Positions 1-64,000 of a stretch of 64,000 bases of DNA are shown here, one piece after another. Every line of letters starts with the position of its first letter. Positions within the stretch are counted from its first letter, which is position 1. Source of the stretch: Candidatus Latescibacterota bacterium (GTDB lineage Bacteria; Latescibacterota; UBA2968); contig OZ242010.1 of the NCBI GenBank assembly GCA_965204745.1, positions 800,001 to 864,000 on the forward strand. The letters are read 5' to 3'. The position numbers were made by a program, and so were the translations under genes. The notes beneath the pieces are model-generated. The model searched no databases, had not been told where the DNA came from, and saw only the letters and a program-made list of their open reading frames with translations.

Positions 1-1
1 T

Positions 2-151
2 ATCGCCCCTGCGGATTACATTTTTGAATTGCGCGTGGCGGATTTGGTGGAAGGCATAGGCGATACGAGCGACGTGGTGGTCGTGCGCGTGCGCGTGCGA
101 GATAGAAATGACCGCGATGCGGGGCTGCGACACTGGACGCGCTGGCAATGA
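2..151 (+). CDS. 3' end of a gene entering from the left edge (possible PKD/Ig-like C-terminus)
   Basis: Open frame IAPADYIFELRVADLVEG...RWQ* ends at TGA 149-151. Confidence 0.4.
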   Translation: MAPADYIFELRVADLVEGIGDTSDVVVVRVRVRDRNDRDAGLRHWTRWQ

Positions 152-302
152 TGGGCGGTCCATTCGCGCTGTCGCACGGCCCTTGTGGGATCGACTCATC
201 TGGCGGATAATGTGAAATTTCGGAACACTGCCCGAAGACGTGTTGCACAACACAAAGCGGGCGCGTTGTTTGGAACATCACCCCAAACCAAAGGAGTACA
301 TT

Positions 303-1091
303 GTGAAACCCAACATCATTCGAGAAAAACTGGACGCGGGCGAGCCGACCATCGGCACGCGCATTCACTCGAGTTGGCCGGCGATTGTGGAAGCGATTGG
401 ACATACGGGGCTGTACGACTATGTCGAATACGTCGGCGAATACGGCACGTTTGACCTCTACGATCTCGACAATCTGTGCCGCGCAGCCGAGTTGTACGAC
501 ATGGGCATGATGTTTAAGATTGACCGCAGCCATCAGCACTTCTTGGCGCAACGGGCGATTGGGTCCGGGTTCGGTAGCATTTTGTTCACCGATTGCCGCA
601 CGGAAGAAGACGCCAAAACCTGTGTGCGCGTGACCCTGCCCGATACGCCAGAAGACGGCGGTCTTTACAGCGTGTACACGCGGCGCAATACGTATATGGG
701 CTATGGCGGTGGCGCCGAGTACGTGAAGGCCATGCGGGATACAGTGGTCGTGCTGATGATCGAAAAAAAGGAGGCGGTGGAAAATCTGGAGGCGATTCTC
801 TCGGTTCCGGGCGTGGATATGGTGCAGTGGGGCCCTTCGGATTATTCGATGAGCGTTGGCAAGGCCGGGCAGCGCAATGACCCGGGCGTGTTGGACGCGC
901 ACAATGAAGTGTTCAAGACTGCGCTGAGCATGGGCATTCCCCCCCGCGCAGAGATCATGTCGTCCGACGAGGCAAAGGCGTATCTCGACATGGGCGTGCG
1001 CCACTTCAACATCGGGGTCGATATTTCAATCCTGCATTCCTGGTGGCGCAACAATGGCGACGCGCTGAGAAAAGCCGTCGAAGGCGCGTGA
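303..1091 (+). CDS. HpcH/HpaI aldolase/citrate lyase family protein
   Basis: AAGGAG RBS then GTG at 303; MIEKKEAVENLEAILSVPGVD..GPSDYS motif. Confidence 0.85.
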   Translation: MKPNIIREKLDAGEPTIGTRIHSSWPAIVEAIGHTGLYDYVEYVGEYGTFDLYDLDNLCRAAELYDMGMMFKIDRSHQHFLAQRAIGSGFGSILFTDCRTEEDAKTCVRVTLPDTPEDGGLYSVYTRRNTYMGYGGGAEYVKAMRDTVVVLMIEKKEAVENLEAILSVPGVDMVQWGPSDYSMSVGKAGQRNDPGVLDAHNEVFKTALSMGIPPRAEIMSSDEAKAYLDMGVRHFNIGVDISILHSWWRNNGDALRKAVEGA

Positions 1092-1099
1092 CCCGCATG

Positions 1100-1143
1100 A
1101 AAAAAACAACCGCCGAGGTTCAAGCCTCGGCGGTTACTTTTTG
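1100..1143. terminator. Bidirectional rho-independent terminator
   Basis: AACCGCCGAGG-ttcaag-CCTCGGCGGTT hairpin flanked by A and T tracts between convergent genes. Confidence 0.8.
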
Positions 1144-1225
1144 TTCGGTCAGTTACGGGGACATCGCCCACATGGGAGCGGAGGAGAGGATGGGAACGCA
1201 CAGGTGGGCGGCCTGACCACCGCCC

Positions 1226-2233
1226 CTAACCACCAGCCAGCAACTCATCGCCATACGCGAACAATGCAGGCGTGCCGCCCGTATGCACGAACACCACGGT
1301 TTGATCTTCGGCATACCACCCCGCGCGGATGTGATCGATCAGCGCGCCAAATGTTTTGCCCGCATAAACCGGATCGAGCAACAGCCCTTCGGTTTGCGCG
1401 GCGAGCAAAACCGCTTCTCGCGCCTCGGGCGTCAGCACCCCGTAAGCCGGGCCTGCGTACTTGCCGTAGCTCTCAAAATCGCACGCTGTAAAATGCAAAT
1501 CCAACTTCAGAATGTTGCACACTTCATTTGCCACATCCGCGAGTTGCACATTCTTCGCCGCATCGTCCTGTGGGCTTGGGCTGATGCCGATAATCCGCAC
1601 ATCCACGCCCAATGCTTTCGCGCCGACCACGAGCCCGGTATGCGTATGCACGCCCGCACAGACATAGATCGCATCGGGCCGGATACCCAACGCCTGCACC
1701 TGCTCCCACAATTCCAAAAACCCATCCACATACGAGACGCTGCGGTGGTAATAACCGTCCGAACTCGTGTTATACACCTTGTGCCCATCGGCATTCAGGG
1801 CCGCGATGATGGCTGCCTTTTCCTCCTCGCTTTCGATCAAATGCACGCTCGCGCCGAACAGATGCGTGAGCAATAAGTTGCCATTCACGGGGGTTGCATG
1901 CTCGTCCTTGCGCCCGACCATCACCGCCTTCATGCCCAACTTGGCCGCAACCGCTGCGGTCAGCCGCGATTGATTCGACTGCGATGCTGCGCCGTGCAAT
2001 AACACGTCATACCCCTCATCCACAGCAGGCGCGACCGAATACTCAAACTCGCGCACCTTGTTGCCCCCAAATGCCAAGCCCGTCTGATCCTCGCGCTTGA
2101 CCAACAGACGCGGCCCGCCCAAGGTCTTTGCCAACCGCGCACACTCGGTCAATGGCGTGGGCAAATCCGCCAGCGACAATCGGCTACACGTTCCCAATGC
2201 CGCTTTGATTTGTTGCATCGAATAGTCCATCAC
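1226..2233 (-). CDS. PLP-dependent D-cysteine desulfhydrase / ACC deaminase family protein
   Basis: KREDQTGLAFGGNKVR, QSNQSR, LLDPVYAGK and VHTGG motifs. Confidence 0.88.
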   Translation of the reverse strand: MMDYSMQQIKAALGTCSRLSLADLPTPLTECARLAKTLGGPRLLVKREDQTGLAFGGNKVREFEYSVAPAVDEGYDVLLHGAASQSNQSRLTAAVAAKLGMKAVMVGRKDEHATPVNGNLLLTHLFGASVHLIESEEEKAAIIAALNADGHKVYNTSSDGYYHRSVSYVDGFLELWEQVQALGIRPDAIYVCAGVHTHTGLVVGAKALGVDVRIIGISPSPQDDAAKNVQLADVANEVCNILKLDLHFTACDFESYGKYAGPAYGVLTPEAREAVLLAAQTEGLLLDPVYAGKTFGALIDHIRAGWYAEDQTVVFVHTGGTPALFAYGDELLAGG

Positions 2234-2403
2234 CTCGATAACCTACCGTTCGGAGAAGTGTTTATCCTGTTGGGAAATGTGGTCAGCGTGCATGCGTTGA
2301 AAAACAAAAATGCCTGGATCTTAAAGACTCGAGCATTTGGTGTTAAAAACGGAGTGTACCGGTTCTTCAAACATCAGATCGCAACATCTTACCACGCCGT
2401 GAA

Positions 2404-4965
2404 TTAGGCAGGAATAATTCTTCTTAGCGACTTGGCGAGTAAGTCCTCTACTTTTGATAATTCCTGTTGTAACCGATTCTTTTTTGCAGTCAAATCTGAA
2501 ATTTCCTCCATGAAGCCATCAATTGACGATAGGTCGTTTTTATTAGGGACAGGGACCATAATCGTTTCTAACTTGCTTTCTCTCAGATCGGGAGAGCCAG
2601 CCCCTTTACAGGCGAGAATCATCTGATCGCGGACAAAGTCCGTGTTGAGTATCTCGAGCAAATAGTGTGCGCTGACCATTGGCATCAGCGGGGTAAATCT
2701 GTTGGTGAGAATGTATCCAGCAGTCTCTTCGCCAACCAAAATGACCTCGCGTTTCGATTCTAGTGAATTGCGAGCATTTGGAAGCAAAAGCAACTCTTCA
2801 CCGCTTAATTCATACGTAGCTCGAGATGGGAGTTCCCCAATTGTGCGAATTTTAATTTTATCGGATTCTATTTTTCCCGTGTTTGGATCGAACGCACTGA
2901 CTTCCAAATACTTCAACATTCTATTTGGCGTTTCTCGCAATAACTTTCTGGAAATGCGACTTCTGTATATTGTGACGAGATCTGTTAAGGGAACTGTGTT
3001 TGAGCCGTTTGAATTTAGGCTATCCCTGATTTTCTGAGCGTCGGGATGATAAAACCATGGGTTGATATTATCTTCTTCTCGTAATTTTTTGACCGAGATC
3101 AAGTGATTTGAATCTCTTTTTTCATATTTATCGAGTAAGTCGGGGAAATCATTTTTGGAAATATTATGACCGAGCGTATTATACCCCACTTCGTTTGCCC
3201 AGCCGACAAACACTTTGTAATCAGTTCTTGGCTTTTTTCGTTTTTGAAAAAAAAGCAAGTCGCCGAGAATCCCGCAATCCGTGTGGTGAAATGCGGTCTT
3301 GGGAAGACCGATAACGGCCAAAATTTCCGTCCTATCAAAAATAACTTCTCTCAATTTTTTGAATGAATGCGATTCATTCTCAAAAATGCTTCTGGGAAGG
3401 ACTAAGCCCGCCCTGCCCCCTTCATCGAGAAGATCGATGATTTCTTCGACAAATACCAAAGCGCGATTTACACCTCTGATGTCTCCGGATTCATTTTTTC
3501 CCACCTTGTATTTTTTCAAAATTTCTCTGTCATTTTCATACCCTGCAAACGGTGGATTCGACAAAATGAGGGTAAATTTACCCGCCGTATTTTTGTGTTT
3601 GGCCTGCGTATCTAGTTTTAGGCCATGGTGCCTTACAATGCCCGCCCAGCCATCCCCGTGCATGATCATGTTCATCCGCGCTGCTCTTACCATCCGAGGG
3701 CTGAGGTCAACGCCGAAAACATTGTCGTTGGCAAAGTCCTTGATCAGCGTTTCAATTCTGTGTTGAGGAAGGTTTTGTTGATCTCGCCTGATGCCACAAG
3801 CGACTTTTCTCAACGCATAAATTAAGAAGCCGCCGCTACCACACGACGGATCCAGCACGATGTCATTGCGGTTCGGTTGGAGTAAATCCAGCATGAACTC
3901 GACCATCTTTCTCGGTGTGAAATATTGACCGAGCTCGCCTCTGAAAGTAGAACCGACTATGCTTTCATAAACAGTGCCTTTTGCGTCAATACCGATAAGG
4001 GAATTTCCCGTAAAGCTAAAACCTTGAAACGTTTCGATAACTTTTCTGATCGATTTATTGCTTATGGAAAACTCATCATCCCCTGGTTCTGAAAACAATT
4101 GCTTAAACTTGCTTTCATTTGCAGCCTTTTTTAGTAACTGCCTGATATGGTTGCCCGTATCGTCTGCGGTTTCACCCGATAAAACAGAAAATTCATAGAC
4201 AGAAGGCAATTCCTGTTCATCGTAAACTTTGACAAAGAACAGTTTGACCAGTTCATCAAATGCCTTTGCAGGATCAATTCCTTCAGCGTGAATCTGATCA
4301 TGGCTCGCCTTCACGAGACCCCGAAGCTGTTGTTCATCCGTAAGCGGTGGGAGTATGTGTTTTTTCGATAATCTTTCTCGCAGGGGTTTGGAACCTACCC
4401 ACTTGGGAATATCGCCAATTGGCGTTCCATCTAGGGGATGAGGCTGAGTCTCATAAGCATCGAATTGCTCGCTGTCAGTAATCAGATGGTATCTCGCACC
4501 CAATGCCCGAGCATAACTAGCAGCCTGTGCAGGTGCCCTACGATCCTGGCGACCGAGTGCCTTTCCTTCAATGACGATAAGTGCGGCATCTGGTCGCCTA
4601 TCTTTGTGCGTATAAACAACGAGGTCGGCATAGCTATCCCGTTGTTGGTTCGATGCCTTGTGCCCAATCCCACCGCAAGGAACCTCCAAATCTAGTTGTT
4701 CTGACGGGTACTGATACTCAAAGAGTAACTTGCACAAAATCCAATAGTGAACAATCGCCTCGTTTTCCTTTTTCATCCAACTTGAGAATAATTTGTTTAG
4801 GAGACGCTTGCCAATTTTCTTGGGATTCTCAGGATAATAATTTTTTAGAATTTTACTCATCTCAGCCGCTATTGTATCGTAGGCAGATTCCTTGTACTCC
4901 CTCAGCAGTTTTTTGATCTCGCCTTTGTGTTTTGTTGATATTTTTACCATAACGCAATCACTCAC
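2404..4965 (-). CDS. Fused restriction-modification enzyme (Type IIG-like: PD-(D/E)XK nuclease + N6-adenine MTase + one TRD)
   Basis: YADLVVY..IVIEGK; GQYFTP; DPSCGSGGF; NPPF; C-terminal HsdS-like half; AT-richer than neighbours. Confidence 0.82.
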   Translation of the reverse strand: MSDCVMVKISTKHKGEIKKLLREYKESAYDTIAAEMSKILKNYYPENPKKIGKRLLNKLFSSWMKKENEAIVHYWILCKLLFEYQYPSEQLDLEVPCGGIGHKASNQQRDSYADLVVYTHKDRRPDAALIVIEGKALGRQDRRAPAQAASYARALGARYHLITDSEQFDAYETQPHPLDGTPIGDIPKWVGSKPLRERLSKKHILPPLTDEQQLRGLVKASHDQIHAEGIDPAKAFDELVKLFFVKVYDEQELPSVYEFSVLSGETADDTGNHIRQLLKKAANESKFKQLFSEPGDDEFSISNKSIRKVIETFQGFSFTGNSLIGIDAKGTVYESIVGSTFRGELGQYFTPRKMVEFMLDLLQPNRNDIVLDPSCGSGGFLIYALRKVACGIRRDQQNLPQHRIETLIKDFANDNVFGVDLSPRMVRAARMNMIMHGDGWAGIVRHHGLKLDTQAKHKNTAGKFTLILSNPPFAGYENDREILKKYKVGKNESGDIRGVNRALVFVEEIIDLLDEGGRAGLVLPRSIFENESHSFKKLREVIFDRTEILAVIGLPKTAFHHTDCGILGDLLFFQKRKKPRTDYKVFVGWANEVGYNTLGHNISKNDFPDLLDKYEKRDSNHLISVKKLREEDNINPWFYHPDAQKIRDSLNSNGSNTVPLTDLVTIYRSRISRKLLRETPNRMLKYLEVSAFDPNTGKIESDKIKIRTIGELPSRATYELSGEELLLLPNARNSLESKREVILVGEETAGYILTNRFTPLMPMVSAHYLLEILNTDFVRDQMILACKGAGSPDLRESKLETIMVPVPNKNDLSSIDGFMEEISDLTAKKNRLQQELSKVEDLLAKSLRRIIPA

Positions 4966-4970
4966 GAGAA

Positions 4971-5071
4971 AGATGGGATTTTAGCCACAAACGGGGTACA
5001 ACTAGCGATAACCCGTTCAAAGGCGAGCAGTGTGTAGGGGCGATGCCCCCGTGCTCGCCCAAAGATACAAG
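4971..5071 (+). mobile_element. Miniature element copy A (REP-like hairpin + IS110-like terminus)
   Basis: AG|ATGGGATTTTAGCCACAAA...GTAGGGGCGATGCCCCCGTGCTCGCCC-AAAGATACA|AG; similar copies at 44386-44502 and 52019-52146. Confidence 0.65.
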
Positions 5072-5168
5072 AGGGGGTACTATTTGGATCAGTTCCCCCT
5101 CCCATTATGATAGACAGCGAGTTGTATTCGGTCAAGAATTTAATTTTTTTCTGCGAATCGCCCGCGGG

Positions 5169-6224
5169 TCACCGCCGCTCATTCTCGACCTCAACCGCTT
5201 GAAGCAGGGCTTTGATGAAGCCGAATTGAAAGGCGAATGCCTGTTCAAAATGCCCAGGCGCATCGTGCCCGGGCGCGTGGTCGGGGATGACCATGTGCGG
5301 GTAGCCCACTTCTTTGAGGGCGTGCATGAGGACAAACATGTTCATATCGCCTTCGTCCGGATACACTTCTTGAAACTCGTTGCGCCCCCCCGTGATGTTG
5401 CGAAAGTGGATGAGGTGAATTTTCTTGCGCTCGCCAAAATAGCGAATGATGTCCGCGACTTCGTTTCGCGGATCCAGAACGCTTTCGGCCATGCAACCGA
5501 GGCACAGATTGAGGCCGTGGTACGGGCTTGGGCAAATGTCGATAAAATGCTTGAACCCATCGTATCCGCCGAGCACGCGATCAACGCGCTTGTACCCGGG
5601 CGGCAACCACGGGTCGCACGGGTGGCAGGCCATTCGCACCTTGCATTCGGTGGCAACCGGAATGACGCGCTCTAAAAAAAAGGTGATGCGTTCCCAATTT
5701 TGTTCGGCGGTGACGGGTTCGTCGTAGCGCGGGGTGTCGGCGTCCGCTTTGGACAAGTCCCAGGTGGAATAGCGCACATTGCCGCGCCCGAGCGGGACGC
5801 TCTCCGTGCGTTGGTTCTCCATTTCGCAGAGAAAATACTTCAGCGCGGGGATGCCCGCATCTGCGGCGGCGCGCACCATGTCGCAGGCGATTTCGATTTC
5901 TTTTTCGCCGGCTTTCATGTTGCCGCACATAAACTCGGGCACAAAGTCGCCATTGAGATTGAGGTGTTGCACGGGCAAGGCGACCATCTCCACCTCGATG
6001 CCGTGTTTTGCGGCTTTTTCCTTTTTTGCCACGAGTTCTTCCACTGTCCAGCCACTGCTCGGATCCGGCGTGATTTCCCGAGCGTCGTTGATCGCCATGT
6101 TTGTGACGCCACACCGCGCGAGAAATTCGAGGTGTTCGTCAGACGTGGAAAAACGTTGCGTGCCAATGTGCATGCGCGGATTTTCCGCGTCCCAAACTGC
6201 ACCTGCATGCGTTTCTGCTGCCAT
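5169..6224 (-). CDS. uxuA: Mannonate dehydratase (UxuA family)
   Basis: ATG 6224 after AGGAGA; MACHPCDP, HFRN, GDMNM, PDHAP motifs. Confidence 0.75.
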   Translation of the reverse strand: MAAETHAGAVWDAENPRMHIGTQRFSTSDEHLEFLARCGVTNMAINDAREITPDPSSGWTVEELVAKKEKAAKHGIEVEMVALPVQHLNLNGDFVPEFMCGNMKAGEKEIEIACDMVRAAADAGIPALKYFLCEMENQRTESVPLGRGNVRYSTWDLSKADADTPRYDEPVTAEQNWERITFFLERVIPVATECKVRMACHPCDPWLPPGYKRVDRVLGGYDGFKHFIDICPSPYHGLNLCLGCMAESVLDPRNEVADIIRYFGERKKIHLIHFRNITGGRNEFQEVYPDEGDMNMFVLMHALKEVGYPHMVIPDHAPGHDAPGHFEQAFAFQFGFIKALLQAVEVENERR

Positions 6225-6236
6225 GGTGATTCTCCT

Positions 6237-6409
6237 GTGAGACGTGAGACGTGAGACGGAAGGCGTGAGACGTGAGACGTGAGACGTGAGACGGAAGGCG
6301 TGAGACGTGAGACGTGAGACGTGAGACGTGAGACGTGAGACGTGAGACGTGAGACGTGAGACGTGAGACGTGAGACGTGAGACGTGAGACGTGAGACGTG
6401 AGACGTGAG
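6237..6409. repeat. Heptamer tandem repeat (GTGAGAC)n, roughly 24 units
   Basis: Directly visible, with two GGAAGGC variant units. Confidence 0.95.
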
Positions 6410-6546
6410 AAGATAGCGCGATTATTTTTTTTTGCAACAATGATTATTGTTAGCGATGCGAAACTTTGCTATCTTCAAAAGCAATGACCCACTGACAACT
6501 GACAACAGATGGCTTGGGCGACGTGCCCGCCCGATAGGAGCCTGCC

Positions 6547-7797
6547 ATGAACGTTGAAATCAACAAGCACGCCCTTGACCGCGTGCCATTGTCGATTATT
6601 TTTGACGATTCAACCGTGCTGGTCAATTTGAATTACTTTTGGATGCGCGACCGTCAGGCCGTGGAAGGCACGGCGTATCGCTGGGAAGATGTGCCTGTGG
6701 TGCATCCCGAATCGTTCACGCGCGAATTTGCAGAGTTTTGTCTGGAGAATGACGTCAAGGGCAAGTTCAGCGTGGTGCCGTGCCCGGCCGCGCTTGGGCG
6801 CATTGACCACGGCTTGCCGATGTTTTCGCAAGCGCAACAAGCGCAGTGGTTGGCAATGTGCAGAGAACTGATCATGCCGAATTACGACATCACGCCGGAG
6901 ATGATCACGCACACTTTTGTGGTAGATCTGGAAACCCTGCGACCCATCGATCCGAATTTGTGGGAGCAACACGGGTGGAATAATCTGCCGACCGACGAAG
7001 AAGAGCGCGTGATGGATTACATCGCGCTGGCGTGCGAGATTTTGCACAATGTGGGGTTGACCCCTGCCGGCGTGACGAGTCCGGGCGGGTTTGGTAATCC
7101 CATCGACTTTTACGCCAAGTGCGCGGAAAATGCCGTGCGCCGGGTGACGGGCAACCCAACGCCCTATTTGTTCAAGCGGGTATCGTCCAAGGGGCCGGTG
7201 GATTGCCCGGTGTGGTATCCCAAACCCGAGCGCGGCGAGGCCATGGGCGAGGTCATCGCAGCCACGGGCGACAAAACCGGGTCGTGGACCGGCTACGGCG
7301 AGGTGGATGTGGATTATTACATCGCGTCAGACCTTCGACGCGGGCGGTTGCCCGAGGTGATCGACGCGGGCGATCCGGGCGTGATGATCAGCCACTGGCA
7401 GGGGTTTTACGGCTTGCACGATGGGGATCGGCGTGGGTTTCGGGCGTTTCAGACCATCGTGCGCCGGCTCAAAGAACGCGATCCAAATGGCGAGCGGTCA
7501 CAGTGGCGCAAGTGCAGCGAGATCACCAATTACGCAATCGCGTGCGAGATGGCCGATGTTTCGGTGGCTGGACAGCGCATCGCACTCGATTTGCCCGTGC
7601 AAGTGCCGGCGTTCACCTTGCGATTGCGCGATGTGGTGGTCGCAGGCGTAACGGTAAATGGCAAACCCCTGACGCGGGCACAGACGCGCTCCGCATTTGA
7701 AGATGGCACCTTTTACCGAGAGGGCGATGTGACCTTTGTCGCCTTCACGCCAGAAGCCCGAGCGGTGCGGGTTGAGGTGGAAAAAGGGGAGAGGTGA
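6547..7797 (+). CDS. Hypothetical protein, possibly polysaccharide-deacetylase-like fold
   Basis: AGGAG RBS; IIFDD, EMITHT and SPGG motifs; 416 aa. Confidence 0.55.
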   Translation: MNVEINKHALDRVPLSIIFDDSTVLVNLNYFWMRDRQAVEGTAYRWEDVPVVHPESFTREFAEFCLENDVKGKFSVVPCPAALGRIDHGLPMFSQAQQAQWLAMCRELIMPNYDITPEMITHTFVVDLETLRPIDPNLWEQHGWNNLPTDEEERVMDYIALACEILHNVGLTPAGVTSPGGFGNPIDFYAKCAENAVRRVTGNPTPYLFKRVSSKGPVDCPVWYPKPERGEAMGEVIAATGDKTGSWTGYGEVDVDYYIASDLRRGRLPEVIDAGDPGVMISHWQGFYGLHDGDRRGFRAFQTIVRRLKERDPNGERSQWRKCSEITNYAIACEMADVSVAGQRIALDLPVQVPAFTLRLRDVVVAGVTVNGKPLTRAQTRSAFEDGTFYREGDVTFVAFTPEARAVRVEVEKGER

Positions 7798-7897
7798 TAA
7801 TCGGGATGATAGCAAAATCCCTTGGGATCCAAGCGCGTGTTCGGGTGGTGGTTGAACGAATTGGCGAAATAACGGAAACAACGCGAGGAGATTGGCT

Positions 7898-8560
7898 ATG
7901 GCACAATTGAGCGAAAGCGCGGTTATTACAATTGAGGATGGCGTTTTTCGCAGTGGCGATGCGGGGATGTGCTCCGGCCCCTTTTTCGAGGGAACGGATG
8001 TACCGATTCAAAAGTTGTTTGACTGTCAAAAAAAGGGCGGTAGCCTGCACCTTTTTCTTCATCACTTCCCATCCGTGAGTCTTGATCAAGCACTGAACGC
8101 ACTTCAAAAACATGTGCATCAAAAAACGAGTGGCGTTATTCACTTCGACGCGGAGATAGCGAGCGATACGGCCGTTTTTGTTGGGACCCGCGTGCCGGTG
8201 AAGAACTTATTTACCTACCTGATCGAGGGCTATAACCTGAAGGATTTTCATTATGATTTTCCGACTGTGTTGCGAGAGCAGACGGGTGCCGTGCTCGAAA
8301 TGGCCAGGGATGTTCTGGAGCAGAACGCCTATAAGGCTCCGAACAGCGTTTTTCACAGCGACCACAACATTATGGGGGGAACACCAGTATTTATGGGTAC
8401 CCGGTTGCCGGTTAAAAATCTGTTTGACTGCTTGACCGCCGCATATAGCCTGAAAGATTTTTATTACGAATTTCCATCCGCGAGTCCGGAACAGTTGGTG
8501 GCAATCCTCAAAATGGCTCAGAAAGTCTTGGAGAAAGAGGTCCATGCGGCTACTGCTTGA
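7898..8560 (+). CDS. DUF433-family antitoxin with three tandem DUF433 units
   Basis: Three G(T)PxFxGTRxPVxxLF-like motifs; GAGGAG RBS. Confidence 0.8.
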   Translation: MAQLSESAVITIEDGVFRSGDAGMCSGPFFEGTDVPIQKLFDCQKKGGSLHLFLHHFPSVSLDQALNALQKHVHQKTSGVIHFDAEIASDTAVFVGTRVPVKNLFTYLIEGYNLKDFHYDFPTVLREQTGAVLEMARDVLEQNAYKAPNSVFHSDHNIMGGTPVFMGTRLPVKNLFDCLTAAYSLKDFYYEFPSASPEQLVAILKMAQKVLEKEVHAATA

Positions 8561-8873
8561 CGAATCAGTTACTTGGGACCTGCGACCTCTTCTGATGGGC
8601 GCACATGAAGTCACGACTGCCAGATATCTGGGGTGGGATGGCAAACGCAATGGCGAACTTTTGACGCTGGCCCGAAACGAGTTTGACGTTATCATTACCA
8701 CAGACCAAAACATCCCATACCAGCAACACATCACGGAAGCCGATGTCGCTGTGGTCGTTCTCGCCGCAAAAACGAATGGCATCAATGACTTGAGGCCGTT
8801 GTTGCCCGATCTGCTGAAAAGTCTAGATGTTCTGAAACGCGGTGAAATCGTCCGAATTGAGGCACAGCCATGA
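8544..8873 (+). CDS. DUF5615 PIN-like toxin
   Basis: MRLLLDES..NGELL..FDVIITTDQN; overlaps the DUF433 gene. Confidence 0.85.
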   Translation: MRLLLDESVTWDLRPLLMGAHEVTTARYLGWDGKRNGELLTLARNEFDVIITTDQNIPYQQHITEADVAVVVLAAKTNGINDLRPLLPDLLKSLDVLKRGEIVRIEAQP

Positions 8874-8996
8874 CACACCCGACCAAAAGCGGTGAGATGC
8901 GACAGGCATATCCTCGCCCGCGGTGTGATGAACCGCGCACCGCGTTTTTTTTTGTCCAAAGAAAAGGATTTTTTCAACCGACTTTATCTCGGGTAG

Positions 8997-9957
8997 GTGG
9001 CGATGAAAAGAAACCGAACCCGTAGGGATACCTCGCTGAATGTATGGCCATCTTTTACGGATCTGATTACGTCTATTTTTATTTTTGCGATGTTTTTGCT
9101 CATTTTGATGGTCGTGCAAAACTATATCAGTTTGGTGCAGTTGAGCCACCTGCATCGCATTGTCGGCAGTATCTTCAACGATTTGGATGATTTGAAGCGG
9201 GTTATGGAAGGGGAAGAAGTCGAAGTGGAGAAAGGGACAATCGTCATCAAAAGCGATGTCCTTTTTCCTTTTAATAGGTGGGAGATACGAGATATACCTT
9301 CTCGGGCATTGGAAGATTTGCGGCGTATTGGACAAAAGTTGAAGACGTATTTGGACAGCCGCCGGAGTCAAAAGTTCAGGATTGTCATCGAGGGGCACAC
9401 AGATACGATGGGGCCTTCAGAAAATAACGACCGGCTTTCGTATCAACGCGCCCAATCGCTCGCGTTGCTCTGGAGAAGAAATATCGGATTTACGCCAGAG
9501 CATTACGAACTCATTCCGGCGGGTTTGGGAGCGTCCAACCCCAAAATCGAAGTCAAAAGAGATACGATCACCATTTACAGCGATGTGTTTTCACCTTCGG
9601 GGATGTGGGATGGCGAGCGCATTCTCCCTTCTGCACGAGAGGACTTGGAAAGTATTGGGCGGATACTGAAGGAAGCACGGCAACGAGATGGAAAATTCGC
9701 CATAGCCATCAAAGCGCGAACAGACACCTCGATGGTTTCCGATCTTTCCGACAAGCGCGTCTCGTCGCTCGTGTTGCTCTGGCAAAATATTGGCCTCACG
9801 CAGGAATATTATGAACTGGTATCGCTGGGGGGCGGGAAATTTCAGATCGCAGCGATTGACAGCAAGTTGAGGAAAGCCGTTGAAAACGCGAATCGACGGG
9901 TCGAGGTCAAGATCATTCCCAAGTTCAGCGAGTTAGAACCTTTTTACCGCAACAAAC
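8997..9957 (+). CDS. MotB/ZorB-like membrane protein with duplicated OmpA-like domain; extreme 3' end interrupted by IS5
   Basis: WPSFTD + TM helix; IEGHTD..NDRLSYQRA; ANRRVEV; native end LKK* displaced to 11151-11162. Confidence 0.8.
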
Positions 9958-11142
9958 GGCGTTGTTGCATAAATGTTGTCGTGGCTAAGTTCGTCCCTTT
10001 CCCGCGAAATTTAAGCCCTTCTTTCTATGGGATAGGACACGGGTTTCGCGATCCTCATCATGCGATTGAGCACCGCACATCCCAACCGTGCTTCCGTTTC
10101 TTGGTTCTTCTTTTTTCGTGCGCGCAACTGCCGCCCAATGAGTTGTTTGTAGCGGCCTATGTGGGTTTCAACGACCGAGCGACGATGATAGCCACTGGTG
10201 CGTTTCCACTGTCGGCGGCCTTGACGCCGGATGGCTCGGATGATTTCATCGCGGGCGAGGGGGGGTGCCTTCCTGTTTCCGTGTTGTTCAATTTTGGCAT
10301 CATGGCGCGGGGGAATCAGAGGTCGGATGGGGGCTCCTTGTTTGGGGGCGGCGCATGTGTTGAAGACCTTGCGTTTGTCATAGCCGCCATCGGCGCCCAG
10401 CGTATGGACAGGGGCCGGGACTTGATCGAGCAAGGGGTTGACCTGCGAAGCGTCATCAACGCTTGCCGAGGTCAGGGTCTGTGCGACAATCTCCCCGGTG
10501 GCCTCATCGACGCCGATGTGCAATTTGCGCCAAGTCCGGCGCTTGCAAAAGCCGTGTTGACGCACCTTCCATTCGCCTTCGCCATACACTTTCAGGCCGG
10601 TAGAATCCACCACCAAGTGGATCGGCTCGTGACGGGATTGGACAGGTAAATCCACGTTCAAATCGCCCTGTCGCCGGCAGAGGGTCGTGTGATCGGGCAC
10701 ACGCAAATCCACCCCCATCAATGCCAGGATGGACTTGAGAAACCCCTCGGTTTGACGCAGGGGCAAGGCATAGACCAAGCGCACCATCAATGCCGTTTGA
10801 ATAGCCAAATCTGAAAAGGTGTTTTGCCGCCCCCGTTGCGTTGGCCCTTGATGGTACCAGTTCCGAAGGGCTTGCGGCGTGATCCAAAACGTCAGACTGC
10901 CCCGCTGCTTGAGACCGGCCTCGTAGGCCGCCCAGTTCCTAACCCGATAGACAGGCGCACAGCGCGGGCGACGCGGGCGACGCGGGGACTTGACGGCGGG
11001 TTTGGAAGCGGTTATCTTGGGCATGACAGGTTCCTGGTGAGAAAGGGTGAGTTGTTTTGGTGATCTATATGCCCAATCTACGAAGGAGCCTGTCTTTTTG
11101 CAATCCCAACTTGCAGGAAATTGCTATTTATGCAACAACGCC
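9958..11142 (-). mobile_element. IS5-family (IS903 group) insertion sequence, 1185 bp
   Basis: 17-bp TIR GGCGTTGTTGCATAAAT; 9-bp TSD GCAACAAAC at 9949-9957 and 11143-11151. Confidence 0.95.
10011..11024 (-). CDS. IS5 family DDE transposase
   Basis: NWAAYEAGLKQRGSLT, VDSTGLKVYGEGEW, ADGGYD, YHRRSVVET. Confidence 0.95.
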   Translation of the reverse strand: MPKITASKPAVKSPRRPRRPRCAPVYRVRNWAAYEAGLKQRGSLTFWITPQALRNWYHQGPTQRGRQNTFSDLAIQTALMVRLVYALPLRQTEGFLKSILALMGVDLRVPDHTTLCRRQGDLNVDLPVQSRHEPIHLVVDSTGLKVYGEGEWKVRQHGFCKRRTWRKLHIGVDEATGEIVAQTLTSASVDDASQVNPLLDQVPAPVHTLGADGGYDKRKVFNTCAAPKQGAPIRPLIPPRHDAKIEQHGNRKAPPLARDEIIRAIRRQGRRQWKRTSGYHRRSVVETHIGRYKQLIGRQLRARKKKNQETEARLGCAVLNRMMRIAKPVSYPIERRA

Positions 11143-11181
11143 GCAACAAACTCAAAAAATGACGGATTTCTGAACGCGCTT

Positions 11182-12438
11182 TCACTCATCGTATAGCAAA
11201 TACTTTTGGCGGGCGGCGGAGAAGTTGGCGAGTTGTTCCGTCCATTGTGACCAGATGTGCTGTGGGGCATCGCCTCTTAACAGGGCTTCGCGTATGGTGC
11301 TCGTGCCCATGGCTTTGTCGAATCGGTCATACCGGTCTCGTGGGATTTTGAACTCGGGATATTGCGCGATAAAGTGCGCGAGCATTTCGACTTCCGTGCG
11401 CGTGGGGTGAAATGCGATGGGGTCTTCCACGTCCAAAAATACGGCTTGCACCTCCTCGTTGCGAAACAGCCCTTTGTCGGGCACAAATGTCATGGCGCGA
11501 AAGCGCGCGCCCGGCAGTTGTCGCGCGTTTAGGGCGCGGGCCGTTTTCTCTGCGTTGACCCAGGGCGCGCCCACGAGTTGAAAGGGCGTTTCGGTTCCGA
11601 TGCCGATGTGCAAGGTGCCCAGGGTGCCGATTGTTCCGGTTGCGGCGAAACACACCGCGGATTCGGGCGAGGGGATGTTGGGCGAGGGGGCGACCCAATC
11701 GCGCTCGACATCTTGCCAGCGCGTGGTGCGTTGGTAGCCGGCCATCGGTATGACGGTAAGGGAACACGCGAGGGCGTGCTCTCGGTTGAGATAGCGCGCG
11801 AGTTCGCCAACGGTCAGGCCATAGACGCGGGGCACGGGATACAGGCCGATAAATGACAGCCATTTTTCCTCGGTCACCGGGCCATCCACTGTCAAGCCGC
11901 CCAGGGGATTGGGGCGGTCGAAGACGATGACGCGCTTATCGCGTTCGGCGGCTGCGGCCATGACCTCGGCCAAACTCCAGATGTAGGTGTAGGCCCTGCT
12001 GCCCACGTCTTGAATATCGTAGATCAGGACATCGACCTGGGCCAAGGCCGCTGGCTTGGGTCTTTTGCTACCTCCTCCGTAGAGCGAAAACACGGGCAGG
12101 TCGTTCAGTTGCGTATCGCCGATGCGTTTGCCCGCTTCTTCCCGCGCTTTGATCCCGTGCTCGGGGGCGAACAGCGCGACCAAATTCACCTCTGGATGTT
12201 GCCGCAGGGCATCGATCGTCGTCTCGGCCGTTTTCGTGCGACCCGTGGGATTGGTGATCAAGCCCACCCGCGCGCCCGCTACGAGCTGGGTATGATGGTT
12301 CAAAAACACATCTACCCCCATCTGCACTTGCGTCGCCAGGAAGGCCGGGATGAGGCAAGCGATGAGCAAACAGGAAGGCGCGACAAAAATAACCCACAGC
12401 AAGAAGTCGTCATTCCACTTAATCGTTCTCATTTTCAT
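11182..12438 (-). CDS. DUF1343 / NamZ-like exo-beta-N-acetylmuramidase
   Basis: GLITNPTG, LFAPEHG, YDIQDVGSRAYTY, DRPNPLGG, PSPNIP. Confidence 0.88.
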   Translation of the reverse strand: MKMRTIKWNDDFLLWVIFVAPSCLLIACLIPAFLATQVQMGVDVFLNHHTQLVAGARVGLITNPTGRTKTAETTIDALRQHPEVNLVALFAPEHGIKAREEAGKRIGDTQLNDLPVFSLYGGGSKRPKPAALAQVDVLIYDIQDVGSRAYTYIWSLAEVMAAAAERDKRVIVFDRPNPLGGLTVDGPVTEEKWLSFIGLYPVPRVYGLTVGELARYLNREHALACSLTVIPMAGYQRTTRWQDVERDWVAPSPNIPSPESAVCFAATGTIGTLGTLHIGIGTETPFQLVGAPWVNAEKTARALNARQLPGARFRAMTFVPDKGLFRNEEVQAVFLDVEDPIAFHPTRTEVEMLAHFIAQYPEFKIPRDRYDRFDKAMGTSTIREALLRGDAPQHIWSQWTEQLANFSAARQKYLLYDE

Positions 12439-12509
12439 TTTCCCAAATTAAAAACGGGCAGTTGCACATGCGACTGCCCTTTGTGTTGTGTGAACCCGAT
12501 GTGATCGCG

Positions 12510-12722
12510 CTATTGCGCGGCTTTTCGCGCCTGCTTTTTCCAGTTGCCATAAGCCTTCCAGTCGATGGTTTCGCGCTCGCCATTGCAATTCAAAATCCCG
12601 GCGTTCAGATATTCCTCGATTCGCGCTTTGACCTGTTGGGGAGACAGATTCAGTTGTGAGGCGGCGACGTCTTCGCCAATGCCGGCCACCAGCAGTTTCA
12701 ACAACGCCTTGTCGTCCATCAC
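12510..12722 (-). CDS. Small hypothetical protein (possible HTH)
   Basis: AAGGAG RBS; 70 aa. Confidence 0.55.
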   Translation of the reverse strand: MMDDKALLKLLVAGIGEDVAASQLNLSPQQVKARIEEYLNAGILNCNGERETIDWKAYGNWKKQARKAAQ

Positions 12723-12931
12723 GGGACTCCTTCACAGAATCGCGCAATGCCCTCTCAAATCAGAGCACTGGACGCGAATGGGTGGGGGATTGCGGAAGGA
12801 AAGCTAGGCGAGGAAGAAGCATTGCAAGCGCCCGCCAAAAAGCAGACATAGCGATTCCCGCCCGCGAAAATACAATATAGTGATTCTCGACCTGCTCGCA
12901 AGACAAATTGCGCTGTGTTGGGTGGGGGCGA

Positions 12932-14362
12932 TCAGGCCACGGGCAAGGGCGCGTGATCGCCCGTTTCGTGTTGCCAGAGGCGAATGCGGGCCGCCATTTC
13001 CCGGACGCGATCTCGGTGGATGGGGTCATCGAACAAATTGGTTTGTTCAAAGGGATCGCGGTTCAGATCGAATAATTCGCACTGGTCGCCCGCGCACAAA
13101 TTGAGTTTCCAATGGTCGCCCGTCACCACGCAACGCCAAGGTAGGGTTGCCATCAAATTGATCTGTGCATTGCCCAAGTTGCGGTCGCCAATGCCGTTCC
13201 ATTCCATGAATGCCGCGTGATCGCGCAGATGGGCCTCGCCGCGCAACACATCGGCGCACGCCCTGCCCGGAAGCGATTTTGGGATGGGCTGATCGGCCAG
13301 TTCCAAGAGCGTGGCGATCAAGTCCGCGTGCCCAAAAACGCCGCCGACGCGCCGTTGCGACTGCGCGAGCCAGGGCGCGCTTAAGATCATGGGCACGCGC
13401 GCGGATTCCTCGTAAAATGCGCGTTTTTCCAGCATGGCGTGATCGCCTGCCATTTCGCCGTGGTCGCTGGTGAGTGCGAAGATCGTGTTTTCCATTTGCC
13501 CCGTGTCTTCCAAGACTTTCACCATGCGGCCCACGGCGTCGTCGATGATTTTTACGTTGCCGTAGTACTGGGCGCGCAATTTTCGCCAGGAGTGTTCTCG
13601 GCGCAAGTCTTCGCCCTCGACCGTGTGGTCGAGGTAGTGATCGGCGCGGGCGCGGTTGAACAGGGCGTGCCCTTCGGGCTTTTTGAGAAATGCCGGGCCG
13701 ACCGGCAATTGGTCGGGGTCGTACATGCCGTCATAAGGCCCGGTCATGGGCGGGTGCGGCTCGAACGTGCTGAACACGAGCAGCCACGGGCGGTCTGCGT
13801 TTTCTCGAATGAATCGCTCGGCGTGATTGGCGACGAATGCGGCCATCTGGTATTCGGGCGGCAGTTGGGAACGCTGGCGCGGAGAGAAGATGATTTCCCC
13901 GGTCGCGCTGTTGTTTTGGGGCGCGATGCCCTGCGCTTTCATCCAGTCGTAATAGCTGCTAAAGGGCAGGCCCGGCCGGGAATATTTGTTGCGGTGGTCG
14001 TCTTCGGTGCTGATCCATTCGTCAAACCCGTGTTGTCGCACGGAGTCGTCTCCCAAATGCCACTTGCCAAACATGGCTTTGCGGTACGCGTTGGGCAACA
14101 TTTCTGCGATAGATGGAATTTCATCGCGCAACTGCTCGCGGTTGACCACGCACCCGTGGGAATGCGGATACAGGCCGGTCATCAGGGATCCGCGCGCGGG
14201 CGTGCATACGGGCTGCGTCACATAAGTGTTGTCAAAGACAAAGCTGCGCTCGGCCAGCGCGTCTTGATGCGGGGATTGAATCCAGTCGTTGCCGTAACAC
14301 TTCATGGTATCCGTGCGTTGCTGATCGCTGATGAACAGCAGAATATTCGGTTGCTTTGGCAT
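12932..14362 (-). CDS. Formylglycine-dependent sulfatase
   Basis: PNILLFISDQQR, CTPARG (CxPxR), GKWHLG, SDHGEM. Confidence 0.93.
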   Translation of the reverse strand: MPKQPNILLFISDQQRTDTMKCYGNDWIQSPHQDALAERSFVFDNTYVTQPVCTPARGSLMTGLYPHSHGCVVNREQLRDEIPSIAEMLPNAYRKAMFGKWHLGDDSVRQHGFDEWISTEDDHRNKYSRPGLPFSSYYDWMKAQGIAPQNNSATGEIIFSPRQRSQLPPEYQMAAFVANHAERFIRENADRPWLLVFSTFEPHPPMTGPYDGMYDPDQLPVGPAFLKKPEGHALFNRARADHYLDHTVEGEDLRREHSWRKLRAQYYGNVKIIDDAVGRMVKVLEDTGQMENTIFALTSDHGEMAGDHAMLEKRAFYEESARVPMILSAPWLAQSQRRVGGVFGHADLIATLLELADQPIPKSLPGRACADVLRGEAHLRDHAAFMEWNGIGDRNLGNAQINLMATLPWRCVVTGDHWKLNLCAGDQCELFDLNRDPFEQTNLFDDPIHRDRVREMAARIRLWQHETGDHAPLPVA

Positions 14363-14522
14363 GCGGTTACTCCTCTTGAAGTTACACGAGAAATGCGATA
14401 CGCATGATCAACGTACGCGGTCTCTGGGGTCATGTCAAGGTGGATTTGAGGGCACTTTTTTTCGTAGCGCGCGCTGAATTTTGGTATGTTATGGAGGTGG
14501 CGTATTTTTTGAGGAGGGTACT

Positions 14523-15047
14523 TTGCGCGTGTTGAGAGCATATATTCGATTTGCCGATGGGTTGAACGAGTGCGTCGGCCGGGGGATTGCGTGGTTGACC
14601 ACGGCGTTGGTCGCGGTGGTGTGTTACGATGTGTTCACGCGCTACTTGCTCAAAAACAGCCTGGTCGCGGTGCAGGAACTCCAATGGCACTTGTTCGCGC
14701 TGATCTTTCTCATCGGCGCGGCGTATTCGCTCAAATACGACAAGCACGTGCGCGTGGATGTGTTTTACAGCCGGTTTTCGCCGCGCAAACGCGCCTGGGT
14801 GAATTTTGTCGGCAGCCTCTTGTTTCTCATTCCCTTTTGCATCATCGTCATCATCAGTTCGCAGACTTTCGTGGTCAGTGCGTTCCACATCGGTGAAACG
14901 TCGCCGGATCCGGGCGGGTTGCCCGGCCGATGGGTGCTCAAAGCCGCCATTCCCGTGGGCTTTGTGTTGCTTTTGCTGCAAGGGCTTGCCCTGGCGTGCC
15001 GGTCGTTGCTCGGCATCCTCGGACGAGGCGAGGAGGTGGATGTATGA
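14523..15047 (+). CDS. TRAP transporter small permease (DctQ)
   Basis: QELQWHL, HVRVDVFY, SPDPGGLP; GAGGAGG RBS before TTG. Confidence 0.88.
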   Translation: MRVLRAYIRFADGLNECVGRGIAWLTTALVAVVCYDVFTRYLLKNSLVAVQELQWHLFALIFLIGAAYSLKYDKHVRVDVFYSRFSPRKRAWVNFVGSLLFLIPFCIIVIISSQTFVVSAFHIGETSPDPGGLPGRWVLKAAIPVGFVLLLLQGLALACRSLLGILGRGEEVDV

Positions 15048-16363
15048 TCGAAGCCATGCCCTTGATTCTCTTTGGCGTCTTGTTTCTCCTGTTGTTGCTC
15101 GGATTTCCCGTGGCGTTTACGCTGGGCGGCGTCTCGTTCATTCTCGGGTATATCGCGTTTGGCCCCGAGTTCTTCAAGCTCTTGCCCCTGCGTATTTGGG
15201 GGGTGATGACCAATTACGTGTTGATCGCCGTGCCCCTGTTCGTGTATATGGGGGTGATGCTCGAGAAGTCCGGGTTGGCGGAAGATTTGCTCGAGACGAT
15301 GGCACTGCTCTTTGGTCATCTGCGCGGGGGACTCGCGCTTTCTGTGGTGGCCGTGGGCGCGATGTTCGGCGCGTCAACCGGGATTGTGGGGGCGACTGTG
15401 GTGACGATGGGCTTGTTGAGTTTGCCGACGATGCTCAAACGCGGCTATCGGGCCGAGGTCGCCACGGGCGCGATCTCGGCGTCGGGCACGCTCGGGCAGA
15501 TTATCCCGCCGAGTATTGTTTTGGTGCTGTTGGGCAGCGTGCTCAATATTTCTATCGGCGATATGTTTGTCGGCGCGGTGTTGCCCGGGTTGATCTTGGT
15601 GGGCCTGTACGCGGCGTATCTCATTCTCGTCGCGGTTTTCAAGTCCGAGTGGGCACCTGCGATGCCCGAGGAGGAACTCGCGCAGTTTCGCGGCAAGGCG
15701 ATGGTACAGCGCGTTTTGAAGGCGTTTGTGTTGCCGTCTCTGCTCGTGGTCGCGGTGCTCGGTTCGATCTTTGCGGGCATTGCGTCTCCGACCGAGGCCG
15801 CGGCCGTGGGCGCGTTTGGCGCGACCCTGTTGACGGTGCTGCAGAGGAAGTTTTCGTATGCCACCCTGAAATCCGTGATGGCGGATACCACGCATCTCAC
15901 TTGTATGGTATTTGTTATTTTGGTGGGGGCGACGGCTTTTGGCTTGGTGTTTCGCGGCATGCGCGGCGACGTTTATTTGACCGATCTCATTCTTGCGGCC
16001 AACATGGGGCCCGGCGGGTTTCTCGCGTTGGTGATGGCGATGATCTTCGTCGCGGGATTTTTTATCGACTTTATCGAAATCACGTTTATTATCGTGCCGG
16101 TTGTCGCGCCTATTTTCGTGGCACTCGGGGTCGATCTGCTGTGGGTGGGGATTCTCATCGCGATGAATCTCCAAACCTCGTTTTTGACGCCGCCGTTTGG
16201 CTTTTCGCTGTTTTATCTCAAGGGCGTGGCGCCGCCCGAAGTCCGCACGGGCCATATTTACCGCGGGATTATTCCCTTTATCGCCATCCAACTGATCGGC
16301 CTCGCCCTGGTCATCACCTTCCCCGAAGTGGCGACCGAGTTGCCGCGGTATTTGGGGCGATAA
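15044..16363 (+). CDS. TRAP transporter large permease (DctM)
   Basis: GFPVAF, SGTLGQIIPPS, NLQTSFLTPPFGF; ATGA overlap with dctQ. Confidence 0.92.
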   Translation: MIEAMPLILFGVLFLLLLLGFPVAFTLGGVSFILGYIAFGPEFFKLLPLRIWGVMTNYVLIAVPLFVYMGVMLEKSGLAEDLLETMALLFGHLRGGLALSVVAVGAMFGASTGIVGATVVTMGLLSLPTMLKRGYRAEVATGAISASGTLGQIIPPSIVLVLLGSVLNISIGDMFVGAVLPGLILVGLYAAYLILVAVFKSEWAPAMPEEELAQFRGKAMVQRVLKAFVLPSLLVVAVLGSIFAGIASPTEAAAVGAFGATLLTVLQRKFSYATLKSVMADTTHLTCMVFVILVGATAFGLVFRGMRGDVYLTDLILAANMGPGGFLALVMAMIFVAGFFIDFIEITFIIVPVVAPIFVALGVDLLWVGILIAMNLQTSFLTPPFGFSLFYLKGVAPPEVRTGHIYRGIIPFIAIQLIGLALVITFPEVATELPRYLGR

Positions 16364-16400
16364 AACGAGAGACACTTCCGCGTTTTTGCCCGAGACGGAC

Positions 16401-16433
16401 AAAGCCCTCCTGATTTAACAGGAGGGCTTTTTT
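16401..16433. terminator. Rho-independent terminator between dctM and dctP
   Basis: AAAGCCCTCCTG-atttaa-CAGGAGGGCTTT followed by T tract. Confidence 0.85.
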
Positions 16434-16447
16434 GGTGATTGGCCCGT

Positions 16448-17557
16448 TTAGGTGCTCAAGTTCAGATAGTAGATCTTCTCGGAAACTTCCGCCCAGCCGT
16501 TCACTTTTTGGCGAAACGCATCGAATGAGGCGAATGCTTTTTTCGACATTGCATCGGATGCGGCGACCTCATCGACGACTTCTTCTGCGTATTGCCGAAG
16601 CGTTTTGAGCACTTCGCCCGGGAATCGCTTCAATGCGACATGGTGATCTTTTGTCAGCGTTTGCAGATACGCATTGTTCTTTGCCTCGAATTCCGAGAGC
16701 ACCCACGCATTGGCGCGGACAGATGCGGCGCGCACGATCTCTCGCAGGTGGTTGGGCAGGCCCTCGTACGCGGCTTTGTTGATGAGCAGTTCCAACACAG
16801 TGCCCGGTTCGTGCCAGCCGGGATAATAATAGTATTTCGCGGCTTTGTAAAAACCCATCGTAAAATCGTGAAATGGGCCGATCCACTCGGTGGCGTCGAT
16901 CACGCCGCGTTCGAGATTGGTGAAGATCTCCGCGCCGGCCGAAAGCACGGCTGCCCCACCCGCTTTGGCGATCACTTTGCCCCCTAGGCCCGGCATTCGC
17001 ATCTTGAGCCCGTGAAAATCGCTCATCGCGTTGATCTCGCGGTTGAACCACCCGCCCATCTGCACGCCGGTGTTGCCAGCGGGCATCGGGATCAGATTGA
17101 ACGGCGCGTAGAGTTCTTCCCACAAGGCCAAGCCCCCGCCGCTGGTGATCCACGCATTCATCTGTTGCGCGTTCATGCCAAAGGGCACAGAGGCGAAAAA
17201 CTGCGTTGCCCGCGCTTTGCCGGCCCAGTAATACGCGGCGCCGTGGCACATTTCTGCGGTGCCCGCGCTGACCGCGTCAAATCCCTCTAACGGTGGGATC
17301 AACTCGCCGCCGCCATAGACCTGTATTTTGAGTTGGTCGCCGGACATTTCTTCCGTCCATTTGGCGATGTGATTGGCCGCTTCGCCCAGAATGGGGTAAT
17401 TCGGGGGCCAGGTCGTCACCATTTTCCACGCATGTTGTTTGCGCGTTTGCACAGCAGGGGCGCGCGTCTCTTGGGGAGATGCACATCCTGCCAACAATGC
17501 CGCGCCGCCGGCAAGCCCGGCTTTTTTGATGAACTCACGACGTTTCACTCGTTCCAC
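16448..17557 (-). CDS. TRAP substrate-binding protein (DctP/TakP-like) with Tat lipoprotein signal
   Basis: KRREFIK..LLAGC; WKMVTTWP; GNTGVQMGGWF; YYPGWHEPG. Confidence 0.9.
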   Translation of the reverse strand: MERVKRREFIKKAGLAGGAALLAGCASPQETRAPAVQTRKQHAWKMVTTWPPNYPILGEAANHIAKWTEEMSGDQLKIQVYGGGELIPPLEGFDAVSAGTAEMCHGAAYYWAGKARATQFFASVPFGMNAQQMNAWITSGGGLALWEELYAPFNLIPMPAGNTGVQMGGWFNREINAMSDFHGLKMRMPGLGGKVIAKAGGAAVLSAGAEIFTNLERGVIDATEWIGPFHDFTMGFYKAAKYYYYPGWHEPGTVLELLINKAAYEGLPNHLREIVRAASVRANAWVLSEFEAKNNAYLQTLTKDHHVALKRFPGEVLKTLRQYAEEVVDEVAASDAMSKKAFASFDAFRQKVNGWAEVSEKIYYLNLST

Positions 17558-17773
17558 AAAGACCTCCAAATTGAAAACAGTGCGATAGACGAAACGGGGT
17601 ACACGGGTCGCTTCGCCGTTAGGTGCAAGGAATGGTAGTCAGTGGTCAGTCCCCGCCCGCTCCCCACCGCTATGTTCGTTAGAATTAGTCAACTGACAAC
17701 TGACTATGGTGTTCTAAAACAAACAAAGTCAAAAAAAATTGAACCTTTGGACAGTGGCGGGTGTATGCAATAG

Positions 17774-18397
17774 GTGAAAACGCACGGCAAATTACATGAC
17801 AGTTGGCTTTTTATGCGCCTTAACTACCACACGCTCAGCGATGAAAAACTCATGGCCCGCATCCAGCGGGGCGATACCGCGGCATTTGACGAACTCTATG
17901 CCCGCTACGGCAAGCGGTTGCTCTACTATTTTCATCGCATGCTCGGCGGCGACGAGGAGAAAGCGCAGGATTTTCTTCAGGATTTGTTCCTCAAAATTGT
18001 CGAGAAGCCCGCTCGGTTTAAGCGGGGCCATGCCTTTGTCAGTTGGCTTTACACGGTTGCCCACAATATGTGCAAAAACGAGTACCGCAAACAGAGCGTT
18101 CGCCAAGTCGTGTACAACGACCCGGATATCGACATGCATTGCGCCCGGTTTGATGGGGTTCATCCCATTGAAAAGGCATGCGATGAACGGGCATTTTTGC
18201 ACGCGCTGATGGACGAGTTGGACGAGCTCAGCGTGGATCAGCGCACCACCTTTTTGTTGCGGCATCAGGAAAATTGCAGCATTCGAGAGATCGGTCAGAT
18301 TCTCAACTGCTCTGAAGGCACGATCAAATCGAGGCTTCACCACATTACGCGAAAACTCGCAAGTAGGCTTCGGGCGAGAAACCCCCTGTGCGGATGA
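17774..18397 (+). CDS. ECF sigma-70 factor (start may be ATG 17813)
   Basis: SDEKLM..GDTAAFDELY; WLYTVAHN; EGTIKSRLH. Confidence 0.9.
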   Translation: MKTHGKLHDSWLFMRLNYHTLSDEKLMARIQRGDTAAFDELYARYGKRLLYYFHRMLGGDEEKAQDFLQDLFLKIVEKPARFKRGHAFVSWLYTVAHNMCKNEYRKQSVRQVVYNDPDIDMHCARFDGVHPIEKACDERAFLHALMDELDELSVDQRTTFLLRHQENCSIREIGQILNCSEGTIKSRLHHITRKLASRLRARNPLCG

Positions 18398-18406
18398 GAG
18401 GTCATC

Positions 18407-18835
18407 ATGAAAAAAATTGTGACAACGCCATTTAAGGCAGAACAACAGGTCGATGAACGGGTTTTGCGCCACGCGCTCGCGGTTCCCGAGGTCGGCGGTC
18501 TCGAACCGGATCCGGCGATTCGCAATGGCATTGTCGCCCGCATGGCCAGGAGAAAACGCCGCGGATTCAACGCATGGATTGCCCAGTTGTTTCCCGTGCG
18601 CCGCTTGTCCGTGTATCGAGCCGCATTTGCGATGGGCATCGCGTTGCTCGCGGTGTTGAGCATCCACAAGACACAGCCCAATACGGCGCCTGATCGATCT
18701 CCCGAATCCCCAATCGCCGCTGTCGATACGAGCCAAACCCAACGCGATACCCCCCGCGCTTCATCTACGGATACGCTCGCGCAATACCCGGTCAGCAATA
18801 TCTTCCGCGCTGTCAGTCCGGTGGATAGCCTTTGA
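18407..18835 (+). CDS. Putative single-pass anti-sigma-like protein
   Basis: Follows the ECF gene; one TM helix. Confidence 0.5.
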   Translation: MKKIVTTPFKAEQQVDERVLRHALAVPEVGGLEPDPAIRNGIVARMARRKRRGFNAWIAQLFPVRRLSVYRAAFAMGIALLAVLSIHKTQPNTAPDRSPESPIAAVDTSQTQRDTPRASSTDTLAQYPVSNIFRAVSPVDSL

Positions 18836-18850
18836 TTTCGCTGACCTCCC

Positions 18851-18880
18851 TTGACAAGTATAACCCGATATGGTTAGATT
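18851..18880 (+). promoter_or_regulatory. Sigma70-like promoter with palindromic operator upstream of a TA-like pair
   Basis: TTGACA-N18-TAGATT containing TAACC-cgatat-GGTTA; -10 lies unusually close to the ATG. Confidence 0.45.
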
Positions 18881-18882
18881 AA

Positions 18883-19077
18883 ATGGGCAGAATCAGACGG
18901 GGAAATTTCATTTTTTTATTTTGGGTGGGCGATCATCCCCCGCGACATGTTCATGTTTATCGGTCGGGGAAGTTGGTCGTCAAATGGGATCTGGAAAACA
19001 ATAGGGCGATGCAGGGGAAATCGACACGTCAAATTTTGAAATACATACGAGAATTACAAGACGAGGGGGCACTGTGA
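18883..19077 (+). CDS. DUF4160-like small protein (TA-like pair, first gene)
   Basis: GDHPPRHVHV motif. Confidence 0.75.
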   Translation: MGRIRRGNFIFLFWVGDHPPRHVHVYRSGKLVVKWDLENNRAMQGKSTRQILKYIRELQDEGAL

Positions 19078-19541
19078 AAATTCAAAAGGTCATGCCGAAT
19101 AACCGAGAACGGGTATTTGAAGTTCGCACGCCCCAAAATACCTATTCGTTCCCTTATGCGGTTGTGCGACCAACACCGTGCAAAGGGTGTCGGGTCGTCG
19201 AGGTTTATGTGGATCGCGAGTTGGACAACGAAGGTTTTGTCTATGTTCTCGAATCCGGAGATGAGGGCACGGTTCACATCGATCATGTGCTTGAATACAA
19301 TTGCGACCCCCGGTACATGGCAGATATATTTTTGTATAAGTTGACCTGCCAAGTTCGGGAAGCGGTCGAGCGGTCGCCATTGAGCACCCGCGAGATCATC
19401 CGGCAACTTGGCATATCGCGGGCGCAATACGACCGGTTGCTCGACCAGACCAATTATCGCAAATCCGTGCGGCAGTTGCTCATTTTGCTTCACATTGTCA
19501 AATGCGAAGTCGAATTTGTCACCAAAGAATCCCTCGTGTGA
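19074..19541 (+). CDS. HTH-containing partner of the DUF4160-like gene
   Basis: GTGA overlap; LSTREIIRQLGISRAQYDRLL HTH. Confidence 0.65.
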   Translation: MKIQKVMPNNRERVFEVRTPQNTYSFPYAVVRPTPCKGCRVVEVYVDRELDNEGFVYVLESGDEGTVHIDHVLEYNCDPRYMADIFLYKLTCQVREAVERSPLSTREIIRQLGISRAQYDRLLDQTNYRKSVRQLLILLHIVKCEVEFVTKESLV

Positions 19542-19873
19542 TCGTCTCTTTTGGCGCGTCCTTGTAGCCAACTCTCTAATTCCTGACATACGATTCGCAC
19601 ATGAAAAGGCTTGTGGCCTTTGTTCGCTATGTTACACAATTTTCGCTTGAGTACAAAACAATCCCCGCCATCGTTATCTCTCAAGATAACAAAGTGCGGG
19701 TTTCCGTAGTGCCATCCCCTCATTTTCTTAGGGATTGACTTTTCCAGATCGCTTTTGCCCTGAAACGATAAAACCATCCAATCTACTCCCTCCACAGAAT
19801 TGGGCCACAACTTTGGAATGATGACCTTTAAGCATTCCCTCATGGACTCTTCTTCGGTGAGAAGCACGATCAT
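19490..19873 (-). pseudogene. DUF4276 (TOPRIM-like) protein, apparently 3'-truncated
   Basis: TEEESM, FQGKSDL, RDNDGGDC, ELESW, then runs into the opposite-strand gene. Confidence 0.65.
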
Positions 19874-21075
19874 CTCTTTGCTCTTTCTCTGAATCCTGCG
19901 AGCATGCCCTGTTCCCACAAATAGCCCGCCTTGTCCCCCGCCTCGAGCTGACCGCTAACGAGCGGATCCGCAGAAAAGGGCATAATTTCCGACACGCCTT
20001 CGGCTTTTTCAATCAAGAACAAACTCTCTAGCGGTATGGCATTTAGAAATTGCGGCGAGTGCGTGGAGGCGAAAACCTGCCCGCCTCGGTGGGCGTATTC
20101 CATAAATTCTTCCGCGAGGATAGTCATGAGCTCTGGATACAACTGATTTTCAGGTTCCTCAACACAGAGAATTTTGTGCGGTTTGGGGTCGTGCAACAAC
20201 AGCAAATAGGCAAACATTTTTATCGTGCCATCGGAAACGTTGAAATCCAAAAAGGGGTCTTTGAAAGTGCTGTCGGCGTAGCGAATGAGCAAACTTCCGT
20301 CTTCGCTGGTTTTGGCTTCGACGTTGGATACACCGGGCACTCTTTCGCTCATTTTGTTTAACACCGCGGCAAAAATATCGGGATGTTCTTCTTTGAGATG
20401 AAAGGCGACCGAAGGCAGATTGTCGCCCGAACTGGAAAGATGAGAGCTCGGCTCGGGATTTTTCTTTCCGCGGGCGTCGTCGATGTGGAAGTCCGAAATA
20501 TGCCAATTTTCTATCAATTCTCGAAAAGCGTTCGCGGCCTTGAAGCGCTGTAGTTGCCCCAAACTGCTAATAGCCAATACGTCAGGCATAACCGCCTGTT
20601 CTTCTCTGGTGAGTTCGATATCTGGTTTATTGAAATCTTCTTCGTTGCTGACAGCGTTGCCTCTGCCGCGAGAAAAATCAATAAAGTGAAAGGGGGCACC
20701 ATAGCTAGAACGCTTGTAGCGCAGTATTTCTCGACGCACCAGCGGTTTCCCGTTTTCCAAGCCTATTTCTAGCCGATAGGTCACTAGGCGTTCTCTTTCC
20801 GCTATGGTCAAGCGAAATTTGAGTTCTATGACGATGCTTTCAGACAGACCGACGCCACGGGTGATCACTTCCTTAAATCCGTTGAAACCACCTTCGTTTT
20901 GCAAGGCGATTCGGACGTTCTGTGATAAACAGGTCTTCAAAAATGAAAAGACGCGAAACAAGGTGGTTTTGCCGACCCCGTTCTTGCCGACAAACACCGC
21001 CACTGGAGGCAGTCCCTTCAGGCTAATGTTCTTGAATGCCTTAAAATTTTGGATGTGGATTTCTCTTATGACCAT
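19870..21075 (-). CDS. AAA_21/ABC-type ATPase
   Basis: IQNFKAF, GKNGVGKT, SDGT, VEEPENQLYP, STHSP. Confidence 0.88.
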   Translation of the reverse strand: MVIREIHIQNFKAFKNISLKGLPPVAVFVGKNGVGKTTLFRVFSFLKTCLSQNVRIALQNEGGFNGFKEVITRGVGLSESIVIELKFRLTIAERERLVTYRLEIGLENGKPLVRREILRYKRSSYGAPFHFIDFSRGRGNAVSNEEDFNKPDIELTREEQAVMPDVLAISSLGQLQRFKAANAFRELIENWHISDFHIDDARGKKNPEPSSHLSSSGDNLPSVAFHLKEEHPDIFAAVLNKMSERVPGVSNVEAKTSEDGSLLIRYADSTFKDPFLDFNVSDGTIKMFAYLLLLHDPKPHKILCVEEPENQLYPELMTILAEEFMEYAHRGGQVFASTHSPQFLNAIPLESLFLIEKAEGVSEIMPFSADPLVSGQLEAGDKAGYLWEQGMLAGFRERAKR

Positions 21076-21293
21076 AGCCGAATACTCCTGCGGAAACCAG
21101 AGAGAACGCTGTTTAGATAAGAGGGGTAGGTGATCTTGTCAAGCGCGATAGATGACTTGCAATGTAGCGAGTGTATAAACAGAATATTGGGTTGATTACC
21201 CACGCAAACCTTCCTTGTCGTGGGTTTTATTTTGCTTTATTTTGCGCGCTCATGGTAAGGAATTTGTCGCGCAGTTGAAACGTCTTTTTGGTT

Positions 21294-21779
21294 ATGGATA
21301 TCCATCCCCTCATCGCCCATTTTCCCATTGTGTTGCTGATTGTCGGCGTTGTGTGTGATGTCGTCGGCATGGTCACGCGGCGCGATTTTTTTTCGCAGAT
21401 GGGCTATTTGCTCTTTTCACTCGGGGCGTTGAGTGCGATTCCGGTCGCGCTTACAGGAGAGCAGGCGGGTGAAGTCGCGCAGCATATCGACTCTATTGCC
21501 GCGGATTTGGATGACCACGATAGGTTTGGGACAGGGGCCACGTTTCTCGCGGTTGTGCTGGCGCTGGTACGCACGCATTTTACGGTAAAAAAACGATTTG
21601 TCGGCATGATTCGCTATGTGTATCTCGCGGTTGCCCTAATCGCGGCGGGCCTCATCGCGGCGGCCGGATACACGGGGGGACATCTGGTTTATCACTACGG
21701 CGCGGGTACGCGCCCGGTGAAGTCGCAGATCGAGGTGGAAAAGCGCGTTCCGCCAAGCGATACATCTGAAGGTCAATAA
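21294..21779 (+). CDS. DUF2231 membrane protein
   Basis: IHPLIAHFPI ... GYTGGHLVY. Confidence 0.8.
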   Translation: MDIHPLIAHFPIVLLIVGVVCDVVGMVTRRDFFSQMGYLLFSLGALSAIPVALTGEQAGEVAQHIDSIAADLDDHDRFGTGATFLAVVLALVRTHFTVKKRFVGMIRYVYLAVALIAAGLIAAAGYTGGHLVYHYGAGTRPVKSQIEVEKRVPPSDTSEGQ

Positions 21780-21782
21780 GAT

Positions 21783-22502
21783 ATGCCCATTTACCTTAAA
21801 AATCCGCATAGCATTCTCGCGGTGCTACAGAAGCGACCGGGGGATGTGATCGAGATTCGGTTGCCATCCACACGCGCCGGGGATGCGTGGAGAGCCGTGC
21901 GGGAACGGGCAGAAGCTATCGGGGCGCGGTTGCGGTACGGCCAAGGGGCCTCGCGGCACAATCGGTCGCACAGCGGACGCCTGGGAGAGGCCGCGGTCAA
22001 AGCGCGCCCCGGTTGCACCCTCGGCGAGTTGTTCGCCCATGGCACAGGCGTGTATGTGGCCCTGGACACGGTTCGAGATCCGCAAAACCTGGGCGCGGTT
22101 TTTCGCACGGCGGCCTTTTTTGGGGTTCGCGGCATTTTGCTCACCCGAAACCGGTCCGCGCCGCTGACGCCCGCGGCTTATGACGTGGCTTCGGGGGGAA
22201 TGGAATACGTCCCGTTTTCGATTCAGACCAATCTCGGTCGCGCCTTGGATGTTGCCAAAGACGCGGGGCTTTGGATACTCGGCACTGCGGAGGACGCGCC
22301 AGACGATTTGACCACCATTTCGGCGGACCGCGCGTGGGTACTCGTGTTCGGCAATGAGGAGACCGGCATGCGCCGCCTCACTCGGGACAAATGCGACGCG
22401 GTTTGCCGCATCGCGCCGCGCGGGGCCATCGCGTCTTTGAACGTGTCGGCTGCGGCTGCGATTTGCATTCACCATCTCACACGAGGAGTTTTCAATGGCT
22501 GA
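21783..22502 (+). CDS. TrmH/SpoU RNA methyltransferase (RlmB-like)
   Basis: DPQNLGAVFRTA, GNEETG, SLNVSAA. Confidence 0.88.
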   Translation: MPIYLKNPHSILAVLQKRPGDVIEIRLPSTRAGDAWRAVRERAEAIGARLRYGQGASRHNRSHSGRLGEAAVKARPGCTLGELFAHGTGVYVALDTVRDPQNLGAVFRTAAFFGVRGILLTRNRSAPLTPAAYDVASGGMEYVPFSIQTNLGRALDVAKDAGLWILGTAEDAPDDLTTISADRAWVLVFGNEETGMRRLTRDKCDAVCRIAPRGAIASLNVSAAAAICIHHLTRGVFNG

Positions 22503-23913
22503 TAACAGGCCGAATATTTTGCTCGTTATGACCGACCAGCAACGCGGGGATTGCTTGGGCATCGAGGATCATCCCGTGTTGCAAACGCCCAATCTCGATT
22601 ACATGGCCGCGTCTGGCGTGCGCTTTCGCCATGCGTATTCGGCGTGCCCGGTGTGTGTGCCCGCACGGCGCACGGTGATCACGGGGCGCAAACCGAGCAA
22701 CCACGGCGCGCTTCAAAATGCGTCGGCGCCGCTTCCGTGGCCGACTTTGCCGGGGGTGTTGCGCGACGCGGGGTATCGCACGCATCTCGCGGGCAAGGCG
22801 CACTGGGGGCCGGCGGCGACCGAACTCGGGTTTGACACCGCGGAATGGGCGGACAGCCCGATCTCGGGCGTCGATAATGATTATCAAAGGTACGTGCGGG
22901 AAAACGGCGCGCCGTGGCACCGCGCTTCCGATGCCCACGGCATGCCCAGCAATGGATTTCCAGGACGGCCGTGGCACTTGGACGAACATCTGCATTTTAC
23001 CAACTGGTGCGTGCAAAAAGGGCTCGAGTTTATCGACGCGCAACCCAGGGACCAACCGTGGTTTCTCGCGGTGAATTTTATCCACCCGCACCAACCCGTC
23101 ACCCCGCCAGCGCATTACTTCGACAAGTATATGGCGATGGATTTGCCCGAGCCTTATGTGGGCGATTGGGCGCGCGTTTTCTATGGCCCCGTGCGCGGGT
23201 TGCAACCCGAGTGCTGGCGGTTGTGCCTGGATCCGCCGGTGATGAAAGCCACGCGCGCGGGGTATTACGGCTGCATTGAACACATCGACCACCAGATCGC
23301 TCGGTTGGTGAGCAATCGCGTGTTGCCCCAAAATACGATTGTGGTTTTCGCGTCTGACCACGGGGAGATGCTCGGCGACCACCAGTGGCTTCGCAAGCGC
23401 AATCCCTTCGAGCCATCTGCCCGCGTGCCCCTGCTGATGAAGTTTCCCAATCACTTGGGCCTGCCCCAAGCGCGGGTGATCGACCGCCCCGTTGAACTGA
23501 TGGACATTATGCCCACCTTGCTCGACGCGGTCGGCGTTCCGATTCCCGATACAGTGGATGGGCAGAGCGCGTTGCCCATTATCCGCGACCCGCAAGCCGA
23601 ATGGCGCGAGTATGTCCACGGCGAATGCGCCAATGTGCCCACGTCGGACAGCGGCATGCAATACCTGACGGATGGCAACCGCAAATACATCTGGTTGCCG
23701 GGGCAGGGGCGCGAACTCTTTTTCGACGTCGAAAATGATCCCCGAGAAATGACGAATCTAGCTGGCGATCCCAAGTGGGCCGAGGAGATCGCACGGTGGC
23801 GATCCCGACTCATCTCTGAACTCGAGGGCCGGGCCGAGGGCTTTACGGACGGGGAACGCCTCATCACACAACCCGGCCCGACTGCGGCGACCCTGCCGGT
23901 TTGGGAGGAGTGA
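22495..23913 (+). CDS. Sulfatase
   Basis: PNILLVMTDQQR, CVPARR, SDHGEMLGDH. Confidence 0.93.
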   Translation: MADNRPNILLVMTDQQRGDCLGIEDHPVLQTPNLDYMAASGVRFRHAYSACPVCVPARRTVITGRKPSNHGALQNASAPLPWPTLPGVLRDAGYRTHLAGKAHWGPAATELGFDTAEWADSPISGVDNDYQRYVRENGAPWHRASDAHGMPSNGFPGRPWHLDEHLHFTNWCVQKGLEFIDAQPRDQPWFLAVNFIHPHQPVTPPAHYFDKYMAMDLPEPYVGDWARVFYGPVRGLQPECWRLCLDPPVMKATRAGYYGCIEHIDHQIARLVSNRVLPQNTIVVFASDHGEMLGDHQWLRKRNPFEPSARVPLLMKFPNHLGLPQARVIDRPVELMDIMPTLLDAVGVPIPDTVDGQSALPIIRDPQAEWREYVHGECANVPTSDSGMQYLTDGNRKYIWLPGQGRELFFDVENDPREMTNLAGDPKWAEEIARWRSRLISELEGRAEGFTDGERLITQPGPTAATLPVWEE

Positions 23914-23959
23914 AGCGCGGGGATTGTATCGGGACCTACTCCCCTGGCTCCGTTATGTT

Positions 23960-24397
23960 ATACCAATTTGATTTTATATTATCCCTACATCACATCGGGG
24001 ATAAATTATGCGTTGCTTGCCTAAAGCGTTTGGTCCTAAAGCCTCGTTGGTTGCCTTTGATGCCTTCGGCGACTTACTTTTTTTCAACAGCAAAAAAAAG
24101 TAAGCGAGCGGGGTACAACTGCCCCAGCAGTTCAAAAATGCCGCTCTCAAACGCCGAGGGGCTTGCACAGCGCAAATCGCTTTTGTAATCGCACGACATA
24201 AGACAGCCTGCAAAGTGGGTTGCAAGAGGGTTGTTGGTTGCCAATGGACTTGCGCGCTGTGCGTGATGGCTTTAGCTGATGGGCTTTTGCGATGGCAGGG
24301 TCGCAATGACTTTTCTGAATGACTGTGCAACCACAAGGGGATTGATTGCTCTCAGCATACCGCATCACATTAGGACAACAGCAATTCAATTTGGTAT
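23960..24397. mobile_element. MITE-like element, copy 1 (438 bp)
   Basis: Imperfect TIR ATACCAATTTGATT / AATTCAATTTGGTAT; homologous to 28633-29051. Confidence 0.75.
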
Positions 24398-25965
24398 CAC
24401 GCCATGACTCGCAGATCGTTGCCGGTCATGTCAGCGGGTTTGGGGAGGTTGAGGAGGGCGAGGAGGGTGGGGGCGACATCGCGCAAGGTGCCGCCTGCGC
24501 GCAACGTGCCCTTAAAGGTGGGATCGAATAGCACAAAGGGGACGGGGTTGGTGGTATGTGCGGTGTGGGGTTCGCCCGTGTGGTAGTGGATCATTTGTTC
24601 GGCATTGCCGTGATCGGCGGTGACAATGGCCGCGCCGTTTGCGTTTTCAATGGCTTTGAGCACGCGCCCAAGGCAGGTGTCAACCGCGGCGACGGCTTGT
24701 ACTGCGGCGTCGAGGATGCCGGTGTGCCCGACCATGTCGGGGTTGGCAAAGTTGCAGATCGCCGCGTGGAATCGGTTGGATGCGATGGCGTCTGTGAATC
24801 GGCGGGCGATTTCGGGCGCGCTCATTTCGGGTTTGTGATCGTACGTGGGCACGTCTTTGGGCGATGGGACGAGGATGCGTTCTTCGCCATCGAGGGGCGT
24901 TTCGTTTTGGCCGTTGAAGAAGAAGGTGACATGCGCGTATTTTTCGGTTTCTGCGATGCGAAGTTGCCGCATGGTTGCCCGTGCGATGACCTCGCCACAC
25001 AAATTGGGCATGTTTTGCGAGAGGGCTTCGGGCGGGTATGCAATGCCCGTGACGGGTACGCCGGCTTCGTATCGGGTCAGGGTGCGAAAATCGACTTTGG
25101 GTAGGACGCCGCGTTCAAAGCCATCGAAGTCTTGGAGGACAAATGCGCGGGTGATTTGCCGGGGCCTGTCCCCGCGAAAGTTGAAGCAGAGGACGCTGTC
25201 CCCGTCTTTGATGGTCGAGACGGGGTTGCCATTGTTGTCGGCGATGGCAATGGGTTTGATAAATTCGTCTGTTTCGCCCCGGTGGTAGGCGTTTTGGATG
25301 GCTGCGATAGGGTCGGTTTCGCGGATGCCTTTGCCCTGTGTGAGCAAGTCGTAGGCCAACTGGGTGCGTTCCCAGCGATGGTCGCGGTCCATGGCGTAAT
25401 ACCGGCCGCAGAGAGAGGCCACGCGACCGATGCCGTGGGTTTTGAACATGGCGAGCAATTCGCGCAAGCGGTGGATGCCGCTTTGGGGAGGCGTGTCGCG
25501 GCCATCTGTGAAAGCGTGGACGAAGACGCGATTGGCAGGGAGACCGCGGTCCCCTGCCATTTTGATTAGGCCCTCGTAGTGCCCAGGCCATGAATGCACG
25601 CCGCCATCGGAGACGAGGCCGATGAGGTGGAGGGCGCGCCCGCTGTTTTTGATGCGGTCCATCGCGGCGATGAGGGTTTCGTTTTTGAACAAACTGCCGT
25701 CGCGCACCCGGTCGTCTATTTGGGTCATGGCTTGCATGACCGTGCGCCCCGCCCCCAAGTTGAGATGCCCGACTTCGGAGTTGCCCATAAGGCCATCGGG
25801 CAAGCCCACATCGCGCCCGGAGGTGGTGAGGGTGGTGTGGGCGTAATTGGCCCACAAGCGGTCCATAGTTGGGGTTTTCGCAAGGGCCACGGCATTGTGG
25901 TCTTTGCGCGGGTTTAGGCCCCAGCCATCGAGGATGATGAGGGCGATAAAGCGTTGGTTGGACAT
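24397..25965 (-). CDS. gpmI: 2,3-bisphosphoglycerate-independent phosphoglycerate mutase
   Basis: ILDGWG, MGNSEVGH, GRYYAMDRD, AETEKYAHVT, NPDMVGH, TADHGNAE. Confidence 0.97.
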   Translation of the reverse strand: MSNQRFIALIILDGWGLNPRKDHNAVALAKTPTMDRLWANYAHTTLTTSGRDVGLPDGLMGNSEVGHLNLGAGRTVMQAMTQIDDRVRDGSLFKNETLIAAMDRIKNSGRALHLIGLVSDGGVHSWPGHYEGLIKMAGDRGLPANRVFVHAFTDGRDTPPQSGIHRLRELLAMFKTHGIGRVASLCGRYYAMDRDHRWERTQLAYDLLTQGKGIRETDPIAAIQNAYHRGETDEFIKPIAIADNNGNPVSTIKDGDSVLCFNFRGDRPRQITRAFVLQDFDGFERGVLPKVDFRTLTRYEAGVPVTGIAYPPEALSQNMPNLCGEVIARATMRQLRIAETEKYAHVTFFFNGQNETPLDGEERILVPSPKDVPTYDHKPEMSAPEIARRFTDAIASNRFHAAICNFANPDMVGHTGILDAAVQAVAAVDTCLGRVLKAIENANGAAIVTADHGNAEQMIHYHTGEPHTAHTTNPVPFVLFDPTFKGTLRAGGTLRDVAPTLLALLNLPKPADMTGNDLRVMA

Positions 25966-26000
25966 GGTCAGTGGTCAGTGGTCAGTGGTCAGTGGTCAGT
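25966..26000. repeat. Heptamer tandem repeat (GGTCAGT)x5 abutting the gpmI start codon
   Basis: Directly visible. Confidence 0.9.
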
Positions 26001-26093
26001 TCCCACCCCGCCTAACCCCCTGCGGTGAGACGTAAAACGGGAGAGGTGAGGTAGCACTGCCCAAGTAGTCAGTGGTCAGTCCGTCCCCATCAC

Positions 26094-26135
26094 CCGTAGG
26101 GACAGGCCCCTGTGCCTGTCCTCAGTCAGTGGTCA
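26094..26135 (+). repeat. GTAG-type REP-like hairpin, 42-bp direct repeat (second copy 27433-27474)
   Basis: CCGTAGGGACAGGCcCCTGTGCCTGtCCTCAGTCAGTGGTCA. Confidence 0.75.
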
Positions 26136-26208
26136 GTGGTTATTGCCATAGCAGTCGATGAAGACTGAAATACACAATGTCCCGCGTGTCATTCATCGGG
26201 GAATCGCG

Positions 26209-26535
26209 TTAGGCCTCCGCATCCAACACGCGCTGAAAGGCCTCGAGATCATCCCCCTGCACCGCCGAGCGAAGCAACTGCTTGAGCCGTTGCAAATCGT
26301 CGATGGCCGCAATGCGAGCGGCGAACTGACCGGCAACGGCCGGATCAAAGCGAATCTCCAACACGTCGAGGAGGTCTTCAACCGCTCGTTCTCTGACTCC
26401 TCGCTCAATGCCCTGCTCAATGCCCTGCTCAATGCCCTGCTCAATGCCCTGCTCAATGCCCTGCTCAATGAACTGTTCCTTGAACTGTTCCTTGAGGTAT
26501 TGGGCAAACGATGACTCACGCATAATCGCGTCCAT
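26209..26535 (-). CDS. Putative in-frame internal RpnS antitoxin (108 aa)
   Basis: AGGAGG-GTCTT-ATG inside rpn, in frame, before the repeat region. Confidence 0.6.
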   Translation of the reverse strand: MDAIMRESSFAQYLKEQFKEQFIEQGIEQGIEQGIEQGIEQGIERGVRERAVEDLLDVLEIRFDPAVAGQFAARIAAIDDLQRLKQLLRSAVQGDDLEAFQRVLDAEA

Positions 26536-27174
26536 AAGACCCTCCTGTGAAAGAATTCGGTTGATGGTGGTCGGCTCATACGCCAACCCACTCAAGACCG
26601 CCAAACTGCCCAAAAAGTCAACCTTGTCTGCTGCATCCAACGAAACCGCATCGCTCTTGCGAACACATTCACGCAACCAGTCCTCGGAAGCCATCCCCAC
26701 AGGAGGCTGCATCAACGGCGCGAAAGGAAGCAAGCCTGCCTGACCGCCTTCAAGAATGCCTTGCCCGTCTATCTCGTTCAACCGAATCACCTTGTATTCT
26801 ACAAGGACGCGATAGCCGGGAAGTTCTTGCGTGTAGTATCCTTCATCGCGTCGCCCGGCATTGGGACGCAAGTAAATCACATGGGCATAGACCGGCAGGC
26901 CATAGCGTTCGATGAGGCGGAGGATATAGATCGCCATGCGAATAGCCATATTCGCACTGTCGGTGGTTTGAAATTCCGTGTGAACCAAGACCTGCTTGCC
27001 GTCGATCCGCACGCGAATGAGGCTATCGACCAGGCGCGTGTCAACCATCGGGAGTTCGTTGTCGAGAACTTCTTCAACTTCAATTTCGACATCCTCGCGT
27101 CCGAGTGCCAAGCGGACGATGGCTTGCGGGAAGATGCGAATCAACAGTTTGGAAATCGTATCGTATTCTGCCAT
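26209..27174 (-). CDS. Rpn family (YhgA-like) PD-(D/E)XK nuclease/toxin
   Basis: LVDSL..HTEFQ..MAIRM; C-terminal (EQGI)n from a 12-bp tandem repeat; DUF4351-like tail. Confidence 0.85.
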   Translation of the reverse strand: MAEYDTISKLLIRIFPQAIVRLALGREDVEIEVEEVLDNELPMVDTRLVDSLIRVRIDGKQVLVHTEFQTTDSANMAIRMAIYILRLIERYGLPVYAHVIYLRPNAGRRDEGYYTQELPGYRVLVEYKVIRLNEIDGQGILEGGQAGLLPFAPLMQPPVGMASEDWLRECVRKSDAVSLDAADKVDFLGSLAVLSGLAYEPTTINRILSQEGLMDAIMRESSFAQYLKEQFKEQFIEQGIEQGIEQGIEQGIEQGIERGVRERAVEDLLDVLEIRFDPAVAGQFAARIAAIDDLQRLKQLLRSAVQGDDLEAFQRVLDAEA

Positions 27175-27593
27175 GAGGCTCCTCCTGACGTGTCATTGTT
27201 TGAACGACTTGGAGAAAAAATAAATAATCTCCAATCCCTCTCGCGCTGTCAAGTGATTTTCCCATTCGCGCCCTCCAACCACCCATCCGCCCGTGCGTTC
27301 CCTTCCTCTCCGCCCATCCGTGTCTGAATCGCGGATTAAACGGATTAGGGGATTTCGCGGATTATCCCCCACATCCCTACCGCAGCTTCATCGTTCCCCC
27401 GCTATGTCCTTCGCATCCTCCGTCGCCATCAACCGTAGGGACAGGCTCCTGTGCCTGCCCTCAGTCAGTGGTCAATGCGAATTAAGAGTAGAAAGCGAGC
27501 AAGAAGCAAGCGCGGTCAATCGTCCAAAGACATGAACGAGTGAGTTGTCATCTGATCGTACCCGATGAGAAACCAGTCGCAGAGATGATAGCC

Positions 27594-28574
27594 CTATTCC
27601 ATCGGATATTTCAATCCCCATTGGGCGCGCACGGCATCCAGCGTTTGCATATTCGCAAGCGTGTCGCTGTGGGACATGAGATCGCTTTCCAACTTGCCCG
27701 CCCGCACGCATCGCGCCACTTCGGCCGCTTCGCACTCGTACCCATTGCCCGCACATTCGAGCGTCACCACTTCCTCTTTGCCGCCGGCAGATAGGGTTGC
27801 CGTGCGCCCATCCCAAAATTGCGCGATGCTGATCATGCCATCCGTGCCCAAAATTTTGGCCTCGTGCGGGGTCTTGATTCTCACACCGCAGGAAATCAGC
27901 GCGAGTTGCCCGTCATCGTACCCAAATACCATCGCGGCCTGTTCATCCACCCCGGTCGCGCCGATATGGGCTCGACTCGAAATGGTGGTGGGTTGCGCGT
28001 CAAAAATCAGGGACGCATAAGAAATCGGGTAAATCCCCACGTCGAGCAACCCGCCGCCGCCGAGCGCGAGATCGAACAACCGGCCCTTGGGATTGACCTT
28101 GGCGCGAAACCCAAAATCCGCGTACAACATCCGCACCTCGCCTATCGCGCCCCCTGTCACCCACGCCTTCACCTGTCGGGTAATGGGCAAAAACCGCGTC
28201 CACATCGCCTCCATTAAAAACACGCCCTCTCGCCGCGCGACTTCGATCACGTCTCGCGTTTCGCGTTGGTTGATCGCAAACGGCTTTTCGCACAACACGG
28301 GCTTGCCCGCCTCCAAACACAAAATGCTGTGTTCTTTGTGAAAGGGATGGGGCGTCGCCACGTAAATCGCATCGACCTCTGGATCGCGTGCCAATGCCTC
28401 ATAAGAAGCGTACCTGCGGGGCACATCAAACGCATCGGCAAACGCATCGGCGCGCTCCTGACTGCGCGCCCCCACGGCGACGACTTGAGCATCGTCAAGT
28501 GCGCGCAATCCCGTTGCAAACTTTTTTGCAATACCGCCAGGGCCGAGAATGCCCCATCGAAAAACATCGCCCAT
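27594..28574 (-). CDS. Gfo/Idh/MocA oxidoreductase
   Basis: WGILGPGGIA, CEKPF, EAMWTRF, GGGLLDVGIY. Confidence 0.92.
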   Translation of the reverse strand: MGDVFRWGILGPGGIAKKFATGLRALDDAQVVAVGARSQERADAFADAFDVPRRYASYEALARDPEVDAIYVATPHPFHKEHSILCLEAGKPVLCEKPFAINQRETRDVIEVARREGVFLMEAMWTRFLPITRQVKAWVTGGAIGEVRMLYADFGFRAKVNPKGRLFDLALGGGGLLDVGIYPISYASLIFDAQPTTISSRAHIGATGVDEQAAMVFGYDDGQLALISCGVRIKTPHEAKILGTDGMISIAQFWDGRTATLSAGGKEEVVTLECAGNGYECEAAEVARCVRAGKLESDLMSHSDTLANMQTLDAVRAQWGLKYPME

Positions 28575-28632
28575 TGTCAATCCTTTCTTTTGATGATAAG
28601 ATGAAATGTCTTCCCCGATGCTGGAGTACATA

Positions 28633-29051
28633 ATACCAATTTGATTTTATATTTTCCGCATCCCGCTTCACATCAGAGATGAATGAGGAACAGACATTGC
28701 TTGCCTCAAGCGTTTGGCCCTACAGCCTCGTTGGTTGCCTTCGATGCCTTCGGCGACCTACTTTTTTTCTACAGCAAAAAAAAGTAGGCGAGCGGGGTAC
28801 AACTGCCCCAGCAGTTCAAAAATGCCGCTCTCAAACGCCGAGGGGCTTGCACAGCGCAAAGCGCTTTTGTAACAGAACGATACGCGCCAGCCTGCAAAGT
28901 AGGTTGCATAATGGATGTTGGTTGCGAGACGGCCTTGCGCGCTGTGCGTGATGGCTTGATCGGATGGTGTTTGCGATAGCAGGAGTGCCATGGCTTCGCT
29001 CGTTGTCCGCATACCGCATCACATTAGGACAACAGAAATTCAATTTGGTAT
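28633..29051. mobile_element. MITE-like element, copy 2 (419 bp)
   Basis: Same TIRs as 23960-24397; bracketed by a 24-bp direct repeat at 28605-28628 and 29052-29075. Confidence 0.75.
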
Positions 29052-29075
29052 AATGTCTTCCCCGATGCTGGAGTA

Positions 29076-29978
29076 TCAAATGCGATCATCAACCGACTTT
29101 GCGCCAGCTTCGGCAGTACCCCGATCCAAGGTTTGTGAACTGACAAACTCGATAATCTGCGGGAGTGTCATTGTGCCAATGGGTCGCGCCTCGCGCAACA
29201 AGAGCAGTGCGGCGACGGTCGCATGGGTGCTCGCCGCAACCCGTTGCAAGTTTTCACGTATGATTTGCGGCAGGGCGTCGCCGATGGCTTGTAGAAGATC
29301 GGCTTCAATTCGCTGTTCGAGGACGCGCTCGCGTTCGTTTTCGTCGGCTTGGGCCAGCGCGCTACGCCATTTCTCAAGGTGCCTCGAGCGGATCGCCAGC
29401 AGATCGAGCCCCGGATTGCCCAACCGAGCGGCACACTTTTCAACTATAGGATCAAAGCGATGCGCCTCCCAACCGAGATCGATGCGGTCCTTGAGGTCGG
29501 CAACGAGCCTTGGCCCATCCTCTGGATCATCGAGCAGGTCGCATGCTTCAATCGCGCCATTGAGCACTTCTCGAAGCCGACCGACGAGGCGATCACAACA
29601 AGCGGCGTAATGGGCGGCATTGTCTGGTGTTCCGCGGCCGCATGCCTCCTTGAACCAACGATGGACAAAGGCATAAGTTTTCTGATCTCGCTTTTTGCTC
29701 AGGTCTAAATTGTGAGCCACATAGGTTCGCAAAGTAGAAATTTCGTTGCGGAGTGAATTGTTGGCCCTTAGCGGCGGCAAATTCGTGAGAAATGTGAGCG
29801 GAATTTTTGCCGCTTCATTGACGAGCGCGTATCCCCAGATGACCAACCGATAAAATGCCAACTCATCGCCAAAGTCAGAGGGCAATGGCAACGAGATTTC
29901 GGCGCAACTGTTCGGGCAGTGGATGGAAACGCGCCTGCGAAGTGATTGGTACAGGTTGCTCAATTCAATCGGCGTCAT
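29076..29978 (-). CDS. Putative HEPN-like RNase effector
   Basis: Helical protein with RxxxxH motif LRTYVAH; ATGA overlap with the upstream NTPase gene. Confidence 0.55.
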   Translation of the reverse strand: MTPIELSNLYQSLRRRVSIHCPNSCAEISLPLPSDFGDELAFYRLVIWGYALVNEAAKIPLTFLTNLPPLRANNSLRNEISTLRTYVAHNLDLSKKRDQKTYAFVHRWFKEACGRGTPDNAAHYAACCDRLVGRLREVLNGAIEACDLLDDPEDGPRLVADLKDRIDLGWEAHRFDPIVEKCAARLGNPGLDLLAIRSRHLEKWRSALAQADENERERVLEQRIEADLLQAIGDALPQIIRENLQRVAASTHATVAALLLLREARPIGTMTLPQIIEFVSSQTLDRGTAEAGAKSVDDRI

Positions 29979-32900
29979 CGTCTGCGCCTCGGGCGTAGCG
30001 GATCGGCAATGGGGCCAATATAGTTGAAGGCGATGCCAAACCCTCGCAGTTCTCGACCATGGGCGAGATCGTCATTTGGGAAATCGTGCATTCGCACCAA
30101 AATTGGTCTGCCAATACCCTCTACGCGAACCCGCCAGTTGTTCTCTCTCCTCGCTTCGACGCGCCCTCGAAATTGACGCGGGGAACCGTTCTCGTCCGTC
30201 TCCATGAGCCACCGCACTACCCGCGCTGGATCCTCGTATTCTGTATCGCGCGACAGCGACTGCCATATCTCAATGGCGGCGTTCGTGTCCTTGAGTAACC
30301 AGCATAACACCGCTTCGAGAAACCGCTCCCGGTTGCGTGCGTCTGCACCGGCTTGTTCGTTGAGAGCACTCACGATCTCGCGTAGCTCAAAAATCAGGTC
30401 CGGGTCCACGGGGGTGCGCCCGCGCTGATTGAACATCAGACGCTCGCCCGTCGACTGTGCCCACCGCAACCTGAGCAAGAGCCGTTGGCAACGGTCATCC
30501 AGCACAATTCCCTTCTTGACGCGATTGGATATGTAGTCCGCCGTTCGCGCTGCGATTTTGCGAGTCTTGTCGTCGAAAGGCGGCTCGCTCCTATCGACAG
30601 GCTCCGTCCACCGCTTTGCCATGAGGAAGGTCGCTGCCGCGGGTGCGACGCTTTCCAACTCGATAAGCGTCTCATCGCTCAACTTCGCGTCGCCCATAAT
30701 GTCTGCAACACTGCTACGACGCTCGAGATACCTCGTTTTTTGTTCTGAGGCACCTCCCCCCTCGTCTGGATCAGCGTATTCTTGAAAATCATTCGGGATT
30801 CCATCCTTCTTTTCCTTCACCCTGAAGACTTCATCTCCAACATCAATAGTTGCGTGCAGGTCGGCTAAAATTTCCGCACGTTGTGCATCGGACATTTCGT
30901 CCTTTTTTGCTTTGAGCACATCGCTCGCTGTCCAAAGGGAGATGTCAATGGGATGGGTGTTCCTGCCAAGTCCAATGGCTTTCTCGCTTGCCATCCTTGC
31001 GGCGAGATAGTCTGACCAAAATTCCTCTCCTGTGCTGTACTGCGCACGCTCGATGGCGAGGTATCCGTATATCGCCGAGCGTTCTGCAACAAGGCTTTGT
31101 TTTGTCTTGCTGGATACTGCAATTTTCTCGTCGTCAATTTGACGGAGCGTCTTTTCGATAGTATCTCGAGCATCATCCAAGATGGTCAATCGTTCGTCGT
31201 CAGTTCTATCATCATAATCGCTTTGTGACCGGGAGACCGCCCTTCGCCGAAATACGCATTCGGGCAAAACGAGGTCTGGATCGGATATTCGGTAGTGCTC
31301 CCGCAACTTCTTGAGCGCGTCGGCAAACTGCAGGTACCCAGAGCGGTACGCCTCTTTGCGCGGTCCATTCCGAATCGTGAACAGCAGGTTGAACAAGAAC
31401 GAACGCTCGGCACTTTGATCCAATCCAAATCTGACGTTGCCGATTAGATCGAGCAGTCGCTCGATTTCCTGCTCGGGAGTAAGTCTGCGCCTACATATAA
31501 GTTCTGCCTCGAGCTGTATGCGTGGCGAAATCAGGAAATCCGCTCCTTCTTCGTCCTCCTTCCAGCGGAACAGATCGAGATCGGCGAAGAGATAGGTGAT
31601 TTGATCCAGATGCAGACCACCTGCCTGACCGAGCAGGCGAAAAATGACATTGGTCGGCACTGCACAATCCAACCGACCAGCGACCATCACATAATCAACC
31701 AGTCGTCCCGCTTCGTCCAGACCCAAAGCCGCGAGCTTTTCATTCTCCTTGAACAACGGCGAAGTTGAACTGGCGATACCCAAATCAATCAACTGTTGCG
31801 CTAAGGGAGATAGCCCAGTAGATGGCCGTGGCACATACCTTGCCCGCTCCCGCACAACACTTTCGGTAGCTCTCGCTTCCGTTGACACGCCTGCGGCGAG
31901 GCGTTCGCGTGAGGCGGGCAACCTGCGGTATAGCATGGCAAAGATCGAGTCAGTAGTGCGTTGAGTATAGTAGCCTGTCGCAGGATGACCGAATTTGTTC
32001 AACAGTTCCTTAAACGCGGACAATTCGCCCTGTGAAACGTCGGCGGGGGCCTCGACAAGTCGATTCGATTCGCCGCCGCTCTGTGTTTCCATCCGATAGC
32101 AAGTGCCCACGATGAGCAATCGGCGCCCCATACTTCGCAACGCAGATGCCAAATCCTCGTAGCGTTGCGGGGGTTGGCTGGCGTCGCAGATCAAGACCGT
32201 CGCATTGGCTCCCAAGAGTTCGGTCTCTAAGCAGAATGCTTCGATGTCCGCGGGATTCGGTATCCGATTCGTCGCGACCACAACGGGCAGGCCCAGTTCG
32301 CGGCGGATCTTTCGAGTCAGCCGTGCGAGCGCGATGCTCTTTCCGGTGCCCGACTGCCCATGCAGGATAATCACATCGTCGGAATCGACTTGCCCGAATT
32401 TTTCCAACTTGTCGTTCACTGTTTGCCAAAGGGTTTGCTCGAACTCGCGCTCTACTGCAAACCCACGCGAGACGCCCTCCACCAGCAATCTGAAATTGCC
32501 GAGCGTGCTGTGAAAGCGGCGGAATGCGTCGTATCGTTCTGAATCGCCCAAAGGCTCTAACTCTTCCGTCCATCCATCATCGACAATCGCCGCTGACGCT
32601 TCCACTCGGAGCCGCAGGGCAGGCGTGATGTCCAGCACCGCTCCCTTGGAAAGCGACACCATGCCAGGATCGTCTGGGGCAACGGACCCCGCGATATCGA
32701 GCACGCCGCGGATTTCGAGTTGGCTTATCGCGCTTGCAAGGCTCGTTTCGGTCGCGATGAGCGAACCGCGCTCGATCATCTCGTCAGCGAAGATCGAGTC
32801 CAATTTTTCGGGACGACCAAACCAGAGAACCTTGGGGCCGATCGGGCCAGATAGCGGGGCCAATAGCGAATCTAACGGCATCCAATCCGCGCTTGGGCGG

Positions 32901-33460
32901 TAGCCCGCTATGACCACCAAGCCATGCACTGTCGCGGTTTCCGCAATGCGGTTCAGCAATTCCGTCGCGTGCAGGCTAAGGCGGCGCGCCAGATCGCTTT
33001 GATTTCCGGGTGCTCGCGCATACGCGACGGTTTCATCGGATTTTCCAAAGAGATAGTGGATCGGCGACCTCGAGCGGCTACGCGGCACTTTCGCGTAGGT
33101 GTCTTTGGCAATCACCGTTTCGGGCTGTCGTCCCCTGGTCTCGAAACGCCGCGCAAACCGGGGATCGATAGACGAGGTGAACACCGCACTCCATGAGACA
33201 TCGAAGATCGCTGCGGCGGCGTCAGAGGGAACACATCGCTCAAACCGCTCGGAAATCCACGCCATGTCGGCCGCACTCAACCCCTGATTGAGCGCGGCGC
33301 GCCATCCCGAATCGCGGTCTGTGCATCCAACGCGAGCGAGGAGAGAATCGAGGATGGCATCGTTGGCAGAGTCGAAACTTTGGCCCGCGATCAGCACCAA
33401 GGGCTGCTTGTTCTGAAGGGCGCGAGTCAGTATTTCAATGGGATCGGTTGGTGAACTCAT
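29975..33460 (-). CDS. SAMD9-like / STAND NTPase: degenerate SIR2-like + P-loop + helical region + OB-fold
   Basis: LVLIAGQS, VFTSSID, HYLFG, VIAGY; Walker A GQSGTGKS; Walker B VLICD; C-terminus GIAFNYIGPIA. Confidence 0.7.
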   Translation of the reverse strand: MSSPTDPIEILTRALQNKQPLVLIAGQSFDSANDAILDSLLARVGCTDRDSGWRAALNQGLSAADMAWISERFERCVPSDAAAAIFDVSWSAVFTSSIDPRFARRFETRGRQPETVIAKDTYAKVPRSRSRSPIHYLFGKSDETVAYARAPGNQSDLARRLSLHATELLNRIAETATVHGLVVIAGYRPSADWMPLDSLLAPLSGPIGPKVLWFGRPEKLDSIFADEMIERGSLIATETSLASAISQLEIRGVLDIAGSVAPDDPGMVSLSKGAVLDITPALRLRVEASAAIVDDGWTEELEPLGDSERYDAFRRFHSTLGNFRLLVEGVSRGFAVEREFEQTLWQTVNDKLEKFGQVDSDDVIILHGQSGTGKSIALARLTRKIRRELGLPVVVATNRIPNPADIEAFCLETELLGANATVLICDASQPPQRYEDLASALRSMGRRLLIVGTCYRMETQSGGESNRLVEAPADVSQGELSAFKELLNKFGHPATGYYTQRTTDSIFAMLYRRLPASRERLAAGVSTEARATESVVRERARYVPRPSTGLSPLAQQLIDLGIASSTSPLFKENEKLAALGLDEAGRLVDYVMVAGRLDCAVPTNVIFRLLGQAGGLHLDQITYLFADLDLFRWKEDEEGADFLISPRIQLEAELICRRRLTPEQEIERLLDLIGNVRFGLDQSAERSFLFNLLFTIRNGPRKEAYRSGYLQFADALKKLREHYRISDPDLVLPECVFRRRAVSRSQSDYDDRTDDERLTILDDARDTIEKTLRQIDDEKIAVSSKTKQSLVAERSAIYGYLAIERAQYSTGEEFWSDYLAARMASEKAIGLGRNTHPIDISLWTASDVLKAKKDEMSDAQRAEILADLHATIDVGDEVFRVKEKKDGIPNDFQEYADPDEGGGASEQKTRYLERRSSVADIMGDAKLSDETLIELESVAPAAATFLMAKRWTEPVDRSEPPFDDKTRKIAARTADYISNRVKKGIVLDDRCQRLLLRLRWAQSTGERLMFNQRGRTPVDPDLIFELREIVSALNEQAGADARNRERFLEAVLCWLLKDTNAAIEIWQSLSRDTEYEDPARVVRWLMETDENGSPRQFRGRVEARRENNWRVRVEGIGRPILVRMHDFPNDDLAHGRELRGFGIAFNYIGPIADPLRPRRRR

Positions 33461-33553
33461 GGTATATCTCTCTGTGTGAGGTTGAACAAAAATGATGGAT
33501 GGATTTTGCCATAGCCTACTTGTGGGCTTCGCACCGCGCCCCGCTCGTGTCTT

Positions 33554-34948
33554 TCAAGAGTAGGGGGCTATAATTGTAGTCCCCTGCTCCCGCCCACCAT
33601 GACGCCGCAACAACGCGGCTGTCTCATGAGCATTCTCCTGCACCGCAAGGTGCAAGGGCGTTGTGCCATCATCGTCCCTCGCGTTGACGTCGGTGCCGTG
33701 CTTGAGCAAAACCTCGGCGGTCTCATGAGCGTTCTGAACCGCCGCATCGTGCAAGGGTGTTGTGCCATCATCTTCCCGCGCGTTGACGTCGGCGCCGTGC
33801 TTGAGCAAAACCTCAACTGTCTCATGAGCGTTCTGAACCGCCGCATCGTGCAAGGGTGTAGAGCCCTCATCGTCCATCGCGTTGACGTCGGCGCCGTGCT
33901 TGAGCAAAACCTCGGCGGTCTCATGAGCGTTCTGAACCGCCGCATCGTGCAAGGGTGTAGAGCCCTCATCGTCCATCGCGTTGACGTCGGCGCCGTGCTT
34001 GAGCAAAACCTCGACTGTCTCATGAGCGTTCTCATACGCCGCATCGTGCAAGGGTGTAGAGCCATCATCGTCTGCATCGTCCAACTCGGCACGCCATTCG
34101 GACGCACTTTGCGGGCGATCTGATTCATCGACTTGCAGCGCGTGATCGATGGCGGCGAGAAATTGATGACTCGCGTGACCCTTGCAGCGTTCCGAAACCG
34201 GAATCAGCGGATCGTCGATCATCCTGTCCACCGCATCCGTGGGCACTTCAGCGGTCAATGCGCGGTAGCATACCCCGCCGAGAGCGTAAATGTCCGTCCA
34301 AGGCCCCTGATTGCCTCGGCTCGAATACTGCTCGCGCGGCGCGTATCCCGGCGTCACAACGGACGTTATCGAACGGCTCTTGGCCCCTATCGCCAGGCGC
34401 GCCGCGCCAAAGTCCAACAACACGGGCGAATCGTCCTCGGCTCGGATGATGATGTTGGCAGGCTTGATGTCGCGATGCAAAAAATCGGCCCGATGCACCA
34501 CCTCCAAGCCGTCGAGGAGCGGATGCAGAATCGCTTTGAGTTCTGCCTCGGTCAAGACGCCCTTGCGGTTGAGAAAGTCCGACAAGGTCTCGCCCTCGGC
34601 GTATTCCATCACGATATACGCCGTGCTGTTCGCTAAAAAAAAATGATGCACGCGCACGATGTTCGGATGTTGAAAGCGCGCCAAAATTCGGGCTTCGTCG
34701 ATAAAGCGATCCAGGCCCCACTGAAAATCCGCCGTCGCCTGAGACGATTGCGGCACCACGCACCAGTCGCTTTCGCGGGTGGCGAGGTCCGCAGGCAAGT
34801 ACTCCTTGATCGCCACGGGAATATCCAGCGCGAGATTCCAGCCGAGGTAGGTGATGCCAAACCCACCGTGCCCGAGGACGCGGTGAAATTCAAAATCCCC
34901 GATGCGCGTCCCTGTTGGCAGGGCCAATTTGTGTTGTGTTTCGTTCAC
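33554..34948 (-). CDS. Ser/Thr protein kinase with C-terminal ankyrin repeats
   Basis: GHGGFG, VAIKE, HRDIKPAN, DFG; five GxTPLHxA..LLKHGADVN-type units. Confidence 0.93.
   Translation of the reverse strand: MNETQHKLALPTGTRIGDFEFHRVLGHGGFGITYLGWNLALDIPVAIKEYLPADLATRESDWCVVPQSSQATADFQWGLDRFIDEARILARFQHPNIVRVHHFFLANSTAYIVMEYAEGETLSDFLNRKGVLTEAELKAILHPLLDGLEVVHRADFLHRDIKPANIIIRAEDDSPVLLDFGAARLAIGAKSRSITSVVTPGYAPREQYSSRGNQGPWTDIYALGGVCYRALTAEVPTDAVDRMIDDPLIPVSERCKGHASHQFLAAIDHALQVDESDRPQSASEWRAELDDADDDGSTPLHDAAYENAHETVEVLLKHGADVNAMDDEGSTPLHDAAVQNAHETAEVLLKHGADVNAMDDEGSTPLHDAAVQNAHETVEVLLKHGADVNAREDDGTTPLHDAAVQNAHETAEVLLKHGTDVNARDDDGTTPLHLAVQENAHETAALLRRHGGREQGTTIIAPYS
33610..34075. repeat. 99-bp near-identical tandem repeats (ankyrin units)
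   Basis: Units nearly identical at DNA level. Confidence 0.9.
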
Positions 34949-34956
34949 GATATCTC

Positions 34957-35685
34957 CTATCTCTCACCGCCTACCACCTGCAAAATCATCCGCACGGCGA
35001 GGAGTGTGACCAGCCATTTTAGGGCCGTGCGAAAGGCACGCTCGGGCACGCGCCCGCGGATTTTCGTGCCCAGATACGACCCGACAGATGCCGAGGCGAT
35101 CATGCCTGCGACCAATTTCCAATAGGGTGCAAACGCAAAGCCCAACAAGCCAAAGGTCAAAATTTTCAGCGCGTGGCTCGAGGTCATCTGAACCGAATGC
35201 GTGATCACCGTGCGGTCGCGGGGCAGATTTTCGCGCAACAGCAGCGGCATATTGAGCGGGCCATTCACGCCCACAAACAGGGACAACGCGGTTTGAAACG
35301 CGCCCAACAGCGCGAATTTCCCGGGCAAAGCCGGCGCGCTTGAAACCCCGGGCATCCATGTAATTAACAAAATAAAAACCCCTAAGAAAAGGGGCATGAT
35401 TTCCCATTCAAAATCCGCGAGAAAACGCGACCCCAACAGCGCGCCTATTGCCGCGCCGCCCGCGTATTGCCCCACGATGCGCCAATCCGTATGCCGCAGG
35501 CCCAACAGCGCGCGGCTCAGGTTGCTGGCAATTTGCACCGAGCCGTGAATCGGGATAATCGCGGCCGCGGGCAAAAATCCCGGCATTATGGCGATGAGCA
35601 CCACGCCGCCGCCAATGCCGCCCACAGCCGCGATCATCGACGTCACACACGCGGCCCCGATCAAAAACCAATCTGCGCTTGCCAT
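34957..35685 (-). CDS. TauE/SafE sulfite exporter family protein
   Basis: GGIGGGV, multiple TM helices, GSYLGTK. Confidence 0.82.
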   Translation of the reverse strand: MASADWFLIGAACVTSMIAAVGGIGGGVVLIAIMPGFLPAAAIIPIHGSVQIASNLSRALLGLRHTDWRIVGQYAGGAAIGALLGSRFLADFEWEIMPLFLGVFILLITWMPGVSSAPALPGKFALLGAFQTALSLFVGVNGPLNMPLLLRENLPRDRTVITHSVQMTSSHALKILTFGLLGFAFAPYWKLVAGMIASASVGSYLGTKIRGRVPERAFRTALKWLVTLLAVRMILQVVGGER

Positions 35686-35692
35686 GCGATTC

Positions 35693-37120
35693 TCACCACG
35701 TCATATAATGCGTCGTCTGGTCGTCCGAAAAGCGATCATAGCGCGGGTGGATAAAATCCTCGGTGGCATCCATGTGGGCGTAAAATGCGCGTTGCATCTC
35801 GTTGCGCTGTTGCGGTTGGGCGTCGTACAAATTGTCCAATTCAAAGGGATCGTCGATCAAATTGTACAACTCGCCGTAAGGTTTTGCCGGATAGTGGATG
35901 TACTTCCACGCTCGCGTGCGGATGCAGCGTTTATCCACGGCTTCGGCAAAAACCGTATCCCGCACCTCTGCTTGTTCGCCACGCATCAGCGGCGACAAAT
36001 CGACGCCTTGCACGCATTCGGGCGCGTCAACCCCGGCCAACTGCGCGAGGGTGGGAAACAAGTCCACGCTCTCGACCAACGCGTCGCAAGTGCGGCCCGC
36101 ATGCCCGGGCACGGCGATAAAACACGGCACCTGCAACATGCAATCCAACAGAAACGGCGCCTTGGCCGGAATCCCGTGATCCCCCAAAAACTCGCCGTGA
36201 TCCGATAAAAACACCACGATGGTCTCATCGGCTATGCCCTTTTGTTCGAGCGCGTCCATAATCAGCCCCACCTGCCAGTCGATCTGCGACACCATGCCGT
36301 AATACGCCGCCTTCATCTCGCGAAAGGTCGCATCGGAAGCGCGGTCAAACCCGCGGTACTTGTGGTGTTCCGCCTTGAAATACAAAGCGTATTCGGGCGG
36401 CTTTTTGGCAATGTCGTCCTCTGCACGGCGAAAGGGCGGCACGTCATTGGGATCGTACATCCTTGCAAAACGCCCAGATGGCACATAAGGGTGGTGCGGC
36501 CCGTAGAAGCCCACCCACAGGAAAAAGGGATCGCTGGTATCCAGCCCTTCGAGGTACTCGATGCTCTTCATCCCCACGTACGCATCGAGGTGGCAATCTT
36601 CGGGCAGATCGGATGGCACGGCGCCGAGGTTGTCGCGGAAATTGGGCAGGGCATAGCCGGTTCGATACTCGTATCCCCGCTGGCGAACGTATTGCTCAAA
36701 CGGATTGGGATCGGTCACGGTATAATCCCCATCTGCCCGCTCTTTCCACCCCCGCCGAATCCCCACGGCGTCCAGGTGGTCGAGCATCTGCTGAAAACGC
36801 TGTTGCCCAATGCCGTGCTTGCCCACGCTCGCGGTTGTGTACCCCCGGTTCTTGAACGCCTCCACCATCGTAATTTCGTGTTCGCCGAGCTTTGACCCAT
36901 TCCATTTCACGCCGTGATTTTTGGGATAACGCCCGGTCATAAACGACGCCCGCGATGGCGAACACACGGGGTTTTGCACAAAGCACTTTGAAAACCGCGT
37001 GCTCCTTTCGGACAGGGCGTCTATCGCAGGCGTTTGCACGAGCGGGTCGCCCGTGTATCCCAGGGTGTCGCAGCGCAGATGGTCTGTGGTAATAAACAAG
37101 ATATTGGGCCGTTTCATCAT
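35693..37120 (-). CDS. Sulfatase
   Basis: PNILFITTDHLR, CSPSRA, SDHGEFLGDH. Confidence 0.93.
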   Translation of the reverse strand: MMKRPNILFITTDHLRCDTLGYTGDPLVQTPAIDALSERSTRFSKCFVQNPVCSPSRASFMTGRYPKNHGVKWNGSKLGEHEITMVEAFKNRGYTTASVGKHGIGQQRFQQMLDHLDAVGIRRGWKERADGDYTVTDPNPFEQYVRQRGYEYRTGYALPNFRDNLGAVPSDLPEDCHLDAYVGMKSIEYLEGLDTSDPFFLWVGFYGPHHPYVPSGRFARMYDPNDVPPFRRAEDDIAKKPPEYALYFKAEHHKYRGFDRASDATFREMKAAYYGMVSQIDWQVGLIMDALEQKGIADETIVVFLSDHGEFLGDHGIPAKAPFLLDCMLQVPCFIAVPGHAGRTCDALVESVDLFPTLAQLAGVDAPECVQGVDLSPLMRGEQAEVRDTVFAEAVDKRCIRTRAWKYIHYPAKPYGELYNLIDDPFELDNLYDAQPQQRNEMQRAFYAHMDATEDFIHPRYDRFSDDQTTHYMTW

Positions 37121-37869
37121 CGCATCCCCCGCAATAAATCATCGCTCGCCACGGTTGGACACCAGAACTTTTCGATAAACCCGATCACCAGTTGCGTGCC
37201 CGCTTCATGGCTCACATAAGGCGGCTTTGCCGGGTTGTACATCGCATCGGTCAAATCGCGGATCAGCGCGACCCGCACGCCCCAGCGCGTCATTTGCTTG
37301 ATGCCAAACGTGCGGTGCAACACGCACATATTGGTATGCACGCCCATGATGAGCATTTTGTCGATGCCCCGCTGTTGCATGTACCTGTAAATTTCGATGC
37401 CCTGATCGGAAATGACATCGCGCTCGTGGTCGATATCGATCCCGGCGTGTTGCCGCGTCCAAACCCGCGTGTCGATCTTGTTGGGGTCTTCTCCGGTGTC
37501 TGACCCGCCATCCGAATCGTCGATGGGCAACGGGGGATCCGCGCGTTCAAAATCCTCGGGCGGATCCACGGGCCGCACGTCCAAAACCCGTTTTCGCGCA
37601 GGCGTATCGGCATACGCATCGAGCGTGTTCGACGGCGCGTGAACGATGGTCGCGCCACGGTCGCGCACGCTTTTGACCACCGCGTTCATGCGGGGAATCA
37701 TCGCCTCCAATCGCTCGACCGCCCCTCGGCACCAATGGTTGTTCCACACATCGCACAACAACAGGGCCGTTTGCTCGCCCGGCCAGTTGACCCGCTCGCT
37801 GTTCATTTGCCAAACAGCGCGTTCGCTGTCATCCCACGACAAGGTCTGTTGCTGCATGGTCAAGTTCAC
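37117..37869 (-). CDS. Isochorismatase/cysteine hydrolase family protein
   Basis: AGGAGG RBS + GTG; TALLLCDVW, GVHTNMC, RDLTD. Confidence 0.8.
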   Translation of the reverse strand: MNLTMQQQTLSWDDSERAVWQMNSERVNWPGEQTALLLCDVWNNHWCRGAVERLEAMIPRMNAVVKSVRDRGATIVHAPSNTLDAYADTPARKRVLDVRPVDPPEDFERADPPLPIDDSDGGSDTGEDPNKIDTRVWTRQHAGIDIDHERDVISDQGIEIYRYMQQRGIDKMLIMGVHTNMCVLHRTFGIKQMTRWGVRVALIRDLTDAMYNPAKPPYVSHEAGTQLVIGFIEKFWCPTVASDDLLRGMR

Positions 37870-37910
37870 GATACACCTCCTATCAGGGGTCTGCGGTTGT
37901 GAAACCCAGC

Positions 37911-38705
37911 TCAATACCTCTCGTCGACCAACCACGCGCTTTCGGGATTCTTTTTCCAGTATTGGCGCAACACCTGTTCGTTTGGGCAAAATTCCCCGCG
38001 ATACGCAACGCCCCCGTGGGAGATATTGATGCTCATGGCGACCTCGTCCTCGCCTGCATCGACCCAGTGGGGCGTCAACAACTGGTTCCACAGCACGTCG
38101 CCAGGCCGCATATCGTAGGTCAAAATTTCTGCGGGATCGATTTCCGGAATCGCAATGCGCGTAATGCCCATGCGATCCGCCACGAGTTTTTCAACGGGTT
38201 CGCGGTTGCCCGGCTCTAAAAACCCGTGAAAGTGTTTTTCGCCATACACTTGGTACGCCAGCACATGCGAGGAATCCGCGTGATAGGTGGAGCGGCACCC
38301 TTTGCCAGAAAGAAAAATAATGGGATAACACCTTTGCCACGTCAACCCGAGTTGCGACAAAAATGCGCGCCAGGGAATCATCACGCAGTCTTGAAAATGC
38401 GCGAGAAATTGCCCCTCGGCATAAAAATTCTGCAAGTGAAAATGCGCCAAACTCACCGGCATCTCGACCGCTTCTTCGATGGGCGCGGCTTTGAATTTTT
38501 CGACCAGCCCGTTTTGCTCGGCATCGCTCAACCCGTCGTCCAAAAATTGAATGCGCGCCTCGGCATCGCGCCGCAAAATATCCACGACCTCCGCAACCGG
38601 AACCAGCGGCAGTTCAAATTGGAACAACTCGGCATCGAGCAAAAAATTGCGCTCGCCATTCCAAAGTCGGCGGAAATCATCCGCTGTCTTGGCGATGAGG
38701 TGCAT
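37911..38705 (-). CDS. Cupin/JmjC-like protein
   Basis: YHADSSH..QVYGEK..PGDVLW..PHWV. Confidence 0.7.
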   Translation of the reverse strand: MHLIAKTADDFRRLWNGERNFLLDAELFQFELPLVPVAEVVDILRRDAEARIQFLDDGLSDAEQNGLVEKFKAAPIEEAVEMPVSLAHFHLQNFYAEGQFLAHFQDCVMIPWRAFLSQLGLTWQRCYPIIFLSGKGCRSTYHADSSHVLAYQVYGEKHFHGFLEPGNREPVEKLVADRMGITRIAIPEIDPAEILTYDMRPGDVLWNQLLTPHWVDAGEDEVAMSINISHGGVAYRGEFCPNEQVLRQYWKKNPESAWLVDERY

Positions 38706-38774
38706 TGCACACTCCTTTGTTGTGAGTAAGAGGGGAGAGGCAAGAGGTAAGAGGTAAGATACTCTCTTAAAAGG

Positions 38775-39782
38775 TCAAGGGGTTTTCGGGGTGATTCGAT
38801 AGAATTTTTCGCCCTCAAAATCTTGGTCATGGCGCAACATGCCCCAGATCGAATGGAGCAACTTTCGCATCACCGCAACGATAGCCTGCAAAGGTTTCTT
38901 GCCGCGGGCGATGAGTTGGTCATAGAAGGCTTTGACATGGCCTTCGTGTCTGATGGCCACCCAGGCAGGCATATAGAGGGCATGGCGGAGGTACTTATTC
39001 CCGGTTTTCGAGATGCGTCTTTGTGGATTGGCGGTTCCGGATTGTTTGGGTTTGGGATCCAGGCCTGCATGTGCGACCCACTGGGGCGGTTGCATCTCCT
39101 CTGGCAAAAGGGTCAACTCGGCCAAGAGCCGCAAGGCACTCGTTTGCGCGATGCCAGGCGTCGAGCAGAGGCGTTGGTAGGCACGCTTGAGGGGCTCATC
39201 GTGCAAAACGAGATCGAGGGCTTGGCTTTCCAAGTATGCAATCCGGCGTTTGAAGTGTCGAATATTCACCTGAATATCGCGTGCGATGAGACGTGTGCTG
39301 CGGATGTGGTAGCTCTGCGCGTGGTTGCGGCTCTGTTCGCGGATGATCTCCTGCTTGAGTTGGTCAATGCGTCTGGTGAGGGCTTGCAGTTGAAGCCGTT
39401 GCTCGCTCGGCGCTTGCCAAGGCACAAAAGGCATGCGCTCGGCATAGTCGAGGATCAACAACGCATCCTTCGCATCCGTCTTCGCCCGTTGCATGCAGGC
39501 TTGGGCGTACTTGCTCATCGCTTTGGGATTGACGACCATGACCTTTGTGTGGCGATGCCGATGCAAGGCCAAGGCCACCCCCAAACTGTAAAGCCCGGTC
39601 GCTTCGAGGCACACAGAGACCATGTGCCCGCCCTTCGTGAGCCACTTCAGCAACCGCTTATGCGCTTGGGGATCATTGGCAAAGGTCGCTTGCATGACAG
39701 CTTGTCCGGGTCTGGACAGGGCAACGGACAACGTGCGGGCACTGACATCAATGCCGGCAAAAGCGGGGTGAGATTTCGACAT
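38775..39782 (-). CDS. IS110 DEDD recombinase/transposase
   Basis: GIDVS, CLEATG, KTDAKDA, PGI, GLDP..QSG, GNKYLR; AGGAGG RBS. Confidence 0.95.
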   Translation of the reverse strand: MSKSHPAFAGIDVSARTLSVALSRPGQAVMQATFANDPQAHKRLLKWLTKGGHMVSVCLEATGLYSLGVALALHRHRHTKVMVVNPKAMSKYAQACMQRAKTDAKDALLILDYAERMPFVPWQAPSEQRLQLQALTRRIDQLKQEIIREQSRNHAQSYHIRSTRLIARDIQVNIRHFKRRIAYLESQALDLVLHDEPLKRAYQRLCSTPGIAQTSALRLLAELTLLPEEMQPPQWVAHAGLDPKPKQSGTANPQRRISKTGNKYLRHALYMPAWVAIRHEGHVKAFYDQLIARGKKPLQAIVAVMRKLLHSIWGMLRHDQDFEGEKFYRITPKTP

Positions 39783-39839
39783 GGGGGCCTCCTGTGATGA
39801 GGGGGTTGTAAGGGATCTGGTGCGCGCTCGGGGTCGCGT

Positions 39840-40035
39840 CCCGACCATTGACGCCAAGTCTACCGGTCTTGTATATGCAGCCTCAAGGGGCTTAGATACT
39901 CTTCGGCATAGACCCGGCGGTCGGGGGGCCTATCTTACCTACAAGGTCATCGCCTTCAAGAGGGGCCGGCCTTCCCCGAGCCGGGCATCAAGATGGCTTA
40001 TCTCGATACGAGGGCGCAACTCCTAATTAACCCTT
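39840..40035 (-). ncRNA. Predicted IS110 bridge RNA (ends approximate)
   Basis: Four guides in IS621 order: LTG 39959-67, RTG 39934-40, LDG 39894-902, RDG 39868-74. Confidence 0.8.
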
Positions 40036-40276
40036 ACTTCCAAGATACAAGAGGGGAGAGGCAAGAGGCAAGAGGTGAAAGGCAAAAAGCGAAACGCAAA
40101 AGGGGAGAGGAGTGGCCCTCTCACGTCTTGCCTCTACCTTCTCACCTTTTTTGATTGTCCTTCTTCCGTCTTGCCTCTACCTTCTCACCTTTTTTGATTG
40201 TCCTTCTCCCGTCTTACCTCTGCCTTCTCACCTTTTTGGGATGTAGGGGCGATGCTTCGCCCTAAGATACAAGAGG

Positions 40277-40407
40277 CTATCTTGGGCATGACAGGTTCCC
40301 GGTGAGAAAGGGTGCGTTTTGGAGGTGACAAACAGGCCCAATTTACGAAGGGGCCCGTCTTTTTGCAACCCCCAAACAGCGAGCAATAGCATTTATGCAA
40401 CAACGCC
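40277..40407 (-). mobile_element. Remnant left end of the same IS5/IS903-group family
   Basis: TIR ATTTATGCAACAACGCC 40391-40407 and start MPKI; homologous to 11010-11142. Confidence 0.85.
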
Positions 40408-40636
40408 CCAAGTAGAAGTAAAATTTTGCATCCTGAATCAGATTCATCATACGCATTGCATTCGAGCACTTGGTCTTGTATCTTAGACCAACTGCTGTTG
40501 GTCTAAGATGATGCAATATGCCGAGCGCGAGCGATCCCCTTGACGTTCCGCAGTCATTCAAAAATGCCATCCCAAAAGACCGTCAGATAAAACCATCACG
40601 CACAGCGTGCAAGGCCGTTTTCCATTGGAGCATACC

Positions 40637-41074
40637 GTGATTCTGAACGCCAAGGACATACAAAAAATTCTTCCGCACCGCTATCCCTTTCTGCTGGTGG
40701 ATCGCGTGACCGAATTGATCCCCGGCGAGCGGTTGGTCGCGTACAAAAATGTGGCGGCGAATGAGCCGTTCTTCCAAGGGCATTTCCCCGGCAATCCGGT
40801 CATGCCGGGCGTGCTCATCGTCGAAGCCCTCGCGCAGGCCGCGGCGATTTTGATGAGCGATGGGCGAGAGAGCGATTTGGTTCCCCTGTTCATGGGCATC
40901 GACAAAGCGCGTTTCAGACAGCAGGTCGTGCCCGGCGATCAGCTACAACTCGAAGTTGAAGTCGGGCAAAGACGCCGCAATGTGTGCAAGGGCCGCGGCA
41001 AAGCCACAGTCGATGGCAAAGTCGCCGCAGAAGCCGAATTGATGGCCCTGTTCGCGCGGCGCGAAGATCTGTAA
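40637..41074 (+). CDS. fabZ: 3-hydroxyacyl-ACP dehydratase
   Basis: [33 protein letters not shown]. Confidence 0.96.
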
Positions 41075-41106
41075 CTGAAGTCTTTCCCTGATTTTAGGAG
41101 ATTAGA

Positions 41107-42372
41107 ATGCTCAACATAGAAAACAGGACATTGTTCACCTGTGACAATTTGGACATAATGCGGGGAATCAATAGCGAAACCATTGATTTGATCTATTTGG
41201 ATCCGCCGTTTAACTCGAATCGTAACTATGCGGCGCCCATTGGTTCGCAGGCTGCTGGTGCCGCCTTCAAAGATACCTGGTCGCTTGATGATATTAAGAA
41301 GGAATGGGCAGAAGAGCTCGAGGCGAGCGATAAGGCAATTTGGGCGGCTATAACGATGGCGGGATATATCGGTGGGGAAAGCATACAAGCCTATTTGACT
41401 TATATGGCTATTCGGTTGATTGAGATACGGCGGATACTAAAAAAAACGGGGAGTATTTGGTTGCATTGTGATCCTACGGCGAGCCATTATTTGAAGGTGT
41501 TGATGGATGCCGTATTTGGGGAAAGAAGTTTCAAAAATGAAATTGTATGGCATTATCGCAGATGGACAGCCGCCTCTAAACGCTTTCAGAGAATGCATGA
41601 TATCCTTTTTTATTATACAAAAAGTGACCGGTATGTATTCACAAACCCTTTGCAGGCTTATGCCGACAAAAAATACATTGAGGATACCGTGCGAGGTATA
41701 GTTGATGGAAAGACGGTACGCTTAAAAGACGAAAAAGGTAACTATATCAAACGAAAAACCCAGAAAGGTGGTGTTTTGATGCATGATGTGTGGGAGGATA
41801 TCAATTTTATTGCCCCCACATCCAAAGAGCGTACCGGATACCCCACTCAAAAGCCTCTCGCCCTTCTTGAGCGCATTATTGAAGCCTCATCTAATGAAGG
41901 CGACGTTGTCCTTGACCCCTTTTGTGGATGTGCAACCACCTGCATTGCTGCTGAAAAACTTGGACGCCAGTGGATAGGCATTGACATAGAGCCTAAAGCG
42001 CGTGATATCGTAATAGATCGATTAAAAAAAGAGGTTGATAATTGGGGTCTTATCAAGGCGGCTGGTGGGAATCGGGCCGAAGTGATACATCACAAAAACG
42101 CGCCTAAGCGTACAGAAGAAGATGCTCCACGCCGTTCTCGTAATATCAAAGAGATACTATATTGGAAACAAGGTGGGAAATGTGCCGCGCCCTGTGGAAA
42201 AGATGGCACGGGACGAGAGTTGGATATTGATCTTTTTGAGGTTGACCACATACGCCCCAAATCTAAAGGCGGTCCTGATATTGATGAAAACTTACAACTG
42301 CTGTGCCCAACGTGTAACAGGCGAAAAGGCAATAAGACAATGCAATACTTGTTAGATGTTTTGACCAGGTGA
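41107..42372 (+). CDS. Beta-class N4/N6 DNA methyltransferase fused to an HNH endonuclease
   Basis: DPPF before LDPFCGC; YPTQKP; EVDHIRPKSKGG..NLQLLCPTCN. Confidence 0.88.
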   Translation: MLNIENRTLFTCDNLDIMRGINSETIDLIYLDPPFNSNRNYAAPIGSQAAGAAFKDTWSLDDIKKEWAEELEASDKAIWAAITMAGYIGGESIQAYLTYMAIRLIEIRRILKKTGSIWLHCDPTASHYLKVLMDAVFGERSFKNEIVWHYRRWTAASKRFQRMHDILFYYTKSDRYVFTNPLQAYADKKYIEDTVRGIVDGKTVRLKDEKGNYIKRKTQKGGVLMHDVWEDINFIAPTSKERTGYPTQKPLALLERIIEASSNEGDVVLDPFCGCATTCIAAEKLGRQWIGIDIEPKARDIVIDRLKKEVDNWGLIKAAGGNRAEVIHHKNAPKRTEEDAPRRSRNIKEILYWKQGGKCAAPCGKDGTGRELDIDLFEVDHIRPKSKGGPDIDENLQLLCPTCNRRKGNKTMQYLLDVLTR

Positions 42373-42487
42373 GTTGTGTAAAAAATAAGGAGATTATTCC
42401 TCTTCCCGACTCGGGGATGGGAATTTTTTTTATTTTTTTGACCTCCCATTCCGCTCTCCCTCCTCGCTTTGAGGAGGGAGTATTTTT

Positions 42488-44350
42488 TTATTTTTTCCGC
42501 TCCAAAACCTCCCATTCCGCGAACAGGCGATCTATTTTTTTTTGAACAGCGTCTTTTTCCGTTGCCAGTTCTTTGAGGCGATGCCAGTCTGCGGATAGGT
42601 CGTCGCGTGCCATTTCTTGGGCGAGTTGGTCGGCCTGTGCTTCTAGCGCGGTGATGGATTCTTCTAATTGAACAGCGCGGCGTTCTCGTTTTTGCTGGTG
42701 TCGCAGGGCGCGCTTGCGGGTTTGGTAGTCTTTGGGCGCGGGCCGCGTTTCCACGTCTTGCGTCAGGTGTTGATAGGCGTCGTAGTTGCCATCTATCAGT
42801 TGCCACTTGCCATCGCCGAGCACCAGCAGGCGATTGACCAAGCGATTGAGAAAATACCGGTCGTGCGAAACCGCGATCACTGTGCCCGCGAACGCCTCGA
42901 GCGCGCTTTCGAGCACCGTGCGAGCCGCGATGTCCAGGTGGTTGGTGGGTTCGTCCAAAATGAGCACATGGAGGGGCGCGCGCATCAATTTGGCCAGGGC
43001 CACGCGGCTTTGTTCCCCGCCGCTGAGTGCCCCGATTTCGCGCTCGACCTCATCTCCCGAAAACAGGAACGCGCCCAAAAACGTTCGGATCTCCTCCTCG
43101 GGCGCCTGGGGCGTGAGTGCCCAAATTTCTTCGAGCACGCGCAACTTGGGATTGAGGTCTTGCCGGGTTTGCGCGTAATAACCGATGTTGAGGCCCCTGC
43201 CCATGATCGCGCGGCCCGCGTCCGGGGCGAGTTCCCGGATGAGGATTTTCAACAGCACGGATTTGCCCGATCCATTGGGGCCTACGATGCCGAGGCGGTC
43301 GCCCCGCCACAACGTGAAATCGAGCGCGGAAAACAAGGGGCGATTGGAATAGGCTTTGGCGAGGTTCTCCACCTCCAAGACCCGATCCCCGCCCCGCGAC
43401 GCGGTGGCGAATGACAATTTGATGTCGCGCTGTTGTACGACGCGGTCGATGCGGTCGAGTTTTGCAAGTGCTTTGCGGCGGCTCTGCGCCTGTTTGGTCT
43501 TTTGCCCGGCGATGTTTCGGCGGATGTAATCTTCGGTGCGTTCGATGTACGCCTGTTGGGCGCGATAGGCTTTTTGCTGCTGGGCGCGGCGTTGTTCTTT
43601 TTGTGCGACATAAAAGGAATATGTGCCCGAATACGCTTCGATCCTGCCGCGTTCCAAGTCCGCAATTTTGGTCGCGGTGCGGTCGAGAAAGGTGCGGTCA
43701 TGCGAAATGACGACAAAGGCTTGGGCATACTCTGCGAGAAAGGATTCGAGCCATTCGATAGCCTGCAAATCGAGGTGGTTGGTCGGTTCGTCCAAGAGCA
43801 AGAGATCCGGTTCGCGGGCGAGCAACTGCGCGAGTGCCAAGCGGTTCTTTTGCCCGCCACTGAGCACGCGGGTTCGCAAATTCAAATCGGTCTCCCGAAA
43901 TCCCAAGCCAAAGAGAATGGCCTTGGCCCGCGCCTCGGTCGCGTACCCGCCCATGTGTTCGTACTGGTCTCGGAGACGCCCGTAGTCATTGAGCACGGCA
44001 TCGGACATGGCGCCATCGCCCATCAACTTTTCCAACTCGCCCAAGCGGTGCTGCAAATCCAAGAGATCGGCAAACGCATCGAGCATCGCATCCATCACGC
44101 TACACGCCGGGTCAAACGCGGGTTCCTGTGTCAAAATGCCGATGGTGATCCCGCGCTGCCGGTGCAAGTGTCCGCGGTCCGGGTCGGGCAGGATTTCTCC
44201 GGTGATGAGCCGAAACAACGTGGTCTTGCCACACCCATTCGGCCCGACAAGCCCGATGCGATCCCCCGGGTCAATCTGCCAATCAATCCCTCGCAACACG
44301 TCATACGCGCCGTAGGATTTATAGAGGTCTTTGAGTTGAATTAAGGGCAT
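42488..44350 (-). CDS. ABC-F family ATPase
   Basis: Two ABC domains (GPNGCGKT, LSGGQ, LDEPTNHLD; GPNGSGKS, LSGGE); no TM segments. Confidence 0.93.
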   Translation of the reverse strand: MPLIQLKDLYKSYGAYDVLRGIDWQIDPGDRIGLVGPNGCGKTTLFRLITGEILPDPDRGHLHRQRGITIGILTQEPAFDPACSVMDAMLDAFADLLDLQHRLGELEKLMGDGAMSDAVLNDYGRLRDQYEHMGGYATEARAKAILFGLGFRETDLNLRTRVLSGGQKNRLALAQLLAREPDLLLLDEPTNHLDLQAIEWLESFLAEYAQAFVVISHDRTFLDRTATKIADLERGRIEAYSGTYSFYVAQKEQRRAQQQKAYRAQQAYIERTEDYIRRNIAGQKTKQAQSRRKALAKLDRIDRVVQQRDIKLSFATASRGGDRVLEVENLAKAYSNRPLFSALDFTLWRGDRLGIVGPNGSGKSVLLKILIRELAPDAGRAIMGRGLNIGYYAQTRQDLNPKLRVLEEIWALTPQAPEEEIRTFLGAFLFSGDEVEREIGALSGGEQSRVALAKLMRAPLHVLILDEPTNHLDIAARTVLESALEAFAGTVIAVSHDRYFLNRLVNRLLVLGDGKWQLIDGNYDAYQHLTQDVETRPAPKDYQTRKRALRHQQKRERRAVQLEESITALEAQADQLAQEMARDDLSADWHRLKELATEKDAVQKKIDRLFAEWEVLERKK

Positions 44351-44385
44351 AAGTGAAAGGCGTAAGAGGGGAGAGGCAAGAGGGG

Positions 44386-44502
44386 AGATGGGATTTTAGC
44401 CACAAAAGGCACAAAAGGCACAAAAGGGGTACATGGCGACAGCCCGTTCAAAGGCGATCAGTGTGTAGGGGCGATGCTCTTGTGCTCGCCCAAAGATATA
44501 AG
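44386..44502 (+). mobile_element. Miniature element copy B
   Basis: AG|ATGGGATTTTAGC...REP hairpin...AAAGATATA|AG; preceded by a heptamer array. Confidence 0.65.
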
Positions 44503-44894
44503 AAGCGGTCAGCGGTCAGGCCGCCCAACCCCTTAACCCCAAGTAGTCAGTAGTCAGTAGTCAGTCCCCGCACAGCCCTTCCGCAAGTGAGACGTGAGAC
44601 GCAAGACGGGAGAGGGCCACCCAGCACCCCAAGTTGTCAGTAGTCAGTCCACCCGCCCCTAGGCCCCAAGCGACCAGCCCTAGCCCCAACCCTCAAATCG
44701 TCCCAACGCGAACGGCGATATGCCCCGTACTCTGCACTATCGTTCATGCGCGTTCATCTGTGGTTGCTTTTTGTTTTTTTCGTTGCGGAACCGGATCATA
44801 GCCCCCTTTGGCAAACGGATGGCAACAGGCGATGCGGCGCAAGGTCAAAGCGAGGGCGAATGCAAAGGAGTGGCGGCGGAAGGCTTCGAGGGCG

Positions 44895-45540
44895 TAGTGC
44901 AGAGGCGTTGGTAGGCGCGCTTTGGGGTCTCATCGTGCAAAACGAGTTTGAGGGCTTGGCCTTCCAAGTATGCAATTCGGCGTTTGAGGTGTCGAATATG
45001 CACCTGAATATCGCGTGCGATGAGGTGTGTGCTCCGGATGTGGTAGCTCTGCGCGTGGCTACGGTTCTGTTCGCGGCTGATCTCCTGCTTGAGATTGTCA
45101 AAGGTCACTTGCTTGATGGTTTGTCCAGGCATGGACAGGGCAACGGACAACGTACGGGCACTGACATCAATGCCTGCAAAAACGGGTTGAAATTTCGACA
45201 GAGGGGCCTCCTGTGCAGGCCAAGTCCGCGACTTGCAGGCCGACGAGGGACTGTTGAAATTTCGACAGAGGGGCCTCCTGTGATGAGGGGGTTGTAAGGG
45301 ATCTGGTGTGCAATCGAGTTCGCGTCCCGACACCTTTTCGCGCCAAGTCTACCGACCTTGTATATGCAGCCTCAATGGACTTAGATACGCTTCGGCATAG
45401 ACCCGGTGGTCGGGGGGCCTATCTCCCGTACAAGGTCATCGCTTTCAAGGGGGGACGGCCTTCCCCGAGCCGGGCATCAAGATGTCGTGTCTCGATACGA
45501 GGGCGCAACACCTAATTAACCCTTAATCCCAAGATACAAG
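44895..45540 (-). pseudogene. Degraded IS110 copy retaining its non-coding (bridge RNA) end
   Basis: Highly similar to the 38757-40051 element; start ATG>CTG, internal deletion, 3' part absent, 29-bp duplication; ends AAGATACAAG. Confidence 0.88.
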
Positions 45541-45572
45541 ACGATTCTCAACGCAAGCCCGGTTCTCCACCT

Positions 45573-46267
45573 GTCTCAATTCCATAGTGGTTCGATTAAA
45601 AGTACCGCACCGCCTCGTCGAGGGCATCGGTGCGGCTGAGTTTCAATTCCATAGTGGTTCGATTAAAAGGGAAAGGATATAACCCAGCATGTGTTCGTAT
45701 TCCTCAGTTTCAATTCCATAGTGGTTCGATTAAAAGTTAGAGCCGGGGGTTGACCAAAAGCACCTTGACCAGGTTTCAATTCCATAGTGGTTCGATTAAA
45801 AGGCGCAGAGACCTGCGCGGCCACGGACGGACAGACGATGTTTCAATTCCATAGTGGTTCGATTAAAAGTGCTCCCTCACGATGTCCGAATGATGGGGGG
45901 ACCATCGTTTCAATTCCATAGTGGTTCGATTAAAAGCCATCCCCAGCGCTGCGCGCTCACCGCTCAGGTTGGTTTCAATTCCATAGTGGTTCGATTAAAA
46001 GGAGGCATGAACCGCATCTACGGAAAGCCCGCACCGAGTTTCAATTCCATAGTGGTTCGATTAAAAGAGCAAAGCAACTCAGGCTACAAACGTTTTTTTT
46101 TAAGATGTTTCAATTCCATAGTGGTTCGATTAAAAGTCAGGACGGAACGATCAACAAGACGGGCTTTTACGGGTTTCAATTCCATAGTGGTTCGATTAAA
46201 AGACATGCGGCCTGGGCTAAATACGTCGGCAAGCATGGTTTCAATTCCATAGTGGTTCGATTAAAAG
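45573..46267 (-). CRISPR. Type I-B CRISPR array: 11 repeats of 30 bp and 10 spacers, plus a 36-nt orphan spacer 46268-46303
   Basis: Plus-strand repeat GTTTCAATTCCATAGTGGTTCGATTAAAAG (minus strand ends ATTGAAAC); variant terminal repeat at 45573; spacers 35-39 nt. Confidence 0.97.
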
Positions 46268-46303
46268 GCGTAACCACTTCCGGAGACAGCGAGGTATCTA
46301 TAG

Positions 46304-47382
46304 TAGGACTTACGCCATGGTCATTGGTATCGCCGGTGTTTTGAGTTGTTGTCTCAAATAGTCCTCCCATAAGCCATGTTTGACTTGATAGATGGTTTGT
46401 CCAGTCTGATAGGCGACTTGGGTCAGTCGTCCCCAAACGAGAAAGGCACACGCGATGTGGTTTCGCACAATGCGTGCCAATCGGCATTGACACTTTTCAA
46501 GTCCCGTTACCTGTTTTGCTTCCCGGTGAACTTGCTCAATCTTCCAACGCAAGTGGCACACCGCTTGTGCCACCGACGGGTCGGTTTGAGTCAAGTCGTT
46601 GGTTACGATATACGCCGTGCGTCCCATAACAGACGCGACCCGGAATACGTTCACCTTGTGGTTTTTGGGGAACCCTCTGAGTTTAATGCGTTTCCCTGTG
46701 GCCTGTTCGCGTTTTGTCCAAGTTAAGGCATCAACCCGTTGATAGGGATTTACACCTGCCGAATCGTCCACGAGGCGATTCTTTTTGATAGGACAGGAAT
46801 AGGTCTTTTGCAAGTGCTCAATGTGAAGCATGACTGCTTTCGTGGCATACCAAGTCAACATCACCACCCGCTCAAAAGGCAACTTTTTGTGATAGACCAA
46901 GAGCGACAACATCTCTTTGACGTGGTCTAACTTGGTTTTTCCATCCCCTTGCGGATCGTAAATGCGATAGTCAATCAGCCAAAACCGATCTTGAATCGGA
47001 TTGACATACACACACGTCACCACACCGATCCCCGAGATGACCCCCTTCGCATTGCCACTGTATTGCCGACGCACGAGGGCCATCTTTTTCGCATAGCGCT
47101 TATCTAAGACCGTGTCATCAAAGAGAATCACGCCCTTTGCGGTCGACGTGAGGTGGGGTTTGACGTTTTCCCAGATCACGCGCGGCGAGACGCGATCCCC
47201 ACCCAGATAGCGGTTGAGCATATCATGCGTGAACCTGTCGCTGTGATCTGCGAAATGAGTCAGGGTATAGTTGAGCGGACTGCTAAGCAAATACTGGCAG
47301 TAATCCAGGCGTGTTGGTTTCGCCATACAGACCTCCAAAGTGAGGATGGGGGGGCGATCCCGTTCTTTTTTTGTAAGTCCTA
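46304..47382 (-). mobile_element. IS701-family insertion sequence
   Basis: TIR TAGGACTTAC / GTAAGTCCTA; no matching TSD. Confidence 0.88.
46310..47326 (-). CDS. IS701 family transposase
   Basis: FDDTVLDK, QYSGN, RWKIEQVHREAKQ..G; GGAGG RBS. Confidence 0.88.
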   Translation of the reverse strand: MAKPTRLDYCQYLLSSPLNYTLTHFADHSDRFTHDMLNRYLGGDRVSPRVIWENVKPHLTSTAKGVILFDDTVLDKRYAKKMALVRRQYSGNAKGVISGIGVVTCVYVNPIQDRFWLIDYRIYDPQGDGKTKLDHVKEMLSLLVYHKKLPFERVVMLTWYATKAVMLHIEHLQKTYSCPIKKNRLVDDSAGVNPYQRVDALTWTKREQATGKRIKLRGFPKNHKVNVFRVASVMGRTAYIVTNDLTQTDPSVAQAVCHLRWKIEQVHREAKQVTGLEKCQCRLARIVRNHIACAFLVWGRLTQVAYQTGQTIYQVKHGLWEDYLRQQLKTPAIPMTMA

Positions 47383-47525
47383 AGATGGTCAAAAAAATCG
47401 GCCTCACCGGAAATTTCCGAGAGAAACCCCATCGCGTCTCTCATGCTGAAAAAGACCGCGAGGCAGTTTTCAGTGTGTTCCCACAGGGTTTCAGGTGGGG
47501 CACTTTTGGCGAGCAGGTCTGTCAT
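47383..47525 (-). pseudogene. cas3: 5' fragment of cas3 (start of HD domain), truncated by IS701
   Basis: MTDLLAKS..ETLWEHT directly after cas5; breaks at the IS end. Confidence 0.8.
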
Positions 47526-47528
47526 CGT

Positions 47529-48161
47529 TCACCTCGACTTTTCGTGCAAATACACCCCCCAGCCCTTGCCCATGTCTTGCAGTGCCGCGCCGCGATACGC
47601 AACGCGCTCGGTCAGCATGTAAAACGGACGGATGCCTTGCGGGCGGCGGGGGCGTTCTCGCGTAAAATGCGTTGGCAACGCTTGTAGTTGACCGTAAATC
47701 TGTTCATTCGGAAATGGCAGAAGCGTATCGCAATACGTGGTTTCAGAGACTTCTTGCAACTCGACCTCTGCAATGGATACGACCGTTGCCAATTCCGTTG
47801 AACGCCCCAACAACAAGGGATAATGCGGCACTTCGAGATGCGGCCTGAGCCACAGCGCGGATGTGTACAGATAGAGTTCTGGCGAAACGAGAAATTCGCG
47901 TTTGCAGATATTCGGTTTTGCCTTCAGCCGCGTTTGATCAAATTCGTACACCGTTTCCAAGTCGATGGCTTTGCCTCGGCTTTGAAAGACAAACCCGATG
48001 GGTGCGTCGTCGGGTGTCACCCAATCGCCTCTCGCTGCGGACAGCAAGCCGTAGAGGGTCGAAAGCGGCGGTACGGGGAGTGTGGGTTGCAATCCACTGA
48101 TAAACAATGGGTTGCGGAACGATGCGACCCATCCGCTGATGTGAACGCGAAGGACTTTCAT
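47529..48161 (-). CDS. cas5: Type I-B Cas5
   Basis: WVASFRNP..QPTLPVPPLSTLYGLLSAA; LLLGRS. Confidence 0.93.
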   Translation of the reverse strand: MKVLRVHISGWVASFRNPLFISGLQPTLPVPPLSTLYGLLSAARGDWVTPDDAPIGFVFQSRGKAIDLETVYEFDQTRLKAKPNICKREFLVSPELYLYTSALWLRPHLEVPHYPLLLGRSTELATVVSIAEVELQEVSETTYCDTLLPFPNEQIYGQLQALPTHFTRERPRRPQGIRPFYMLTERVAYRGAALQDMGKGWGVYLHEKSR

Positions 48162-49150
48162 CGCGCCTCTCCAAAGTGGGCTGAAAGTTTTGTTGCCAAC
48201 TGCGAGACGACCCGATTGGGCGAATCGTAGATCACCGAGTCGGATTGTGCCAACTCGCGCAAGTCGTCATCCCGTTCATCCATAAATCCCGCCCGGCGAC
48301 CGATGTAAATGGGTTCGAGAAAACGGCTGTCGTAATCGGCGATCACCTGCCGCAGTGCCGCAACGCTTAGCTCGCCCTGTCCGTCGCGCTCGACCATCAG
48401 GTTCATGAAGGGATGATTGCCGCCCTCGAGAACCGACAGGACGATCAACTTCGGGGTTATGTCGGTCAGGTGTGAGGTCAATTTCGCGCCGCCGCTCAAC
48501 ACGGGCAATGCCTCGAGCGTTTGCTGGCAACGCCGCACGCGGATGTCGCGTGGCAAAACCCAGGGCGCGTTTTTATCCGATTGCTGCCCGCCCGCGGCTT
48601 TGATGGTTGGGAGGTGGCTAGCGGCGATGTTTTTGTACCCCGTCTTGTCGATGTTGTAGAATGCCCCGACCGCATCGAGGTCGAGCGAAAAAATGCCTTT
48701 GAGCACACAGGCATAAAACTGATGTTCGTAGGGAACCGGGTCGCCTTCATGCCGCGCCATCACGCCAAAATCATTCGTGGGCGCCTGCGGCGCAATGGCG
48801 ATCAATGGAGAACATTTGAGCGGCGAGAGTCGCGTCAAGGTCTCTTTTTTAACGGCCTTCATGTACCCAAAAACGTCATCGTCATCATAGAGGATGGGAT
48901 CGGCAGCGGTGAAGGCGATCTTCTTTTCCCGTTCAATCGGCGAAAGTGCCCAATCGAACTCCTCGCCCAAGGTGGTTCGCCACCAATTCCGCCACGCCTG
49001 CCCGGAAACATAAGGGTACGCGGCTTTCCCTTTGCGAAGCGTTTTGACGACCACGATGTTTTCCGTCGCTTGCGACGCTTCGGTTCCCGCGTTGTTGAGC
49101 GCGGAGTGCGGGGCGTCGATGAGCACCAGTCCGATGAGATGTTTCGACAT
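48158..49150 (-). CDS. cas7: Type I-B Cas7 (Cst2/DevR)
   Basis: ALNNAG, YVSGQAWR, DDDVFGYM, TRLSPL. Confidence 0.92.
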   Translation of the reverse strand: MSKHLIGLVLIDAPHSALNNAGTEASQATENIVVVKTLRKGKAAYPYVSGQAWRNWWRTTLGEEFDWALSPIEREKKIAFTAADPILYDDDDVFGYMKAVKKETLTRLSPLKCSPLIAIAPQAPTNDFGVMARHEGDPVPYEHQFYACVLKGIFSLDLDAVGAFYNIDKTGYKNIAASHLPTIKAAGGQQSDKNAPWVLPRDIRVRRCQQTLEALPVLSGGAKLTSHLTDITPKLIVLSVLEGGNHPFMNLMVERDGQGELSVAALRQVIADYDSRFLEPIYIGRRAGFMDERDDDLRELAQSDSVIYDSPNRVVSQLATKLSAHFGEAR

Positions 49151-49152
49151 GG

Positions 49153-49527
49153 TTAAACCTCCTCATTTTCGTCGTTTGTGAGCGTTTCAATTTCGTCATC
49201 TTCTTTGACGAAACCGCTCTCTTTCAACCAATTGTGGAGTTGTTCGTAAATTCTAAAGACCAACAAATCCCGGGTTTCTCGCCACAATGTCATCTGATCC
49301 GCCGATTCTGGAAACAGATGTGTGACGTAATCATCCAGCAAAAAAAGCGGGTCTTCTTCGCCCTGCCTCAGGCGGTCTCGAATCACGAATCGCAGAACAT
49401 TTCGACATACGCCATAGCTGTTGGCGCGTTCGAGTTGTCTAAGGCGGAGGTCCCTTTCGTCTTTGCGAATGCTCTTTGCAATTGCGTCGCCGACCTCCTT
49501 GATGGCATTGAGCCTCAATTCATCCAC
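49153..49527 (-). CDS. cas11: Putative internally translated Cas11 small subunit (124 aa)
   Basis: AAGGAGG-N8-GTG in frame within cas8. Confidence 0.6.
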   Translation of the reverse strand: MDELRLNAIKEVGDAIAKSIRKDERDLRLRQLERANSYGVCRNVLRFVIRDRLRQGEEDPLFLLDDYVTHLFPESADQMTLWRETRDLLVFRIYEQLHNWLKESGFVKEDDEIETLTNDENEEV

Positions 49528-50529
49528 CTTTTGCACCTCCTTTAGGTAAAGGGAAAGAAAGGTCCAGTTGCTACGTGCTTTTCGCGCACGCCTGTTCATG
49601 AAAAATCCGACGATGGATCGCCCCAGCAAGAGGCGTTCGTAAACGGAATTCGGGCGGTTTTTGTAATCTTCCTCCGATTTGACTTTGTCCCATCTGACGC
49701 GCTGATACCCGCTTTGGACAATTCGTCGCCACGCCTTGCGAAATTCGTGCTGATAAGCGTAGCAGAGGAAGCGAAAGACAGGCGCGGGCAGGTGAAAAAT
49801 TTCGAGTTCTGGATTTTGATTGTAATTTGAAAAGCAGTAGATCTGCATGGCGATATTTTCATCGAATCGCCTCTCCTCATAGCGAATCATTTCGCTGGTC
49901 ATATAAAAAAGCCCATTGCGCGGATTGGCATATCCCGGATTGTAACACCCCGAAATTTCCCTGCGAAGTGCTTGTTGGCGGACATCGTCAATACAGATGC
50001 GCGCCCAAGAACTCAGCGCCCGCCATGAATTGGAATGCAGCATCAAGAACTTGCCAGCACTCGCAACGAATGCGAGCGGGCCGAGTTGAATCGCCAACGC
50101 ACAAGCCGCACAATAGCCCATTCCCTCTGCGAAAGTTGGAAAAAAATTACGCAACTTGCCCGATCCTGTGAGCGGGATATTTTCCCGTTTGAGCATGCGA
50201 TTTGCCTCACGCCTTCCACAACCGATGCAATCGCCGGTTGAGCCGATCTCCTCTATCGCGTCAAGATATTCTCCACAGAGTTCTCGGAGCAATTCGACGC
50301 GATTGCGTTTGCTGTACGCTGAGTTGGTCAATACGCTGTTGGGAAAAATGGAGTGGAGATTCTTCCAGTCCGCGGTTGTTTGCATCATAGGCGCGATGTC
50401 CTCGACGATTTGCTCGAGGTTGTGAATCGCAATCTCTTCCGGCTTTGTCCCTCGGCCCACCCATTCACAAATCGCGCTGACACCCGCATCGACGAATGGA
50501 TTGCCCATCAGTTTTTCATAGATCGCCAT
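49153..50529 (-). CDS. cas8: Type I-B Cas8 (Cst1, CxxC-CxxC)
   Basis: GNPFVDAG, CIGC, IPLTGS..NFF, CAAC. Confidence 0.88.
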   Translation of the reverse strand: MAIYEKLMGNPFVDAGVSAICEWVGRGTKPEEIAIHNLEQIVEDIAPMMQTTADWKNLHSIFPNSVLTNSAYSKRNRVELLRELCGEYLDAIEEIGSTGDCIGCGRREANRMLKRENIPLTGSGKLRNFFPTFAEGMGYCAACALAIQLGPLAFVASAGKFLMLHSNSWRALSSWARICIDDVRQQALRREISGCYNPGYANPRNGLFYMTSEMIRYEERRFDENIAMQIYCFSNYNQNPELEIFHLPAPVFRFLCYAYQHEFRKAWRRIVQSGYQRVRWDKVKSEEDYKNRPNSVYERLLLGRSIVGFFMNRRARKARSNWTFLSLYLKEVQKVDELRLNAIKEVGDAIAKSIRKDERDLRLRQLERANSYGVCRNVLRFVIRDRLRQGEEDPLFLLDDYVTHLFPESADQMTLWRETRDLLVFRIYEQLHNWLKESGFVKEDDEIETLTNDENEEV

Positions 50530-50568
50530 AGTGCCCCTCCTTCTCTCGCCCTGCTACGCGAGTGTTTA

Positions 50569-50991
50569 GGTCGTGTTGACATTTTATTTTTTGACGTTAC
50601 ACACAGATTAGCAAATGTGTTGCTTGCTCATTTAAGGCGTTTCCTTTGAGGGCTTCTCGCTCTGGTTGCTCTGATGGCGTTGCGCGAGGGGACCTATCCC
50701 CCGGCCCCTTTCCTACGAGGAAAGGGGAGTAAAGTCCCTTTGATGGCTTCTAGCTCTAGTTGCTCTGATGGCGTTGACCGAAGGCATAAAGCGATTAAAA
50801 ATCCCTCATCAATACCCTCGCAAAACCGCTCACTGTTCCCCCTTCCTCGCAGGAAGGGGGGCTAGGGGGGTAGGTCCCGATAAGGAGCGACTGTTTCAGT
50901 TTCTCAAATCGAGAACATATCCTGCGATAGGGCTTGATTTTCTCGATAAATCGCTCAAGCCGGTGCATGGCTCGTAAATGTCAACATAACC
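50569..50991. mobile_element. MITE-like element between cas6 and cas8 with a nested palindromic repeat
   Basis: TIR GGTcgTGTTGACATTT / AAATGTCAACAtaACC, TA on both flanks; nested GGGACCTA..TAGGTCCC 50689-50878. Confidence 0.7.
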
Positions 50992-50994
50992 TAG

Positions 50995-51903
50995 TCAATC
51001 GAACCTGCTTGGTTTTCTTTTATACGCTGGCATGCCAAACCGCTGATTGCTCGGGTTGTTGCGGTGCTCGTGCTCAGGATTTCGGCCCTGTGGCGTCATG
51101 CCAAACCGCTGGTTGTTCGGGTTCTTGCTCTCTGACCGCTTGGGTTTTCTTATGACCTCTGCCATGCCGAATCCCACGCTGTTCTTGTCTCCGAAGCCGC
51201 ATTCATAGCCCACGCGAATCAACTCGGGCGCGCCAATGACTTGGAAGGGACACAGAACTCCGCGAATCTTGACGCCTTTGAAATCGACCAAGCGCGACAC
51301 CCGGCCCTTTCGCTTTGCGATGTACGCTTGGTCAAACGCCATAGCAAAGGACTGATCTCTTGGCGCGTGTCCGTGAATGGCTTCGTACTTCCGAATCAGG
51401 TTTTGGCGCACCAACTCCGAGAATTGCGGGTCATTGGCACGGCAGTAGTGCATCACGAGTTGCCCGTCGCGTTCGCGCTTGGTCGTCATCGTTATCGCGG
51501 CCAAACAGCGGAAACGCATCTGCCGGTCAAAACGCGGGGCACGCGGCACAGTCACATCGCGCACCCGGAGTTGCTTGTCGGCAATTTGCAAGACGCCCGT
51601 CTGCATCAAAGACGCGGCAAAGTTCTCTAAAAACGCTTGTTGCGGCGACGAGACATACCACGTCAAAGAGAACTCAAAGCGGATGCGGTCCCCTTGCACA
51701 ACGCGCTGTTTTGCCATCAGTTGCGAAAACGTGAACAGCTTGAACCCCCGACGGTCGCGTTCATAGCCGGTCTCGTGGAGAAAGTGCGCGTATTCCGGGT
51801 CGGATTGTTTGAGAAATTGATAGACGACACCGGTGAGGAGGTGGTTGTAGTTGATGGGCAATGTCACGCCTTGCCCGATATCGCAGATGATCTTAATTCG
51901 CAT
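50995..51903 (-). CDS. cas6: Cas6 endoribonuclease with C-terminal extension
   Basis: LPINYNH, FLHETGY, FKLFTFS, GFGDKNSVGFG. Confidence 0.93.
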   Translation of the reverse strand: MRIKIICDIGQGVTLPINYNHLLTGVVYQFLKQSDPEYAHFLHETGYERDRRGFKLFTFSQLMAKQRVVQGDRIRFEFSLTWYVSSPQQAFLENFAASLMQTGVLQIADKQLRVRDVTVPRAPRFDRQMRFRCLAAITMTTKRERDGQLVMHYCRANDPQFSELVRQNLIRKYEAIHGHAPRDQSFAMAFDQAYIAKRKGRVSRLVDFKGVKIRGVLCPFQVIGAPELIRVGYECGFGDKNSVGFGMAEVIRKPKRSESKNPNNQRFGMTPQGRNPEHEHRNNPSNQRFGMPAYKRKPSRFD

Positions 51904-52018
51904 GGCAGGACCCTTGTATCTTCGGGCGAGCACCGGGGCATCGCCCCTACGACGGGGATTGGGCGGGGCGGGCTGACAACTGACAACTTGAGAGGCACAG
52001 CGCGGTGGCCTTCTCCCT

Positions 52019-52146
52019 CTTGTATTTTTGGGCGAGCACCGGGGCATCGCCCCTACACACTGCTCACCTTTGAACTGGCTATCGCCAGTTGTACCCCGCT
52101 CGTGCCTTTTGTGCCTTTTGTGGCTTTTGTGGCTAAACTTTCATCT
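52019..52146 (-). mobile_element. Miniature element copy C
   Basis: Reverse-orientation homologue of copies A and B; bounded by CT at both ends. Confidence 0.65.
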
Positions 52147-52150
52147 CACC

Positions 52151-52900
52151 TCATCCGCGGCCAATGTACGGCATTTTGGTCGCGGTGATCGTGAGGAATT
52201 GCACATTGGCGTCTAAGGGCAGGCTCGCCATGGAGAGCACGGCTTGGGCCACGCCGTTGACATCCATCGTGGGTTCGACCAAAGTCGTCCCATTGGCTTG
52301 CAGGACCCCGGCTTGCATGCGCTCGGTCATGTCGGTTGCTGCGTTGCCAATGTCGATTTGCCCGCAGGCGATATCGTACTTGCGCCCGTCGAGCGCGGCG
52401 GATTTGGTGAGGCCCGTCACCGCGTGCTTGGTCGCTGTGTACGGCGCGGAGTTGGGGCGGGGAACGTGCGCGGAGATCGACCCATTATTGATGATCCTGC
52501 CGCCCATCGGACGCTGGTCTTTCATGAGCTTGAACGCCTCCCGAATGCAGAGAAACACGCCGGTCAAGTTGGTGTCGACCACGGCTTGCCACTGTTCGTA
52601 CGTCAAATCCTCGAGGGCGATGCCACGCGGCGCGCCAATGCCCGCGTTGTTGAACAACACGTCGAGCCGCCCAAATTTCCCTTGGGTCTTGGCAAAGAGA
52701 TTTTCCACAGACGCCGGATCCCCGACATCCGTGGGCACGACCAAGGTCTTGGATGCGCCAGCTTCTCGCGCAGTGGCGTTCAAGGGGGCTTCGCGCCGGC
52801 CGGCCAGCACCACCGCATATCCCGCCTGAAAAAAGGCGAGCGCGGTGTGTTTGCCAATCCCGCTGCCCGCGCCCGTGATCATGGCTACTTTTTCAGTCAT
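52151..52900 (-). CDS. Short-chain dehydrogenase/reductase
   Basis: [17 protein letters not shown]; AGGAG RBS. Confidence 0.93.
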
Positions 52901-52986
52901 CGTCAAATCTCCTGATGGGTGAAAGGTTGTCGGTATTACATGATAACATCCCAAAGGCATAAATAAAAAAATCTCTCTCCAAAGCG

Positions 52987-53193
52987 GTAAGAGGTGAGAC
53001 GCAAGAGGCAAGAGGTGAGACGCAAGAGGGAAGAAGGCAAGAGGGGAGAGGCAAGAAGCAAGATCGTAGGGGCGATGATCCCGCGCTCGTCCAAAGATAC
53101 AAGAGGGGAGAGCGGTAAAAGGTAAAAGGTGAGACGCAAGAGGTGAGAAGGCCGCCCAAAGCGGTAAGAGGTGAGACGCAAGAGGGAAGAAGG
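52987..53193. repeat. Degenerate heptamer array (GTAAGAG/GTGAGAC/GCAAGAG/GGGAGAG) with an embedded REP-like hairpin (53061-53103)
   Basis: Directly visible. Confidence 0.85.
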
Positions 53194-53449
53194 CCGCCCA
53201 GCCACCCCAAAGGCGATCCGCGGTACACCTTTTCGTTGACGCGCCGATAAATGCAAAACGCCCGAAGCCTATACTGTGATGACTTCGGGCGTCTCTATCC
53301 GCCATTGGGCGTAGTGACTGCTATCGGCATTCCTCTTTGCTAACGCTGTGCTCAGAGGGCGACGCCTGCTCATCCCCTCTTGAAAGCGACTTGGTTTGCT
53401 GACCGCGACCTTGGACGTAAAGCCCCCCACCGTTGCCAGCACCGTTTTG

Positions 53450-54274
53450 TCAAATTTTGCTATAGTCGGGTTCTTCGGGTTCGATGACCTCAATGCCCTT
53501 ATCGCGCAGGACTTGCGCCCGGTGGCTGTGGATATCCGCCGTGGCCAGAATGATCCGCGTGGGTTCGATTCCAGTGGACTTGGTGTACAGAAGACGCTTG
53601 CGTTCCAGACGCTCTCCGATGGTGCGCCCCACGCTCGCGGCGATTTCGATAAGGATATGCTGATGGTCGTAAATGACGACGTCGAATTGTTCGCCCTCGA
53701 TGACGCGCTGCTCGACCTCAACCCCAAAGGATTCCTCAAGCAATGTGGCAATGGTCTTGCGAAACACGATTTCATTGCGGATTCCCCAGCGCGATCCCAG
53801 CCGATCAATGGCCTGATGGAGTCCGAACTCGAGGTCAACCATGCGCACTTCCACCTCCTCGAAACGCTGATACATCTCGTTGCGAAATGCCTCTATCTTT
53901 TGATCGACTTGCTCGAAACGTTGGTTCATCTCTGCGCGCAAGGCAGTTATCGCCCCCTCTGCTCGCTCAAGGCGTTGATCGACTTGCTCAAACCGTTGAT
54001 CGACTTGCTCGAAGCGTTGGTTCATCTCTGCGCGCAAGGCATTTGTCGCTCCCTCTGCTCGCTCAAGGCGTTGATCGACTTGCTCAAAGCGTTGATCGAC
54101 CTCAGCGCGCAACTCGCGCAATTCATCCAAGATCACGGCCAGCTCTTCGCGGCGCACGAACGCTTTCAAGAACCCCTGGAAAATCACCGGCTCGAGTTCT
54201 GGGCGGCGTTCTAACAGATCGGGTAATTGCCGGCTGAACACGTCAATCAATTCTTCATCGCTGAATGTCACCAT
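53450..54274 (-). CDS. DUF3782-like coiled-coil repeat + PD-(D/E)XK-fold protein
   Basis: (QRFEQVD)n; LGSRWG; QFDVVI..LIEI. Confidence 0.7.
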   Translation of the reverse strand: MVTFSDEELIDVFSRQLPDLLERRPELEPVIFQGFLKAFVRREELAVILDELRELRAEVDQRFEQVDQRLERAEGATNALRAEMNQRFEQVDQRFEQVDQRLERAEGAITALRAEMNQRFEQVDQKIEAFRNEMYQRFEEVEVRMVDLEFGLHQAIDRLGSRWGIRNEIVFRKTIATLLEESFGVEVEQRVIEGEQFDVVIYDHQHILIEIAASVGRTIGERLERKRLLYTKSTGIEPTRIILATADIHSHRAQVLRDKGIEVIEPEEPDYSKI

Positions 54275-54552
54275 AGATCGCTCCTTTCTCATAAAATAGC
54301 GATGGGTTCACATGGGATTGTGTTTTCAAACAAAATATAGCGTATAATCGGACTTTTTGCAATATCGTTTTGCCCGCGATGAAATCATCCGAGCGACCAG
54401 GCGTCTAAGTAGCGTGGTCGCCTATAGTTTGGTTTCTCGAATCGCGCAAATACGCTCCCCATTCGCTGTCTCTTTTGAGACGCTTTAGGGTATCTCGCAC
54501 CTCCTGCAAATTGGTATAAGGGCGTGGGCACTCGCTTTCGCCTTTCGTTCGG

Positions 54553-55398
54553 TCAAGGCAAGATATCTACGGTCAACCTGTCCGGTTGCGCTGGATTGCA
54601 CGCCCACAGCATTTTGGGATCGCACAGTCGGGGGGCTTGGGGCGGATGGTCTGGCAATGTCCAGTCGGGGTTGTATTGCTGGATCAGGGCGATGGCATTG
54701 CGATAGGCAATTCGCTCTTTCAGATCGTCTTCGCAGTCGGCTTCTTCGATGACGCGCTGGAGAAAGCGGTAGTCGTAATACGGCAAGTCCGCGCCAAAGA
54801 TCAGCCGGTCTCGTCCGACTTTATCGGCAAACCAGTTGAAATCCCAGGTGGAGCCCCGGCCATCCGGGTACTGAACGACCTCGAACCAAAGGTTGTCGTG
54901 TTGCGCCAAGTTCTCAGCCGCCCAAGTGCTGGCGTGTACGATGAACTGTGCCTGGGGAAACAGTTGCGCGGTGCGGTGCATCAGTGGGTCGTGCCAGTGC
55001 AAATTGCACAGTCCGTTTCGCGCGGCGGCAACCTCTATCATCGGCAACACTTCTTCCTTCATCGGCGGATGTCCGACCAAACCGACCAGGCCCAAGTCGT
55101 CCATTGCCTTTTCCGCTTCATCGATCCCGCGTTCTCCAAAGCGCGGCTCGATCAGGGCCAGGCCAATGGGAAACGCGGTTGGAAAAGTTTTGCACGCCCG
55201 TGCAATCGCCTCGTTCTGTTCTCGAATATCTCGAATCCCCCGCACAATTGGACTGCCCACGGCGGTTGGCATTGAAATGGCCGCGTGAATATCGGTTTCA
55301 GCGAATCGGGACAAACACATTTGGACATTTTGCCCGACGGTGGGCACGCGGTCAATGGTTCGTCCGATGTGGTTGTGACAACATATATACGGTCTCAT
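54553..55398 (-). CDS. Amidohydrolase_2 family protein
   Basis: CHNHIG, LIFGADLPY; AAGGAG RBS. Confidence 0.78.
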   Translation of the reverse strand: MRPYICCHNHIGRTIDRVPTVGQNVQMCLSRFAETDIHAAISMPTAVGSPIVRGIRDIREQNEAIARACKTFPTAFPIGLALIEPRFGERGIDEAEKAMDDLGLVGLVGHPPMKEEVLPMIEVAAARNGLCNLHWHDPLMHRTAQLFPQAQFIVHASTWAAENLAQHDNLWFEVVQYPDGRGSTWDFNWFADKVGRDRLIFGADLPYYDYRFLQRVIEEADCEDDLKERIAYRNAIALIQQYNPDWTLPDHPPQAPRLCDPKMLWACNPAQPDRLTVDILP

Positions 55399-55514
55399 GA
55401 CACTCCTTTCGCGGTTGCATGGGGCGGGATATGTGCTAGATTGTCTCTGCGTCAAAGGGCGAGGAGTTGTCCCTCGTCTCGCAATCCCATCTTGCAATTC
55501 AACGAGACATTCCC

Positions 55515-56774
55515 ATGCGCGATTATCCCTCTCCTCATTATCCCGCCCGGTGCAAGCGCACGCACCGCATTTCCGATCTGCGGCCCCGTGAATTTGCCGT
55601 TGTCGCAGGACGGCTTATGGGCCGCGACGCGCTTTCCGATGAGACGGGAAGGCTTTGGCTTTGTTTTCAGGGCGCGGCCGATGTGTGCGTTGGAGATATC
55701 GTCGAGGTCGAAGGCCATCTCAAAGCGGGGTGCTTTCACGCGAGAGCCTTGCGGGTGCTCGTGCCTTCTCGGGGCGATAGTGTTGCGTTACGTGCTGAGA
55801 CGCAGGTACGTTTGCGTCAACGCGCAGAGATCATCGCCGGGATTCGCCGGTTTTTCGATGAACAAGGCTTTGTCGAGGTTGAAACCCCTGCGCTCGTGTC
55901 GCAACCGGGTATGGAGCCGCACATCGAGGCTTTTCAGACGACTTATGATGCGCGTCCGTTTTACCTGCATACCTCGCCGGAGTATGCGATGAAACGCCTG
56001 CTCGCGGCTGGCTTTGAGCGGATATACCAGCTTTGCAAGGTGTTTCGCCATGAACCCGCTGGCAGAATGCACAGTCCCGAATTTAGCATGCTCGAATGGT
56101 ATCGCGCTTATGCCGATTACACGGATATTATGGTGGATGTTGAAAATCTGGTCGCCCAACTCGCGACTGCTCTAAATGGAGAGCCCGTTATTCGGACCGC
56201 TCGCCACACGGTCGATCTCACCCCGCCGTGGCCGCGGCTCACCGTGCGGGACGCCCTGTTTCACTACGCGGGTATTACTGCGGATGCCTATTTGGAGACC
56301 GACGCTTTTATTCGACAAGCCCATGCCAAGGGGCATGCGACAGTTGGCGAGGGCGATTCGCCGGATATCGCGTTTTTCAAGGTTTTTTTGGATGGCGTTG
56401 AACGGCACTTGGGCACGCAAAAGCCCGCGATTCTTTGCGATTATCCGGCCCCGATGGCGGCACTGGCAAAACGCAAGGCCAGCGCGCCGGAGGTGGCCGA
56501 GCGGTTTGAGGTTTATATTGCGGGTGTGGAGTTGGGCAATGCGTTTACAGAACTCAACGATCCGGACGAGCAACGCCAACGCCTAAAAGAAGAAGCCGCC
56601 CAACGCCTTCGCGATGGCAACCCGGCCTATCCGATAGACGAGCACTTTCTCGCGGCACTCGAATGCGGCATGCCGCCTTCTGGGGGTATTGCGCTGGGTG
56701 TCGACCGGTTGGTGATGCTCCTCACTGGGGCGTCGTCCATTCAAGAGGTCGTTGCGGTTCCGTTTGATGCATGA
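55515..56774 (+). CDS. epmA: EF-P lysine aminoacylase EpmA/GenX
   Basis: FVEVETP, LHTSPEYAMKRLL, HSPEFSMLEWY, ELGNAFTEL, GIALGVDRL. Confidence 0.9.
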   Translation: MRDYPSPHYPARCKRTHRISDLRPREFAVVAGRLMGRDALSDETGRLWLCFQGAADVCVGDIVEVEGHLKAGCFHARALRVLVPSRGDSVALRAETQVRLRQRAEIIAGIRRFFDEQGFVEVETPALVSQPGMEPHIEAFQTTYDARPFYLHTSPEYAMKRLLAAGFERIYQLCKVFRHEPAGRMHSPEFSMLEWYRAYADYTDIMVDVENLVAQLATALNGEPVIRTARHTVDLTPPWPRLTVRDALFHYAGITADAYLETDAFIRQAHAKGHATVGEGDSPDIAFFKVFLDGVERHLGTQKPAILCDYPAPMAALAKRKASAPEVAERFEVYIAGVELGNAFTELNDPDEQRQRLKEEAAQRLRDGNPAYPIDEHFLAALECGMPPSGGIALGVDRLVMLLTGASSIQEVVAVPFDA

Positions 56775-56939
56775 TGGATACTAAAACAGGGTGGAAGATG
56801 TTTGTCTCCCACCCTGATCGGGCTCTGATTGTTCGCGGCGGTTGCGCCACTTGGAAAACGTCCCTGTGCGTTTGCACATGCAAACAGCGGGTCGTTCACT
56901 CCCCCTTCCCGATTTTAGTCTGTGGTTGCAAGGGCTGTG

Positions 56940-58109
56940 TCAATCCTCCCACTGCAAGGTTCCGGCACTTTGGTAGTCTGTTACGCGCGTCTCAAAAAAG
57001 TTTTTTTCCTTTGCCATGTCAATGGTTTCGCTCATCCACGGAAAGGGATTTTTCGATCCGTGAACCGCTTGTAGCCCAATCCGTTCCAACCTGCGGTCCG
57101 CGATAAATTGCACGTATTCGCGGAACAGCCCTTCATTGAGCCCCAACACCCCGTCGGGCAGACAATCCCTCGCATAAATCACTTCGTATTCCACGGCTTC
57201 ATGGATCAGGTCGTAGATGTCCCGTTGCAAATCCGGCGTCCAGATTTCCGGATTCTCCAGCTTGATGGTGTTGATCAAGTCAATTCCAAAGTTCAGGTGA
57301 ACGGTCTCGTCGCGCAAGATGTACTGGAACTGCTCGCCAATGCCGGTCATTCGGTTCTGACGATGGAAGGAGAGGATCATCACAAAGCCACTGTAAAAGA
57401 AAATGCCTTCCATAATCACGTAAAAGCCCACCAAATTTTTCACAAATTTTTTCATGCCTTCCGCGCTTTGCGTTGAAAAATTGGGTGCCAACACATCTTC
57501 GGTCAGGGCCATGACGAATTTGTCTTTGCCTTCGATAGACGCTACTTCGTGGTACATGTTGAAGACTTCGCGGCCGTCCAGGCCAAGGGATTCGACGATG
57601 TAGTGAAAGGTGTGCGTGTGGATGGCCTCTTCAAATGCCTGGCGCAACAAATATTGCCGCGCTTCCGAGTTGGTGATGTGCTTAAAAATCGCCAACACGA
57701 TGTTGTTGCCGACCAAGCTCTCGCCCGTGCTGAAGAACCCCAGATTGCGTAAAATCACCTGCCGCTCGGCCTCATTGAGTCCGTGGGGATTTTTCCAGAG
57801 TTCGATGTCGCGCTGCATCGGCACTTCCGTCGGCATCCAGTGATTGGCGCACCCATTCAGGTAGTGCTCCCATGCCCATTCGTATTTCAGGGGCATCAGT
57901 TGGTTCACATCCACTTGCCGGCAGTTGAGCAAACGCTTGTCCTCTGGATCGATGCGCTTGCCCAAATCGTAGGCTTCGCCATTGGCCCCGCAACACAGGG
58001 CAGACGCAATCCCATTCGCCCCGGCGTCCGCATGACTATTGCCATTGTGTTGCGTTGCGCTATACTGCACCTGCACATGATCCCCAACATCTTCAAATAT
58101 CAGCGACAT
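56940..58109 (-). CDS. nrdB: Ribonucleotide reductase class Ia beta subunit
   Basis: [37 protein letters not shown]. Confidence 0.95.
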
Positions 58110-58215
58110 AACAACTCCTTTCAGATCAAATCAGCGGAACTTTTGGCAAATCTGAACATCTTTGCTTTCCCAGTTCCATTGTCTTTGAAAAACTGCTGTT
58201 CGCGCCTCGGATACC

Positions 58216-58533
58216 TCACCCGGTTACAGGGCGTTTTTTGTAAATGGTGATTCCAAAGGCGTCTATGTGTTGCTTGAGCGGAATGGATGCGATGGTCTCG
58301 TAGGCTTGCAGGTCGCACTGTTGCGGGATGGGGATGTCCTCTAAGTCGAGGGCGAGCCTGCCGAGGCGGTGTTCGTTCACAATGCCCATGGTGGCTAAGT
58401 CAATGTCTGAATGCGCGGTTGCCCGGCCCGTGGCGCGAGACCCAAAGAGCTTGACTTCTGTCAATTCGGGATAGGCGGCAAAAACCCGGGTGAACTTTTC
58501 TATGGTTGCAACGGACAATGCAGGCGCGTTCAT
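58216..58533 (-). CDS. MNT minimal nucleotidyltransferase
   Basis: LFGSRATG..SDIDL. Confidence 0.85.
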   Translation of the reverse strand: MNAPALSVATIEKFTRVFAAYPELTEVKLFGSRATGRATAHSDIDLATMGIVNEHRLGRLALDLEDIPIPQQCDLQAYETIASIPLKQHIDAFGITIYKKRPVTG

Positions 58534-58936
58534 TGTAACGGTACCTCGGGTAGCAAGTTCTCGTAGAGCGCGTCCAAAATGTTCAAATAGCGCGTGTGTA
58601 TGTTCCTGACGACGGCCTTAAATCTGGCGTATGCGACATTTTGTTGCGATCTGTGAGCATATCCATCCATGTTTTGCCATTCTCAATCAACTTGGCCTTG
58701 CATGCCTCGCGTATCACGTTGCGCGGCGTTATGGTTTCGATTCTCACCCCATCGTACTCAAGGCGATCTTTGAGGACATTCCACGCCAACTCGAATGTGT
58801 ACTCAAATCGCTGTACGACACCTTCACACTCCAATTGGTTCAAAGGTTCCACACCATTTTCCAGTGCCTCATGCAACAGGTGGTAGGCGCGGGAGAAATT
58901 CTTGAAGCGATATACCCATCGTATTTCTCGGTTCAT
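58530..58936 (-). pseudogene. HI0074-like HEPN protein, frameshifted after RNKMSH
   Basis: QRFEYTFELAW, DRNKMSHT; another frame supplies ARFKAVVRNIHTRYL..PLQ* coupled to the MNT ATG. Confidence 0.75.
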
Positions 58937-59031
58937 CCCGCGGCTCCCTTATAGTCTTTCATCCATCCAACATTACAGAATAGATAGCTCATGGTTACTC
59001 CTTTTTAGAAGCCGTTTTTGAGACCCTCAAT

Positions 59032-59343
59032 TTACTTCTCTATCAGCACCACATGCGTTGCGTTGATATTTCTGCGGAACGACTCTGGCACTTCGTCCCA
59101 CACGAGGACATCCACCCGAAAGGGCAGGTTGCTTTCTTCATAAGCTTCGCGCAGGTCTGAAACCTGTCTTTTTTGTTCCGGCGTTGCAAAAACCACCATA
59201 TCTAAATCGGAGTATGGACAGGCGGTCCGCTTGACGCGAGACCCGTAGGCCCATGCTGTAATATCCGGCAGATACTTTTTTAACAAGTCGAGAATGAGGT
59301 CGTACTGGTCGTCGGTCATGTCTATGGTAGCGTTCCGTCCCAT
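59032..59343 (-). CDS. MNT minimal nucleotidyltransferase
   Basis: AYGSRVK..YSDLDM..ESNLPFRVD. Confidence 0.85.
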   Translation of the reverse strand: MGRNATIDMTDDQYDLILDLLKKYLPDITAWAYGSRVKRTACPYSDLDMVVFATPEQKRQVSDLREAYEESNLPFRVDVLVWDEVPESFRRNINATHVVLIEK

Positions 59344-59469
59344 GTCTCTCCGCTCTTAATCCTGGCGGTCACAGGACCCGCCACTATGTTCTCACCGCTC
59401 GCCTTTTTTTTTCGCTATCGCCAGTTGTATCCCGTTGGTGGAGAAACTCATCTCTCGTCTTTCGCCGCG

Positions 59470-62400
59470 TCACTGGCACGCTTCACACGCGCCATCTGTG
59501 ATGTCGCAGGATACGGGGGTTGGGGTGTGGGTGGGTGTCCATTCTCGGGTTTTGCCGTGCCGAGGCTCGGCGGATGGGTTCTGATGTACGGGCGTTGCGT
59601 TTGTAGCAAGAGCTACGTCAGGTGTTTCAACAGGTGCCGTGCCGTTTCCCGTGTCGGGATGGACTTCAGCGCGTTGGACTTGCACGTCACTCGACGCGGA
59701 TTTGGATTGCATCCATCGGGGTTGCACGCCGCGTTTGTTGATGTCCATCGTCGATTTCTCGATCTGCGTTGCGGCCAATGAGCGCAAATAATACGTGGTC
59801 TTCAGCCCGCGCACCCAGGCCAATTTGTACATCTCGTCCAGTGCCGTGCCGCTGGGGGATGCAATGTACAGATTGAGGGATTGCCCCATGTCGATCCACT
59901 TTTGCCGGCGGCTGGCGCATTCGATGAGCCATTCGGGGGCCACCTCAAACGCGGTTTTGTACAGGGCTTTCACCTCTGCGGGCACGCGGTCGATCTCTTG
60001 GACCGAGCCATCGAAATACTTCAGATCATCCACCATCTGATCGTCCCACAGATTGCGCGATTTCAAATCGCTGACCAGATACGGATTCAACACGGTGAAG
60101 TCGCCGGACAAATTGGCTTTCACGTACAAGTTGCGGTACATCGGCTCGATAGACTGGGTCACGCCCGAGATGTTCGAAATGGTGGCGGTTGGCGCAATCG
60201 CCATCACATTGCTGTTTCGCATGCCGTGCTTGGCGATGGCCTCGCGCACCGGTTGCCAGTCCAAGCGGGCAGACATATCCACATCCGCGTGCGACCCGCG
60301 TTCTTCGGTCAACAATTTTAAGGTGTCTATCGGCAACAGGCCGCGGTCCCATTTTGAACCGGAATACGATTGATAGGGGCCCCGTTCACGGGCCAAGCGC
60401 GTGGAGGCCAAAATCGCATAGTACGCGATCATTTCCATGCTCTCGTCGGCGAAATCGACCGCGCCTTGGGAATCGTAGGGCAAATTCAACAAATAAAGCG
60501 CGTCTTGAAATCCCATGACGCCCAACCCCACTGGGCGATGGCGTTTGTTGGAGGTGGCCGCTTCTTCGGTCGGATAAAAATTGATGTCGATCACATTGTC
60601 CAGCATCCGCAAAGCCGTGGAGAGGGTGTCTTCCAACAGCGTTTGACTCAGCCCCTGCTCCGAGACATGCGCCACCAGATTCACGGACCCCAAGTTGCAC
60701 ACCGCGGTCTCTTCGCGGCTCGTGTTCAACAAAATTTCAGTACACAAATTCGAACTGTGGACCACGCCCGCGTGGTCTTGCGGAGAGCGGATGTTGGACG
60801 GGTCCTTAAACGTGATCCAGGGATGCCCGGTTTCAAACAGCATGGACAACATTTTTCGCCACAGTTGCACGGCATCGACTTGGCGATACTGTTGCAACCC
60901 TCCGGCTTCGGCTTTTTGTTCGTACGCGGCGTATCGGGCTTCAAATGCCTTGCCGTACAAATGGTGCAGGTCCGGGACTTCGTCGGGGCTGAACAAGGTC
61001 CACATTCCCTTTTCCATGACGCGCTTCATAAACAGATCCGGGATCCAGTTTGCGGTGTTCATATCGTGCGTGCGGCGGCGGTCGTCGCCCGTGTTTTTTC
61101 GCAACTCCAGAAAATCCTCGATATCCAAGTGCCAGGTTTCCAAATACGAGCACACGGCCCCTTTGCGCTTGCCGCCTTGGTTGACGGCCACGGCCGTGTC
61201 GTTCACCACTTTGAGAAATGGAATCACGCCTTGGCTTTTGCCATTTGTGCCGCGGATATACGAGTTGGTCGCGCGCACGTTGGTCCAGTCATTGCCCAAG
61301 CCGCCGGCCCATTTGGACAATTTGGCGTTGTCGGATACCATTTTGAAAATGTGTTCCAGATCGTCTTGCGCGGTGGAGAGGTAGCACGAGGACAACTGCG
61401 GATGCAGGGTGCCGGCGTTGAACAGGGTGGGCGTGGCAGAGACGAATCGGAAGGAGGACAGGACTTCGTAGAACTGAATGGCGCGTGCGTCCCGGTCGTC
61501 TTCGTCCATTGACAAGCCCATGGCCACGCGCATCCAGAAAAACTGCGGGGTTTCGATGCGGCGTTCATCGACGTGGAGCAAATAGCGGTCAAAGATGGTC
61601 TGCACGCCCAAATACGCGAATTGTTCGTCGCGCTCGGGTTGGAGGGCCGCGGACAGGCGCGTGAGATCGTAAGTTCGCAATTTGGGATCCAAGCGGTCGT
61701 TTTTAATGCCCGTTTCGATGAATGCGGCAAAGCCCTGCCGACACGCCTTGTCTCGGTCTTCGGCGGCGGGTTTGAAGCCGAGGGCATGGCGGTAGATCAC
61801 GTTGAGCAACAAGCGCATCGCAACCTTGCTGTACGCGGGTTCTCTTTCAACGCGGCTACGCGCGGCAAGGATCATGGCGCGTTCAATGTCGTCGGGTTTG
61901 ATGTCGTCGTAGAGAGAGCGGTAGATTTCCTCGAGCAAGTCTTGGGCATCCACCTCTTGGAGACCTTCGCAGACGGAGAAGACTTCGGCGCGGATGCGGC
62001 TGGCGTCTAGGGGTTCGCGCTTGCCATCGGGCGTTTGCACGCGCAGTTTGGGGGCGTTGGGATCGGCGGGTTCTTCTTTGCCGCTGAGCACCCGGGCTTT
62101 TTTGTGGTCTTCCCGATAGACGATGTAGCGGCGGGCAACTGCGAAATGGCCGGCGCGCATCAATTGAATTTCGACCTTGTCTTGAACGCGCTCGACATCC
62201 ACACTGTCGTCTGGATCGCGCAATTCATCGGCGATTTCATCGATGACGGCATCGGTCAGGTCCGCCACGTCGGTTGCCATTTTGGGCGGCAATGCCTGTT
62301 CGCTGGACAAGCCCAACTCGGCTCTGAATGCGGCCGCAATGGCGCGCTCAATGCGCGTGCGGTCAAATTCCACGTCGCGACCGTCGCGTTTGCGGACGGA

Positions 62401-62505
62401 AAAATGAACACTGCCTTCCGCGTGATGTTGCAAGGACAGGCCATGCCCAATAGGGTCTGCGCTCGGGTACGCCTGCGTCAATACATTTTCGCTAACTTCC
62501 GCCAT
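59470..62505 (-). CDS. nrdA: Ribonucleotide reductase class Ia alpha subunit with N-terminal ATP cones
   Basis: [43 protein letters not shown]-terminal CEACQ. Confidence 0.96.
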
Positions 62506-62812
62506 GCCTGCTTCCCTCCGAATACCCAGCCATGAACCAATAGAGACAAAAGAAACCCACGCCCGCTGGATGCGAACCACAACGGGGAGGGAAAAGAGAT
62601 GAGATTTGAATTGGACTTTGAGACAACGAATCGGGAAAACGCAAGGTGGGAAATCCGAATCGCAGAACAGGGGAGAACCGGCGACCAATGGATTTGTTTT
62701 CCCGAAAAAACACCGACTTGCAAGGATAATGCGCGCTGAATCACGTATCGAGATCGCGCTGATAGAACAGCCCAGCCAAGGGCATCATCAAAGGCTTCAC
62801 TCATTGCTTTGA

Positions 62813-62860
62813 GCACAATATATGGTGGTCTAAACAAAAAGTCAATACAAAATATATGCA
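62813..62860 (-). promoter_or_regulatory. nrdA sigma70 promoter overlapped by NrdR box(es)
   Basis: TTGACT-N17-TATATT (62845-62817); GCACAATATATGGTGG 62813-28 fits the NrdR box; weaker box 32 bp away. Confidence 0.7.
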
Positions 62861-63123
62861 AATTGTAACAGGAGGGCGAGCGCGTTCAATTGCTTGTATA
62901 TGCGAGGGTTAGGGCGAAAAATGCCGTATTGCAAGCGATGTGCGTTGCGATATTTCGCGCTTGTTCGCGTACAAAAAAATGCTTTGACTTAAGCGATAAA
63001 ATGTCGAATATTTTGGGAAATACTGACCACCGAAAATCAGCCCTCGCATGAGCACGAGGATGCACGGGAATGCAGTGCGAGGTACCACGGCCTATCCCCA
63101 CGGTTGATGGAGAAGGAGGAGAA

Positions 63124-64000
63124 ATGGACGCTATGGGAGGTCATTTGCTCGCGTCATTGACGCAGACGAAGAAGGCCAAGACGCTACGCGCATCGTCTTG
63201 GGATACGAGTGGACGGAATCGAGATGCCTGGGTGATCGAAGGCGGGGAGACGCGCGTTTTGGCCGATCTCAAAGGGCCGGGTTGTATTACGCACATTTGG
63301 ATGACGCAAAGCGGAGAGGGCGCGTTTCGCAATGTGGTTTTGAAGATGTTTTGGGATGGCGAAGACGAGCCGAGCGTGGCAGTGCCGTTGGGCGATTTCT
63401 TTTGTTTGGGGCATGGGATTTCCGCGTCGTTTCAGTCCCTGCCCTTTTCCGCGTCTGCGAATGAACAGCGCGAGAATGCGTTTGGCCCCAATGCCGCGCT
63501 CAACTGCTATTTGCAGATGCCGTTTAATTCTTCTGCACGCCTTGAGGTGACGAATGAGGGCGATGCGCCCTATCGGCAGTATTTCTATGTGGATTACGAG
63601 GTGTATGACGCGCCGTGGGGCGCGGATACGGCGTATTTTCACGCGCAGTTTCACAGGGAAAATCCCTGCGATGGTTGGGGGCATGAGATTCGCGTCAACA
63701 CGCCCGAGGCCAATATCGTCAATGTGGGACAACAGGCGTGGGATGAAAATTACGTGATTTTGGAGGCCACGGGCACGGGGCATTATATCGGGTGCAATTT
63801 ATCCGTGACCAATTTTCAGGGCACCTGGTGGGGCGAAGGCGATGATATGATTTGGGTGGATGGCTACAAATGGCCGCCGGATTTGCACGGTACGGGCAGT
63901 GAAGATTATCTCAATCAGGCGTGGGGAATGCAGGACAATGCGTTTTTGATGAACGGCTCGTCGATTTACGAGCACAATACGGGTGGGTACCAGACATCTT
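63124..64000 (+). CDS. DUF2961 (GH172-like) protein, runs off the window end
   Basis: AAGGAGG RBS; SSWD..GRNRD, GPGCITHIW, WWGEGD, HGTGSEDY. Confidence 0.88.
   Translation, partial: MDAMGGHLLASLTQTKKAKTLRASSWDTSGRNRDAWVIEGGETRVLADLKGPGCITHIWMTQSGEGAFRNVVLKMFWDGEDEPSVAVPLGDFFCLGHGISASFQSLPFSASANEQRENAFGPNAALNCYLQMPFNSSARLEVTNEGDAPYRQYFYVDYEVYDAPWGADTAYFHAQFHRENPCDGWGHEIRVNTPEANIVNVGQQAWDENYVILEATGTGHYIGCNLSVTNFQGTWWGEGDDMIWVDGYKWPPDLHGTGSEDYLNQAWGMQDNAFLMNGSSIYEHNTGGYQTS

Follow-up and report, generated by a model that had tools for sequence, protein, structure and literature searches.

An IS621-type IS110 element with a predicted bridge RNA that fits heptamer-array junctions in a Latescibacterota genome

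Results

The window analyzed here, a 64,000-nucleotide stretch of a Candidatus Latescibacterota genome, carries at positions 38759 to 40049 (minus strand; 1.29 kb) what is very probably an intact, recently active IS621-type IS110 element with a bridge RNA for the junction between units of a heptamer array. We estimate the probability of this reading at approximately 0.9. The anatomy of the element, the census of its copies, the specificity of their flanks, and the covariation of guides with flanks were observed directly in the genomes. An earlier note, made from the letters of the window, had reported the element at 38726 to 40110; its presence was borne out, but not this extent, as the element proper is shorter (38759 to 40049) and the remainder consists of flanking arrays. 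All junction and guide letters given below are read on the minus (coding) strand.

The element begins with a noncoding left end of 267 nt (39783 to 40049), which holds the predicted bridge RNA (roughly 39850 to 40035). The recombinase gene follows (38775 to 39782; 335 amino acids), with an ATG at 39782 that is preceded by AGGAGG. The right end (38759 to 38778) extends 16 nt past the recombinase stop codon and contains the left donor AGAGTAT (38765 to 38759) and a −35-like TTGACC (38778 to 38773) that overlaps the stop codon. A long left end (267 nt) combined with a short right end (16 nt) is the layout of the IS110 group, unlike that of the IS1111 group, in which the left end is short and the right end long (PMC11208160, in the portion of the text available).

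The recombinase matched two Pfam domains above the curated cut-offs, namely, DEDD_Tnp_IS110 (PF01548; N-terminal DEDD RuvC-like domain; E = 1.2e-24) and Transposase_20 (PF02371; C-terminal Tnp domain; E = 4.8e-20). Its best match among solved structures was the ISCro4 transposase (PDB 9t56; E = 7.6e-40; residues 7 to 326), and the solved IS621 transposase was also matched (E = 5.8e-36; 127.6 bits). In the alignment with the latter, D12, E60, D103, D106, and S248 are opposite D11, E60, D102, D105, and S241 of IS621, and all five of the catalytic residues named for that enzyme (PMC11208158) are therefore kept. With its open frame and conserved catalytic residues, the recombinase is intact, as had been proposed.

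At the left junction, the left target CTCCCCT (40058 to 40052) and a CT core (40051 to 40050), which together span 40050 to 40058, are followed by TGTAT (40049 to 40045). At the right junction, AGAGTAT (38765 to 38759) is followed by the CT core (38758 to 38757) and the right target TACCT (38756 to 38752), the latter two spanning 38752 to 38758. Both ends agree with the donor AGAGTAT-CT-TGTAT and the target CTCCCCT-CT-TACCT reconstructed in the earlier note. The CT core was present at the right junction in all 52 full-length copies of the element in the genome and at the left junction in 51, the single exception having a 1-nt insertion in the left-end tip, and no other duplication was found. 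The consensus of the left flanks of the copies was ..TCTCCCCTCT. The base after the CT at the right junction was T in 48 of the 52 copies, and 32 copies had A and 18 had G at the following position; the G variant of the right target would pair with the guide U as a wobble.

Every copy was flanked by the CT core within CTYNCCT heptamer arrays, of which there are approximately 660 in the genome. In the window, the array to the right of the insertion (38726 to 38758, minus strand; Tandem Repeats Finder, 38726 to 38759, period 7, 4.9 copies) reads CTTACCT, CTTACCT, CTTGCCT, CTCCCCT, and so on, and the array to the left (40050 to 40103, minus strand) corresponds to Tandem Repeats Finder rows 40048 to 40075, 40041 to 40085, and 40066 to 40103. 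Stop-to-stop frames were dropped as a coding test because the CT-rich arrays are without stop codons, and a codon-usage continuity test was used instead. By this test, 6 of 572 arrays were in a continuous coding frame, in comparison with 260 of 572 random places. The description of the arrays as intergenic 7-mer "safe landing sites" holds for their intergenic position (6 of 572), and their safety is a conjecture. The copy in the window lies 52 nt upstream of the start codon of a gene.

The exact cognate junction was occupied by 29 of the 45 copies with the main guide pair, although it makes up 1.7 to 2.5% of the 3,423 array junctions (binomial P, ~1e-35). When a 5-nt left target was considered, 36 of the 45 copies matched. 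The 9 copies of this class that had two or more mismatches included four with CTTACCT on the left and two with CCCGT on the right.

Four guide segments were found in the left end where the earlier note had placed them, with the order and complementarity that it described. The left target guide GGCCCCTCT (39967 to 39959, minus strand), which includes the core CT, is located on the 5′ side of internal loop 1 and matches the left target and core at 7 of 9 positions, its first two bases (GG) being mismatched with the flank. On the 3′ side of the same loop, the right target guide AGGTAAG (39940 to 39934, minus strand) is the exact complement of CTTACCT. Internal loop 2 has the left donor guide AGAGTATCT (39902 to 39894, minus strand) on its 5′ side, identical at 9 of 9 positions to the right end plus core, and the right donor guide ATACAAG (39874 to 39868, minus strand) on its 3′ side, which is the exact complement of CTTGTAT (the core and left-end positions 1 to 5). 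The guides occur in the IS621 order at left-end positions 85, 110, 148, and 176. When the left end was shuffled 100,000 times, the motifs taken singly appeared at frequencies of 0.0004, 0.010, 0.012, and 0.021 (product, ~1e-9), and no shuffle contained all four.

The minimum-energy fold of the 186-nt RNA consists of a 5′ stem-loop and two stem-loops with guide-bearing internal loops. As had been anticipated, the guides fall mainly in these two predicted loops and not in stems. Across 20 sequences from three genomes, 90% of the cells in the predicted stems were paired (30 to 46% with the partners slid), and the stems beside the guides were either invariant or kept their pairing. The 5′ stem-loop was less consistent (74% of cells paired), and structural covariation was thin, with changes on both sides in 2 of 43 pairs. 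In the minimum-energy fold, there is weak pairing between the right target guide and the core end of its left counterpart, a consequence of a tandem-repeat target in which the left and right targets are alike.

Among the 20 aligned sequences, 19 had the same left donor guide and the remaining one had a single change in it. The right donor guide was ATACAAG in the seven sequences from this genome and AGACAAG, which has one mismatch with TGTAT, in the thirteen from two related genomes. The AU after the right target guide could be a handshake guide, a concept introduced for IS621 (PMC11208158), for donor positions 6 and 7 (AT). A search of Rfam with positions 38000 to 41000 gave no family match in the left end at E values up to 1; the sole matches, weak and miRNA-like, were on a hairpin of the flanking arrays.

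To assess guide-flank covariation, we compared ten guide pairs from three genomes with 77 flank pairs. Between subfamilies, and likewise between related genomes, changes in the left target guide accompanied changes in the left flank. On average, a copy's own guides made 4.52 (left) and 4.09 (right) Watson-Crick matches of 5, whereas guides from other classes made 2.97 and 2.71, and both sides were perfect in 23 of 77 own pairings versus 3 of 693 foreign pairings. Compensatory cases included the guides GTCCCTCT/AGGTGAG with the flanks CTTCCCTCT/CTCACCT, the guides CGCCTCT/AAGTAAG with the flanks CTCGCCTCT/CTTACTT, and, on the right side, AGAAAAG with CTTTTCT. In G036, a more distant relative, ACGTTAG was opposite CTAACGT in 3 of 3 copies. 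At genome position 602782, a discordant copy carries guides that misfit its flanks. That guide variants track flanks is a signature of bridge-RNA targeting.

A true IS110 element could instead have its target picked by the protein or by the structure of array DNA, in which case the complementarity between left end and flank would be incidental. All flanks belong to one array family, so that any CT-rich guide would be expected to match to some extent; when wobble pairs were allowed, foreign guides still matched 3.87 of 5 positions on the left. For approximately 11% of the arrays there is an inverted partner, which would allow hairpins to form, and ISPpu10 is reported to need target structure as well as sequence, according to the available part of a preprint. 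Against these points, at least five classes from this genome show joint guide and flank changes on both sides, as do three related genomes with non-array targets, and the copies are concentrated at a cognate junction that is rare among array junctions. We therefore consider target choice without the guides very unlikely and retain guidance by the bridge RNA as the explanation of the flanks.

The 52 full-length copies account for approximately 1.2% of the 5.48-Mb genome. They comprise 31 identical copies, 6 with >99% identity, 8 with 96.1%, 2 with ~95%, and 5 with ~89%. The earlier note had expected the other copies to share related flanks, and flanks of the predicted kind were found for 52 of 52. 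All 57 of the IS110-domain matches in the genome belong to one family, most of them with open frames; a second IS110 family aimed at arrays of another heptamer, NACTGAC, was sought among these matches and was absent. Neither the copies nor the arrays followed the replication strand in any visible pattern.

Alternatively, duplication or gene conversion could have multiplied relics of an element that has lost its mobility. The genome also contains approximately 20 fragments and several broken copies. Furthermore, a joint of the right end to the left end, as expected for a circle, was absent from the contigs of public runs X1, X3, X5, and X8 across positions 37700 to 41100, where the joints that go back were array sequence. 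This alternative has little to recommend it, however, in view of the 31 copies that are identical over 1,289 nt while the sequence past each array differs from copy to copy, the open frames with intact catalytic residues, and the IS-free state of the window locus in other runs. Contigs of X1 and X5 bridge the locus without the element, as does a contig of X3 with only 23 letters on one side. In the X3 and X5 alleles, 37 other letters replace 32 nt of array (38728 to 38759, between the element and 38727); the empty target is therefore a reconstruction. The contigs that bridge the locus without the element point to its recent activity. Copy-and-paste transposition, proposed for IS110 elements (10.64898/2026.08.31.748434; 10.1101/2025.10.25.684509; both available in part), would fit the many identical copies.

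The core and the first 7 to 8 nt of the left end (CT-TGTATCT) also occur alone approximately 156 times, in most cases with a heptamer array on one side and a genus-wide hairpin repeat on the other. One of these solo sequences, CT-TGTATCTT, lies in the window at 40264 to 40273 (minus strand), outside the IS copy, and is followed by the hairpin AGGGCGAAGCATCGCCCCTAC. The TGTATCT insert between arrays and hairpin was found in >100 places in each of two IS-carrying genomes and in hundreds of places in a third. The solo form was common only in these three genomes, and TGTATCT was not seen before the genus-wide hairpin in the IS-free relatives sampled. A reading of the solo CT-TGTATCTT sites as miniature elements with two ends was rejected, given that 148 of the 156 were without GAGTATCT within 700 nt.

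It is scarcely credible that the element was inserted into arrays already holding a CTTGTAT unit, with a 7-nt direct repeat, GTATCT(T), as target-site duplication and no exchange at a CT core: GTATCTT is present at both element ends and the 156 solo CTTGTATCTT sites, often beside arrays, resemble such empty sites, but identical ends in relatives with unrelated targets (G016-type and G036) and in the IS621 donor indicate that the ends belong to the element, the loop 2 guides match these ends exactly, the cognate right target follows the solo sequence in only ~2 to 4 of 156 cases, and 70 unoccupied sites read CCCCTCTT(A/G)CCT without the solo sequence.

Discussion

The cycle that we propose for the element, with exchange at the CT core, takes transcription, RNA-protein binding, circle formation, and strand exchange from the IS621 model. 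The left end would encode a bridge RNA of approximately 190 nt with two internal loops. The guides of loop 1 would address CTCCCCT-CT-T(A/G)CCT, i.e., a CTCCCCT unit meeting a CTTACCT or CTTGCCT unit, and those of loop 2 would address the joined ends of the element itself, AGAGTAT-CT-TGTAT. Together with the bridge RNA, the DEDD/Ser recombinase would bring a circularized copy and an array junction together, and strand exchange at the CT core would then result in an insertion in which the shared core is the sole target duplication.

Joining of the ends would also build a promoter, TTGACC-N18-TATCTT, that could drive the bridge RNA and the recombinase. The candidate −10 box TATCTT (40042 to 40047, minus strand) needs the −35 box of the right end, which circularization would supply, and by sequence the two boxes would be 18 nt apart upon end joining, in agreement with the earlier note. 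The 100% copies have this 18-nt spacing and the 96% subfamily has one of 17 nt, and TTGACC or TTGAAC occurs at an equal distance in the right ends of relatives. The candidate promoter is a consensus match in a host phylum whose promoters are uncharacterized. A promoter scan of the integrated copy detected no promoter-like site upstream of the left end. We discarded the flanking array as a source of −35 boxes for integrated copies; TTGnnn was at 18 nt in only 5 of 52 copies, and matches at four or more of six positions were found in 6 of 52.

The RNA-guided mechanism of IS110 elements is already known, and the present element, with its repeat target and its guide variants within one genome, is a natural example. 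The IS1111 group (seekRNA elements) belongs to the same superfamily, and its target choice is likewise RNA guided. With IS621 of E. coli (Durrant et al. 2024, PMC11208160; Hiraizumi et al. 2024, PMC11208158), the element has in common the Pfam domains and catalytic residues, the long left and short right ends, and the CT core; the promoter split across the joined ends of IS621 has a candidate counterpart here, as a consensus match. In both, guides flank two internal loops (here in a predicted fold) with an equal order and strand logic, as had been noticed earlier: the 5′ side of loop 1 resembles the left target plus core, its 3′ side is complementary to the core and right target, and loop 2 is arranged likewise for the donor. 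The donor AGAGTATCTTGTAT differs by one base from that of IS621, ACAGTATCTTGTAT, which the earlier note had given and which is printed within an oligonucleotide in PMC13396178.

The differences from IS621 are also clear. The proteins are distant matches (127.6 bits), the right target guide has 7 nt here versus the 4 bases counted for IS621 in the accessible text of PMC11208160, and the target is a heptamer-array junction here but a REP element for IS621. Another difference is that a single genome holds 52 copies of the element, with several guide subfamilies. The likeness to ISCro4 concerns the protein (PDB 9t56; E = 7.6e-40). ISPpu9 and ISPpu10, IS110 elements of Pseudomonas putida, likewise land in a high-copy intergenic host repeat; from what the available sources describe, their targets are palindromic REP units, in contrast to the junction of two tandem 7-nt units described here, and guide variants in one genome that address different unit variants are particular to the present element.

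The guide variants amount to a natural reprogramming series, with at least five loop 1 guide pairs in one genome and more in three related genomes, each fitting its own flanks. This series could inform bridge RNA design with respect to 7-nt right target guides, tolerated wobbles, and half-matched sites. A tandem-repeat target also poses a structural problem for a bridge RNA, as the left and right target guides are partly complementary. Insertions into promoter-proximal repeats may alter gene expression and drive rearrangements in a largely unstudied phylum.

The TGTATCT insert might be a footprint or derivative of the bridge recombinase, produced, for example, by excision between the GTATCT end repeats, a suggestion that we regard as rather unlikely. 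If it were true, the element would have added heptamer units to the mosaic repeats of its host and left behind hundreds of left-junction mimics (left target-CT-right donor) with which it could still recombine; an RNA-guided IS would then shape a microsatellite besides using one. The broader idea that the element created the arrays was not retained. IS-free relative G008 has 8-mer arrays in an equal mosaic position, and the distribution of the other heptamer family (NACTGAC) over the relatives is a different one. Both observations make this idea less likely, but the element may have contributed to the arrays.

Among the papers listed by a literature search, no report of an IS110 element aimed at a microsatellite was found; the supplementary tables of Durrant et al. 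might list one. In one paper that uses both "bridge RNA" and "tandem repeat," the latter term refers to tandem copies of cargo.

The IS110 element and its recombinase

Read on the minus (coding) strand, the IS110-family element at window positions 38759 to 40049 has the junctions ...CTCCCCT-CT (left) and CT-TACCT... (right). Its only long gene (38775 to 39782, minus strand; 335 amino acids), preceded by AGGAGG before the ATG, leaves a noncoding left end of 267 nt upstream and a right end of only 16 nt past the stop codon. The predicted recombinase contains the Pfam domains DEDD_Tnp_IS110 (E = 1.2e-24) and Transposase_20 (E = 4.8e-20), and among solved structures it matched the transposases of ISCro4 (E = 7.6e-40) and IS621 (E = 5.8e-36). 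In the IS621 alignment, D12, E60, D103, D106, and S248 correspond to D11, E60, D102, D105, and S241, the catalytic residues of IS621 in the excerpts of Hiraizumi et al. One neighbor is a FabA/FabZ-like gene starting at 40607 (plus strand). An open reading frame at 41107 to 42372 (plus strand) encodes an N6/N4 DNA methylase domain fused to a C-terminal HNH nuclease domain.

Guides and predicted fold of the left end

An earlier note had proposed that the left end encodes a bridge RNA with the guide layout of IS621, and all four guide segments were confirmed on the minus strand, both in place and in order: the left target guide, GGCCCCTCT (39967 to 39959; left-end positions 83 to 91, with the matching 7-mer starting at 85); the right target guide, AGGTAAG (39940 to 39934; left-end position 110); the left donor guide, AGAGTATCT (39902 to 39894; position 148); and the right donor guide, ATACAAG (39874 to 39868; position 176). 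Singly, these motifs appeared in shuffled left ends at frequencies of 0.0004 to 0.021, and jointly they appeared in none of 100,000 shuffles. The arrangement agrees with the excerpted description of IS621 by Durrant et al., according to which all four guide pairings take in the core. The IS621 donor given in the earlier note, ACAGTATCTTGTAT, is present as a string within an oligonucleotide in the excerpt of PMC13396178, and it is one base apart from the donor of the window copy.

The predicted fold of the 186-nt stretch at 39850 to 40035 (-70.3 kcal/mol; z = -2.0) begins with a small hairpin and a stem-loop of 10 bp; two long stem-loops follow, each interrupted by an internal loop. The guides had been expected to occupy these two internal loops (loop 1, target; loop 2, donor). 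They do lie on both sides of each loop, with two parts base-paired in the prediction: at its core end, the left target guide forms a weak pairing with a portion of the right target guide, and in the donor guides, GUAU (left) is paired with AUAC (right). Self-pairing of the target guides arises because the target is a tandem repeat, whose left and right halves are alike, so that the guides complement each other. When this structure was scored across three genomes with 20 distinct left ends in total, 90.2% of cells were paired, compared with 30 to 46% when the 3' partners were slid by 1 to 3 columns, and the stems adjoining the loops were invariant. Structural covariation was thin, since only 2 of 43 pairs changed on both sides; the 5' stem-loop was paired in only 74% of cells. 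The most variable columns of the otherwise conserved alignment were the loop 1 guides, while the loop 2 guides were nearly constant, and the excerpts of Durrant et al. describe an equal contrast.

Copies in the genome

A BLAST search of the element against the single 5.48-Mb contig containing the window yielded 77 matches, 52 of them full length: 31 at 100% identity to the window copy, 6 above 99%, 8 at 96.1%, 2 at about 95%, and 5 at about 89%. The 57 IS110 Pfam domain matches in the genome, mostly in open frames, were all within these copies or their fragments. Mapping of all copies and flanks, as the earlier note had proposed, placed array-like sequence beside all 52. CT closes the left flank in 51 (the odd one has a 1-nt insertion in the left-end tip) and directly follows the right end in all 52. 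Given that the DNA past the arrays varies between copies, these are separate insertions rather than duplicated segments.

Several unusual arrangements were observed (positions prefixed G000:C1, for the genome and contig of the window). A tandem pair at G000:C1:1121595-1124180 joins the 96% and 100% subfamilies with only CTTACCTCT between them. At G000:C1:2972661-2972844, an array-flanked miniature derivative, lacking the recombinase gene, has left-end positions 1 to 183 joined directly to the last right-end bases, so that the predicted bridge RNA is retained in full as far as the right donor guide. Three right-end fragments (G000:C1:407530, 3450916, and 5323411) begin at element position 1194, and one and the same sequence with a palindrome (consensus ..TATAATTATAGCCCCCTACG) directly precedes all three; the IS may have received an insertion of another small element at this point. 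Older fragments (88 to 91% identity; G000:C1:921772, 1263487, 1433018, and 2089466) have the left flank ..CATTCCCC-CT, a nonarray repeat resembling the target used in a relative (G016), which suggests that the lineage was retargeted to heptamer arrays later.

Heptamer arrays as the target

Defining arrays as at least three consecutive units fitting CTYNCCT with at most one mismatch, we found about 700 in the genome (660 once merged; 4,125 units) and none in a shuffled megabase. The succession CTCCCCT then CTT(A/G)CCT accounts for 57 of 3,423 neighboring-unit junctions. Nevertheless, 29 of the 45 copies with the main guide pair occupy exactly this junction (binomial P of about 1e-35), and 36 of the 45 occupy the cognate junction when a 5-nt left target is considered. 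Another 70 sites, CCCCTCTT(A/G)CCT, are unoccupied.

The arrays had been regarded as intergenic safe landing sites. A codon-usage log-odds model trained on 693 long frames supported their intergenic nature: a continuous coding frame crossed only 6 of 572 arrays versus 260 of 572 random places of equal lengths, a large contrast even for a crude model that called coding at only 45% of random places. The window copy, too, is intergenic, between the FabA/FabZ-like gene and an unassigned gene of 264 amino acids; from its right junction, it is 52 nt to the start codon of the latter (38705). Safety of the landing sites is at most a conjecture.

In all, the genome has 1,195 period-7 tandem arrays (in the window, e.g., 38726 to 38759 and 40041 to 40103). 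They fall into two or more sequence families, among them CTYNCCT and NACTGAC, with 904 four-unit matches to NACTGAC. At positions 40119 to 40237, heptamers in inverted orientation make up a tandem repeat with a period of 43 nt (2.8 copies, 93% matching); weak miRNA-like Rfam matches are attributable to the long hairpin that this repeat and the target array can form.

Covariation of guides and flanks

Minor subfamilies in the genome differ in their guides, and their flanks shift alike. One has guides GTCCCTCT (left) and AGGTGAG (right) with flanks CTTCCCTCT and CTCACCT; another has guides GCGCCTCT or GTGCCTCT (left) and AAGTAAG (right) with left flanks CTCGCCTCT, CTCACCTCT, or CTTACCTCT and right flank CTTACTT (4 of 5 copies). 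Relatives of the element were found at 25 loci in two genomes of the same genus. In the first (18 loci), they lie in heptamer arrays at CTCGCCT-CT-CCCGT, with guides CTCGCCTCT and GGGAG; in the second (7 loci), they lie outside arrays at ..CCCC-CT-TTTCT, with guides ATCC(T/C)CCT and AGAAAAG. In a third, more distant relative of the same order (G036), ACGTTAG faces CTAACGT in 3 of 3 copies. At these three loci (L063 to L065), the left target guide ends in AT, the right target guide complements CT, and the left junction is AT in two copies and CT in one; the target and donor cores may thus differ at the first base.

Across 77 elements representing ten guide pairs, flanks were fitted better by the guides of the same copy than by other-class guides: Watson-Crick matches averaged 4.52 versus 2.97 of 5 on the left and 4.09 versus 2.71 of 5 on the right, and both sides were perfect in 23 of 77 versus 3 of 693 comparisons. 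Two observations count against a simple guide-flank reading. First, 9 of the 45 main-class copies are in junctions with at least 2 mismatches (left CTTACCT in four, right CCCGT in two). According to the excerpt of a 2026 preprint, many IS621 off-target insertions are at sites fitting only half of the bridge RNA, and such half matching could explain these sites. Second, the copy at genome position 602782, whose left end looks recombinant, shows a poor fit between guides and flanks, yet these flanks exactly fit the guides of copy 1297036; either the RNA of another subfamily guided it in trans or its loop 1 underwent a later replacement.

Candidate junction promoter and signs of recent activity

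As previously noted, joining the ends places TTGACC 18 nt upstream of TATCTT, which is a consensus match only. TTGACC overlaps the recombinase stop codon, the 96% subfamily has a spacer of 17 nt, and the -35-like hexamer is kept in relatives as TTGACC or TTGAAC. A promoter scan upstream of the left end of the integrated window copy found nothing, and a -35-like hexamer is present in the flank of only 5 to 6 of the 52 copies. A candidate promoter split over the two ends fits the published IS621-type model, in which, as excerpted, excision rebuilds the promoter.

The 31 identical copies were counted as evidence of recent activity. In contigs from three other public runs (X1, X3, and X5), 38727 is joined to 40049; each side extends over more than 31 letters in X1 and X5, and one side in X3 has only 23; thus, the element is absent at this locus in all three. 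The X3/X5 allele is not a clean empty site because 37 other letters replace 32 nt of array between the element and position 38727.

Comparison with known systems

The window copy has every defining feature of an IS621-type system that is readable from sequence, the RNA fold as a prediction and the junction promoter as a candidate. It differs in that its target lies where two units of a microsatellite-like array meet, the right target guide is 7 nt, the copy number is high (about 1.2% of the genome), and one genome contains several guide subfamilies, each fitting a different unit variant. Programmability is a known property of the IS110 family, and the element is therefore a further example of an established system rather than a new one. 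A literature search, with the supplements of key papers outside its scope, found no report of an IS110 element aimed at a tandem repeat.

Solo left-end tips and the hairpin mosaic

The string CTTGTATCTT, composed of the core and the initial 8 nt of the left end, occurs 212 times in the genome versus about 6 expected. Of these occurrences, 56 belong to real left ends, and the other 156 are solos without the element, such as CT-TGTATCTT at window positions 40264 to 40273 (minus strand). The solos are not two-ended miniature elements, as no right-end sequence was found within 700 nt for 148 of 156. The hairpin GGGCGAGCACGGGGGCATCGCCCCTAC directly follows 103 solos; another conserved sequence follows 16, and an older-looking target precedes these. 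In the array-rich relative, CTTGTATCT (306 occurrences versus 12 for a reversed control) is the unvarying link of a mosaic that runs in the order array, link, hairpin, tail, array.

Tip-plus-hairpin matches numbered 107, 150, and 23 in the genus's three IS-bearing genomes and 0 to 2 in the 38 other relatives searched, and the TGTATCT link is special to IS-bearing genomes. Possibly, the solos mimic the left junction of the element and are able to recombine with its right junctions. Their association with the element could also be a coincidence. The three IS-bearing genomes are mutual closest kin on the one protein compared (88% versus 76% identity), so the association of link and element may stem from a single ancestral event. 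A less likely origin of TGTATCT is the recombinase itself, for example as a 7-nt footprint of excision between GTATCT end repeats that later spread with the mosaic repeat.

The hairpin itself is shared by each of the 20 other species in this genus. It is preceded by unrelated sequence in seven IS-free genomes (one copy each) and, for most of the 16 copies examined in another IS-free genome (G008), by 8-mer arrays together with a linker unlike TGTATCT. Short tandem arrays joined to the hairpin are thus a host feature. Relatives within the genus carry other short arrays at the corresponding place of the mosaic, adjoining the hairpin, the 8-mer GAATAGAC of G008 being one example.
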